A stretch of 64,000 nucleotides of DNA from Octopus sinensis (Eukaryota). The notes beneath the pieces were generated by a model. The model saw nothing but the letters and a program-made list of their open reading frames with translations. It had not been told where the DNA came from and did no database searches. Below are positions 1 to 64,000 of the stretch, one piece after another; positions within the stretch are counted from its first letter, which is position 1, and each line of letters opens with the position of its first letter. Position numbers and translations under genes: made by a program. The stretch covers positions 62,000,001 through 62,064,000 of the forward strand of contig NC_043003.1 in the NCBI RefSeq assembly GCF_006345805.1. Direction: 5' to 3'.

Positions 1-55
1 CTAACTGTTCATCTATTCCTAGTTTCTGCATTGCCCACCAGATAAGGGGGCAGGG

Positions 56-206
56 GACCCTGTCAAAGGCTTTCTCCATGTTGACAAAAGGCAGAAACAG
101 AGGTCTACTTTTGGCCAAGTATTTATCCTGCAGTTGCCTCACCAGGAAGATAGCATTGGTGGAGCTTCTCCCTAGCACAAATCCAAACTGTATCTTATTT
201 ATACTA
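56..206 (-). mobile_element. RTE-clade LINE reverse transcriptase fragment
   Basis: Minus strand reads INKIQFGFVLGRSSTNAIFLVRQLQDKYLAKSRPLFLPFVNMEKAFDRVP (QFGF..GRST.DAIF / D.EKAFD motifs). Confidence 0.85.
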
Positions 207-2809
207 ACTGCAACAATAAATAAAATCATGAAAACCTGGCATTACATAATGGTCTTTCCATAGCATCATAGCATCTGTTTATCTATAATCTTTCAATGTG
301 AATATTTTTTTTTGAACTGAATAATAATAGAAAGAAAGAAAAATTGAAGAAATAGAACTATATAGACTATGTACAATGTCTTTGCTCCATCATTGAATAT
401 GTTTTAGGAATATTGTATTTGAAATTCACATATCATCAATTTGAAAAGTTTGTTGTCATTGCACTCATTGCAATTTTTTAATGTTATACTTTTTCATATT
501 GTTATGGGTTGGATGAGTCTATATTATGTAAAATCATCACTTCTGATCCTGGGTTATTTCATCAGTGTCACCAGGGATTTCACTTCATCCTCATGTGTCC
601 GTACTCTGACAATCATTTCTTCTGCATTCAGCAGTTAATGTTTCTAAGGTCCAGTCACTATTTCAGCTGACTTGTGCTCTGCCTTTCATGCAAGTTAATA
701 TTACACATCTTGCTAGCTATATTCAAATTATTTATATATTTGTAAAACTTTCACATTTGATGTCCATAGCTTACTACCAGTGTAATCTTACATTACTTAC
801 ACAAAAACAGAAAGCCCTATGTTTAACTTCTCTCACCTCTGCGTTGCCCTAGCTACTATACTTCACAACAACACTCATATTACTAACTAGGTCATCTTCA
901 TAACTGAAATGATCTACAAGATCTAGCAATTCTTTGACAAATTCCTAATGCTAATTATGCTCGTGTATTTAAGGCAGTCAGTTAGAGTTCTCATTGCATC
1001 TTGTATACATTAATGCTTTTCATTAAGTCCATTTCCTTATGTAGATGAGCTTCAAAAGGATATGCATGCAACAGAAATATATCAATATCTTGCCAAAGTA
1101 ATAGATTACTAATCAGAACTAGCGGATGTATCATACATGAAGATAGAAGACAAGAAACACTAAAGTGCTTAGATATCTAGCATAGAGAGAAAAACTTAAC
1201 ATTCATGGAAAATCCTCGCTTGCACCATGTACAGCAATATTTTAAAAGGTTATTTGCATTATCATTCTTAATACACTACACAGGTTCAAATGCAAAATAT
1301 GCTGTTCACTTTTTTGTACATCATAGAAGAATATTTTCCATTTATGACAACAGTGTGCTCATAACACAACTGGCTCTTTATGGTACAGTATTCTGGGATA
1401 CCAGTATTTTGATGTGTTATGTCTTATCAGCCCGAGGCACCCAAGCATCTCAGAATCCCATGTGACAATGAACAGAATATGTTATGAACACATTGTTGTC
1501 ATAAAAGCGAGATGTTGTTATTATATGGTGTACACTACAGCCACCACCATATTTTGCATTTGAACCTGCCTGGACTGATCAAGAATGAATATGCAAATAC
1601 TCATTTAATATTCTTGAATACAATAAAAAGAATACTAACTTGTTGCAATGATATGAGATACAGCTAAGCAAACTCATCTGTTCAAGATATCATGGCTTTT
1701 AAAAGTTTATATGAAAGCTTTTAGAAATTTAGAAATATAAAATACTTGAGTGCTCAAATAGCAGAAACGAGTATTGCTCACATTTTGCCTTAGTTTGTTA
1801 AAGGCTAATGTCCATGGGTTAAGCTACAGGATTATGATGTTTTGCAGTTAATACTCATGTCAGTTATGCACCATGTCCAGATTATTTGATTATTTCATTT
1901 AAAAAATTGAGAAATCATTTCCAAAATCTTCTTTTATGAACAATTTTTAAATGATCAGATAATTAAAATTAATTTCCATTTTAAGGTGATGTCAAACTGG
2001 CTGATTATATGAGTTATTTTCTAAGTTATGAATCAATAAATTTCATCTTATAGATGTTGTATGATCCTTGGATATGGCATTTGACTTAGTATTGTTGTTC
2101 TTTTTTTAAAGATATTCTTAGTTGTAAGAACTTCCCTTCTTTCATTTATGCAATCACTGTTCTAGTTTTCATACTATATACTGTATTCAAGTTGGTTGTG
2201 ACAATATTATAAATAAATAACATGCACTACAATACTATAAATAAATAACATGCACTACACCTGCCTCTCTCTTCCTCATACACTCCTGCAGCCTACCCAA
2301 CTACATGTCATCTCTCTCATGCTTCTCTTGGTTACTGTTTCATCATTTCTATTCTGCTTCTCTCCCCAGCTTTTTCTTCACTGTCAGTCATATCCTATTT
2401 CTCCCACCTTCCCCAACTCTAGCATTATTGGTCATCCTCACCCCTTGTCCACCTTTCTCTACATCTACCCTTCAATACTACCCAATCTTTATATTTGTTG
2501 CCCACCTCCAACACCTGTTCTCCCTTCTCTTACTCTCCCATTCACTCTTGCAATTTCCACCCACTCACCCAACCACACTCCTGGTCCCTCTGTCCCACTC
2601 ACTTCTATTTTCCTTGTACCTTGAAGCTCTATCTAGACACCTCATCCCACTATTTTTATCTCTTTTGAGCTTCACCTGATCACTCTTCTAAAATGTGAGT
2701 TGTACTGTACAGCAAGAAATCTGTTCTGCCCTTGTCCCTCCTTTCATACTTTAACCTATCTCCTAGCATAAAACCATTCTCTCAGAGTTGATAGTTTTAT
2801 TAGTTGTGA

Positions 2810-3006
2810 GCCAACAGTGTTGGTAGCATGAAAACGAAAAAGCATCCAGTACAAACTGTAAAGTGTTTGGCATTAGGAAGTGTATCTAGCCATAGAAACT
2901 ATGCCCAAATAGACACTGGTACATGATGCACTTCTTGGACTCATCAGATTCTGTCAAACTGTCCTACTAATGCCAGCATGGAACTTGGATTCTAACAGAT
3001 GATGAT
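2810..3006 (+). mobile_element. Degenerate RTE 3'-end / SINE-like repeat with (GAT)n tail
   Basis: ggcattaggaag...tagccatagaaac...tgccagcatggaa...gatgatgat, same motif series as the copies at 16190, 55380 and 58182. Confidence 0.6.
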
Positions 3007-3687
3007 ATATATATTATCTTTTAGACTGGAGGGAATGTAGTGCATATGTCTATTATAGGAACTCTGAATCTGGTGAGAGGGAAGGAATAATATATCAGCA
3101 AACCAAAGACATAGCCTGAATGCTTGCAACAGAATGAACCCAAGATGCTAGTGGGTGGCGTTAAACCAGGCAACTGGTTAAATCTACCACTCAATCAGCC
3201 ACAGCGGGATTTGAGCTCACTGTGCAAAGATACAGATCACATATTTGCAAAGCATCTGATATTCTTACACTTCCACCAACCCACTACCTTTTTTAATGAT
3301 CCTGGATAGCAAAGTTGACATATTGAGATTTGAAATCAGATTGGAGAGTATTGGAACAAACAGTGCAAAGTACTCTCTCCAATGTTGTAATGATCTCCTC
3401 TTCACTACCTTATATCAATGTAAATGTGTAGATTCATTTCTGTCTGTATTTTATCACATTTGTGCTCTTCAAAACTTGCTTGCTTTGGCTGACAGTGTTA
3501 TCACTTCTGCAGTCAGAAAATTATCCACTCCCTTCATGTTTTCAAAGACATGTGACATAAGAGGTCCTTTACATGATAAGCAGGTAATGGTTAGTGACAG
3601 GAAGAGCATCAAGCTGTAAAATAATACCTCAATAATATATACATTTAACCCATATTAACAGAAAAATGAACATAAAATGAATGAAGA

Positions 3688-3707
3688 TTCAATCAATCAA
3701 TCAATCA

Positions 3708-3741
<34 letters not shown>

Positions 3742-3975
3742 TCAGGAAGGCTAGTTTGTGGTATTACCTTAGATTTCCCATCAATAAAGGGTTTAGCTCT
3801 ATGGCATGTCGTCAGATCCCAAAAACCTGTTGGCCCATGACCTCTTAAAAATATGGAGGGGAAAATGTGGACAGGAAAGCTGAGGTAATCCTGTAAACTA
3901 GCCTTCCCCATTTTTAATATATACTGTTCTACATCTTAGAGTATGCTTCTTTCAGATTTATGTTTTTTACAAACG

Positions 3976-4007
<32 letters not shown>

Positions 4008-4037
4008 TATATATATATTATATATATATATATATAT

Positions 4038-4082
<45 letters not shown>

Positions 4083-4111
4083 AAGAAATAGAGAGTGAAA
4101 GAGAGTGAGAG
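3688..4111. repeat. Microsatellite block (TCAA)n, (TA)n, (GA)n with an embedded fold-back element
   Basis: Directly visible simple repeats. Confidence 0.9.
3731..3921. mobile_element. Fold-back/MITE-like element in (TA)n
   Basis: About 48-bp imperfect inverted termini: tatattaaaaatcaggaaggctagtttgtggtattacctt / gaggtaatcctgtaaactagccttccccatttttaatata. Confidence 0.7.
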
Positions 4112-4318
4112 AGAAATGACTTTATAGCTAGGGTTATAAACCTTGATACAACTTCATGAATATTTTTTTTTCCTAATAGTTTTCATTATTGGGTTTTATC
4201 AAATTAAAGTTGTAATTAGACCAAATATACAATTGTATTAATTTATGTATCGGCAAAGAAAAGAAAACGTATGTAATTGAAAATGAGAAATCTACAGGTG
4301 GTTAAAATGTTGCTGTAG

Positions 4319-4560
4319 CACACACACACACACACATACACACGCAAGTGTATGCGTATGTGTGTGTGTACTACAACAATATTCTAATCACCTGTAGATC
4401 TCCCTTTTTTATGATGTGTATCATATATATATACATATACATATATAATATATATATATATACATACATATACATATATAATATATATATATATATATAC
4501 ATACATACATATACATATAATATATATATATATATATACACATACATACACATATATAAT

Positions 4561-4591
<31 letters not shown>

Positions 4592-4695
4592 TATATATAT
4601 AATATATATATATAAATGTATCTGTGTGTAATTGTATTTATATGAATGCATATACATGTGCGTGTGTGTATTTATGAATGTATGTGTGTGTGCAT
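4319..4695. repeat. (CA)n/(TA)n/(TG)n microsatellite block
   Basis: Directly visible; source of spurious IYIY ORFs. Confidence 0.95.
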
Positions 4696-5099
4696 TGTGA
4701 TAGTGGTTATTGTTATATAAAAATCCAAAGTTTTGTTCAATACAGTTAGTAGTGTATCTTTTGAAAACCAAGTAATGAAAGCAATGGTTGTGTTGCAGTC
4801 TTATTAGATTGTACCAGTGAAGCATATTTAGTGCAGGTGGCAAAACTTCAAAGTATGTATAGAAATAAAATGAAATTTAGATTCACTTATACTCTTAGAG
4901 TTTTTTTTATATTTTAACTATTCTTGAGAGATATTGTATCTTATGATTGCAAAGATAATCCTAGATAATAAAATTTTCTCAACTCACTATTTTATATATC
5001 TTAGACTCCACAACTGCATGTTTATTTGGCATGTCCCCTGCTTTTTTCTCTCTCTATGCATGTGTGTGTGTGTGTGTTTGTGTGTGTGTATATACATAC

Positions 5100-5147
<48 letters not shown>

Positions 5148-6235
5148 ACAGAGAGAGAGAGAGAGATTGAGAAAGAAAAGGAGAGAGATACTGATTACTT
5201 TTGTCTTGCCAACTGCCTTGAATATGTTTTACTGATGAGATTTTATCATCAAAATATGACCATGGCTCTTACTAGTTAGTTTTAAATGGAACATCATCGC
5301 CAAATAGCATTTCTTAATGGATTGTGTCAGCTTAATTTCGTGTCACACTTCTTTTAGAAGCACAGTGTGACACTTCTCTAAGAAATATACTTGTATTTCA
5401 ACTTCCCCTGTTAGGAACATGACAGATACAGTGAGATTCCTTGTAACTGTCTCACAGTTTTTGATGATCCCTTATGGCCATGCCACATATCACAAAATGA
5501 AAGATTTCCCATAATCACCATGAAATACTTCAATATTGTTTAATTGCTAATCTCCTATATAACCAGTGAAATTTACACTATAGCTCTGCTCACATGCTTG
5601 GAATGCTGTTGCTGCTGTTACATGCACAAACACTGTAGTCAGTATCCTGCCCCCCAACTCCACCCAAAGAACCATTTTTATGACTGGAAAAACTCAGTGA
5701 CCAATATGTTTCACACAAGCCTGCAGACATACTTTTTCATTTATTTGTCTTGTTTTCCTTTATTGCTACTACAGTGGTGTTTTCTTCTCTAAACCAGATA
5801 GTTATCTAAACTAGATAACTGGATACCCTCTCTATACAGACTTATTTGTCTTATGCCTCTCTCTTATATATTTTTATACACACATATACACATGTATGTG
5901 TGTGTAAATATAGATGTATTATTTTGTTTTGATTTTAAAATAGAACAATAATAATAAATGTGTTAGTTGTAAATATCTTGTGGTTAGATGCAATTTTTCA
6001 GTTTTAATGTTAATCTACTTTTGAAATATTTTCAGTTCTATTAATGATTATGCCTTTCCTCCTCACATTAACTAAACTATAATTTAACATCTTAACATCT
6101 AATTTCTAATGGAAATATCTACATTTTTGGTGAACTTTGCCGTTTCATTTTTGAAATAATTGTTTAACTTAATTATTTCTATTTTGATATATTATTGAAT
6201 ACAATTCTTTATTACAACACACATTTCTATTGCAG

Positions 6236-6344
6236 GGATATCTACTATCAGAATGTTAACTGCTTTAAGACACAATCTGTTCTTGACACTTTACTTAACA
6301 ATATATCCCACTTACTGGAAGTGCCTCGTTGGGATCTACATGTT
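6236..6344 (+). CDS. SPO11: SPO11 internal exon (equivalent to vertebrate exon 5), winged-helix domain with catalytic tyrosine
   Basis: Acceptor tttctattgcag|, donor |gtaagt, 109 nt. Translates (R)DIYYQNVNCFKTQSVLDTLLNNISHLLEVPRWDLHV, matching SPO11 RDIYY...F..Q..VD..I.DIS..L.V.R..LHI. YY codons at 6243-6248. Confidence 0.96.
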
Positions 6345-9300
6345 GTAAGTTACATTTGTTATTTGTAATGACAATTTTCATGTAATGTTAATTGGGATAT
6401 TGCAAACTTATTCCATACTCAAAAAAGGCTCTCATAAAAGTGTCTATGTAAAGTAACTAGACATTTTCAAAAACATTCAACTCTTTCATGACTGTATTTT
6501 TTAAACTTTTAGTTAATTTAGATAATAACAAAAAATTTAAAAGGCTTTAGTAAAAAGCTTGTTGCTGTTCAGAGCATAACAAAGGAATGTTATCTTAAGT
6601 TCTGATGGAAGATTTTAAGCTAAATGTGACTAATTTAAAATGGGTTTTGTATCAAATAATTAGGTTGGCATCAAAGAGATAGAAGTTTGATCTATACAGT
6701 AACCCTTAATTATAAAATATTAGTATTTATTTTGTAAAAATTCAGTTTTAATTGAAATTATCATTCTGAAGTCTTTTCCATAGATTGTAGTGCAGTTCGT
6801 TTGCTTCTATTCTTAATACTTATTTCTCTTCATCAACACTTATATTCACTTTTTGTTATCTTATGAGTAAATAAGGTTAAGCTCTTTTTGTAAGAAGCAT
6901 TTTAGACACCTGTTAGCAAGTACTTATGTATTTGTAAATTTGTCAGTGTGATGCAGGTTAATCATTAATTAATGTGTGTTTTCTTAAAACACAGTCTAGA
7001 CCATGAGTAAACTTTGCTAAGCTGTATCTCAGCATTACAAAGAGTGAGAAAATATATATTTTCAGAAGTTGTCTATCCATCTACAAACATTGTTTAGAGT
7101 ATCATTGTAAACAGACATTTACAAAATCTGCTTCCCTTAAGCCGCCATTCATAGAATTATGCTCATCATGGTTTATCTTTAGTAAATAGATAAGAACTGA
7201 TATATTACTTTCTTTGTTTCTACTTACTAATGGTGATTAACCTATTATTTCATGTCTGCTTGTGCTTTCAAACCATACATTTTTCTTCATAACAACTGAC
7301 AACTGAAAATAATAATTTTAACACTTAGTTGTTTTCAGTTATTATACCAATAAATCTTCCCTGCTTTTTTTTGTTAACATTAACAAACATTGTATTCAGT
7401 TAGAATCTTATGTAATCCCATACAGAAAATGAACTTTAATCTTTAGTTTAATATAGAAAGAATATATAGTTTGAGACAATATTTAATGTCTTTTTATACA
7501 AAGTCATATTTTTTATGGATCTTAGATAGTTATTTTGTTACCCATTAATAATTTAGACACCTCAGAGTTTTGACAAAGAAAGTGGGTGTTCTTGACATGA
7601 TGTCACTTCCTCCTGACACTTCTTGTCTTTCCTAGCTCTTAGTCCTCATCTCCCTGCTATTCTCCATACCATGTTAGCCCTCAAAGAGGAATTTAGGTCA
7701 ATATCGTTGATATTCAGATATTTTTGTATGCCAATGTTTTAGGAAAAATTGTTAGGGTGCAGTTAGAGAAAGTATTGGGAAAGTGTTTAGCATGAGAGTT
7801 CTGTGAGGTGCTATTAAACAATATGCATAACAAGGAAAAGAGAGGTGAGATAATCATGTGTCTGAGTGAGGTTAGTGTACAATTGGAATATGAGTAACAA
7901 TGTATGGTTTATCTTAGATCTGTATTAAGTATCTGATAGATTTTACAAGAATAAATCAATAATAAATCAGCTGTTCTGCATTTTGAGATACACTTTTTAA
8001 TTTTGAGTTTGCACTTTTATTTTCTAGCTTTTATAAAATTTGCCTTCATTGCCACTTTTTCTAAGTCATATGATTAAACAGATTAGTTCCAACATTCGTA
8101 CTATCATGTTTAATAGATGTGTTAGCTTATGAACTACTACTATTTAGTAACCAACAATGAAGGAACTTTTGTATGGTTGCTTGACAGAGTCATATTTCTT
8201 TCAAATTACATGCTATTCTTTTAAAAATGGGAAGTCTCACTGGATTGTCCAGAGTCATAACTGGAATTTCTTTTATCATAAATCTACTCAGTCAGGTCAA
8301 ACATGCTGTAAATAACAAACTAATGGCTATAACATTCCTTCTCTTAGAAGTGGCACAGATACCTTTTAATCATGGCTATCTCAGATCATCTGTTTTTAAT
8401 AAGGCACTTGAGCTTTTAATATTTATTTCGTAAATCACATTTATCTCATCATTTTTAGATGTATTCTAAATTTTGTAGTTTTACTACTGGTTTAATTTTT
8501 TTCAGTCTGCTACACTTCAAATAATTTTAGCATTAAAAAGTATATAAAATTTTTATATGAAAATAAATTCTTTAACATCATACAGAGATGCATTTTCTCA
8601 ATAAATTCTTTTTAATAATTTACTTTTAAATTTCTAATAAATGTCCAATATTAGAGATATGCCCGTTTGTTTGAGTATAAAAAATTTTCATATTAAAATC
8701 ATGACTGAAATTGTTTTTGTTATTTTTTATCAGTGTTTCTTAAAATGATAATATGAAAAACCTTAAATAAACAAAGTTGCACTTATATTTAAATGATTAT
8801 AATTAACTGCTTTCTTAATAATTTGAAGTTTTGAGAAATGAATCTATATTTCATTATGAATTTTAAATAAATGGAAAATTTGTTGCAGATTTGTTGAACC
8901 ATAGGTGGCATCAAAATTTTGATGTTATATATGGTTCAAGAAACCTAGATCTAATTTAATACATATGATTAAAGATTTTACATCAAATTAAAAAATATTA
9001 ACTAGACTCAGCCACTGAATTTTAGTTTGTATATTTGATATATTTTTATATTGGTGAAACATTTTATGCAACATGCATATTTTTAATATATTCTTTTATA
9101 AAGGAGTATAAGGAATAAATTTCTATCAATTGAAATACTAAATTAAAAAGGACAAATTTCCATAAGTAACATATTCTTATATTTTTTATTTGACAATTTG
9201 CATTTTGTTATTTTTCTCATGAAAAATATCAGATATTACTTTAATGCTGTTAAAGGCAACAACAATTTCCTATTATGAATCACCACTTGTTATGTTCTTT

Positions 9301-10233
9301 GCAGTTTCAATTACTTGGAAAATCAATAAATGACATCGAATCAAAATTAGTTATCTTGAAAGGTTTCAAATAAAAAGATTACTTTGAAAGATCCCCACTG
9401 TGAATTTGTCACATAATTTACATGACAAATGATTGCTGTGAAAGAAAAACCTTAATGAAAAGATAATTTAAATACTGAATAAATATGCTAACAAATCTGT
9501 CTTCAAATCAAGATTAGTAAGATTAATCATTTTAGTGATATAAAATCATGAAACATTTATTTCTGCATAAAATTTTTTCTAAAATATAATTATGATATCA
9601 TATATTTTGAACTAACTATATTACAATATATATTGTTCTGCATATATAGTTCATTTTAATAAATATGTCTAAATATTAATTTATGATAGAATAGTGTTTA
9701 TTATATGCAGGGAAATATTTCTAGCTACGGTATCTAAATAGAATATATAAAGTGTGTTATTAATATTTTAAACAATCAAACTTTTGTTAAAAACAGCAAT
9801 TTAAAAAACATTATCTTTCATCAAGGTCAAAGAAATGTAATTATCCTGTGAATCTATTAGATCCTAACAAAATATTAATTTCTTACTAAGGCATGAGACA
9901 TGAAGCCTACTTTTGTTGGAGACAGCCAATTAAAATTTTCCAAGTATATTTTATTAACATTGAAAAGATCAAAAGTTAACATGGGTAGAATTTGATGTAC
10001 AGAGAAAAAAGTAGTAGGAATTGATCAAAATATAATTTCTTGAAAAAGGTTACCTCACACTTTTATGGACCCAAGTAATAACTACAAGTGAATTCTTTCC
10101 AGATGCTTGTGTTTTTATATAGGAAATTAAAATCAGTGGTAAAAATCATATTCATATACAAGGTTACCAAATATATTGATAAATCTTTTAATGCAATTTT
10201 AAAAACTTTTCTTCATATGATAGATTAAGGAAA

Positions 10234-10420
10234 ACTGACAGAAATGTTAGCACACTGGGCAAAATGCTTAATGGCATTTCATTTGTCTTCATGTTGTGAG
10301 TTCAAATTCCACCAAAGTCAGTTTTGCCTTTCATCATTTTGAGGTCAATGAAATAAGTATCAGCTAAACACTGGGGTCAATGTAATCGACTACCCACTCC
10401 CTCCAAAGTTGTTGGCCTGT
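10234..10420 (+). mobile_element. tRNA-derived SINE (family B, Nin/Deu-like central domain)
   Basis: B-box-like gagttcaaattcc followed by gcctttcatcattttgaggtcaatgaaataagta...ctggggtcaatgtaatcgact. Inverted copy at 32765-32965. Confidence 0.7.
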
Positions 10421-10917
10421 ACATATAATAAAGGATTAAAACTTTTCATGAGATTTATTTCCCTTTCTTTTTTTTAGTCTGGCCATATAATTATAATCAT
10501 TATTTACATAATATCTGTAAGATTTTACCAGTTTGTTCTGAATATCTTATAAAGTTAGTCATGTCGTTTCTGAAACATTGGGAACTTGTAAAAAATGTAT
10601 ACTATTATCAGAATTCCATGTCTTTTAATTGTCTGTTGAAGAAATTACATTCATTAAGTAGGGTAATAGTTTTCATTGTCCACTTAAGATCAAATGTTAA
10701 AATCTTTGACTACAATAAAAAGTTGCCTTGAGATTTGTTTGCAAGCTGTTAAAATGTATTTTAGAACTGATTTTCATTACTACATTATTTTCATTGTTTT
10801 ATTACAATTGCTTTGTAAATATCATGAGTTGTCAACAGCCATACACACACACATACACACGCACACACATTCTCTTTTATCAGTTGACATACGCTCTCTC
10901 TCTCTCTCTCTCTCTCC

Positions 10918-10988
<71 letters not shown>

Positions 10989-12749
10989 ATCTCAATGAAA
11001 CACCCAACTTATTTTGAATTGAAGAATATTTCATATTTTGCTGAAACTGGTTTACCAAATCTCTCATATTTTATTGATTTTCAATGTATTCTTTTCCAAG
11101 AATAGTATGTTTTATTAGATACAGTAAGTATGGTAGCTTGTAATAATTGCTGTAATCAAATAGCGGAGTATAGAATAATTTTATTCTTCTTTTTGTTGTC
11201 ATTGACAATTTCTTTTTTTTAATTTTTAATAAATCTAATAGTTGCATAGCCAATTATAAGTTTCCTTGAATATAGTTAACTTTTGGTGTATACTCTTCAT
11301 GAAGAGATGGATAAATCTACAGGCTATTACATTTTATTACATACATGTGCTGCAAAAGCTAATAAGGCTAATAACCCATTGATGGATATAGCTATTTAGG
11401 AAGTTGATTCTTTATTTAATTTTTCTTCATATAAAAGAATAATAATTGATTAATTTAATTATTCTATGTATACTCTTCACCAGAAGCTGATGTTTACTGC
11501 TTAGAACAAAAAGGATTAAAAATTGTAGCCTTTTGTTAACAAATATATTTTATGCCATAATGAGAAAGTAACTTTGATTTGACTAATTAAATGAGATTTT
11601 AGAGAGATTATATAAGCTATAATAAGGAATGGTTTGAAATAAATCCAAGGCTGTGTTAATAAAAAAATAAATAAATGATAATAGAGAACAAAAACAGGTC
11701 ATTTTTATTGCAGTGATAAATAATGAATTCGGTGATATTAGGTGATGGTGAATGTTGTAAAAATGAAAAAAAGAAATGGATAATGTCGAATTATTTATTA
11801 AATACTGATCTAAAAGAAATATTGAGCAAAGCACTTCTCTTTTATGGTTAATCGAAATTCTCTTTTATGGTTATTCGAAATTTACTTTAATGCTTTTTCA
11901 ACATTTTCAACATCTCAAAGCTGGAAAGAAGCTATTATTTTGATCTGGTTCGCAAATGAAATATTATTATGAGGAATTATAAAAATGTACGCAGACAGTA
12001 TAAAATATTAATTCTTTAATTAATTTCTTTTTTGGCAAGTAGGTATTATTCATTTTTACTACTCATGATAGTTATATTTCTCAACTAACTGAAATATTTG
12101 GAGAAATTATTTCCAGAATATGGATACCTTAAGCAGTGTTACAAATTTTACTAAAATATAAAATATTACTAATGGCTATAAAAATGAAAAAGAAAAAGAA
12201 GGGGAATTTATAACGTGCATATATTTTCTTAATTCTTTAGGGCAGATTAAAATTTGGGTATCTGATGTTGATGGTTGAATGAATTTATGACAAGGCAAAA
12301 TGTTAACAAGGTAGCTATTTTGAACAGTTCTGAATATCCAAAGTTTATGTAGGAGTTGTTAAGTTGGTGAAAAGTTTGAAGGCACATCTATTTTGAACAT
12401 GAAAAGTTGTCCAAAACTGCTGTATAAAAGAATTAAATACAAAATATTTTTACTTCACACCAATATATCCCTGTTCAAAAGGTTTATAATGCTAGTAAAA
12501 TATTCTGTTTAAAATTTTTAGGTTAAAAATTTGTTATATCATTAACATTTGAATAGTAAAAATTTCAAACCTGTTGTAAATGCCACTAGTTTAGTAGACA
12601 AGTTACAATCCTCATGGTTCCTTACATTATATCACTAAATGTCACATGTTATATTTTTGTATGCAAGCAATTATCATCTTCATTATCACTTTTGCATGTA
12701 ATTTTTTATGCTTTCATGGGTCTTCTCTAGCACAGTGGTCCTTTTAAAA

Positions 12750-14420
12750 TCTTTTGTGAGGTTCAGCTTCTCTTCTGGCATTCTATTCTGTAAGTTCCTT
12801 CCATTTGGATCACATTGCACTTTTTGGCTTGATGGTGTTCCTCCATAAGCATCACATATCAGTATCAGTGCAGTCTTCTCCCTTGCAGGCTACATCTGAA
12901 GCTTTTTACACTCAGTTTTTCTTTCAGCTCATTTGTGTTCTGTTATTCAGTACTTACTGTCATTACTAATCCACTGGAGTATACATATATCAATCTGTTT
13001 CTTGCCAGAACAAATAATAGCTCCCTGAACATTTTTTATGCTGTTCTTACTCTGGCTACTATATTTTTGAAAACTCACCACTTTTAATTGGATCACCTTG
13101 ATACTGGATGCTGTCAACTACAAGGGATTTTGCAACCATTTGAGAGAATTTATTCCATGAGTGCTTTTACTGCTAAGTGCTCCTTTGAATCTGCAACATA
13201 TATCTGCTACATATGAATCTTTATTTTCTCTAAGCCTGTATGAGATCTTGCTGCATATGGGCACTAGTTCATATTTAGTACTCAGTGCATAGTTCTTACT
13301 CCTTTTCTGTATACTGAGCATGGTCACTGCCTTGATGGCAGTAGACTCCTAGATTGTTTTCTTCTAACTAAAACTTTTTATCCTTCTTGGGTTTACTTAT
13401 CGATTCAAGCTAGCCTCTATATCTGGAATTTCTTCTCTTGTTCCTTAACACACTCAGCTATGAGAACTAGCAACCCAGAGTTCCCATGGACAGCTAGTTT
13501 TAAACTCCTTTGGTAGTTAAAGATTGAAGAACTGAACTGTTACAGACAACTACCTGCATGATATCTTCCATGCTGAACTCATTGCTAACTCTTATGTTTC
13601 TAAGAGCATCTCTAATTTGCATGACTCCCACCAGTTTAGTGAACATGGTTCTATGTAAAGGCTTTTTCTGTGTTAAGGAATTCTAGGAATATGACTTCAA
13701 TTTATCTAAGAATTTCTATAGCTGTTTCAATTGGAAAAGGGCATTGGTGGACTCTTGTCCTAGCACAAACCTGAACTGTATCTCATCAATGCTAATTCTT
13801 TTGCTAATTGGCTGTGCTATAACTCTTTCTGTTACTTTTATATCTATTTTTTTCCAGGCTATCTCCATTGCTTTTGCAGCAATTAATGCTGCTTCTATTC
13901 CAGTCATTGAAATAGACACTTTGCTGAACTACCTCATTGATTATACAAATGATTAACGCATTTTCTACTTCACTAGATGTTTCAAGCAACTTGACTTTCC
14001 CTGATGTTCTAACTGTTATCCTTACCTTCATTTCCTTATTTGCATGATATAGCTGGCAGCATTAGTAGTTGTTTCCTCTGTTGCATCTAGTTGGGTAGAC
14101 TCTTTTCTCTCCATGCGTTCATCTAATTCAACATCCTTCACAATAACTTTTCCATGCCTGTTCTTGTCATCACTGAGGGTAAGCACATAGCTATCATTCA
14201 ATGCACAATTCTCTCCAGTGACATGATGATTCCCACATTGCTTTGCAAACCAAAATACTTTATGCCTCTGATACTCTCATTGGTTCTATATATACATGAC
14301 ATCTACCTTCTTTCTTAGTTACTTTATATTGTTACTTGATTAACTCTTCCAATCTTACCAGGTTTTCTTTCAGGTTTTATGGCTCTATCTGTTGTAGTAT
14401 TCCACCTTTGCCACTTTTCA
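12750..14420 (-). mobile_element. Decayed RTE-clade LINE
   Basis: Minus strand ISIDEIQFRFVLGQESTNALFQLKQL..., followed by EKAF-like and WELWV-like RT remnants with stops and frameshifts. Confidence 0.75.
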
Positions 14421-14799
14421 TGTCTGGAAATTTTCTCTGTCTACAGATCTGGTTCACTGAATGTTATTTGTTAGAAAATACCAGTTGTCTTCTAGGTTAT
14501 TAGTCTGTATCTTCTCCCTCTTGTCATATATGTTATTTAGTATTTATTTGAAGTTACACCAAGGGATCTTTCATTTCATACACTCCCACTCTAGATTTTA
14601 TCTTGCATCTATGAGTTTGACTTGTTCTTATCTTGAAATTGCTGATCATTAGTCTATGTTAAGTGGTGCATTATACACTGGGAAAGGATTTAATAGCCAT
14701 AACCTGTTGCCTATCATCTTATAGTGGGTATAAAGTCTATCTGGTTTTCATGTTCATTTGATAGATAGATGACCAAATGGGTAGCTGTTTTCCTGAAGA

Positions 14800-14940
14800 T
14801 CATCATCATCATCATCATCATCATCATTTAATGTCTTTTCCATGCTGGCATGGGTTAAATGGTTTGACAAGAAGCTAGCACCAGGCTCCAATTGTCTGTT
14901 TTGGCTGGATGCCCTTCCTAATGTCAACCACTTTATGGAG
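14800..14940 (-). mobile_element. RTE 3'-end repeat with (ATC)n tail
   Basis: (atc)n-tttaatgtcttttccatgctggcatgggtt...ctggatgcccttcctaatgtcaaccac. Confidence 0.75.
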
Positions 14941-15285
14941 TATAGTTCATATGCATTATAGAACACCAAGAACACTGATCTCTTGTTATTCTTTGTACCA
15001 CACACACACACAAACACAACCTCCATGTATACTGGTGTACCCAATATAGTGTTACCACCACTACATCACTATTCAACATTCCTTTTTCTATGATTGCTTG
15101 GGTCTGATGGAAATCATTGAGGTAAATTTTCTATGTCTGGATGCCCTTCCTCGCACCAGCCTGCACCTGTTTTCAGACAAGGTAATGTTCCCCCATGCCC
15201 ATATGTGATGCTCGCTGAAGACTGGAAACAAAGGATATTGCCTGTACAATGGTGATTTCCAAATAAATGTGCGCGCGCACACACA

Positions 15286-15425
15286 CACTCACTCACTTAC
15301 TCACTCACTCACTCATTCAGTCACTCACTCACTCACTCACTCACTCACTCACTCACTCACTCACTCACCTACCCACCCACTCACCCACCCACCCACCCAC
15401 TCACTCACTCACTCACTCACTCACT
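15286..15425. repeat. (TCAC)n/(CCAC)n tetranucleotide microsatellite
   Basis: Directly visible. Confidence 0.95.
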
Positions 15426-15429
15426 CTTC

Positions 15430-16405
15430 CAGCATAATTGTTAGCTGCTACAAGGGTAACAGTGATGCTTTAGATAGAAGCAGTTATAGAGGCATCAAAC
15501 TCCAGGACCAGGTGATGAAAATTACATTATTGCCCAGTTAATTAGGAGCAGAATTAGGCTAGATGAAATGCAGTTTGGCTCTATTCAGGGAAGAAATACT
15601 ACTAACACTATTTTCATAGTCAGGTAACTGCAAGAGAAGTACTTAGCTAAGAATAAACCATTATACTTGGCATTCATTAATTTTGAGAAAGCCTTCAATT
15701 AAGTGCCCCACTGTGTAATATGGTTGGCTCTGAGGAGGCTACAGATAGATGAGTGGCTAAGGAAAGCTGTACAGGCCATATACAAAGATGCTGTCAATAT
15801 GGTGAGAGTTAACTATGAGTACAGCAAAGAATTTGGTGTTCAGGTAGGGGTTTATCAAGTGTAGAAAGAAGACTGCACTAATTTGGTTATGTGATGTGAA
15901 TGGATGCTGACAGCTTCATAAAGGAGAGCTGATTTCTCGAAGTAGATGGAGCATGTGGAAGTGGGAGACCCAGAAAGACATGGGATGAAGTACTGGAGAA
16001 TATCAGGACACTGAACTTTTCAGGCAAGATGGCAAAGGACTGAGATGCTTGGTGCTTTACTTTACTCAAGAAGACCCCATACTCTACTGCAGAGGTGTTA
16101 TGACCTCTGCTTGTGAAAAGCAATCGTGGCAGTGTCACATAAATATGCCTGTGATGTGCCACATAATGGCACCCATGCAGTGCCATGTAAAAGTGACTGG
16201 CGTGATGTAGAAGTGCTTGTGTGGTTCCACATAAAAGCACTCAGCACACTCTGTGAAGTGGTTGGCATTAAAAAGGACATCCAGCTGTAGAGACCATGCC
16301 AAATCAGACTTGAGTCTGGTGTAGGCTCCCCAGTTTGCCAGCCTGGTCAAACCGTATAACCCATGCCAGCATGGACAACAAACATTAAATGATGATGATG
16401 ATGAT
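15430..16405 (+). mobile_element. 5'-truncated, internally deleted RTE LINE with 3' UTR and (GAT)n tail
   Basis: YKGNSDALDRSSYRGIKL, DEMQFG, LQEKYLAKNKPLYLAFINFEKAF, GRPRKTWDEV; ends catggacaacaaacattaaat(gat)n. Confidence 0.85.
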
Positions 16406-16709
16406 ATATAAAATTAATAGCATGTTGCAAAAAGCTAGTTTTTCTAAAACCTTTAATAAATTGTTTTGTTATTTAGCAAACAGGTTCTTAAATAATTATA
16501 TGGTGCACTATCTTGAAATGTTAAAACTAATAATAGCTTTCAATATATTTTTCATTGTTAGATTTTTTTGTTGCACTTTTATGACCTGGTCCATGACACT
16601 GAAAACTGAAAAAGTAATGATCTTATCTTTTAAGCTACTAATTTAAAGCATTAAAACTAAATTGTTTTTGAAAACAATAAAAAAATATTAATTTCATTAA
16701 AATATTAAC

Positions 16710-17008
16710 TGGCACTTCATCAATTACAACGATACAGGTTCCAGTTGACTCAATCAACAGAACAGCCTGCTTGTGAAATTAATTAGCAAGTGGCTGAGCT
16801 CTCCACAGACACATGTACTCTCAATATAGTTCTCAGAGAGATTCAGTGTGACACTGAATGTGACAAGGCTGGTCTTTTGAAATACAGGTGCTTCACATTT
16901 TTGCCAGCTGAGTGGACTGCAGCAGCACAAAATAAAAGGTCTTGCTCAAAGACTCAACATCCTATCAGGTGAACCGAATACCCTAACCACTAAGCTACAC
17001 ACCTTCAC
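16710..17008 (-). mobile_element. tRNA-derived SINE (family C)
   Basis: Minus-strand head gtgaaggtgtgtagcttagtggttagggtattcgg (A-box-like), followed by ctttgagcaagacc and tccactcagctgg SINE core-like motifs. Confidence 0.65.
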
Positions 17009-19422
17009 AAACTAAAATATGAAAGCAATGTACTGAGTCAACAAGGGAGCCTTGATATGATGGCTTGATCTGCTAGAAGTAGCAGCCAATCACTTTTAAA
17101 TCACACACCTTAAAAAGGAAACATTAGATTGAGTAAATTTGAAAAACAGTTTTGTTTGATCAGACTTAACAACAATGTGTAATGTATACTTAGTCTCATT
17201 TTACCAAAGCAATAAAATATACCTAAAAATAATAAAACTTTAAAACAAAGCTAATTTATGTTTTTGCTCAATTGCTAACCCATACTGCTATTAATGAAAA
17301 TGCTAGAATTGTATTTTGGAGGTTATTTACACCTAACATTTGAATAATAAGGTTGTTTGAGATAGAAATAAACAAAAACTGTCAAATAAATCTGAGATTC
17401 AGATATTTTCTGTTTGGTTGGACATTTTTGGTAGCAATAAATTGAAATATTCACTTCAACTAAACAGGAAATCAATGCTTGTATAAGACAAATTTTGATA
17501 ACTTATTCTTTACCAGTCCTTGTATAATTTTTAAAAATAGCAGCAGATAAGTATAGATATATGTTATAATAATAACTTAAAGTTTAACTTTTAAAAATAT
17601 GTTAAAGTGTTTTCCTTTTCTTTTTCAGAATATTCCTTTATATTTTTGATATTTTGTATAAAAATATTATAAAATTTAAACCTAATGATTTCTCTACCAT
17701 AAACAGTGAGCTTCTTCAAATGACTTTTAGATTGTACACACATACATGAACTTCCACCTCATGTATATATATGTATGTGTGTGTATGTGTGTGTGTGTGT
17801 GAGTTTAGAAGATTACTTGAGTTATAAATTGAGTTAAGCATTTCAGAAATTTACATTTTTACATGTACTAACTACTTTATCATGATTCATAAATAATTTA
17901 TTTTGGGGAATATTTTGTTAAAATCTGTTGAAATTAAGTAGCTTAAGTCTGTATAAGAATTCATATATAGGGTAGAATGGTGTAATCTATGTTTGTTTTC
18001 TACTTGTGTCCTTTATTGTTTGAGCTCAATTCTCACCAGCATAGAATTCAGATTCCTTTGTCATATATAATGCTTATTTACTCACATTGTTTTCAATTAA
18101 TCGTGCATTCTCATACTTTTGATATTTAAATCATGTGATTGTTCATTTTTAGAATGACATTGTAGGGCAGGTGTGAGAGGCCAGATCTGGCCACTTAGGA
18201 CATACAACATGTAGAATAATTTATCTATAATTGAGCATCAGTAGTGTTTAATTATTCTCTTATTTTATGTCTTACAAAAGTAAGGCCTGAGTCATGTCTT
18301 ATATTCATGCAAACAGAACTTCTTTTTTATATTTGCATGTCATCAGGAATTTACTCAGTGCATACCTCCTTTGTCTGAATAAACTCTTAATAATTTTATC
18401 AAATAATAATTTTGTGATGGACAATTATCACCAAAGATAAAGTAATGGAAAAACCTAAATGAACTAAAGCAGCTTGTGGAAATTGTGGATATTTTAGTGA
18501 AAATTGAATTGGGAAAGCAATTTGAGCTAGGCTATCTGTGTCAGTGAACATTGGTAATCATTGAGTTACTAAGAATTTTGTACAATATTTATTAAGGTCA
18601 TTGTATAATTGAAGTATTTAGAATCATTAAACGATGACTAGTTATGCAATATGATAATCATAATAATCTTTATATAGTTTTTTCAAGTACAATGAATTGA
18701 CCAACAGGAGGACCTGTCTCACAAGGTCCTTTTATAAATCGTTTCAAAGATAAATGACAATAACATCACTATATGGATAGCTTAATGGTTATGTTGAGAA
18801 ATATCAATATGGTTGCACTGATGTGCATGACTCAGAGCATACATTAGAAATGGAGAGTAAACTAGGTTTATAGATGTCTTTAATATGAAGAGTTTTACCA
18901 TATGGCAGCTATACTGAGCTCACCAACTAGTAATTCTCTGGTCATTTGCATCAGGTAGGAAAATAGACTATCCTGACTATGAAATGACACGGATGCTTGT
19001 TTGTATGAAAGTTAAAATTAGTGAAGACCATGTTCTGTCAGATAGAGGTTATAAAAGGACTCAGTGATAAAAGAGAAGGAAAGTGATAGGATTGTAATTT
19101 GTGGGAATGAATGGAAGCTTTTGCGAGGATGAGTTTCAATTGGTATTCAATGTAGACATGAGAACATCTCTACCATAAACTTTCAATGGGAAGAACAACT
19201 TTGCATTTGATAGAATTCCATAATCTAAGATTTGGTGAACAATAAGAAAGCTAGGTGTAGACCTAAACCTAGTTTACTCTCCAAGAGTTGGTCAGACTAT
19301 ATGAAGGTGTAAGATATTTGATATCTTTTTACAATTGATATTAACTCAATGATTTAGTTTATTAGTAGACAATCCCACTGAACTCTGTTTTCAGCTGTCT
19401 TCTGTTTATACTAACTTGAAAA

Positions 19423-19591
19423 TACTAGTGTAGCTAGAGGGGATGCAGAGGGGGCCATCTGCTTCAGGCAGCACTTTTATGGTGGTGGCACCACTTAGGT
19501 CTGCTGTGGGAAATATGTAGTTTTTGTGGGGGTCCAGGAGTGGCAAACTAAAGGGTCACCCTGAGCAGCACACGCTCTTACTACACTAGTG
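19423..19591. mobile_element. hAT-type MITE (169 bp)
   Basis: TIRs tactagtgtagctagag / ctcttactacactagtg. Perfect 8-bp TSD CTTGAAAA at 19415-19422 and 19592-19599. Confidence 0.85.
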
Positions 19592-20620
19592 CTTGAAAAC
19601 AACAATAGCAGTGTTTGTTCTGTGTGACATCTTATTTTCTAATTAATAAACTACAAGAATTTAGAATCTTGAAAGAATATACCAAAGTCAAAAGGTCTCA
19701 TATTTACTTGCGATATATAAAGGAAGCAGCTGAATGAGAAGCACTTCAGCATCATCTAGGAAATGTTTTTTCTGAGAAAGTAGAAAAGGAGTAACTAGAA
19801 ATACAATACTGAAGCTCAACACAAATGGAAAGCACCTGTAAGATGAGGTGGAACCGTCAACCTAATGTCAGAAATATTAGCCTTACAAGAGTAGTTAACA
19901 ACCACAGCAGTTACAAAATGAAAACTATAACCTGATCAGAGGTGTTGCTGCAAATAGTTGATTAGTTGTACACACATTTTGTGCTGAAAGTTATTTTTGT
20001 GAAAGAATAGCAGCTAGGATAAGGATAGTGTAAAGGAAGTTCAAAGAACTTTTATTTTTGTTGAGGACAAATAATTTCTCTCATTGAGCAAAAAAGAGAT
20101 TTTATGAGACATATCTAAGAAGTATCACATTTTATATCATCGAAATATGTGTAATAAAAGAACAAAGTCTCCAGTATTTGGAATGGAGTATGATTTGTTA
20201 AAGAACCATTAATTTGCTGGAAAGGTTGATGTAAGGGATATAAAAAATATGGGAAATGTGTGCTAGGCACTGGGAAATGTGTATAGGAGAGTAGTTCACA
20301 CTAGTATCTCTATGTAAATATGTTATAATTAAAAAGAAAAGTATTTTGAGTTCATAGATTTAGATGAAGCAAGACTTGCAAGATCGTATTAGATTAGAAG
20401 CTTGTGGCCTTAAAATTGCTTCAAAATTGAGATCAATAGAAATATGTTTATTGTACAGTTTCATGCTCATATAGACATGGAAAATTAGTATAACAATGAC
20501 AATATTGAAAAATGTATTGTGTCTTCACATGATGAGTAAAGTTTAGAAGAAATCTTGAATGGAGGTGATTGTATCAATTTGCTCATAAAGATTTTCTCTA
20601 ATTGTCAGCAAAATATTTTA

Positions 20621-21892
20621 TGAGGTGGTATCAAAAAGTTCCTGGACTACTTCTGTAAAGCACCATCAGATGGTAGCACACGGTTGCATGTGCAGTGAGA
20701 ACTAGTAGTGACCTTTGTGAGGCAGTGTGCCACGGGACATTGCTGTGTTTACTTTGCAAGTTGTAAAATCTGTGTTTCGTGATCACATGTATGCTGTAGT
20801 CTGTGATTTTGTTGTAACAAAGGGCCAATGTGACATTTTGCATTAAACTTGGGAAGCCTGCTACAAAGACATTGAGCATGCTTCAGTAAGTTTATAGCGA
20901 TGTGACAATGGGCTGTACACAATGTTTTCAGTGACATGGGTGCTTCAAAAGTGGGAAAACATCTCTGGAAGACAATGAATGATCTGGAAGACTTGCCACA
21001 AGCCTCACCCCAAGAAATGTGGAGAAAATTCATCAGCTTGTGCTTGAGGATCGTTGAATGACAATCAATGACATTGCTGATGTTGGTCTGTTGTATGGGT
21101 CCATGCAAGCAATCCTAACATCTGAATTGAACATGCAGCATGTCTCTGCCAAGTTTGTCCCCTGCCTACTGAGCTCTGTGTGGAAAGAACATTGCATTGA
21201 AGTCTGTCAAGATCTCCATTAGAGTGCTGCTGGTGATGCATCCTTCATGTTGAGGATCATCACTGGTGATGAGAGTTGGATCTACAGGTATGACCCTGAG
21301 ACAAAGCAGTAGTCATCACAATGGGAGAGCTCTTCATCTTCATGACTGAAGAAGGCACAACAGAGCTGCAACTCAATCGAGAGCATGGTGATCTTTTTTC
21401 CAACACCCACAGTATTATGCATTGAGAATTCATCTCCTAAGGCCAGACTGACAATCAAGAGTTCTACTGCGATGTTTTGAAGCATTTGAGGAAGGACATT
21501 CGTTGAAAGTGACCAGATCTGTGAAGCATGAACATTCTTCATGCACCCTGTCATCAAGCTCTCCTGCCAAAAAACAACATGGTATCACTTCCACACCCAC
21601 CCTCTTTGCCAGATTTAGCACCTGCGGACTTTCATCTCTTTCCCAAGGTGAAAATGCAGCTCAAAGGCTGCCATTTTAATGATGTTGTCAAGATCAAGAG
21701 CAAATCACAGAAGGTTTTTGACTCACTTATGGAAAACAATTTTCAGGCTGGATTCCCAAACTGGCAGGAACACTGGGACCGGTGTATTGGTGTGCAAGGT
21801 GACTATTTTAAATGAGATGATGTTAAAACTTAGGTAAATAAGTTATTTTTTATTAAACATAACTAGTCCAGGAACTTTTTGATATCACCTTG
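20621..21892 (+). mobile_element. Full-length decayed mariner (Tc1/mariner) transposon
   Basis: 29-bp TIRs tgaggtggtatcaaaaagttcctggacta / tagtccaggaactttttgatatcaccttg with TA on both flanks. Transposase remnants ITGDESWIYRYDPETKQ*SSQW and HPPSLPDLAPADFHLFPKVK; multiple stops. Confidence 0.95.
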
Positions 21893-22890
21893 TAAGGAGT
21901 GTGAGTTATGACAAAACCTAACTCTGATCTTTGTAACTTTCAAGCCCCAATCTGATCAATGCAATTTTAATATCCATGGAAGTTCTGAATTCTCTCCAAA
22001 TATCTTCTCTTTAAGGATCTTTCAATATAATAATCTTATTAATAGCTTATTACTTTTTCATATCCTTCATATTCAGTACTCTGTCTACCTCTAATGTCAG
22101 ATCAGTATGTATGTCCGCTTAGTACTCAACTTCACATCTAATATGACATGCTGTCTTCCAACTTGAAGACTATTTCCCCGAAATACTTCTTTGCCACCTA
22201 ACTCTTCAGTCTGTATTAAATATAACAATTTCACCTATGCCCCGCTCTTGTAAGAACCTAGACAAACTGTAAACATTGACTCTTCTTTTGTGAAAAGATG
22301 GTGTAAATCTCCATCAGTATCAAATGAATTTATAAGGTTATAACTTTATAATATATTGGAAATTAGAACTACAAAAACAGACAAGATTGGACATGGCTAT
22401 TGTTAAAAATACAGCAACTCTAAACATCATTATGATTCAGTAAATGCGATATTAATGTACTACTTAATGATATTATGAAGTGCTTCTGGTATTGATATAT
22501 TACACCTTATGTTTACAATTATGTGAATTAATTTCACCTTTGGCTTTGTTCTTCAATCTGTCTGATGTTATAATTTTAAGCATCTTGTGTATCTCTACAA
22601 TGTCTGCCTAATGTTTGTTGGATACATGTGTATGTATTAAAAAAAAATAAAAACAAAAAACTTCAGCTTATCACTTGAAACAGAATGTTTTGTTAGGACA
22701 GTTGAAACAGTCAGATAGATAGGAATTACACTTTTTGTATTGTTATATAGTTATGAGAGAATATTTTATCTGTATATTTAACTAAACTGTTTCTTTTGCA
22801 TAGGAGATAGTTATAGGTATCTCTCCAAATACAAATTGGTAGAATTTTGGAAAATGTCAAATTTTTAAGCTTTTCGGTAGTAACATGATA

Positions 22891-23279
22891 GGCATCATGA
22901 TTGTGTGGTTTAGAAGCTCACTTTGTAACCACATGGTTTCTGGTTCAGTCTCAGTGTGCAGTACTTTGGGCAAGCATCCTCTACTCTAGCCCTGAGCTAC
23001 TAAATACTTTCTGAGTAAATCTGGTAGACAAACTGTAGAAGCCTGTCGCATGTGTGTATGTGTGTCTTTGTGTCTGTGTTTGTCCCCCCACCACCATTTG
23101 ACAACCTGTGTTGGTTTGTTTACATCCCTGTAACTTAGTGGTTCAGTTGGAGAAATTAAAAGAATAAGTACTATACTTAAAAAATAAGTACTAGAATCAG
23201 TTTGTTTGACTAAATCCTTCAAAGTGGTGTCCTGGCAATGGCTGCAGTCCCGTGACTAAAACAAGGGAAAAATAAGATA
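22891..23279 (+). mobile_element. tRNA-derived SINE (family A, abundant in this window)
   Basis: tgtgtggtttagaagc...ggttcagtc...ttgggcaag...(TG)n...tttgtcccccc...agaataagtacta...; same family as the copies below. Confidence 0.85.
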
Positions 23280-24299
23280 TTAGATAATTATGATTGTGAA
23301 AAGCAGAGGATGCAGATTTCTGATTTGTTATATTTAATTTTACCCCATATACTCTTTAAATTTCATTATTCATAACATTCAGTTCAGTATGTAAATATAC
23401 AGTGAATTCTTTTCAGTCTTCTGATAATTGGTAAAATATTTTAAGAATAATATTAATTTTTCTGGCATATATTGTTTTCTTAATTATTCAATTATTTCCC
23501 ATGTTATTTGCAGCCTTTATGAGTTTTACTAATTTCTTTTTAAAAATTTTATGTCACATTTGTAACTAAGTTTATTAATGTTATAGCATTTGTTACTTTT
23601 TGTTTTGCTGTTGTTCAGTGTCATCAAGTAACTAGACATCAAGTAACTAGACATAGATCTTTGGCATTGATATATGTAATTGAATGCTTAGAAGTAACTT
23701 TATACTAAGAAGCTACTGTTGTTGGCACAGCATGTTGCATTTATTACCTATTCTGAAAATGAATTAAAGCTCTCTTATTACCAATGTGGTGGCCACTTAG
23801 AATTAACAAGTGCACAGCTGTCTTGATTGTACAGGATTTATTAGAGGTGGTTTGTTACATAACACAGCATCTGGGTGTAATAAAATAATTGATGTTGCAG
23901 CTGTTTTTGTATGTATAATATGTTTGGTGTTTTAATAAGGTAAAAGAGATGATGAGTTTACGATTGTATTGTTGTAATCTTCTAGTATTATAAAGTGCTT
24001 AAGGTATCACACTACATTCTCATAATTTTAGAATCCAAATATACTACAAATGATTTGATTGATGCATGTAATTGTACATACTTTATTCCACCTAATTTTC
24101 AAGAATAAATGTTAGACATTCTCCGATTATGCCCAGCATCCTGTCTGGGAAAGGTAAATGTATCTGTCACATGTATTAAGATAAGATAATTTTATGCATT
24201 TCTTATGAATTAGTACTGGGCAGTAATAAAAACCACAGTCATCATCTCCAAACTGCTTGCATTGACTCGAATAAAGCAGAGTGGAACTCTTACTGCACT

Positions 24300-26397
24300 G
24301 AGCTAAAACACCCAACCTGGCTGGAATTTTACGACTCTGGAGATGTGAACACTATACTACAGAATATCTTGATCTCAATATGGACTGCATGGGCAGCATC
24401 AGTACCACATAAGCACAAAAAACATTCCAAAAAGGTAATTTGGAAGACTGCAGCAGTCAGACTTTCAAGGAAAGAACGTTGTAATGCTGAACAGGAATAC
24501 AAACTGCATAAATCAGATATAAATAGGAAAAAATGCAATAAATCATCCAACCATCTCAAGCAGGAGACAAAAAGGGCAGTGCTTGAAATTGAGCAGTGCA
24601 TTGCAACCAAGGTGTTCTAGAAATATGTATGTTCAAAGCAGACACCCCACTCTCCAGTTGGTCCTCATACAAGCTAGATTACTGACAATCCCAAAGAATG
24701 CACAGAACTTATTACTGAATGCTATGCAGGCATTTTTACTGTTGAAAACTAAAACATACCATCTCCACCAACTCTGACACCAAATTCTCTAACAACTATG
24801 GAATTTACACCTGCAATATTGTGATGTCACCTTAAGAATAAGCACAACTATGCCTCTCCTGGTCTTGATGGTGTTATGTACCTGCTTCCCAAACGTGGTG
24901 GATACTTTCTTCTGCATCAACTTTCACTCTTCTTTCAGTTCTCTCTTAACAACAGTGCTACTCCGGAACAGTGGGAAACTGCCAGTGTCATTCTTCTGTT
25001 CAAAAAGGGTGACCACATGTCACCAGTCAAATATTGTCCAATCAGTCTTACTAGCTGCATTGTCAAACTGATGGAATTCTGTATCAGAGAAACACTCTAG
25101 AACTTCTGGAATTCTCACAGCCTTATCTGGCCCTCACAATTTGGATTTATCCCTAACTCCAGCTGCTGTGATCAACTTTAACAAATTTCTTGAAGACATC
25201 ACCTGGGTCATTTATAGTTGCTCATGAGTAGATGTTGTTTACCTTGACTTTGCTAAAACTTTTAATTCTGTGTCACACAAATGACTTATGGTAAAACTCT
25301 CTGCAGTGAGTGTGGAAGATGATCTTTTTAACTGGTTGGAGTCCTTTATTCTCAGTGGAAAAGGGGTAATCATGATTCTAGGACAACATTTTTCACCCTA
25401 TGAGATATCATCTGGTGTACTGCAGGGATCTGTTCTTGCTTTCCTTTTGTTTGTTTCATACATTATTGACATAAATGCCACTTAAAGAATGTCACAGTAC
25501 TGAAATATGCAGATGACATCAAGCTGTACCTTGAGATAAAAAGGACAGATCCTGAACTCTATAGATCTTTCCTGCAATCGAATCTGGACACACTGCAACA
25601 ATGGATCATGGACTGGCAACCCAGGTTGGCTGTAGACAAGTGTACCACCATGCATTTTGGGAGGAAAAACCCAGTGTCCATATACATTCTCCACAACACT
25701 AATATCAAGAAGTCTTCTTGTGAATGTGACCTGGGCATTACTGTCAGCAGCAATTTGTGCTGAACAAAGCACGTCTCTAAAATTGTCAAGAAGACCAAGG
25801 GTGTCTTTGTCAGCCACTCTCCAGCTATCTATTTAAGATTGTATATGGCTATGGTGCGGCCACACTTGGAATTTGCATCATCAGTCTGGAATCCCTATCT
25901 TGCTAAGGACATTGACCTCCTGGAAATTGTTCAAAGATGTGCAACCAAGCAAATACCCTCCATCAGGCATCTACCATATTCTGAATACCTTGCTTCCCTG
26001 GGCATAGATACATTGAAACTCCAATGTCTGGCAACTGACTTGGTAAACACCCACAAAATTATTAACTATCGTACCAACAACAAACTTGAGCACATTTTTG
26101 AGCTCCATGTGTCTAACACACGTGGGTGTGCCTACAAAGTCAGAAAACAGCACAGCACCCATGACTTTTAGAAACATTTTTTCACACTCGGAGTTGCTGA
26201 AGCATGGAACAGACTACCTGCATCAGTTGTTAGTTGCTGAGACATTGCATCCTTTAAAACCTCCATGCTTCCTGAAATTCGCTGACACTACAGATGACAT
26301 CCTTGCTTCCATATGCATGCACACATGTTTATCATAACTCGTATACTGTTCACTCATATACTGTTAAACGACGACGACTATTATTATTATTATTATT
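24300..26397 (+). mobile_element. Decayed CR1-clade LINE (ORF2 RT region and 3' end)
   Basis: WETASVILLFKKGD..SPVKYCPISLTSCIVKLME, VDVVYLDFAKTF, SGVLQGSVL, KYADDIKLY, VRPHLEFASSVWNPY; (TAT)n tail at about 26379-26397. Confidence 0.93.
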
Positions 26398-27861
26398 TCC
26401 TTAATTATCTGAAGGTCATGTCAGCGGGTGTTCCCAATATGTTTGACTTCCTTTGTTTTAGCTTTTACCAGAATTCTGTGTGCTGTGTAAAGAATTTGTT
26501 GGATGGAATATGTTGGAATATATAGTACAATAATACATTAGTTTTCTCTTTTGTGGTATAGGAGTCATGGTTTTTATAATCTTGGGCTTTTGGTAATAAA
26601 TATTAGATTCATTTGCTACCATTGATTATTTCCATAGGCCTAAAATTTTAGTTTGTGAATTTATTACTAAAGTTGTTCTATGTTTATGGAGCTGTTAGAA
26701 AATGTGACTACACTGTTATGACCAAATGATGTTATGTGCACAATGTAAAAGCCTTACATTGTAAGAGCTTTACAAGTATAGATCAAAGAGGATAGAGAGA
26801 GTTAAGAACCTTGTTTCTTTTGATTTAAGAACTCATAGATCATATAAAGAATTGTATCAAATTATATAGTAGTGTATTTTAGATGGAGAATGGATAATGA
26901 ATGAGTAATGGAACTTTGAATAATGTTGCAAGTCTTATTGAAGGCAGATTATATATTTTGTAAGAATTTACTAGTGAAGTTGCTGACTGGTGCCAGTTGT
27001 TGGGTGCTTGAAGAGGGATCTATGCATTGATGAAATGCAACATAAGACTTTCAAGAAATTTTGGCAAGTAATGTTTGTCAGCTGTTTTCAGTACAATTTT
27101 TATTTGATTTAAAAATTGCTACTATTTCCTCTTGTGTTTCATAATTTAGGGATTTTGCTGGCATCTTTGGCAGTATTTTATATGTCTACTATTACTGCGT
27201 TGTGTTAGGGGGTTGTAGCCATCATTCATTGTTGTTAATACTTACTTCATCAGAATTGTTATTTTTAGTTTCTTTTTTATAATCTTATTTTCATTGTGGG
27301 TTAACAGTGTTATTTTATAACTTAAGCTTATGGATTCCACTCAAAAGTATTAAAATTGTTTGTTGGCAACTATATTGAGTGATAACATAGGATCTCACTC
27401 TTATTTTGTATATTCCTTGAATTTTTATAATATAATGTAATCTATATATCTTATTACATTTGTCTTTCAATCAAATAATTTCAAAAGTGCTTATGCAGTT
27501 ATAAAATTTTTCCCTCTTTATTTCCTATTATGATCCTTAGATATTTAGATATTGTAAATCAAATACATAGGTTACCATTGTTTATTTATTTAATTATATT
27601 TTTATCATGAATACTAACAACCCCTCTCAAAAATAAATTTGATATAAAAGTAAATATTTTAAGAATATAATTGAAAACAGTTTACAATATTATGTTAATC
27701 AATGATATTCAAACCAAAACGAATTGGCTTGAGGCTAAAATAAGAGACACTTGTGCAAGCTGTTACCAGTAGGACTAAATCCCAAACCATGTGGTAGGGA
27801 ACAAACTTCTTATCCATACAGCCATGCCTGCATACTTACAAATATACATACATGCATGTAC

Positions 27862-27950
<89 letters not shown>

Positions 27951-27959
27951 CCTACCTAC

Positions 27960-27991
<32 letters not shown>
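27862..27991. repeat. (TATC)n plus (TA)n microsatellite
   Basis: Directly visible. Confidence 0.95.
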
Positions 27992-28178
27992 CATGAGGCA
28001 CCTACCTGCTAGAAAGTGGAGTTAAAACCCCAGATAAGCTACCAATAGCATGATGAGTTGAATTTTTTCACTTGGTAAAACTTGCCTGACTACTGCTGTT
28101 TTCTGTTGTATTTTTCAGTGTTATTGGTGGTTTAGCTCAGGGTTTTAACTTCACTTTCTAGCAGGTAGATGCCTCGTG
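27992..28178. mobile_element. Fold-back element adjacent to (TA)n
   Basis: About 59-bp inverted arms: catgaggcacctacctgctagaaagtggagttaaaaccc... / ...gggttttaacttcactttctagcaggtagatgcctcgtg. Confidence 0.8.
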
Positions 28179-28365
28179 TGCCCCTATGATAAATATAAAT
28201 TTTAATTCTATAGCTATCTAATGATATTTAACACCTGCAACCACCTATATTATTTTTGTTGTTATTGTCAATTATCTATATTTACTGCAGACAATAATAA
28301 CAATAATAATATCTATATAAATGTTTGCATTTGAATATCTACTCTTTATATAAATTAATGTCCGT

Positions 28366-28537
28366 TGCCAGCCTAGCCTGGCCCCCGTGCCGGTGGCACG
28401 TAAAAGCACCATCCGTTCGTGGCCGTTTGCCAGCTCTGTCTGGTACTTGTGCGGGTGGCACATAAAAAGCACCCACTACACTCACCGTCCAACCCATGCT
28501 AGCATGGAAAACGGACGCTAAATGATGATGATGATGA
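28366..28537 (+). mobile_element. RTE 3'-end repeat with (GAT)n tail
   Basis: gccggtggcacgtaaaagcacc units and ccaacccatgctagcatggaaaacggacgctaaat(gat)n. Confidence 0.8.
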
Positions 28538-28540
28538 TAT

Positions 28541-28860
28541 ATTAATAGAAGTCACAAAAGTGACAGAGGGTACTGACTAGCACCACTTTTACTAAAGATA
28601 AGAGTTAAACTAATTCAAAGCTACAAATACATTGTCTTAAGTGACTGACAAAGGGAGGTAAGTCTCCAGCATACATAACTGGATCATAAGTTTGGATTTT
28701 GATAATGTCAGTCTTATAAGGAAAACCGTTGAAAGCTTGTGCTGATTTCCAAAACAATAAAAGTGTAAACAACAAATAAAAAAGGGTGGCTTATTCGCAA
28801 TTAGAACCTAAAGGCAAAATTAATAGAGGTCACAAAAGTGACAGAGGGTACTGCCTAGCA
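28541..28860. repeat. 278-bp-period unit with 42-bp terminal direct repeat
   Basis: attaataga(a/g)gtcacaaaagtgacagagggtactg(a/c)ctagca at 28541-28582 and 28819-28860. Confidence 0.8.
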
Positions 28861-28954
28861 AGTTAGTTTAACTTTTATTCTTTAGCTAAACCTGGCACAA
28901 AGCCACCTCCCTCAGTTGAGGGGCCTTGTCTTAAGTTATTTGATAATCTCACAG

Positions 28955-29151
28955 CTGCTGGTGCCATGTAAAAGGCACCCTGTACACTCTGTAAAGTGGT
29001 TTGCATTAGGAAGGGCTTCCAGCCATTGAAACCATGCCAAAGCAGACAGTAGAGCTTGAAGTAGTCTTCTGACTTGCCAGCACCTATCAAATGGTCAAAC
29101 CCATGCCAGTATGAAAAACAGACATTAAATGATAATAATGATGATGATGAT
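28955..29151 (+). mobile_element. RTE 3'-end repeat with (GAT)n tail
   Basis: cactctgtaaagtggtttgcattaggaagggc...cccatgccagtatgaaaaacagacattaaat(gat)n. Confidence 0.8.
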
Positions 29152-29196
29152 TGTGTGTGTGTGTGGATGTAGAGAGAGAGTAGGGAAGACAGACTA

Positions 29197-29819
29197 TATT
29201 CTTTTATTCTTCTACTTGTTTCTAACATTTGACTGCAACCATGCTGGAGCACCACCTTAAAGGGTTTTAGTCAACGAAATTGACCCCCGGACTTATTCTT
29301 TGCAAACCTAGTACTTGTTCTATTGGTCTCTTTTGCTGAACCACTAAGGTATGGGGATATAAGCATTCCAGCATCAGTTGTCAAAGAATGGTGGAGGGAC
29401 AAACAGACACACAAATATATATATATATATATATATATAAAGGATGGGCTTCTTCTAGTTTCTGTCAATCAAATCTGCTCACAAGACTTTGGTCAGTCTG
29501 AGGCTATAGTAGAAGACATTTGCCCAAGGTGCCAAGCAGTGGGACTGAACCTGGAACCATATGGTTGGGAAGCAAGCTTCTTACTACACAGCCTGGTACT
29601 TATTCTATTGGTCTCTTTGCTGAACTGTTAAGTTGCAGGGAAATAAACACACCAATACCAGTGTCAAGTGTTGATAGAGGACAAACATAGGCACAAAGAC
29701 ACACTCACATATATGACAGGCATCTTTCAGTTTCCATCTACTAAATCCACTCACAAGGTTTTGGTTGGCCTGAGACTGAATCTGAACCATGAGGTCAGGA
29801 AGCAAACTTCTAACCATGC

Positions 29820-29820
<1 letters not shown>
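29197..29820 (-). mobile_element. Two adjacent family-A SINE copies (full 29197-29593, partial 29594-29820)
   Basis: Reverse complement of the 22891 SINE motifs, occurring twice. Confidence 0.85.
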
Positions 29821-29852
<32 letters not shown>

Positions 29853-30304
29853 CTCGTACCAGCCCCACTCTTACCATCTCCTGTTTCCCTTCACCTACTC
29901 CTTCCCTCCTTCAAATGAGCCCATAACCTGCATGACCCCCCTGGTCCACAGTTTCTTTCCTACTCACCTCCTAGCCTGGCTCCTTCCCCTACTCCCATTA
30001 CCTACCACAATCTACCAAGTAGTACCCACAAAGCTAGATTGGGTTTTATACTAGCTAGAAAGGGTAAACATCCTTCTGTGAGTCATCCAATAATGCAGTA
30101 TCACCTGATGAAATGAACCAATAATGATGATTAACCAGATGCCCATGGATAACTATGGATTACACTGTAATCATCCCAAGGATACGGACTCTGATATTAA
30201 AGTCATGTGATTTGTGGAAATGCATGTAGCAATGTATTAAATATTTATAAATTCCATCCTAGAATTATTAGTTATTATTATTATTATTATTGTTGTATAT
30301 ATAT

Positions 30305-30352
<48 letters not shown>

Positions 30353-30370
30353 GACACACACATATGTATG

Positions 30371-30420
<50 letters not shown>

Positions 30421-31555
30421 AAATGCTCATGTGTTTGTTAATGTCTGTATTCTGTGGTGTCTTCCCTTGGAACTACTTGAGTAAAAGTGGTGACATTGTA
30501 TCAACATTTTGTTGTTGACAAATTACCTTGTACTGAAGCACTTTCCAAGACAGATGGAATACAAATCCCTTACTTGTAAATGAAACAAAGTTTAAAGACA
30601 GAAAGTGTACACAGCTGTAAAATGAATGCTCAAATTATATAATATTGATATGGTTTCATGTAGCAGTAATGTTTATTTATGTTTCTTGTGTACAATATAT
30701 TCTGGAGCTTGCCAGTTTCACTGTTTGAAGATCAGGGAAATAAAAAATAATTTTCTTGAAAAACAAAGGTTGGCAATAGGAAGGCATCTGGCTGTAGAGT
30801 ATTGCCATAATATGTTTTATTCAACCCGTGCCAATGTGGTAAAAAGGTGGATGTAAAACAATAATGATACATATGTACATACACATATATAGCTTTTCCT
30901 CAGTTTAGATTGTAGATTGATTCCATGAGTCACCATGCAAATCAAAATAATTTCAATAAAAGGAACACAAACTAAATATAAACAATTATTCATTGAAATG
31001 GGAATAAGGAACATGATTATCACACACACCAATACATACACATGTATAAGTATGAGTATATTGTATTATTCTACCAAAAAAGATTTTAAAAAAAGCCTTT
31101 TCTTTTCTTTCCAAAATGTTATTACGTTTGTATGATGTGCATTTTATAGCTATTGAAAGTCCAGCATTTATACTCACTTCAAATTTTTTCTTTGTTTCTT
31201 TTAAATGTTCCAACAATTGCTTCATTCACATTAAACTATTTTGCAGTTTCTGTTGAATTTTTTCCATTTTGAGGTTGATTTCATATCATCACATTTGAAA
31301 TTCTATTATTCAATCTCAAAATATTTTTTTAAAATATATCAAAATAATTCTAACATAATTGTTAGTTTAGAAGGCAGTCTATCTTGTTTTCAAGTTAGTG
31401 AATTGAATATGAATTAAAAAGAAAATGAAAAACCATAACAGAACAACTGAGTGGTGTTTTCTGTATACATAAATTGAAAGAAAATTTTCAACCGAGACCA
31501 AAACCATGCTAAAGTGAAGCCATGGAAACTGACTACATTGCAAACCAAGGGAAAA

Positions 31556-31597
<42 letters not shown>

Positions 31598-31693
31598 TCA
31601 GACTTGTCTGCTAAATATATATATTTAGCAGACAAGTTTCAGTTTTTTGCCCAGTATCTCACTGTAGCCTACACACCATATGATTTTATATAT

Positions 31694-32600
31694 ACACAGG
31701 GAAGTCAAAAATTATCCACAGTTTTACCAGTTTCTGTAGGTTGGCTCCACTCCTTTCAACACCTGTGTGCTAAAAGATGGTACTTTTGTGTTTCATATCC
31801 AAGTTTGAGTTTCATTGCTCCATTTATTTTTTCTGGTGTTACTGAGTAAACAGGGTCATTCCATTGGCAACATGCACCAAGGAAGAACAGAGATCAGTGA
31901 TCTGATTTCTCTGAAGATTTGTAGGGTATGAAATTTATTGCAGGCTTTCAGTACAATATGGAAGCAATGTTCCACCATATAGAAGTGTGTATGAGTGGAC
32001 TGAGAAGTTTAAAAATGGCTGGACAAATATGAAGCATGAAGAGGGAGCAGGTCGACTATCAACTTCCACCATTGATGTGAAGATTTAACAAGCTCGAGAG
32101 ATGGTTGTAGCAAACCAGTGAGTGATCGTCGATAATAGATGCATCTTCTCTGCAAATTAGTTATAGCTCTGCATATAAAATTACCCATGACAAGCTTTGC
32201 TTCCACAAAGTCTGTGTGAGATGAGTGCCAAGAGAGCTTACCAATGTGAGATCTGTTATGGCTTACTTGACTGCTACAGCAATGAAGGCAAAGTTTTATT
32301 GCAGAGAAAAGTCACAGGGAATGAGACTAGGGTCTGTCACATTGAGCTTGAATCCACAAGGCAGAGTATGGAGTGGAAACACCCGGAATTGCAAACAAAA
32401 ATGAAATTAAGACTCAGCCTTCCACAGAAACAATGATTCTAACCATTTTTGGTGATGTAAAAGGGCCTATACAGAAACATTAGCTGGTAAAGGGGTCTAC
32501 AGTCACTAGTGTAGGCTACAGTGAGATACTGGGCAAAAAACTGAAACCAGCAATTCATACCAAATGCCAAGATCTATTGTCAAAGCAAGTGTTATTGTTG
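31694..32600 (+). mobile_element. 3'-truncated decayed mariner transposon
   Basis: KVTGNETRVCHIELESTRQSMEWKHP (GDETW...PE.K.QSMEW motif) and GRLSTS HTH-linker remnant; no right TIR seen. Confidence 0.8.
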
Positions 32601-32764
32601 CTAAAATGGAACAAAAGTAGGTTTCTCATCAGTTCTTCATAAGTGTTCTCCTTTCTACTACTTTTTGAATAGACATTCAGATTCAAAGGGCAACTGATCT
32701 CTACAATGATGCATGATTTTTGCTCCCCATCCCATACAACCATTCCTAGTATACTCTTTTCTAC

Positions 32765-32965
32765 TCCAGGCACAAAGCCTGAAATTTTTGGGGAGTGAGC
32801 TAATCGATTAGATCGACTCCAGTATGCAACTGGTACTTAATTTATCAGCCCTGAAAGATAAAAGGCAAAGTTGACCTTGGCAGAATTTGAACTCAGAACA
32901 TAAAGACAGACAAAATGCCACTAAGCATTTCACCCGGCATGCTAACACTTCTGCCAGATTGCTGC
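32765..32965 (-). mobile_element. tRNA-derived SINE (family B)
   Basis: ggtacttaatttatcagccctgaaagataaaaggcaaagttgaccttggcagaatttgaactcagaac, the inverse of the 10234 copy. Confidence 0.75.
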
Positions 32966-33250
32966 CTTCCATACCTAGCATATTGTGCTTAGACTGGGTT
33001 GCTGTTTGTATTGGAATGTTCTGCCTGTACTCATTATTTCTAAAAGTGTTAATATTCTCTGGTTCTGGTGTACTTTTTGGTATGGCCATCAGCCCAATCC
33101 TCCTTGCACAGCATTGTATAATGTCTTGGTGGCAATGTGATGTCTCATGAGGAGCTTATATCTTGTAGACATTTTTGGTCAGCTATTGATGAAGTGAGTG
33201 ATATCTTCCACAATGTATATATATATATATGTGTGTGTATGTATGTATGT

Positions 33251-33651
33251 ATATTCTTTTACTTGTTTCAGTCATTTGCCTGTGGCTATGCTGGAGCACC
33301 GCCTTTAGTCGAGCACATTGACCCCAGGACTTATTCTTTGTAAGCTTAATACTTATTCTATCAGTCTCTTTTGCCAAACCGCTAAGTTACGGGGACGTAA
33401 ACACACCAGCATCACTTGTCAAGTGATGTTAGGGGGACAAATATAGACACACAAATATATACACACACACATACATACATATATATATATATGCATACAA
33501 CGGGCTTCTTTCAGTTTCTGGCTACCAAATCCACTCACAAGGCTTTGGTTGGCCCGAGACTATAGTAGAAGACATTTACCCAAGGTGCCACACAGTGGAA
33601 CTGAACCCGGAACCATGTAGTTCGTAAGCAAGCTACTTACCACACAGCCAT
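33251..33651 (-). mobile_element. Family-A SINE, near full length
   Basis: All family motifs are present in reverse orientation. Confidence 0.9.
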
Positions 33652-35302
33652 CTCACATTTCAATTATTCTGTAGTGATAATTTCAACAAATCAAGAATTT
33701 CTCTTTTTTACAATGCTGAATGTGAGCTTATTCGCCTTTGTTTTTCAAGTACATGCCACTGGCCACTCTGAGTTACTTCTCTTATCTCCTTTCTGTCTTG
33801 CTTATAGCTCTCTATCTCTCTGTCCATTCATGCAGCTGTTTGTCCCATCTACTTTCATTTCACCTCATCAATATCTGTCGATTGATTGATCAGTCTGTCT
33901 GTCAGTCAGTCAATCAATCAATCAATAAACAATCAATCATTTGTTCAGGCCTCATGTATTTATCAGTAATTCAAATTTAGTTGCTAAGAAAATGAAGCAT
34001 ATAATGTTCTGTTATCTTGATTTAAAAAAAAGTTAACGATTTGTTGTAATATATTGTGATATTGCCTTTGTTTTATATAACTTCTAAAATGTACCTTGCA
34101 ATGTGAGGAGAATATATATTCATGTAAATGATTTTGTCTTTACTTTTGTTTCCATCTTGTTTAATAAATGTTTTCTCAAACTCTTTTTCGTTTATTTGAA
34201 GTTATTTAAGAGGGTCATAATTCATTCAAAATTTTACAAAGTTATGTTATTATTCAATGTGCTTTCAATAATTGATGGTTGAATGCTTTCCCTTAAGTGA
34301 GCCAGAAGTTGAGCAGTGGCATTATTTATGAAATATTATCTTTGGCATATGGACATCTTTTTGTTACTTCTTATGGTAGTTTATTCAATGACTTAAACAT
34401 GGACAGAGTTCTATGTCCTGAAAATCTCAAATATATTTCCTTTTCAATCAATAGCATGCATTTTGGAACTTAAACAAGTGCCTGTTATATATGTTTGAAA
34501 ATTTTCTTGCCAGTATTTCAGTTCTTGATAGACTATGCATCTTCATAAATTTTATGTCTTGTGAAATATTCAAATGTGTCACAGAAAACGACCAGCTAAA
34601 ATGCTATAGGTCATAAGTGTGAGAAAAACATAACCTATTTTCTTTAAGTGTGCAGTTACATAGAGACCCCACAGAATGCCATTATAAGCTAGATAATAAA
34701 CCAATCACCACTGCATTATTCAAGCTTTTCAACTTTATTGAAACTTACTTTGCCTCATGCAATCATTACTATTGTAATTAACAAACAATGCAAGCTTTTG
34801 TTGAAATTGGATGCACTGATAACTTTCTTAAAACTGATTTTGCTAAATAAAATTGTTTAGTCATTAAATCATTCAAAGTTGTGTTGGGGGTCAACACAAC
34901 TTTGCTCCTGAAATGTGTAAATATGCAAAGTTGACATTCAAAATACTGTTAAGTTGTGTACACTGCTGTCACTGGTTGCTATATGCAGTCTCCGCTTTGG
35001 TATATTATATTCAGACAACTTTTCATATTGTAGTATTCTTTAATGATATTTACATTTAATGACACTGAAACCCCTTGAACATCAAATTTCGATTCCTTGC
35101 TAATTTAACTTCAAACACAAATCTTAAATCTTATACTGATCTCTCAGGCTGTTCAATGTCTCAAGGAGCTAATTTTTTTTTTTGTTAGGGTTTCCAAAAT
35201 ATCCACAGTGACAGAGAAATGCAATTCATGTCAATGTAACTATGACATTTTCTAAAGCAACAACAAACTGTGGAAAGTAGGACTGACTGTTAATACACTA
35301 GA

Positions 35303-35400
35303 ACAGTGATTCCCAACATGGGGCATATGCCCCACCGGTGGGGCTTGGGAAATTTGTAGTGGGGCATGAGACCCAAAATTTCTTTTTTTTATTCTTAAGT
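35303..35400 (+). mobile_element. hAT/Charlie-like left-end fragment
   Basis: cagtgattcccaacatggggcatatgcccc resembles CAGTGNTTCCCAA hAT termini; no matching right end seen. Confidence 0.45.
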
Positions 35401-35755
35401 GGGACATTGAATTGTGAAAATATTTTCTTACAGTGAACATACTACACCAAAATTAAGAATTCCTCAAGAACTTTCTTGACAACCTAATACCTCTTCACAA
35501 TTGAATGGATAGTGGGTAATAAGCAGCCTCTACCATTCTGTAAAATTACTTATAAGAATATAAAAATAACCAAATGGAAAACTTAATGTAAATTGTAAAA
35601 ACTGTAATTCAATTTCCATTGTCTTTTTACATTTTTTACTCACTTTTGACTTGGTAGTTATTATAGAAAATAAAGATAAATTTTATCATTTAAATATATA
35701 TATATTAGGGACAAATACATATATGTATATATCGATGACTTCCTACCTACCAACA

Positions 35756-36127
35756 AATCTGCTGGAATGTATTAAGAATGAAAATACAAGTCATTGTTTT
35801 TGATTCTTGCTGTTCACTGTGCATATGATGATTTATTATCAGTTGGAAGTTATAAGCATGCATCAGCAAATAATCTGTTTGCTGAAGTTATAAACAAAAG
35901 CCCCAAGCTCTTGCTAGATTAATTAGTCCATGGAGGCTTTGGCTGATGAAACACAATGATGTTGAAACATTGAGTGTCCCAAAGTCCCCTTATGCTAATT
36001 AACAGAGTGTTATGATCACATATTTGTCTAAAATGACAGGTTGCTCTCCAATGACAAAATACTAAAGCGTTTAGCATATTCATGTCTGAATCTGCTGGAA
36101 TGTATTAAGAATGAATATACAAGTCAT
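35756..36127 (+). mobile_element. Retrozyme-like / Penelope pLTR-like unit, 333-bp period with 39-bp terminal direct repeat
   Basis: aatctgctggaatgtattaagaatgaa(a/t)atacaagtcat at 35756-35794 and 36089-36127 (1 mismatch), enclosing the hammerhead. Confidence 0.65.
35935..35986 (+). ncRNA. Type I hammerhead ribozyme, core intact
   Basis: GGCTTTGG-CTGATGA-AACA caatga TGTT-GAAA-CAT tga GTG-TC^-CCAAAGTC. Stem I 8 bp (one GU), stem II 4 bp, stem III 4 bp, GUC cleavage triplet ending at 35978. Stem I extends via ttaattag (35919-35926) / ctaattaa (35995-36002). Confidence 0.85.
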
Positions 36128-36176
36128 CATTTATAAGTATATATTCACACATATTTTTGTATATATGTATATGCAT

Positions 36177-36207
<31 letters not shown>

Positions 36208-36282
36208 TGCATGTATCTTATATTAACGTTTGTTTTTATATCAAGTTATATATGTATATGCATACTTATTTCTTAATTTTAG

Positions 36283-36369
36283 CTCTCAACATCTAAAGGT
36301 TGCATTGCTGGAGATTTACAATTCCATGATGCAAATGGAAATTTTATATGTTGCAAGAATACAAAATCT
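36283..36369 (+). CDS. SPO11: SPO11 internal exon (exon 6 equivalent)
   Basis: tcttaattttag| ... |gtaagt, 87 nt, phase 0-0. Translates LSTSKGCIAGDLQFHDANGNFICCKNTKS (SPO11 LSTSKGLIAG.L motif), in frame with the previous exon. Confidence 0.96.
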
Positions 36370-37699
36370 GTAAGTTAGATATTTTAATTCTTTTGTTTTC
36401 ATTGAATTTATTATTCATGATAGTTTGCCATTCTTTTTATCAAGCTACCATATGCTGGAAAGAACTTCTCAGTGTCATATTTTCATGCTTTTGTTTCATG
36501 TTGACTCATGTAGAAAGTTCTAAATTTCTTTCTCTCGATCTAATTACCTCATCCAAATTTCTTTATGCTTTAGGTACCACTTTTCTGTCTCTCTACTATT
36601 TTCTACTATTATTTCATATATATTTTTCAACCAGCTTACCATTCATTAACAGAACAAGAGAATTATGTTATACACAATGATTAATGGGAGTGTGCTCATT
36701 CAATTTACTTCATTACATATCACTCATATTATTTCTCTATAAACTGAATTCCTTTGTATTCCGTTTTTCTTCTGAAGTTCCCGCATTAGATTCTTTAGCA
36801 AAACCCAGCCATCTAATTAATGAAGCTAGCTTGCAATCTATTTTTGAGTTAATTTTTAAAGGGCTCAATCTTGAGAGTGAAAGAAAGAGCTCAAAGTCAA
36901 AATTTTGGCAGTGACATACTTAAATTTCATTCAGCACATCTACTAAATCTCAGCTCTACTTAATATGTGCCATACATGCCTTCTGTTTGGTATTCATCCA
37001 TACATATCATACCAAACAGCATGGGAATCAACCAAAACTTCTTTTTTTCACAGTTTCTTTCACCTGAAAAACAGCATCAATGATACAAAAACCAAACTAC
37101 TTTACATCCACTTCATCTTTGTTATAGCTTTTTTATTATTCTTTCTACTTAGTGTATTTGATAGATTAGTTTTTCTCTGTTGAAATATCCCTTTCTATGA
37201 CACTACTATTGCTTTTTCATTTTTTTGTGATTAGTAATCATACTCCTATTGTCAGTTGTAGAAGATAAGATCTCCCTGCATAATTTGATTATTGAGTTAA
37301 GTAATAGTGTAACTTCCACCCAGCCCAATGCCTTAATTACCCTAGCAATAATAAAAGGAAGTTTTTGAGCTTTCCTTATCTTCCTTAATACATTATGTTC
37401 ACAGAAATATATTTACTTCTCTCAAACAGTACTTTTATTTTATTTTGTATTATTTATTTGCTAAGTTTTATTTAATAATAACATTTATAGATATGATATT
37501 GATATTATTGCACTTGATTTTACACACATGAACACCACATACACAAACTTCTATTAATCTATGTACACACAGGAATTTATTTGTTAGTTTGGAGATATAT
37601 CCAATACTTAAAGAGTTTCTAGACCCTCTAAAGACTTAAAAATATTGATTATTGTGGCTGAGATTGAGTATTAATTGTTGCATCTTAGTAGTTAAATTG

Positions 37700-39560
37700 G
37701 AAACAATTTTTTTATTCAAGCCAAGGAGGAGGGTCAGTGCCAATAAACAGTACATATTTTTCAAAACTAATCATGTTGATGTGGGTGATTTTAACAGAGA
37801 CTTCTATAGGTTGACAACTTATGCAAAATGTGAGCAGGAAGAGATATACATAGGCTTTCAATTCTGAGATGGAAGGATATGCTGAAACTATTTAATTCAT
37901 ATCTTAGAGACTGAGAGTCATTGATAAGATTTGGATAGATAAATGTGTTTACAGATAAAGACATCAGGAACCATAATTACATCAGTTGAAGAAACAGTGT
38001 TGGTGATTGACGGTTTTCTTCCAGTTAGACAGATGGTGATTTTAGTAGATGCTGTGTAGAATGTGTATAGCAGCTGTACTATCCTGTTATGTGAGCAACA
38101 CTGAAACTTTAACTGTTTAGATCTGAAGAATTATTTGTCCAAGAAGGCAGCTTTGACAGTGTTATAGCTATGTAGGTGCCATCAAAGATCCTTGAGGCTT
38201 ATCATATATAGATTAAAGACTGAATACTTTAATTATGTGTTTACTGCATGCTTCTTTTATATATGCAGTAATTCTGTGTTATATTCTTGATGAAAACTAA
38301 ATTACCATCTTCATTGGAGGATGTTTTATTGGTCCGTTAGTAGTCTGTGGTATTTAGGCAACATGACAAGAATGAGTGAAAGATGGTGCCATCTGTGCAG
38401 AATGTAACAGGGAGTGGTATAACTGATGTAGAGAGATGGCAATTTGGAAAAAATATCTGAATTTTGAAACACAAAGGAAGTGATCAATTGTGAGTTGGAG
38501 AGAGCCAGTTGACACTTACTAAAAAGAAGTGACCTGATAAGAAACAATGAGACAATAGAAGGAGTCTATAGAATGGAAACATCATCTAGGGGCTTCTTTT
38601 GGCAGTGGATAGTATCATTACTTTTACTGGTGCTTTTATTGTTAAGAGAACATTAAACCATGGCACAATGAGCAAATCTCCAGTAGGTTTGGTTCTATGG
38701 AAGCTGTAATGTTGGTCACAGAGAAGAGCAAAAGATTCAGTTTAATAAGGTGGTTGTTGTTTCCATTGTATTTGAGGTGTTGAGAGTCAAGGTAGCAGTC
38801 AGCAGAGCTAGTGAGGTAGCCCTCCTTTGGGCTTGACATACTGTAACACATTTCTATAAACCACATAGGTTTCCATGGAGAAGATAGAAAGCCTGAGAAT
38901 TTAGTGAAGTGTTTGCTTGGAAAAAAACTGTGAGAAGATGATGACAATGACACTATCAGGACTAGTTGCCTTCTTTTGGCTAACAATATAGTAGAAACAC
39001 TTGACAGCAGTGAATATCATGGTGAGATATGTGAGACTAAGAAAAATTTATGAAGGGTTTTGTGTGTTTTGTTAGAGGGACGAGAAAACACTATTGGAGA
39101 TGAGTTTGCAAGTATTTCAGGGCACAAAAACCTCTTTTAGTAAGTTGATAGACATCTTGTACACATTGCGGTGGTGGCTTCATAATTGGAAAGTAGATTT
39201 CTTTTGGGTGTTGCTGGCAGGGTTTTTCACTTACACCACTGTGAGTGAACTACTTTGCCTATCCCACTGTGAATGAAATTGTATGGATATGGTTTCAGTC
39301 ATCTAGTTACATGTCCCAGGGATGAAACCTATTTGCTTCCAGAGGTATAGGAGAGGGGAAAAGGTTGAGTACTTAACAATTAACTGAATTGAATTACTAA
39401 AAAGTTTAATGAACAGTGGTTGTTCCATGATAGATTGATATGGAGCAGGATGATATAATTAGGCAGTAATCAGATGATTGTATGTGCATGGGGAGTTGTA
39501 GGATAGAATAATGCTTGGGTTCAGAAGTATATCAATAATTAAGGATGTTTGAAGATCATC
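37700..39560 (-). mobile_element. Possible highly decayed retroelement (Penelope-like?)
   Basis: Purine-skewed, higher-GC tract with only weak RT-like hints (for example DDVSIL on the minus strand near 38570). Confidence 0.3.
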
Positions 39561-39990
39561 TGAAATTCTGAAAATTGAAAAGATTCAAAAACTAATATTT
39601 TTTTTCTTGGAGATCATCTGCAAACCAAAACCTGTGTTTGGTACCAAACATGACTTAAAAATAAAAAGTATGCAAATAATTTTATGTTCTGTCCTTATTC
39701 CACTTCATTTATCAGTTTATTAAAGTCCAAACAAACTATAATATTTAAAGTCTTTATTTATCCCCCTCAGAGTGAATATTCATAATGCAAATGAACAATA
39801 ATGAGGAATACGTTTACTAGGCTATATTTGCTTACCTTTACTTGGAGTTTTGCATTTAGGTGTCTTGTTTAGTATGTATTTTTATATTATCCTAAGCTAA
39901 TTAATGATATTTTCTTTATAATTATGGTAAGTTGGTAAAATCACCCACATGCCCCACTTGGCTAGGGCTATCAAAGTACTCTAATGGTAT

Positions 39991-41107
39991 TGTGGGGATG
40001 ACCTGGAAGAAGAGGGCCATGATGTCAATGGTCAGGAGACTGACCGGAAGAGGATGTATGAGAAGGGAAGTGTGGGTGGATAGGACAGGGTCATCCTCCT
40101 TTTGGCCAGCCAAGGCATTGCAAACAGACGTGAGAAAATATATTCTTGGCTTGGTGAGACAGCAGCTGCTTATACTGGGTAACAGAGTAGGACAGGACCT
40201 CCAGAGTGACTACTACTAGTTGGGCACAGATGAGAGAGGAAGGTAGGCAAACCTCTTTTCATTTCCCATGCATAACAAGCTATTTTGGTAATTGTATACA
40301 GATATCGTTGTCCCCTTGATATGATGGCAGTGAAGATAAGGATGTCATCAGACCTTTCTATAGCGAAAGTGATGTAGTAGCCTGGGTTTGAAAGGTCAAA
40401 GTTGTGGCCAGGCTACAAGGAAGCCTCATGGCCCTGTATTTGGATGGGAGTGCACTGGCACTGTACCTCAAAATGGATAAAGAAGAATAGCTGAGTGTGG
40501 TGAAGATTGAGCAACGCTTGAGAGAAGCTTACACAGATGGAGAGTATGCTGCTTTTGCTAAGCTGAGAATGATCAGATGGAGAGGAGAACAGGTTGACAA
40601 ATATGTTGCACAACTCAGTGGAACAGAGCAATAGTGACAGCTGTCAATTCCAAAAACATCTCTATGGATGAAATGCTGCGTCATGTCTTGGATGTTCATA
40701 GGATTGTTGCTTTGTTGGATGATGATTGTGGAAAAGAGGAACAGAATGAGGTTCCCAGTTTAAGAAGATCACAACATGCAAGGTGCCCACCCAGGTGGGT
40801 GGTAGATTTTGACATGGAATGAAGTGAGGAGGTGATCTTTGAGATTGGGGGCATGTGGGGATGAGATGGAAGAAGAGAGCCATGACATCAATGGTCAAGG
40901 AACTGACTGGAAGAGGAAGCATGAGAAGGGAAGTGCATGAGGAAGAGGACTCTCTTTGGCCGGCTGAGGCATCACAAACTCTCGGGTTTGTGAGATAGCA
41001 ACTGCTTATACTGGGTAATAGGGTAGGATCACCGGAGTGACTACTACTAGGTGGGTGCAAATGAGAGAGGCAGGTAGGTGAACCTCTTTTCATTTTCCAT
41101 GCATGAA
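39991..41107 (+). mobile_element. Internally deleted Gypsy-type LTR element (about 1.1 kb)
   Basis: LTRs at 39991-40277 (TG...CA) and 40854-41107. 5-bp TSD GGTAT on both sides. Gag remnant DVIRPFYSESDVVAWV*KVKVVARLQ...LYLDGSALALY, integrase-tail-like LRRSQHARCPPRW, and a purine tract before the 3' LTR. Confidence 0.9.
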
Positions 41108-41630
41108 GGTATCCTTATAGTCACAAAACTTTAGTTCAACCTATAATACATACATACAAATCAAAATTTTGTTTCAAAGTTTGGTGGGATTGAACTAGGC
41201 TCTTCTTGGGATCTAAGATGAGGGCTATAGTGGAAGACTCTTACCAACTTCAGGTAACAAGCTATGAAATTCTTACAATCTCTCAGTTTCCTGTAATTCA
41301 GACCACCTCATGTTCCTAGCAGACAAAACTGAAATGGCTTTGCTCTGGAGGATAACAAGAGAGATGCAGTGGAACAGCCACTCTGATTCATAGGACTTGC
41401 ACTTGCAGATATCCATCTCTGCCCTGATAGCAGTGAGCAGAGATATGGTCTGGGACTGAGTACACTGGAGGTCTCCACTGCCACAAGCTCAACCATAAAT
41501 CTGTCAGTGAGTAACCAATACTTTGACAGTTTGCTCTTCTTGGCCTGACAAGCAAACTTATACCATTTTCCAAATCTGAAAAATTCTGAAACCTTCCTAG
41601 TTCCAAGGATTTCTGGGAAGAGATTGTATA

Positions 41631-42105
41631 TCATCATCATCCTCATCATCATCGTTTAACGTCCGCTTTCCATGCTAACATGGGTTGGACGATTTGACTG
41701 AGGACTGGCGAACCAAATGGCTGCACCAGACTCCAATCTGATCTGGCAGATTTTCTACAGTTGGATGCCCTACCTAACGCCAACCACTCCAAGAGTGTAG
41801 TGGGTGCTTTTACATGCCATCGGCATGAGGGCCTGTCAGGCGGTACTGGCAATGGCCATGCTCAAATGGTGTTTTTATTATGCCACCTGCACAGGAGCCA
41901 GTCGAACGGCACTGGAAATGACCTCGCTGAAATGTTTTGTTCAAATGCCACCGGCAAAAGTGCCAGCAAGGCGATGCTGGTAATGATCACGCTTGAATGG
42001 TGCTTTTTACATGTCACCGGCATGGAAACCAGTTAGCTGCTCTGGCAAAGATCATGCTCGGATGGTGCTCTTAGTGCTCCACTAGCACGGATACCAGTCA
42101 TCAAA
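41631..42105 (-). mobile_element. RTE 3'-end repeat with internal tandem subunits
   Basis: (atc)n-gtttaacgtccgctttccatgc...; inverse of 58182-58743. Confidence 0.9.
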
Positions 42106-42576
42106 TTACCTCTATTTATATCCAAATTGGTCTTCATTAAGCAGATCTACTATCAAGGACCTTAAAACTATGACCATCATATATTTTGAAATTTCTAGAA
42201 TATGGTTTGAGAGATTTGATAGTTGAAAGATTTCAGAAGGCAATAGAAATACATCAACTGATGGAGCAATTGAAGTTTTTTGTTGTAAATTTTCAGGTGA
42301 CAGTGAATTGTGAGGAGAAAAGATTAAATGGAAGCACTGACATCGTATAGAAAGAACTTCTGTAACAATACAAATTTGAAAAGGCATGATTGGAAAAACG
42401 TGTGTAGTACAGGTTCTAGAAGATAAAACATTGAAGTAGTGACAGTTAGTGATAAAAAGCATTAAATATTTAAGCTGAATGGTATTGAGCCAGATTATGG
42501 TGTTATACAGTGTGTATGTTTATATCATGTTTACTATGGATTTACTCTGTTGGAAGCTTTAGTTTAAATTGAAGTC

Positions 42577-43403
42577 AATCCATAGATTTTAACCATCACT
42601 GCATGTACAAACTAATTAAATTAATTAGATATTAAGAACAGTCATAAAATGACTGCCATGTTTAAACAATCTAATTGTGAATAGAAAGAGGTTAGTTGGA
42701 CTACTGTTTCAAACGTGTTTATATTCTCATCAACAACTTCTAATCCTATACTTAACTAACCAATGAAATTGTATTTAAAACCACTATACACAAATTTGAA
42801 TATTTGACACATTTTTGGCAGTTTGACTAGCTAAATTTCTGATGTGTTAAGCAATGTTTTCTTACTAAAGTTTACTATGTGCTAAATCTATAGATCTTAT
42901 GTTACATGAGTAAACTAATTAAAATTAGATACATTGGACAGTCATAAAGGGGTTGTCATGCTGTTAGTTTCACTGTTGACAGAAGGGCGATTGGCTGTAT
43001 GTACATGATAGTTGTTTACAACCATCTAATGTATCCAATTTTGATTAGTCTACACATACTGTGATAGTTAAAATCTATGGATTTATACATAGTAAACTTT
43101 AGAATAAAAACTAACACTGTTAATATGTCATTATTTTATTTAGTTGAACAAACTGGCAAAAATACATCAAATGTTGAAATTAGTGTTCCTGGTTTAATGA
43201 AGTGCTTGTTAATAGTGTCTTTAAATACAATTTCACAATGATCAGTTAAGAGTATAAAAAACAGTTACCAAAACGAAAGTAAATACATTTGAACATACAG
43301 TTGAGCAGATCCCACTTTTTGTCCATAGTGAGATTGTATAAACATGACAGCTTCTTATGACTAATCAAGAGCATATACAGTGATTATTAAAAATCTATGA
43401 ATT
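42577..43403. repeat. Degenerate about 830-bp palindrome built from inverted, about 310-bp tandem units
   Basis: Several nested arm matches, e.g. ctaaagtttactatgt (42865) / acatagtaaactttag (43087) and tgaaattgtatttaaa / tttaaatacaatttca. Confidence 0.8.
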
Positions 43404-44064
43404 CACTCAGCATCAATTTTTTAGTCTGTAAAATAAACACTAGTAATGCATTGTTAAAGTGTGTAGAGTTTATATAGCTTGGAAATATTTTGTAGTATTT
43501 GTAATTATATCTGTATATGATTCTCAGTATTTGCAGTTCTGTTTTAGTGATTTGTAGTATATGTGATGTTGTTGAGAGTCTTGGGGATTAGGTTAAGCAT
43601 TTGTCAAGAATATATTTGGAGTTGTATATTATTAATAAGCGGAGTGGAATGGATGTTGATTTATACCCTTTATTTAGAGTTACTCTGCTTTAATGCTGAT
43701 GCATAAAACTATATCATTATTGGAAGATAATCTGGACATCATTATTCAAGGTGTGCTGCAGTTACACCTTCATAAAAAAAAATATAATACTTTTATGCAC
43801 AACCTAGTTTGCTTGACCACTAATATATCAGTTTTGTCCTAGATTATGGGATTTAGATGTGTGCATACTATATCTAACATATGAATATATTTTACCATAG
43901 ATACACAGCATCATTGTATTTAGTAATAAGTAAATAAAACAGTTGGTAACAAGAAGGGCATCTTACCATAAAACACTGCCTCAGAAAACCTGCCCAACCG
44001 ATGCCAGAATGGGAAAGTGAACATAAAATATTGCTTATACTGAGGATACTTACGTGTTCATGCG

Positions 44065-44110
<46 letters not shown>

Positions 44111-44463
44111 TATACAATCATGCTATAAAATTATTGCTATTTCGTTTATAAATGAAATATACTTTATGACAATATGTTGAGATCTAGCGTCAACTATTGT
44201 TTCTTATATGAAGCATATATTTCTGCTTTGAGGGTAAGTATTCAGCTTTAAACCATTTATTACTGCAGTAAGAAATGTTTGTAAATTTTCAGAATATATC
44301 ACATGCTTCCATGGAAAATAATTAAAAAATATTCACAGTTCTTCCAATTTAGATTTTATATTTTTGTGTTATACTGAATGATACATAAAATCTGTTGATG
44401 TGTAAATTGCATTCTATTATCACAGATAATGCATTATGTACATATGATCTATTTTTCTTTTAG

Positions 44464-44500
44464 GGGATCATGTTGCCATCAAATGTTATGGAAATTAACA
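44464..44500 (+). CDS. SPO11: SPO11 37-nt micro-exon (exon 7 equivalent)
   Basis: atttttcttttag| GGG ATC ATG TTG CCA TCA AAT GTT ATG GAA ATT AAC A |gtatccttt = GIMLPSNVMEIN+1 nt, comparable to human AVAVPSNIQGIR. Confidence 0.9.
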
Positions 44501-45912
44501 GTATCCTTTATATAGCAAAAGTTCAGAAACTTAATTAATTGATGCATAAAAGAGTACTGAAAAAACAAATGAAATTAGGAAAAATATACCATACTTTCTG
44601 GCTTGCAAGTTCATTAAGTGTAAAGTGCAAACATTCAAACGTTGTCACTATCTTTCCAAATCCTGCTGTATGTCACATGGAAGTTTTAATCTTCAAAAGT
44701 TGTTGTGTTGTATAAAGTCAATCTATCTTTTTTGGCTCTAAATTTTGATCTGAAAATATTCAACTTGTATGCAAGAAAATACAGTCAACAGGAATAGTTA
44801 CCAATTATTGAATAGAAAAATCAGTGTAGAATATGCACAAAAGTACTTTCATTTTTATTGTATTTAGTATAATCATCATAATCGTCATCGTTTAACGTCC
44901 ACTTTCCATGCTGGCATGGGTTGGATGGTTTGACTGAGGGCTGGCAAGCCAGAAGGCTGCACCAGGCTCCAATCTGATCTGACAAAGTTCCTACAGCTGG
45001 ATGCCCTTCCTAATGCCAACCACTGTGAGAGTGTAGCAGGTGCTTTTTACATGCAACCAGCATGAGGGCCAGTCAGGCAGTACTGGCAAAACTCCTCAAT
45101 AATTTCTGAGATTGCCTTTAGCCTAAAAATTTATTGGAGAGGTATACTGACAATTGAGTGAACAATAGTACTTGATTATCTTATTGCTCTTGGAGAGATG
45201 AAGGACAAATATTTGAACTCAAAAGGTAGAAGATTAAAACTTATTAATATGGTATTCCACTGGTGCTTTTCTCTTTCTGTTCTTGCGAAATTTAGTGGAA
45301 ACTTAATAAAAGCAAAATATCATTAAATTTGAGAACCTAAATATTTGATAGGTGCAAAATTAATTTAATTATTAATAGCTGAGATCTGACTAGTGTTTCG
45401 AAAAGATATTACTAAACTAGGTGCCTGACTTAATGGAAAACAACAAGTATTACTTGTTGCATCTTTATGCAGATGAGTTGCACCTAATCACATGATTGCC
45501 TACGTTTTAAAATGTTAATAATCTCCAGCTACTTTTTCTCAGCATCTTGTTAGAGTTGAGTGATTCCAGGTGAACTATCATATGCAATCAATCCATTCAA
45601 TCCTAATTCTAAGTTGCCAAAAAGGTACTCATTGGGTCTAATTTCATAAGCAAAACATAACTCACAATGATATGTCTCCATATATTTATTTATCCAATAA
45701 CAGTTACCTTTCCTTATTTTCATTTCATGTCTATGATATTTTGCCTTATGAAATGAATTAGTAAAACAGGCTTTAAAGCACTATTTCCCAGAGAATGAAT
45801 AAATAAATAAAAAATAAAATTCCATCTTTATTTTGTGATTTTGTTCAGTCTAATTTGTCATTTCATATAGTTGCAATTCTGAAAATTTTATTTATCCTTA
45901 ATGCATGTTTAT
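44501..45912 (+). other. U12-type (minor spliceosome) intron of SPO11, predicted GT-AT termini
   Basis: 5' site GTATCCTTT is the U12 consensus. Branch site TATCCTTAAT at 45893-45902. The frame-preserving 3' end at AT 45911-45912 lies 11-12 nt after the branch A. Confidence 0.82.
44874..45089 (-). mobile_element. RTE 3'-end repeat inside the U12 intron
   Basis: catcgtttaacgtccactttccatgctggcatgggttggatgg...ctggatgcccttcctaatgccaaccac. Confidence 0.85.
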
Positions 45913-46019
45913 ACATATATACTCATGCCCTATTTATTTTAGTAGTAGAAAAGGATGCTACATTTCAACATCTGTTAAATTATGGAATCAGTGAACAATT
46001 TCCTCATATAATTATAACC
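45913..46019 (+). CDS. SPO11: SPO11 exon (exon 8 equivalent), TOPRIM domain start
   Basis: Translates (N)IYTHALFILVVEKDATFQHLLNYGISEQFPHIIIT, then |gtaagt at 46020. VEKDATF is the conserved TOPRIM glutamate motif (GAA 45948-45950). The 5' boundary is inferred from frame and from the U12 branch site. Confidence 0.92.
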
Positions 46020-46396
46020 GTAAGTATTTAAAAAAAACTGAATAACAAATTTTAACTGTGAAATCTCAATAAATCCTGTAGAACTGTAAGTTAAATCAAC
46101 TAACAAGGCAAAGTTATACAAAGTATAAAATGAACTGAATTCTTGATTAGTGTAGATTAGTAGTTTGTGAATTTAGGATTACAAAAATGAAAGCAAAAAA
46201 TTATTCATCAAGGATAGGATAAGTGAAATTTTAAAGATGCTTTAATGAAGACAAGAATCCACACTGCATTAGCATGAAAAGTGGATAAAAAATGATGATA
46301 GTAGTGATGATGCTGATAATGATGATGATGACTTGTTTGTAGGGCATGGTCTGACTTGTCAAAATTAATCAGGTTGTTCAGTTGACAATATCTTAA

Positions 46397-46587
46397 CCCT
46401 TTTGATACCAACCCAGCTGAAACTGTCTCTGGCTCTATAGTACAAATGTCCTGTTCTTAAAAGTTGTCGCAGTTTATGTTCCTAGCACTAGCTTAATAAC
46501 TAAGTTATTGTACTAAATTCTTTATTATATTTAAAATTAATTGAAAAAAACACAGAGCATCTCAACAGAAATATGGTAATAAAAGGG
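46397..46587. mobile_element. piggyBac-type MITE (191 bp)
   Basis: TTAA|cccttttgatacca ... tggtaataaaaggg|TTAA. Confidence 0.85.
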
Positions 46588-47068
46588 TTAAAGAAGGCAA
46601 TATGGTCCAGGTACATGAAAGGCAGAGTCTAAACTATGGAGAACTAAGGAAACCATTTGCGACTTGAGGATGGTAGTGTATGTTGCTTCCAGTAGAGGTA
46701 TGGAAGATGCCATAGGCTTTTAGTTAATCCACTATGATTTAACTGGCTGGGATTGGACCTAAGAAGGACAGCAAACAGTAACTTATGGATGGACAGCTGA
46801 TCTTTTTCAAAAACTGCTGCAGTTGAAATATCTATATCTGTTCATCTGTTTGAAGTATACAACAATTTCATGACCAAGGATCAAAACCTTAAGTCCACTA
46901 ATTGTGGACTTCAAATTCCTTTGTTTAACCTGTCAAATTTGACACCAGCTTTGGTTAAACAGAGGTAAATCTAGGTAAGTCCATTCAACTCTAATTTCAG
47001 TGACCTTGTTTGGTTTAACACAAGTATATATTCATGATATCTGTAAAAGCAGCCAGTTATGTATGGAT

Positions 47069-47302
47069 ACAGGCATGACTGTATGGTAAAAAAATTTGGT
47101 TATTAGACACATAGTTCTGGGTTCAGTCCCACTGTGTGGTACCTTTCAGTTTTTGTCTACCAAATATGAGTGGGTTTGATGGACAGAAACTGAAAGAAGT
47201 CTATTGTGTGTATATGTGTATGTTTTTGTGTACGAGTTTGTTTCCCACACCTCACTGCTTGACAACCAGTACTGGTGTGTTTATGTCCCAGTAGTTTAGC
47301 AC
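47069..47302 (+). mobile_element. Family-A SINE, partial
   Basis: ggcatgactgtatggt...gggttcagtcccactgtgtggtacc...gacagaaactgaaagaag...gcttgacaaccagtactggtgtgtttatgtccc. Confidence 0.75.
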
Positions 47303-48108
47303 TTCTGGATGGAGAGAGAGCCTCAATGGGCAGAGGTTGTGGTAGATATGTGAGGGCATTGAGGATGATAGCAGAATAGTGAGGTGTCAATGACAGAGAA
47401 CAGCATAAAGGAGAGAAGGCACAGAAAGAAGGTGATTGGTGGAGAAAATAATGAGAAATGGAAATGGTTTGGGATGGGAAAGAGAGGTAACTGAAAAAGT
47501 TGGGTGATGTAGTACGTGTCTATTCTGCTCTCAGTTAATAGGGAAGTGATGGTGTTAGGAGTTGAAATGTAGTGGAGAAATGGTTGATGAGGCAGAGACA
47601 ATGATGGCAGGAGTGGGACAGAGCCCCTCATAGACACACATTACCAAGGTGGTTTTAGGATATATTAATTCTGCTGTGGTGGCTGAGTCTATTCCTGTTT
47701 ATATACCTATAGTAGTCTTGTCTTGGACATCTTTTGCGCCTAATGTCTCTTGGTCTGCCCATAGCTAATTTCTCATACAAAGAACAGACAGAAAGAAAGC
47801 GTGACAGTAAGAGAGGAATAGACCCTAATACACGACCAGTACTTTATCAACACAAACATAAAGATTACTACAAAGCAATCTACCAGACTTCTAGACTGAA
47901 GCATAAATGATAGTTATAAGTTACAAGAGGACCGAGTGAAAAGGGTACTCAGTATTTTCACATATGTATGTACAAAATGCTTATATGTGGCCTAAAGGAT
48001 AGAGCAAAGATGGAAAGCAGTGTGATCTGGGAGAAAGTAATGACAGAGGAAGAGTTGGAATGTGTGTGTAAAGAAGCAAGGGTATATAAATATATATATA
48101 TATATATA

Positions 48109-49495
48109 TCATCATCATCATCATTTAATGTCCGTTGTCCATGCTGGCATGGGTTGGATGGTTTGAACAGAGCTGGGGAGCTGCACCAAGTTCCAGTCTG
48201 ATTTGGCATGGTTTCTACGACTAGATGCTCTTCCTATTGCCAACCACTTTACAGATTGTGCTGGGTGTTTTCACATGGCACTGCATTAGCACTTTTATGT
48301 GACACTGGCATGTGTGGATTTTAAGGGGCTCCGGCACAGGACTCTTGCAAACCAATGCTCTTCACCAGGGAGAGCAGCCTTAACACTTCTGCTGTGGAGT
48401 ATGGGTATTCTTGAGTATAGCAAGGTGCCAAGTATCTCAATCCTTTGTCATCTTGTCTGAAAGGTTCAACATCCCAAGGTCATTCTTCAGTACTTTTTTC
48501 CATGTCTTCCTGTGTCTCCTTCTTCCATGGGTTTCATCTACTTCAAAAGATCAGCACTTCTTTATGAAGCTGTCGGCATCCATCCACATCACATGGCCAA
48601 ACCATCACAGTCTTCTATCTTGCACACTGCATCTAATTCCTCTTATGTCTAATTTCTCTCCCAATGTAAACTTGCATGACACATCCAGTGGAGCACACTA
48701 GCCTCATTTCTCTCTAATCTTTGCATGTCCTCTGCATTCAAGGCCTACATCTTGCTACCATGCAGAATTGCTGTCAGTATACATGTATCATACAATCTTT
48801 CTTTCATTCAGAGAGAGAAAGCTTTCATAGCCAACAAAGGTAAAAACTCTCTGAATTTCCTCCATCTTATTCTTATTCTCACTATCACACCCTCTGTGCA
48901 CCCTCCCCCACTACTAATTTGGTCCCCTGGGTAGCAGAAATTATCTACTACCTTTAATGGGCCACGAAGGCATTTGAGAGAATGAATTTCCCAAGTCTCT
49001 AAAGTTTTTATGGATCATGTGCACCTTCCACATGCAAACACTACTTTCGCTGATAACCTAATTATTCCACCGCTCCTCTCATGTGTCCATAGCTTACACT
49101 GGGTCCCTCTGTTGTGGTCACACGAGGGAGACTCCTTTCATCCCATTCATTCTCCACATTCAACGTTCTTGTATAGTAACTTTTCCACTCCTCTTTCTTG
49201 TTCACATCACTAAGTGCAAGCAAAACATAATCCATCCACATATACTTCTCTTCCACAATATCTTGATTCTCAATGATCTTCATACTGTAGGACATTGGTA
49301 AATGTCTTCTTTCTTCCGTTTGCCCTTGCTATATAAACCTGACATCTCGCCTCCTTTTTAGCTTCCTGATATAATTCTTTGCTACCCTTTCTTAGCCATC
49401 CTTTCCAGATTGTCTCTTCTCTTTTATGGCTCTGTCAGTGTTACTCTTCCACCACAATGTCACCCTTGGTCTGGCAGAGGCTTTGCTCCAACCAT
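48109..49495 (-). mobile_element. Decayed RTE LINE with 3' (ATC)n tail
   Basis: Tail motif at 48109-48300; minus-strand remnants KKEEWKSYYTRTLNVENEWD and VVDNFCYPGDQIS-like segment. Confidence 0.8.
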
Positions 49496-50027
49496 ATATA
49501 TATATATACACACTAGCTGAATAGCTTGTTGTTGCTGGGCAATTTTTACAATATGATGTCTTATATAAATTTTTGCTTATTCCATGTCAGATCATGCCTT
49601 CCTCGGCAGATAGGCTTCTTGATCAGGACAGATTTGTGCAATTTTTCACATGACTTTATTCATTAAAACTTATTAAAACTTCAGAAGTTCTTACAATGTG
49701 GATCATCATAATGCTTTGCTTTCATTTGTTTAATAAAAATTCCTCCTTGTAATGATTTTGCTTTCATTTTGTGATAGACAGCTATCATGTGGAAAATGCC
49801 AGCTTCCAAATCCTGTTTACTGATTTGGAAAAATTGATAAAACTTTAAACCTCAGTAACATTTTCCTGCAATTTTTCTGGAACAAATAAATAACGAAATC
49901 AGATTTGACATGGAAAATTATTTCTATATAGCAAATTTGAAAATTTTGACAAAATTTTAAAATTTCATATGTGACAGCAACAGGGAAGACCCTACAAAAG
50001 TAGTGATAGACAGTTACAGGACGTGAA

Positions 50028-52217
50028 ACACACACACACACACACAAACAAACATTTACAAATGTACACACAGGTAATCACGAGTTTAAAATAGTGTATA
50101 GTAGACATATGTATGTACATATGTATGTATATATATGTACATGTGTGTCTGTGTGTGAGTGTTTCTTTGCAATGGACAGCAGAAAAGCCACCTTCTCCTT
50201 CTCTCCTTAAAGCTACGTATTCCTCACACCCACCTTTCCCTTCCTCAGCATGTTAAAAGTTATTTATGTGCATGTGTGCGTGTGTGTGCATGTGTGTATG
50301 TATGCATGTATCTATGTATTTACAGAAGTATGTGTGCAGTAAAAGTGAATGACAGCTGTATTAATGTTATCATCCCATTGTTACTCCATTTTTGTTGCTT
50401 ACACAATTCTGTTCTCCCCTTCCCAGTCACACTCACTCTGCTACTACATTTCTCTCACACCAACACTCTTTGCAGCTTTCTCATTTTATCATATAATAGC
50501 CCCACCCCTCCCAAGGAGCCCATTATAGATTTTTATTCAAATCTAACTAGTCTGTAATTGAACTGGATATTAGTTTAACATGTATGCAAAGTTTTGTCTA
50601 GATTGGTTCACTGGTGTAGGCATCAAGATGTTAACAAACAAAAATTGCCATTTATGTATAAGATATATATATATATATATTATGTATGTATACACGCTGC
50701 ATAATGGCTGACATTAGAAAAGGCATTGAGTTATAGAAACCAAGTCAAAATTGGAAGTTATGAACGAAGTCTGGACCTACTGTCATATATGTATGTATAC
50801 ATGCATGCAAACTCTGATTAAAAACAGACTTAGATGTTGACCTGTCAAACCCATATCGCCATTGAAAGCAGATGTTAGATAGTGATGATTATGATGATAC
50901 ATGTGTCTCCTCCTCTCTTTTTCTCCTCTCTCTCTCTCTCTCCCTCTCTGTATGGGCATCCAAATGTAGAAGCCATACCAAAACAGACAATGGAGCCTGG
51001 TGCAGCACCTGGTCTTGCTAGATCCTGTCAAACTATCCAACCCATACCAGCATGGAAATTAACTTCAAATGATGACAACGAGGATGATACACACACACAC
51101 ACACACACACACCACACACACACACACAAACAAACATTTACAAATGTACACACAGGTAATCACGAGTTTAAAATAGTGTATAGTAGACATATGTATGTAC
51201 ATATGTATGTATATATATGTACATGTGTGTCTGTGTGTGAGTGTTTCTTTGCAATGGACAGCAGAAAAGCCACCTTCTCCTTCTCTCCTTAAAGCTACGT
51301 ATTCCTCACACCCACCTTTCCCTTCCTCAGCATGTTAAAAGTTATTTATGTGCATGTGTGCGTGTGTGTGCATGTGTGTATGTATGCATGTATCTATGTA
51401 TTTACAGAAGTATGTGTGCAGTAAAAGTGAATGACAGCTGTATTAATGTTATCATCCCATTGTTACTCCATTTTTGTTGCTTACACAATTCTGTTCTCCC
51501 CTTCCCAGTCACACTCACTCTGCTACTACATTTCTCTCACACCAACACTCTTTGCAGCTTTCTCATTTTATCATATAATAGCCCCACCCCTCCCAAGGAG
51601 CCCATTATAGATTTTTATTCAAATCTAACTAGTCTGTAATTGAACTGGATATTAGTTTAACATGTATGCAAAGTTTTGTCTAGATTGGTTCACTGGTGTA
51701 GGCATCAAGATGTTAACAAACAAAAATTGCCATTTATGTATAAGATATATATATATATATATGTATGTATACACGCTGCATAATGGCTGACATTAGAAAA
51801 GGCATTGAGTTATAGAAACCAAGTCAAAATTGGAAGTTATGAACGAAGTCTGGACCTACTGTCATATATGTATGTATACATGCATGCAAACTCTGATTAA
51901 AAACAGACTTAGATGTTGACCTGTCAAACCCATATCGCCATTGAAAGCAGATGTTAGATAGTGATGATTATGATGATACATGTGTCTCCTCCTCTCTTTT
52001 TCTCCTCTCTCTCTCTCTCTCCCTCTCTGTATGGGCATCCAAATGTAGAAGCCATACCAAAACAGACAATGGAGCCTGGTGCAGCACCTGGTCTTGCTAG
52101 ATCCTGTCAAACTATCCAACCCATACCAGCATGGAAATTAACTTCAAATGATGACAACGAGGATGATACACACACACACATACACACACACACACAACAC
52201 ACACACACACACACACA
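50028..52217. repeat. Near-identical tandem duplication, unit about 1080 bp
   Basis: Identical ORF translations offset by 1082 and 1079 bp (50159/51241; 50783/51862); junctions lie in (CA)n tracts. Confidence 0.95.
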
Positions 52218-54107
52218 TTATAGAATATTACCTGACGAAGTCATCCAAATGGTGCCAGCATTAAAAAATGTACTTAAAAAATTGATGAAGCTGATGAGTT
52301 ATGATGTGTGTATATGTGCCTTCTTCTGTATTACGATTTTAACTTAAACTTAGACATGGAGGAAAGTACAGGTGATTATATTAACCCTGATACTTGATTA
52401 GTATTTATTTTATCGACCTGAGAAGATTAGAAGGCAAAGTCACTCTCAGTAGAATTTAAACTCAGAGAGCAGAGCTTCCATTTCTATCAGTCCACTGTCT
52501 TACTGTCTTTGTGTACATACATATTAATATATGCATATACATTATTATACATAAGTGTGTATGAATGTATATATCTATAGATATAGGTACATTTATGCAA
52601 TACTTATGTGATCATGAAGTATAATATTGTTTATGAGACGTTTTAATTTGCCACCTTACGTACCTGATTTCAATTTTTAATGATGTCAATTTTGTTTCCT
52701 TTTTATTTATGTTAATTTTTTGTGAGAGAATTTGCATTATCTAAAACGAATATTATGATGCACTGGAGATCTGAGATTCTGATATTTTTATAGTTTATTG
52801 ATTTCAATGTTTTCTTTAAACTAAAAAAAATGACATTAGGATATCGTGGATGCAAGTGATTCAACATTTAGGTTAAACTTTCTTTGATATGAAAATAATT
52901 TTTAATCTATTGAATTAATTTTCATCATACTAATATATCTAGACCATGTAAAGAGTTGTGGACCTCAGTAGCTTGTTTTGTTAATTTATTATGCTGTTTC
53001 ATTATTTTTCTCTATGTGTGTATTTCATTGTGAAGGTTAGTAGGAATTCTTGTCTTCCACAGTCTCATTCTGCTTGATATATTACAAATTTTCTACCTCT
53101 ATTTCAACTTTTTCTGTTGCCAAGCAACTCAAGAAAACTATTGGAAAATTGGTCTTGTGTCTGCTGTGGCTAAATCTGGACTACCATAAAAATGCCATTT
53201 TTTAAAAATTTCTGTATATTTTTTTCATTTCTTTCTCATGATTTTTAAACATTATAATAATTTTTGTTTAGCTTTGTAACAAAACTTGCTTTGTTCTCTG
53301 TAATATTTTCTCTCATTCTTGTTAGATTTCTACTTGGTTTGGAATTTGTGTAGAACTCCAGTTTGCTTCTCTTACTCATTCTTTTTCTATTCTTCTTTTG
53401 ATGCTACGTTTTTGGTCTCCTTGATAATTGAAAGGTAGGAAAGTCAGAAAGACAAACATTTGTGTTTTATATATTGAAACAAACATATTACACTAAATTT
53501 TATATATGTTTTGTAAACACAGGGGAAAAGTTAATTAAAATCATGAAATAGAAGTGAAATTTTAGAGTATCAAATTTTATCAAACTACAACATGAATTGA
53601 TATCTCAGGAAATTATAATATAATGATGAAAAAGAATTTAAAAGTATTCAAAAAGTCCATTTATAATTGAAATAGTTTCTCATTGAAAAATATAGTAAAT
53701 TACTTTTAAATTACTACAGCAAAACATATTTTTATCAAAAAAGCAGGCCAGCATATGTATAGATATAAACATGCACATGCACACACACACACACACACAC
53801 ATGCAAACACACTCTCTCTCCCCTCACTCTCTCATGTAATAATTTCTTTCATGATGGTGGCATGATTAAACTTAACCAATGTACTCTGTAAGATATACGT
53901 AAAACTTAAGTTGGTTGGTTTTCTGTGTTGCTGTGTGAGCAAGTGACAACTCATCCAACCCAAGTCAGCATTGAATGATAAATATAAAATGAAGATGATC
54001 AAATGATGGTGCATGTGTGTGTATGTATATACATACATGAACTTGATACATACATATGTATATGTGTGTGTGTGTATATGCGTGTGTGTATGTGTGTGTA
54101 TGTATGA

Positions 54108-54513
54108 ATATTCTTTTATTCTCTTACTTCTCTCAGTCATTTGACTGTGGCTATGCTGGAGCACTGCCTTTAGTTGAGCAAATCGACCCCAGGACTTATT
54201 TTTTGTAAGCCTAGTACTTATTCTATTAGTTTCTTTTGCCGAACCTCTAAGTTACAGGGACGTAAACACATCAGCATCGGTTGTCAAGCGATGTTAGGGG
54301 GATAAACACAGACACACAAACATGCACACACACACACATATATATATATATCTATATACGATGGGCTTCTTTCAGTTTCCATCTACCAAATCCACTCACA
54401 AGACTCTGGTCAGCCCAAGGCTATAGTAGAAGGCACTTACCTAGGGTTCCATGCAGTAGGACTGAACCCAGAACCATGTGGTTGGCAAGCAAGCTACTTA
54501 CTACACAGCCACT
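54108..54513 (-). mobile_element. Family-A SINE, near full length
   Basis: Same motif series as 33251-33651. Confidence 0.9.
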
Positions 54514-55189
54514 CCTATAAATGCAGAAATTATTTAATTTCTTTTAGTTTCAGTTTATTTTAGCCATCAAAGACAAGGCCATACCAAAAAGTTTCTGCAG
54601 TGACTTTTTTTTTAATGTTATCTCTGTATTCTATGATCCACAGGTTAGTTGTTTTATGTTTGAGTATTGCAAATGGTTGGATCAAGTTGTAAGAGGTTTT
54701 TCTCCACCTTAGCTATCATCTTTCCTGGATGGTTTATTTGGAATAGTAGACAGCAATTAATTTTGAGATCGTTTATCAGTTTCAAGTAGAGTGAAATTTT
54801 GCAAGATTTTAAACCCTTTTAGTATGCAGTTATAAAGTTATAGGCTTTCAAATACTTATCTTATGTTGTATATATTCCTGCTCCCATTCTGATTTTTGTT
54901 ATTTGCTATTTGTCAACTTTTTGAGCCAGAATTTCAAAAATTATCCATACATTCTCTGGAAGAATCAGAATAACATAGAATGTGACCAAGCTGGACCTTT
55001 AACTTATATGTAAAATCCATTTGATTGATTTACTTACAGTTTCTTCTCACCTAATTTCATTCACAATGCTTGGATTGACCTGAAGTTATGGTAAAATAAT
55101 CTTGCTCAAGATACCATGAAGAAGTATGGAATTCAGGTCCTTGTGGTTGAGAAGCAAATTTTTTAAACATTTGTTCAAGTTGCTTCCAA

Positions 55190-55615
55190 ATATATAATTT
55201 AGACAGCTGCATGAAGAAATGCTGATCTCTAATTGTGGAGGGAACCTCTGGAAGGGGTAGGCTCAGGAAGATGTGAGACAAGGTGGTAAAATATCACCTT
55301 CAGTTACTGAGCCCTACAGAGATGTTAACAAGTGATTGAGACTTCTGATGATTTACTGTGCTTGAGAAGACACATCAAACTAAGTGACTTATGGTTGTGG
55401 CAAGTAAAAGGCACCTATGCTGATAACTGACATGTAAAAGGCACCTAGAACACTCTGTAAAGTGGTTGGCATTAGGAAGGGCATCCAGCCATAGAAACCA
55501 AGCCAAAACAGACAACAGGGGTCTGGTGCAGCTCTCCAGCGCACCAGTTCCAGTCAAACCATGTTACCCATGCGAGTATGGAAAACAGATGTTAAATGAT
55601 GATAATGTTGATGAC
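55190..55615 (+). mobile_element. RTE LINE 3' fragment with tail
   Basis: gtggagggaacctctggaaggggtaggctcaggaagatgtgagac (GR.RKTW-like), followed by the shared 3' UTR and (GAT)n. Confidence 0.8.
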
Positions 55616-57825
55616 GAAAATGTAAATTAATAGTTCTGTGCTGAAAGAAAGGGAGGGAAGTAGAAATGTCTTTGATGTTTTAAAGTTTGAGCTTTTCTTC
55701 AGAAAGTTAGACAGAAAGAATGGGTCGTGGGGTACAATTACAATGATTATGTACATTCTGTGTTACTTCATATGCACATATGTGTGCATTTGCATACACA
55801 CAATAGTAAATCTTTTACCAACATTCCAGAAAGTAGAAACATTCTCAGCAATAGAGGTGGTTTCTGACTTAGATTATTTCCTCTGTAAAAGATATTTGCT
55901 ATTGTTCCAGTTAACATGTAAAGCTTAAGCTATTAGGAGACCAACAGTCTTAACCTATTTAGGGCAAGTGATGATTTACAGAGGATTAACATTGCTGTTG
56001 GTTTCTCTGTCTGCAAATAGTCAACAGTGTGCCAATGCATATGCTGTCATGTTCTGCATCCAATTATTTGGTTGTGTGAAAAATATTTCATGGGGTTATT
56101 TTTTCACTAATATAGAGGGTAGGGAATTTCATAGCATTATTATTTTTCTAGGTTTATATTATATTTAGGTCTCATTAGCATTTGTTGATATATCCTCGTT
56201 TGGCTTGATGTCAAACATTGCTTTCATGTCATCTTTGCAGCTACTAAGAATAAGTTAACTATACAATTTTATTTGTATCTAACAATGATGAGGAATAAAT
56301 TAATCTCTGAAAGAATAATGCTTTATAACCCCACTTACAGCAGCATACTTACAGCACCACTTTTGATCACCTCTAATTTTGTCTTTGTGTATGAGGTTCT
56401 GTGATTTCCCTAAAGACCAATCTTGCTGTTTTGCTAACCTCTTTCAGTTTGTGATGTATGAATGCCACAACTAACTTAGTGAAAGGCTTTGATGAATTCA
56501 AAGTGTGTGTAGCAAGTACACATGATTTTCTAGATAGTTTGAAAGCCATCTGTATATATTTTGGGAAGGTGTAATTTAAGTGATACAGAATATTTTTTCA
56601 GTAAGGGTGATTCATCTTAGCATTGAATTGGTCTGATATTTTTAATTTCAAACCTAGAGGTTTATAAACTGTGAAACTTGCTGGAATGACTTCATTTATT
56701 TCTCTGTTTGTGAAGAGAATAATAGATATGTTTAGACTTTAAAAATTATAGTCTATTTGCTGAAGAATGAAAAGGCTGTGTTACAATACACCCATATACA
56801 TGTGTGTAATGAGAAAGAGTGTAACTTCCTAAGTTATCATTCTTTAGATAATTATTTTCAGCCCTTACATTTTGTTTGGAACACTTAATATGAGAACCTT
56901 GTTTATGTTTCTGTGTACACAATCAAGAAATAGTTCAGCTTTGGTGTTGTGTATTAGTTTGTAATTAGGATGCACTTATTGACCCTACACGTAAAACACA
57001 CTAAACCTAGATGTATATAAATATGTACTTGTCTTCCATGCATTTTACATATATTTTTGTGTTTAAACACTTGTTCTAAGAAATGTTCAAATTTAAAAAA
57101 AACACCCATGCTAGCATGGAAAGCGTACGTTAATCGATAATAATGATGATGATGAAGCTTGAACTCCCATGCCGGCATGAGCTGGAAAATAGTTGAAGAT
57201 CCACAAAAGAAGCATGTAAGATTTTTGTTTGATTTAAAGAGTGGTTCAATATTTAATTTTAATAGATCTTTCGTTTGTTGTACTAAAGCTTTTGTTAGAA
57301 GGATATATTTTGGATGAATTTTTATTCATAAATTCTATTTTATTAACTATTCATCATATTTTACAGTTTCAAATGTTTATTTGTTTTTCATCTAAAACAC
57401 TATCAATTGTTTCATATTAGGTTAACTTTTGTTTTTATATATGAATATGTTTGAAAACAGTCATCAAATATTTTTTGTGGCACTTGAAATGTTGCTTTAA
57501 AGCAACCCTAAAATTTCAGGAAAAAAATTTAAGCAATTGTTCTATCAATCAACTCTGACTGCTATTGTAGCTACTTTCACTTTTGCTATAAATAAAACTG
57601 CAATTATATTCTTACTCAAAAAATAGCTCTCTACTCAATAAAGTTTTTGAACAGTTTAACATATTATCACTATTACTGGTTTAATGTCTCATCTTGAATG
57701 GTCTATATTTGGCTGATATGATTTTGAAGTAGGACCTCCATATTTTACAAGCAGTTCTATATTGTTTTTTTAAAAATTTTTGTATGCAGTTGTCTATGCT
57801 AATATGGGTTAGGTGAATACATATT

Positions 57826-57962
57826 GGCTAAGTGGTAAGGAGCTTGGTTCTGGAACACGTAGTCTCAGGTTCTACCCCACTGTCTGACACCTTGGGCAAG
57901 CGTCTTCATTAGCCCTGGACTAATGTACGGGCATATGGTAGACAGAAACTGAAAGATGCCAA
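57826..57962 (+). mobile_element. Family-A SINE 5' part
   Basis: ggctaagtggtaaggagcttg...caccttgggcaagcgtcttc...ggtagacagaaactgaaaga followed by (CA)n. Confidence 0.7.
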
Positions 57963-58017
<55 letters not shown>

Positions 58018-58181
58018 CACTAATTATATACTATTTATTTATTATTTTGTACTTTATTTAGTTCTAGGTAAATGTTTTATCGTATATTTAGTTTTTTTCT
58101 AAATGGTATGGTTTAATTATATCATTGTTGAATTGCTACATGGTGGTTCTTCTCTAATTTATATACATATATATATATATA

Positions 58182-58743
58182 ACCAGCCCACTTAGGCGCA
58201 CCTTTCTTTCATTGGATACTAAACTCTGCTTGTGAAGACCTGTTGAGGCAAGTGAAATCGAAATCAAATTTGATGACAGCACCACTTGACTGGCATCCTT
58301 GCTAATGGAGCACTAAGAGCACCATCAGAGTGCGATCGTTCCAGAGTCGCTGACTGGCTTCCGTGCCGGTGGCATGTAAAAAGCACACTTTGAGCATGAT
58401 TGTTACCAGCATCGCCTTACTGGCACTTGTGCCGGTGGTACATGAAAAACAACGTTCAAACGAGGGTGTTGCCAGTGCCGATGGACTGGCTCCTGTGCAG
58501 GTGACATGTAAAAACACCATTTGAGCATGGCCGTTGCCAGTACTGCCTAACTGGCCCTTGTGCCGTTGGCATGTAAAAGCACCCACTACACTCTCAGAGT
58601 GGTTGGCATTAGGAAGGGCATCCAGCTGTAGAAACTCTGCCAGATCAGATTGGAGCCTGGTGCAGCCATCTGTTTCATCAGTCCCCAGTCAAACCATCCA
58701 ACCCATGCCAGCATGGAAAGCAGACGTTAAACGATGATGATGA
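58182..58743 (+). mobile_element. RTE 3'-end repeat with four or more tandem subunits and (GAT)n tail
   Basis: Repeated gccggtggcatgtaaaa(a)gcac; ends catggaaagcagacgttaaacgatgatgatgat. Confidence 0.9.
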
Positions 58744-58746
58744 TAG

Positions 58747-58794
<48 letters not shown>

Positions 58795-59080
58795 CAAAGT
58801 ATAGGACTTACTTCACAAGTGATCTAAACGATTAGGTACACTAAGTGCTGTAACGGATTACTTGGACTCATTAATACGTACCATTCACATTTTCCCAATT
58901 TTCCCCTATTTGTCTCTGATGACCTTTTTCCTATAATAATATTTTACATGACATGAGATGTTTACCTCTTTAACAATTATATATATATATATAAGGGAAT
59001 ATTATTCTAAACTTAAAGGGAAAAATTCAATTTAGAAATACTAAATCAAATTTCACAAAATATAATATACATATATATAT

Positions 59081-59350
59081 ATAAATTAGAAAAAGACCAC
59101 CTTTTATCAATTCAATAATGAAAAATTAAATTATACTATTTAGAAAGATCACATATTATAGAAAAGATAAAACACATAACGATGATTAAGTAATGTGCAA
59201 AATAATAAATGAATAAATAAATAAAAACTAAACAATTTGCACATTACTTAATCATCGTTATATGTTTTATCTTTTATTTAATCTTTCTAAATGGTATAAT
59301 TGAATTTTTCATTATTAAATTGATAAAAGGTGATTTTTTTTCTAATTTAT
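59081..59350. repeat. Fold-back element between (TA)n tracts
   Basis: Arms 59081-59201 and 59236-59350, e.g. ataacgatgattaagtaatgtgcaaa / tttgcacattacttaatcatcgttat. Confidence 0.9.
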
Positions 59351-59698
59351 ATATATATATATATATGTATGTATGTGTGTGTGTGTGTGTGTGTGTAGAT
59401 AAGTAAAGAAGTGGAGTTTAACTTCATCACTTTATTTATTTATGTGATACCAAAACATTTCACTAAACCCTGAAATTTCTACCTTTATAAGTAGGCTGTT
59501 ACATCCTTAGTACTTATGTGAATTTTTGCAACCCTGATAACTATTTATTTATTTTTTACATGTTATTTGTACACATTGAAAAAATACACATACATTTATA
59601 TATATATAAAGTTAATCCAAACAAGAAAGCACAAAAAAACACAACACGAGGATGTGGAACAAATATAGTATTATTGGACGCGAAGGAAAGAAGGAGGG

Positions 59699-59731
59699 TT
59701 TAACGTTTCAAGCGGAGCTCTTCGTCAGAAA
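59699..59731 (-). ncRNA. Minimal Penelope-type hammerhead motif
   Basis: Minus strand TTT-CTGACGA-a-GAGC tcc GCTT-GAAACGTT-AAA; palindromic stem III region with no loop. Confidence 0.65.
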
Positions 59732-59839
59732 CATAGGAGAAGGAAAGATCCAGAGAAGGGAAAACAGAGGAAAAAATCGCCAACGGTGCACACGCGGTCA
59801 CATTTTGAAATATATATATATACATACATACACACATGC

Positions 59840-59874
<35 letters not shown>

Positions 59875-60209
59875 GCTGGTTATAAAAACTCCAGAAGAGA
59901 GAGAGAGTAATAACGTGTACTAAGCCGTAAAGCAAGTAGCCATATCTAAGTGGCAAATGAATGTTATTACTAGTTTAACTCCAGGTGGATTCTCCACAAC
60001 TGATTTTCGGTGCAAGCTCTGCACCTTTACATACAATACATCTCTAGAAGAGTGTATACACACAGGGAAGTCCACATGGTGGTCTTCTCACTGTGTTTAA
60101 ATTATTTATACACTCTAATATTATAAAAATATTTGCCATATGACTTTTATTACATGTGGTAACCACTGGTGTTAATTGTTAGATCATTAATTTAATAAAT
60201 TTTACCCAG

Positions 60210-60240
<31 letters not shown>

Positions 60241-60241
<1 letters not shown>

Positions 60242-60578
60242 AATTTAAAAAATTAACATCTCTTACAGGTGTTTCAATTTTAGATCTTCAGAAAATTAAT
60301 TAATAAAATGAAAAATTATTTGAAAGTCGAATCTCTTCAGAGGTAGTTTAAGATATACAAAATAGGTGTTCAATTCCTGCATGTTAAGTATACAGCTGCA
60401 AAACATGGTTTGCAGCCATATACTTCACTCAGCATGCAGGGATTGAACACCTATTTTGTATATCTTAAACTACCTTTGACGAGATTCGACCTTCAAATAA
60501 TTTTAAATTTTATTAATTAATTTTCTGAAGGTCTAGAATTGAAACAGCTGTTAGAGATGTTGTCAATTTTTTACATTA
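60241..60578. repeat. About 340-bp hairpin whose arms each carry a hammerhead-like motif
   Basis: Arms 60241-60402 and 60409-60578 with 6-nt loop acatgg. Minus strand CTGAAGA...GAAACACCTGTA; plus strand TTGACGA...GAAACAGCTGTT. Confidence 0.88.
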
Positions 60579-60832
60579 CTGAATAATAATTTATTAATTG
60601 TCTCTCTATTTTCTTATCTTATCTAAATAAATAAATATGTATAAATAAATATGTATACATATAGTTACCTTACAGTTGAATATTAATTGTAATGTTCAAC
60701 ATTTTTTGTATAGGTAACTAACCAGTATTTTCATTGGATTTTACTATCTCTTAATGAGGTTTTTAACCTTTATTTGAACCAGTTGCACTGTCAGATTTTA
60801 ATGTGACGGTTATAAATTATTACTCAGTAGGC

Positions 60833-60885
60833 CACACTAATGAGGTTCAGGGTTTAAATACCTAAAAGCCGAAACCTGGTTTGTG
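60833..60885 (+). ncRNA. Degenerate hammerhead motif
   Basis: CACA-CTAATGA-ggttcagg...cctaaaagcc-GAAACCTGGTT-TGTG; G5-to-A change in the core. Confidence 0.5.
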
Positions 60886-61175
60886 AATATCCCTAATTGC
60901 TTAATATTTTTATTTTGTGCTGTTAGATGTTTTAATTCTTTCTGTTTTCCTCACATACTGTTTTTCTCTGCTATCTTGGTTTGGTACGGTGGAAAAATTT
61001 AAGACTTTAGCTCTTATTTCTAGCAGTTAGATGCTTGTAAAGCATCATTACACTTTGTGCAAATTTATAATTCATAGCTATATAATGCTATTGCGCCTGC
61101 AATCTACCTATGTCACTGCTGGTGATATGAAAAGTAGTGACATCTGATTTCAAATCTCAGTGTTTTAATGTTTTG

Positions 61176-61226
<51 letters not shown>

Positions 61227-61400
61227 GTAAGGTTAGTTGAGTTAGATGTTGGAATAACCATCTAAGAGATAAAAATATCCGTTATACTACCGATATAATT
61301 ACCTATGTTAACCCTGGACATACATATGCAAGCATATTATGCTAACAGGTTACAGATAATGACAAAGATAAACAGAGTTTATCAGAAATCAAATTTAAAG

Positions 61401-61895
61401 TAAACATGAAATGGAGAAATAATGATCAACAACAATTGACTAATATCAATTATTATGTCATATGTAAACAAACAAATAGACTGTATCCCATCTAACGGTT
61501 GTTTCTGCTTCCAATGTTATATGGTATTGCCACTGAAAATTCTGAAAATGATATTCATCATATTTGGTAATACATCCCAAAGTGACACATAAGCAAAATG
61601 GTATAATTTAAATATATTAAGCCTTTCATCTTCTTCTTGAGGCTCTTCTTTTTTTCTTTCCTTTTCCTTTATGTATTTTTCTTCACTCTGATGAAGCTTC
61701 AGATTCCTGATCGGATGTATTACCGAATATGATGAATATTATTTTCAGAATTTCCATTGGCAATACCGTATAATATTGGAAGCAGAAACAGCTGTTAGAT
61801 GGGATACAGTCTATTTGTATTTAATTAAAAAGTAATAATTGATGTAAGGCAATTGTTGTTGATCAATATTTCTCCATATTTTTCATTCATGTTTA
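61401..61895. repeat. Inverted repeat with hammerhead-like motif overlapping the right arm
   Basis: Arms 61401-61577 and 61713-61895. CTGATGA (61688)-a-gcttc...gaagc-a-GAAACAGCTGTT (61785-61796). Confidence 0.85.
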
Positions 61896-62004
61896 TCATA
61901 ATTTTATTATTTTAATTGTTATATGTCCCCATGGTTTCTGTGTGTGCCCCTTGTGGGTAAGAATCATTTTCATAAAAAGTTTTGATCTGTGCATGTTTCA
62001 TGTT

Positions 62005-62086
62005 TATCCTGATGAGGGAGTCATCGCTATGATGCACTTTAGTGTAAATGAACTGCGGTGGTGAGCTCCCAAAATGGCCATAGATA
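62005..62086 (+). ncRNA. Degenerate hammerhead motif
   Basis: TATC-CTGATGA-GGGAG...CTCCC-AAA-ATGGCCAT-A-GATA; only G12 is changed to A. Confidence 0.55.
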
Positions 62087-62099
62087 TATGTGAATGTTG

Positions 62100-62256
62100 A
62101 ATTTGACCTGTGATATCTGTTTATTATGAACTTTGGATGTACATGTGTGAAGGGAGTAAAAGACTTTTTTCAAGATGTATGTAAATTTGACCTGTGGAAG
62201 TCTGCTTACTTATGAACTTTGGACATACTTGTGTGAGGGAAGTAAAAGACTTTTTC
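62100..62256. repeat. Two-copy tandem repeat, about 84-bp period
   Basis: aatttgacctgtg...ttatgaactttgga...agtaaaagactttttt occurs twice. Confidence 0.8.
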
Positions 62257-62648
62257 AAATATTAAACAAAATTTTTGTTTTAATCTTTAAAAATATTTTA
62301 ATGGTCTGATAAAATCTTTTTAGTTGGTGGACATTTATTTTATTTTAGTTTTATTTTTATCTTTATTTTATATTTGTCCATTAGGCTTTTTGGTAGTTTT
62401 GAAATTTTAGTTGTTATATTTAACTTTTGACAAGCCATTCTATTTGTATTTTATTAGAATATATATATTTGTACCTTCTGTGATTTTATGTATATGTATT
62501 ATTTTTTTATGTGTTTGTAGACAATGGTGTTTTTTATATATGATTAAATGTTTGACAGGTGGTGGTGTATGTAAAGTCGTTGACCCAAATTTAATGTTCT
62601 ATAACCAATGCTTCTATATGTGTGTATATATATATTTATGTATGTGTG

Positions 62649-62693
<45 letters not shown>

Positions 62694-62734
62694 GTGTGTG
62701 TGTGTGTGGTATATATATATATATGTATAAATCT

Positions 62735-62801
<67 letters not shown>

Positions 62802-62804
<3 letters not shown>

Positions 62805-63720
62805 TCATCATCATTTAACGTCCGTTTTCCATGCTGGCATGGGTTGGACAGTTTGATAGGAGCTGACCAGCTGAAGAGGGGTTCAGACTCCATGTTTGTT
62901 TTGGCATGGTTTCTCTGGCTGGATGCCCTTTCTAGCACCAACCATTTTACAGACTGTATTGGGTGCTTTTATGCACCACTGGCATGAGTGCATTCTATGT
63001 GGCACCAATACCTACAAGCCCAGAAGATTAGGGATGCTCAGCTGGAGAAGATTACATGGAGTAAGCCTGTATGCAAGAGCAACCACACTTTTACTTAACT
63101 TGATATGTCTTTTCAAGCATGCAGACTACCAGTAGTCTCAGTCCTCTGTCATCCCCTCTGTAAGTCCCAACATCTGTAGATCCTTTCTCACCACTCTGTC
63201 CCACATCTTCCTGGGTCTACCATTTCCACATGTTTCCACATTGATACCTCTTGATGCAACTGTTTTCATTCATACACATTACATGGCCATACTAGGATAA
63301 TCATCTCTGTTGCATGCTACATCTAGTGTTATGTATATCAAGTTTTTCTCTTAAATCACATTCTGTCGTATATACACACTGACGTTACCTATCAAGTAAA
63401 ACCAACTGGCTTTATTTCTTGCAAGTCTTCGCACATCTTCAGTAGTCACAACTCATATCTCACTGCCATATAGCATAGTTGTTCATACACAGGCATCATA
63501 CAATCTGCCTTTTACTCTGAGGGAGAGGCCTTTCATTACTATCAGAAGTAGTAGTACTCTGAACTTCACCCAGCCTATTATTCTAGCAGCTATGCTCTCA
63601 GAGCAATCGCCACCTAAGTAACAGAAACTGTCTACTACTTCTAGGGATTCCTGCTGGCATGTGAGAGAATCTATTTTTTTTATACATTGCTGATGTTTAA
63701 TGTACCTGCACATCTGCCAC
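62802..63720 (-). mobile_element. RTE LINE 3' fragment with (ATC)n tail
   Basis: ESLEVVDSFCYLG...GWVKFRVLL...KGLSLRVKGRLYDACV on the minus strand, plus the shared 3' UTR. Confidence 0.88.
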
Positions 63721-63739
63721 ATGTAAAGTACCACCTAGA

Positions 63740-63900
63740 GTACCACCTTTAGTGAAACAAATTGACCCCAGGACACATTCTTTGTAAGCCTAGTACTTAT
63801 TCTGTCAGTCTATTTTGCCGAACCGCTAAGTTATGAGGATATCAATTCACCAGCATCGGTTGTGAAGCAATGGTAGGGGATAAACACAGACACACAAATA
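63740..63900 (-). mobile_element. Family-A SINE fragment
   Basis: ttgaccccaggac...tttgtaagcctagtacttattct...ttttgccgaaccgctaagtta. Confidence 0.8.
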
Positions 63901-64000
63901 TATACATAATCGAAGGGCCTTAGAGCTAACAAAGTCTTAATACGTAGGAAGGCAGACAAATCACAAATCCCTTCAGGTAGATGGCCCTGCTCGATCTGTA

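What the first reader, a model, noticed from the sequence alone, without database searches (positions are those of the whole stretch)
35756..36127. 333-nt terminally redundant unit around the hammerhead: candidate cephalopod retrozyme / circular RNA
Seen: a 39-bp direct repeat (1 mismatch) brackets a non-coding 333-bp period with a single hammerhead in the middle, no ORF and no TIRs. Known: non-LTR retrozymes in animals are small hammerhead-containing monomers of a few hundred nt that form circular RNAs and are thought to be mobilised by autonomous retroelement RTs. Inference: 'one monomer plus a short overlap' is the footprint expected from reverse transcription slightly more than once around a 333-nt RNA circle. 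I do not know of a described octopus family matching it.
Basis: partly seen in the sequence, partly recalled or inferred. Interest (0 to 1): 0.8.

Follow-up and report, generated by a model that had tools for sequence, protein, structure and literature searches.

The report
Fossil retrozyme with Penelope insertion signature
This is an old, decayed copy of a dispersed family of 332-base non-coding repeats that carry a predicted self-cleaving hammerhead RNA; the copies end at two fixed points and are often partly inverted, so a Penelope-type retrotransposon enzyme likely pasted them, perhaps from a circular RNA that is not shown here.

Summary
Observation confirmed: 39-bp repeat, 333-bp period, one whole type I hammerhead, no ORF. 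The unit belongs to a dispersed, old family (copies 18-21% from the column majority; roughly 1,000 loci, estimated). The repeat is not a designed terminus or a target duplication. The 3' end is fixed and the 5' end is a random truncation that fell just past one unit. In 57 motif-picked loci, 49 end at one of two sites about 40 nt apart. Lengths run 0.1-2.5 units. About a quarter have an inverted 5' arm, and its two outer ends use different sites in 20 of 24 cases. Copies read through the ribozyme cut site (1 of 31 stops there). These are the hallmarks of Penelope-like elements (tail, truncation, inversion), yet no Penelope ORF is attached. Verdict: a non-LTR retrozyme, likely mobilised in trans by a Penelope-like RT/endonuclease. 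A circular template fits but is not shown; an uncut tandem transcript fits too. This copy has one ribozyme and cannot excise a monomer. A young sister family (352-nt period, 1.6% diverged) has the same anatomy and is the better test object. The scan's look-ups held no note on this DNA.

The parts
35754..36132 (+). Element body, 1.14 turns of a 332-column unit; 5' end is a truncation point, 3' end is at family site 1
   Evidence: circular score-table mapping; alignment
35756..35794 (+). First pass over the repeated 39 nt (upstream turn)
36089..36127 (+). Second pass over the same 39 nt (last turn)
35936..35985 (+). Type I hammerhead: stem I 35936-42/35979-85, core 35943-49, stem II 35950-53/35960-63, GAAA 35964-67, stem III 35968-70/35974-76, predicted cut after 35978
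   Evidence: descriptor; energies; 86% of cells paired in 40 copies, no covariation
35919..36002 (+). Outer extension of stem I (35919-26 with 35995-36002), 8 of 10 family pairs kept
   Evidence: folds; 25 of 25 hammerhead-region pairs form with the commonest letters; window count by hand
36074..36120 (+). Predicted 14-bp hairpin ending 9 nt before site 1; candidate RT recognition element (inferred)
   Evidence: 84.6% of cells paired against 22-51% when slid, no covariation; RNAalifold found no consensus fold
36127..36132 (+). 3' terminus = site 1 (about 36129), 151 nt after the cut site; inferred start of reverse transcription
35835..35839 (+). Position equivalent to site 2 (column 81), internal in this copy; the other family terminus, about 40 nt beyond site 1
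35733..35741 (-). Candidate 9-bp inverted 5' remnant ending at site 1, 12 nt before the body; suggestive only
   Evidence: 14.9 bits, 7 of 1489 null; 5 of 65 upstream against 2 of 65 control flanks reach 12 bits

Best explanation
The stretch is a 5'-truncated, decayed copy of a non-coding 332-nt hammerhead unit (a non-LTR retrozyme) that was likely inserted by the RT/GIY-YIG protein of a Penelope-like element acting in trans. Shown: fixed 3' ends at two sites, scattered 5' ends, read-through of the cut site, inverted arms, no ORF. Inferred steps: (1) a copy with two ribozymes is transcribed, cut to a monomer and probably ligated to a circle; (2) the Penelope protein binds near the hairpin, nicks AT-rich DNA and starts reverse transcription at site 1 or site 2, 151 and about 190 nt after the cut site; (3) RT runs back through the ribozyme and round the unit until it falls off, here 44-46 nt past one turn, which makes the direct repeat; (4) when the second target strand is primed too, the other site is used, which gives an inverted arm and a 40-nt tail at one end only. 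This copy is a dead end: it has one ribozyme. Confidence 0.85 for retrozyme moved by Penelope machinery; about 0.55 that the template was a circle.
For: 3' ends: 49 of 57 motif-picked loci at site 1 (29) or site 2 (20); 19 of 28 in a hammerhead-centred sample against 11% expected; 92 of 116 segments in the similarity-picked sample, medians column 42 and 81. Inverted arm abutting the 5' end in 20 of 86 loci, at the 3' end in 0, and in 15 of 57. Outer ends mixed site 1/site 2 in 12 of 14 and 8 of 10; pooled 20 of 24, two-sided p 0.0015 by my arithmetic. Stops at the cut site: 2 of 76 and 1 of 31; 12 segments pass two cut sites. AT share after 3' ends 76% against 64%. Turns within a locus share the subfamily letter at N7 in 18 of 21 loci (about 53% expected, my arithmetic), and no column differs between last and earlier turns (0 of 251). 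The genome holds RT+GIY-YIG elements, some with open frames of 775-781 aa. A young second family shows the same anatomy. Tail, truncation and inversion are described for Penelope-like elements in PMC8557442; two internal RT starts bounding the tail in PMC11167929.
Against: No autonomous partner found: 0 of 20 Penelope loci carry the unit (one 16-nt, 27-bit scrap), and their 3' regions score under 19 bits. No RNA evidence. No covariation in the ribozyme or hairpin, so function rests on the founder's fold. 0 of 10 two-ribozyme loci keep both cores. The window's repeat is closer than the family's age predicts (simulated P 3e-5 to 8e-4 per locus), so part of it may be later homogenisation. The 9-bp remnant ends at site 1 like the body, against the mixed-site rule. 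The motif-picked sample alone is not significant for mixing (8 of 10, p 0.11).
Confidence: 0.8

Rival explanations
1. Same family and same Penelope machinery, but the template was an uncut linear tandem transcript and no circle was involved.
For: In the Anolis element ribozyme cleavage is not needed and uncut RNA is the main substrate in vitro (PMC11167929). Every end statistic here fits equally. Homogeneous arrays would also give within-locus concordance. No circle junction seen.
Against: No long source array was seen: longest copies are 2.5 turns in this family and 3.2 turns in the sister family; truncation would shorten a purely linear lineage each round (inference). Searches scored only 40 candidates each and arrays assemble badly, so absence is weak. 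Mussel, coral and axolotl retrozymes do form circles (PMC7229834).
Confidence: 0.4
2. Solo pseudo-LTR: 5'-truncated ends of an ordinary autonomous Penelope-like element.
For: All end features are those of Penelope-like elements; autonomous elements here carry a hammerhead 167-169 nt before their 3' microsatellite (L137, L141, L150).
Against: Long copies run into another turn of the same unit, not into coding sequence. tblastn with 12 Penelope frames: 0 hits in 104 loci (7 of them repeats), 0 in ten 10-kb loci and the window, 2 of 57 loci with scraps on the opposite strand 0.7-1.4 kb away; L242's is separated by a SINE-like repeat.
Confidence: 0.07
3. The 39-bp repeat is a local tandem duplication or gene-conversion tract laid on an old insertion, not a product of reverse transcription.
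For: It is the most similar of 45 within-locus overlaps (5 of 46 mismatches against 13.6 expected; family 28.0% against 29.3%), and both passes share four minority letters.
Against: The overlap is in exact phase with the family period, and more-than-unit copies are common. The copy is among the least diverged (13.8%) and was picked for its clean repeat out of many hundreds. The shared letters have family shares of 22-44%. Conversion would explain the closeness, not the existence, of the repeat.
Confidence: 0.2
4. The locus has been kept by selection as a working ribozyme.
For: One of 7 of 88 passes that still fit the full descriptor; two double changes keep pairs.
Against: 24 of 107 passes keep all 11 core letters and 20 of 107 show two or more pair-keeping double changes (the script dropped the window's own row). 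The orthologue in run X10 lacks one of the two compensations (36000). No RNA cover.
Confidence: 0.05

Closest known systems
Metazoan non-LTR retrozymes (Cervera and de la Pena 2020, PMC7229834; mussel units of 350-390 bp)
   Same: Short head-to-tail non-coding units with a type I hammerhead, GC under 45% (34.8% here), a mollusc example, proposed mobilisation by Penelope-like elements.
   Different: Here mostly dispersed 0.1-2.5-turn insertions of an old, decayed family; circles and cleavage untested; fixed 3' sites, inversions and tail were not in the passages I read.
Non-LTR retrozymes as non-autonomous Penelope derivatives (Li, Clavereau, Pollet 2026, bioRxiv 10.64898/2026.07.22.740005)
   Same: Same conclusion on the partner class.
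   Different: Their evidence is co-occurrence and pLTR homology, mainly in vertebrates; the main text holds no 'tail', 'mollus' or 'octopus' and no passage on inversions. Here the evidence is insertion anatomy, and pLTR homology was not found.
EN+ Penelope-like elements (Poseidon_Ac, PMC11167929; structure in PMC8557442)
   Same: Partial tandems, 5' truncation, inverted 5' arm, 30-40-nt tail at one end, two internal RT starts downstream of a hammerhead, AT-rich targets.
   Different: No RT/GIY-YIG ORF; the repeat unit is 332 nt, not 3-4 kb; canonical three-stem hammerhead, not a minimal one.
Non-autonomous Chlamys elements such as MRC1 (PMC8557442)
   Same: Non-autonomous Penelope-like elements with pLTRs and head-to-tail copies.
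   Different: That clade lacks canonical hammerheads and shares 3' sequence with a known autonomous partner; none was found here.

Membership tests
Non-LTR retrozyme | Canonical type I hammerhead in the unit | tested here: met
   Rfam models did not detect it
Non-LTR retrozyme | Head-to-tail unit of about 170-400 nt, GC under 45%, multi-copy | tested here: met
   332-333 nt, GC 34.8%; up to 2.5 turns
Non-LTR retrozyme | No protein-coding frame | tested here: met
   longest stop-free frame 61 aa; no Penelope protein match
Non-LTR retrozyme | 'Active' copy: two consecutive units with complete hammerheads (Li et al. 2026) | tested here: not met
   window copy has one; 0 of 10 two-ribozyme loci keep both cores. 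This is a monomer derivative in their terms; it lowers 'active', not family membership
Non-LTR retrozyme | Expressed as circular RNA | tested here: inconclusive
   one RNA-guessed contig run laid, only paralogue pieces outside the ribozyme; contigs show presence, not absence
Non-LTR retrozyme | Self-cleavage in vitro | not testable with these tools
   bench assay needed
EN+ Penelope-like element (autonomous) | RT plus GIY-YIG ORF | tested here: not met
Penelope-mobilised element | Fixed 3' ends with a 30-40-nt tail, often at one end only | tested here: met
   49 of 57 at two sites about 40 nt apart; mixed ends 20 of 24
Penelope-mobilised element | 5' truncation and inverted 5' arm | tested here: met
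Penelope-mobilised element | AT-rich or microsatellite targets | tested here: inconclusive
   76% against 64% AT after 3' ends, no formal test; no consistent target duplication
Penelope-mobilised element | Sequence shared with the pLTR of an autonomous partner | tested here: inconclusive
   0 of 20 loci drawn from 147 GIY-YIG hits of 5029 candidates, biased to young families
Plant-type LTR retrozyme | Type III hammerhead in LTRs, 4-bp target duplication | tested here: not met
   type I topology; no fixed 5' end or target duplication; PBS and PPT not searched

The most novel reading that the evidence does not exclude
These retrozymes are RNA circles copied by a dimeric Penelope protein that starts at two fixed sites on the circle, one site for each target strand, and rolls past the ligation junction. 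The genomic end structure thus names the long-sought mobiliser of animal retrozymes, and the young 352-nt sister family is a live circular-RNA parasite of Penelope elements in this animal.
Probability: 0.4. Interest if true: 0.68.

Novelty: new member of a known kind. Interest (0 to 1): 0.46.

Why it matters
Which retrotransposon moves animal retrozymes was left open: a 2020 review says the repeats show no motif from which to deduce the partner (PMC7761336), and a 2026 preprint argues for Penelope-like elements from co-occurrence and pLTR similarity. The end structure found here is a direct mechanistic footprint of Penelope-type integration on a protein-free unit, seen in two families of different age. 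It defines the RNA sites to test with purified Penelope protein and offers a 350-nt substrate for the open circle-versus-tandem question. The window copy itself is an ordinary fossil.

Tried and rejected
Rfam: no hammerhead family hit. Covariation in the hammerhead and in the 3' hairpin: none above shuffles; RNAalifold gave no consensus fold; expected for neutrally decayed copies, so no support either way. Within-locus against between-locus divergence as a circle test: uninformative, 28.0% against 29.3% in this family, 114 against 116 mismatches in the sister family (two loci misaligned on a 350-column table). Partner hunt: 20 Penelope loci, flank all-against-all, ten 10-kb loci with odd ends: nothing; odd ends in L204 and L207 are copies split by later insertions. 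Free local alignment of the sister family's 3' region to this family was not significant (68 of 300 shuffles); only the anchored test was. Metagenome pattern scan: 4 hits, matching only 20-31 columns around the motif, rejected. Target-site duplication: rejected, the repeat is unit sequence. A genome-wide covariance-model count was not obtained, so copy number rests on exact-motif counts.

Full report
Observation. The repeat, period and coordinates are as stated. Rfam does not call the ribozyme, and the local minimum-energy fold is an alternative hairpin. A type I hammerhead descriptor (core letters recalled from general knowledge) finds one site in the 64-kb window, 35943-35978, and none in 50 shuffles. 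The commonest letters of the family form 25 of 25 pairs of an extended hammerhead fold, so the founder had it. Copies show no covariation, as expected of neutral decay. The unit has no frame over 61 aa and folds as a circle at -79.4 kcal/mol, z -2.6.

Family. The window lies at G000:C7:62000001-62064000. A DNA search gave 794 candidates, 40 scored, with other copies 67-83% identical and none close. Three more DNA searches gave 86 unique loci. I mapped them on a circular score table of 332 columns (column 1 = 35756, cut after column 222). Median distance from the column majority is 17.7% in this similarity-picked set and 21% in a motif-picked set; the window copy is at 13.8%. Exact motifs occur 18 times (ribozyme) and 64 times (3' region). 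Six of the 64 were already among about 97 loci held, which suggests roughly 1,000 loci; this is a rough estimate. Contigs of run X10 (coded organism E) cross both junctions at about 4% difference, so the insertion predates that split, and the family burst is much older (inference).

Ends. In the 57 new loci picked only by a motif 45 nt upstream of the end, 29 stop at site 1 (mostly columns 37-46) and 20 at site 2 (mostly 78-90), 8 elsewhere (windows 25-55 and 63-97). In 28 hammerhead-centred copies, 19 stop in the two windows against 11% expected (the windows were chosen, and one search is the independent check). The 5' ends are scattered. Lengths run from 0.1 to 1.55 units in the motif set, 11 of 57 over one unit, and up to 2.5 in the other. 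The window copy runs from column 331 round to column 41-44: its 3' end is site 1 and its 5' end is an arbitrary break 44-46 nt past one turn. That is the 39-bp repeat.

Inversions. An inverted arm abuts the 5' end in 20 of 86 loci and the 3' end in none, and in 15 of 57. Where both outer ends could be classed, one is site 1 and the other site 2 in 12 of 14 and 8 of 10. A second, more decayed copy in this window (1210-1606) has the same form. PMC8557442 describes for Penelope-like elements 5' truncation, partial tandems, an inverted 5' copy and a 30-40-bp tail often at one end only. PMC11167929 shows that the tail lies between two internal RT start sites and that the protein extends both target strands. 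The match is close.

Template. Only 2 of 76 and 1 of 31 segments that reach the cut site stop there, and 12 pass two cut sites, so cut linear monomers were not the main template. Turns within a locus share the subfamily letter in 18 of 21 loci, and last and earlier turns do not differ at any of 251 columns. A circle predicts this; so does a homogeneous uncut tandem transcript. I could not separate them. The lack of long arrays favours the circle only weakly. The window copy has one ribozyme and cannot release a monomer, and 0 of 10 two-ribozyme loci keep both cores: the family looks extinct.

Partner. The genome has many RT+GIY-YIG elements (147 matches of 150 scored from 5029 candidates; domains). 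None of 20 fetched loci carries the unit. No Penelope coding sequence is joined to a copy. The class of partner is inferred from anatomy; the partner itself is not identified.

Sister family. A hammerhead found beside a Penelope ORF in L137 belongs to a young family: period 352, 1.6% from the column majority, 218 exact ribozyme-motif hits. It has two 3' sites about 46 nt apart, 172 and about 218 nt after the cut, inverted arms in 14 of 22 loci, and mixed ends in 11 of 12. The query forced one arm to site 2, so this count is biased if site 1 is simply commoner. Its natural cut-to-cut monomer folds as a circle at -129.9 kcal/mol, z -9.8. Its two ends resemble this family's two ends in an anchored test (10.2 and 13.4 bits; 3 and 2 of 352 positions score as high, true sites included), but not in a free alignment. 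This is a hint of shared recognition, not proof.

Against my reading. No RNA evidence: the one RNA-guessed run laid held paralogue pieces only. The 9-bp inverted remnant is suggestive only and breaks the mixed-site rule.

Literature. Searches. None returned a description of an octopus or cephalopod retrozyme, or of tail and inversion signatures on retrozymes; the library lacks most subscription papers and Repbase/Dfam were not searchable. The scan's look-ups gave nothing on this genome or sequence and one rotifer note that did not bear on the reading.

Verdict. Real feature; a new member of a known kind. The copy is a fossil. The value lies in the family-wide Penelope footprint and in the young sister family. 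Interest 0.46.

Noticed in passing
L137:6937-7272 (+); loci L173-L197; three-turn copy L184:1152-2287 (-): Young hammerhead tandem family, period 352, 1.6% diverged, 218 exact motif hits, palindromic stem III, two fixed 3' sites, frequent inverted arms, strongly structured monomer (z -9.8). Same-strand ribozyme pairs 352-353 nt apart at 4 places among the first 100 hits listed. Best candidate for an expressed circular RNA; deserves its own follow-up.
   Followed up: partly
window 1210-1445 (-) and 1448-1606 (+): Second, more decayed copy of the same family, with an inverted arm and outer ends at site 2 and site 1.
   Followed up: yes
L138:6903-7304; L146:6644-7051: A third hammerhead-bearing repeat (88% alike in two loci), unrelated to the two families studied.
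   Followed up: no
L123:2621 = L150:5067; L150:1815: Further descriptor-positive hammerheads of other sequence near Penelope elements.
   Followed up: no
L138:1636-6479; L137:3040-6818; L136, L140, L141: Young RT+GIY-YIG elements with open frames of 775-781 aa and an extra upstream frame (479 aa in L138, 280 aa in L137) without a clear Pfam match; L138 and L140 are 98.7% alike; the L137/L141/L150 type has a minimal hammerhead 167-169 nt before its 3' microsatellite.
   Followed up: partly
L084:1745-2217 and at least 11 other family loci: An abundant 430-470-bp repeat sits in or beside many copies and splits some; it resembles octopus SINEs by recall, not by test.
   Followed up: partly
window 35304-about 35520: High-copy repeat just upstream of the element (very high contig depth at 35450-35517); its start resembles a hAT-type terminal repeat by recall, with no partner end found in the window.
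   Followed up: partly
window about 50100-51140 and 51180-52220: Near-identical direct duplication with a period of about 1080 bp (identical frames at 50159 and 51241); recent duplication or assembly effect.
   Followed up: no
L138:1-1653 and 5934-7591: 1.65-kb direct duplication at 99.3% overlapping the 3' end of the Penelope element.
   Followed up: no
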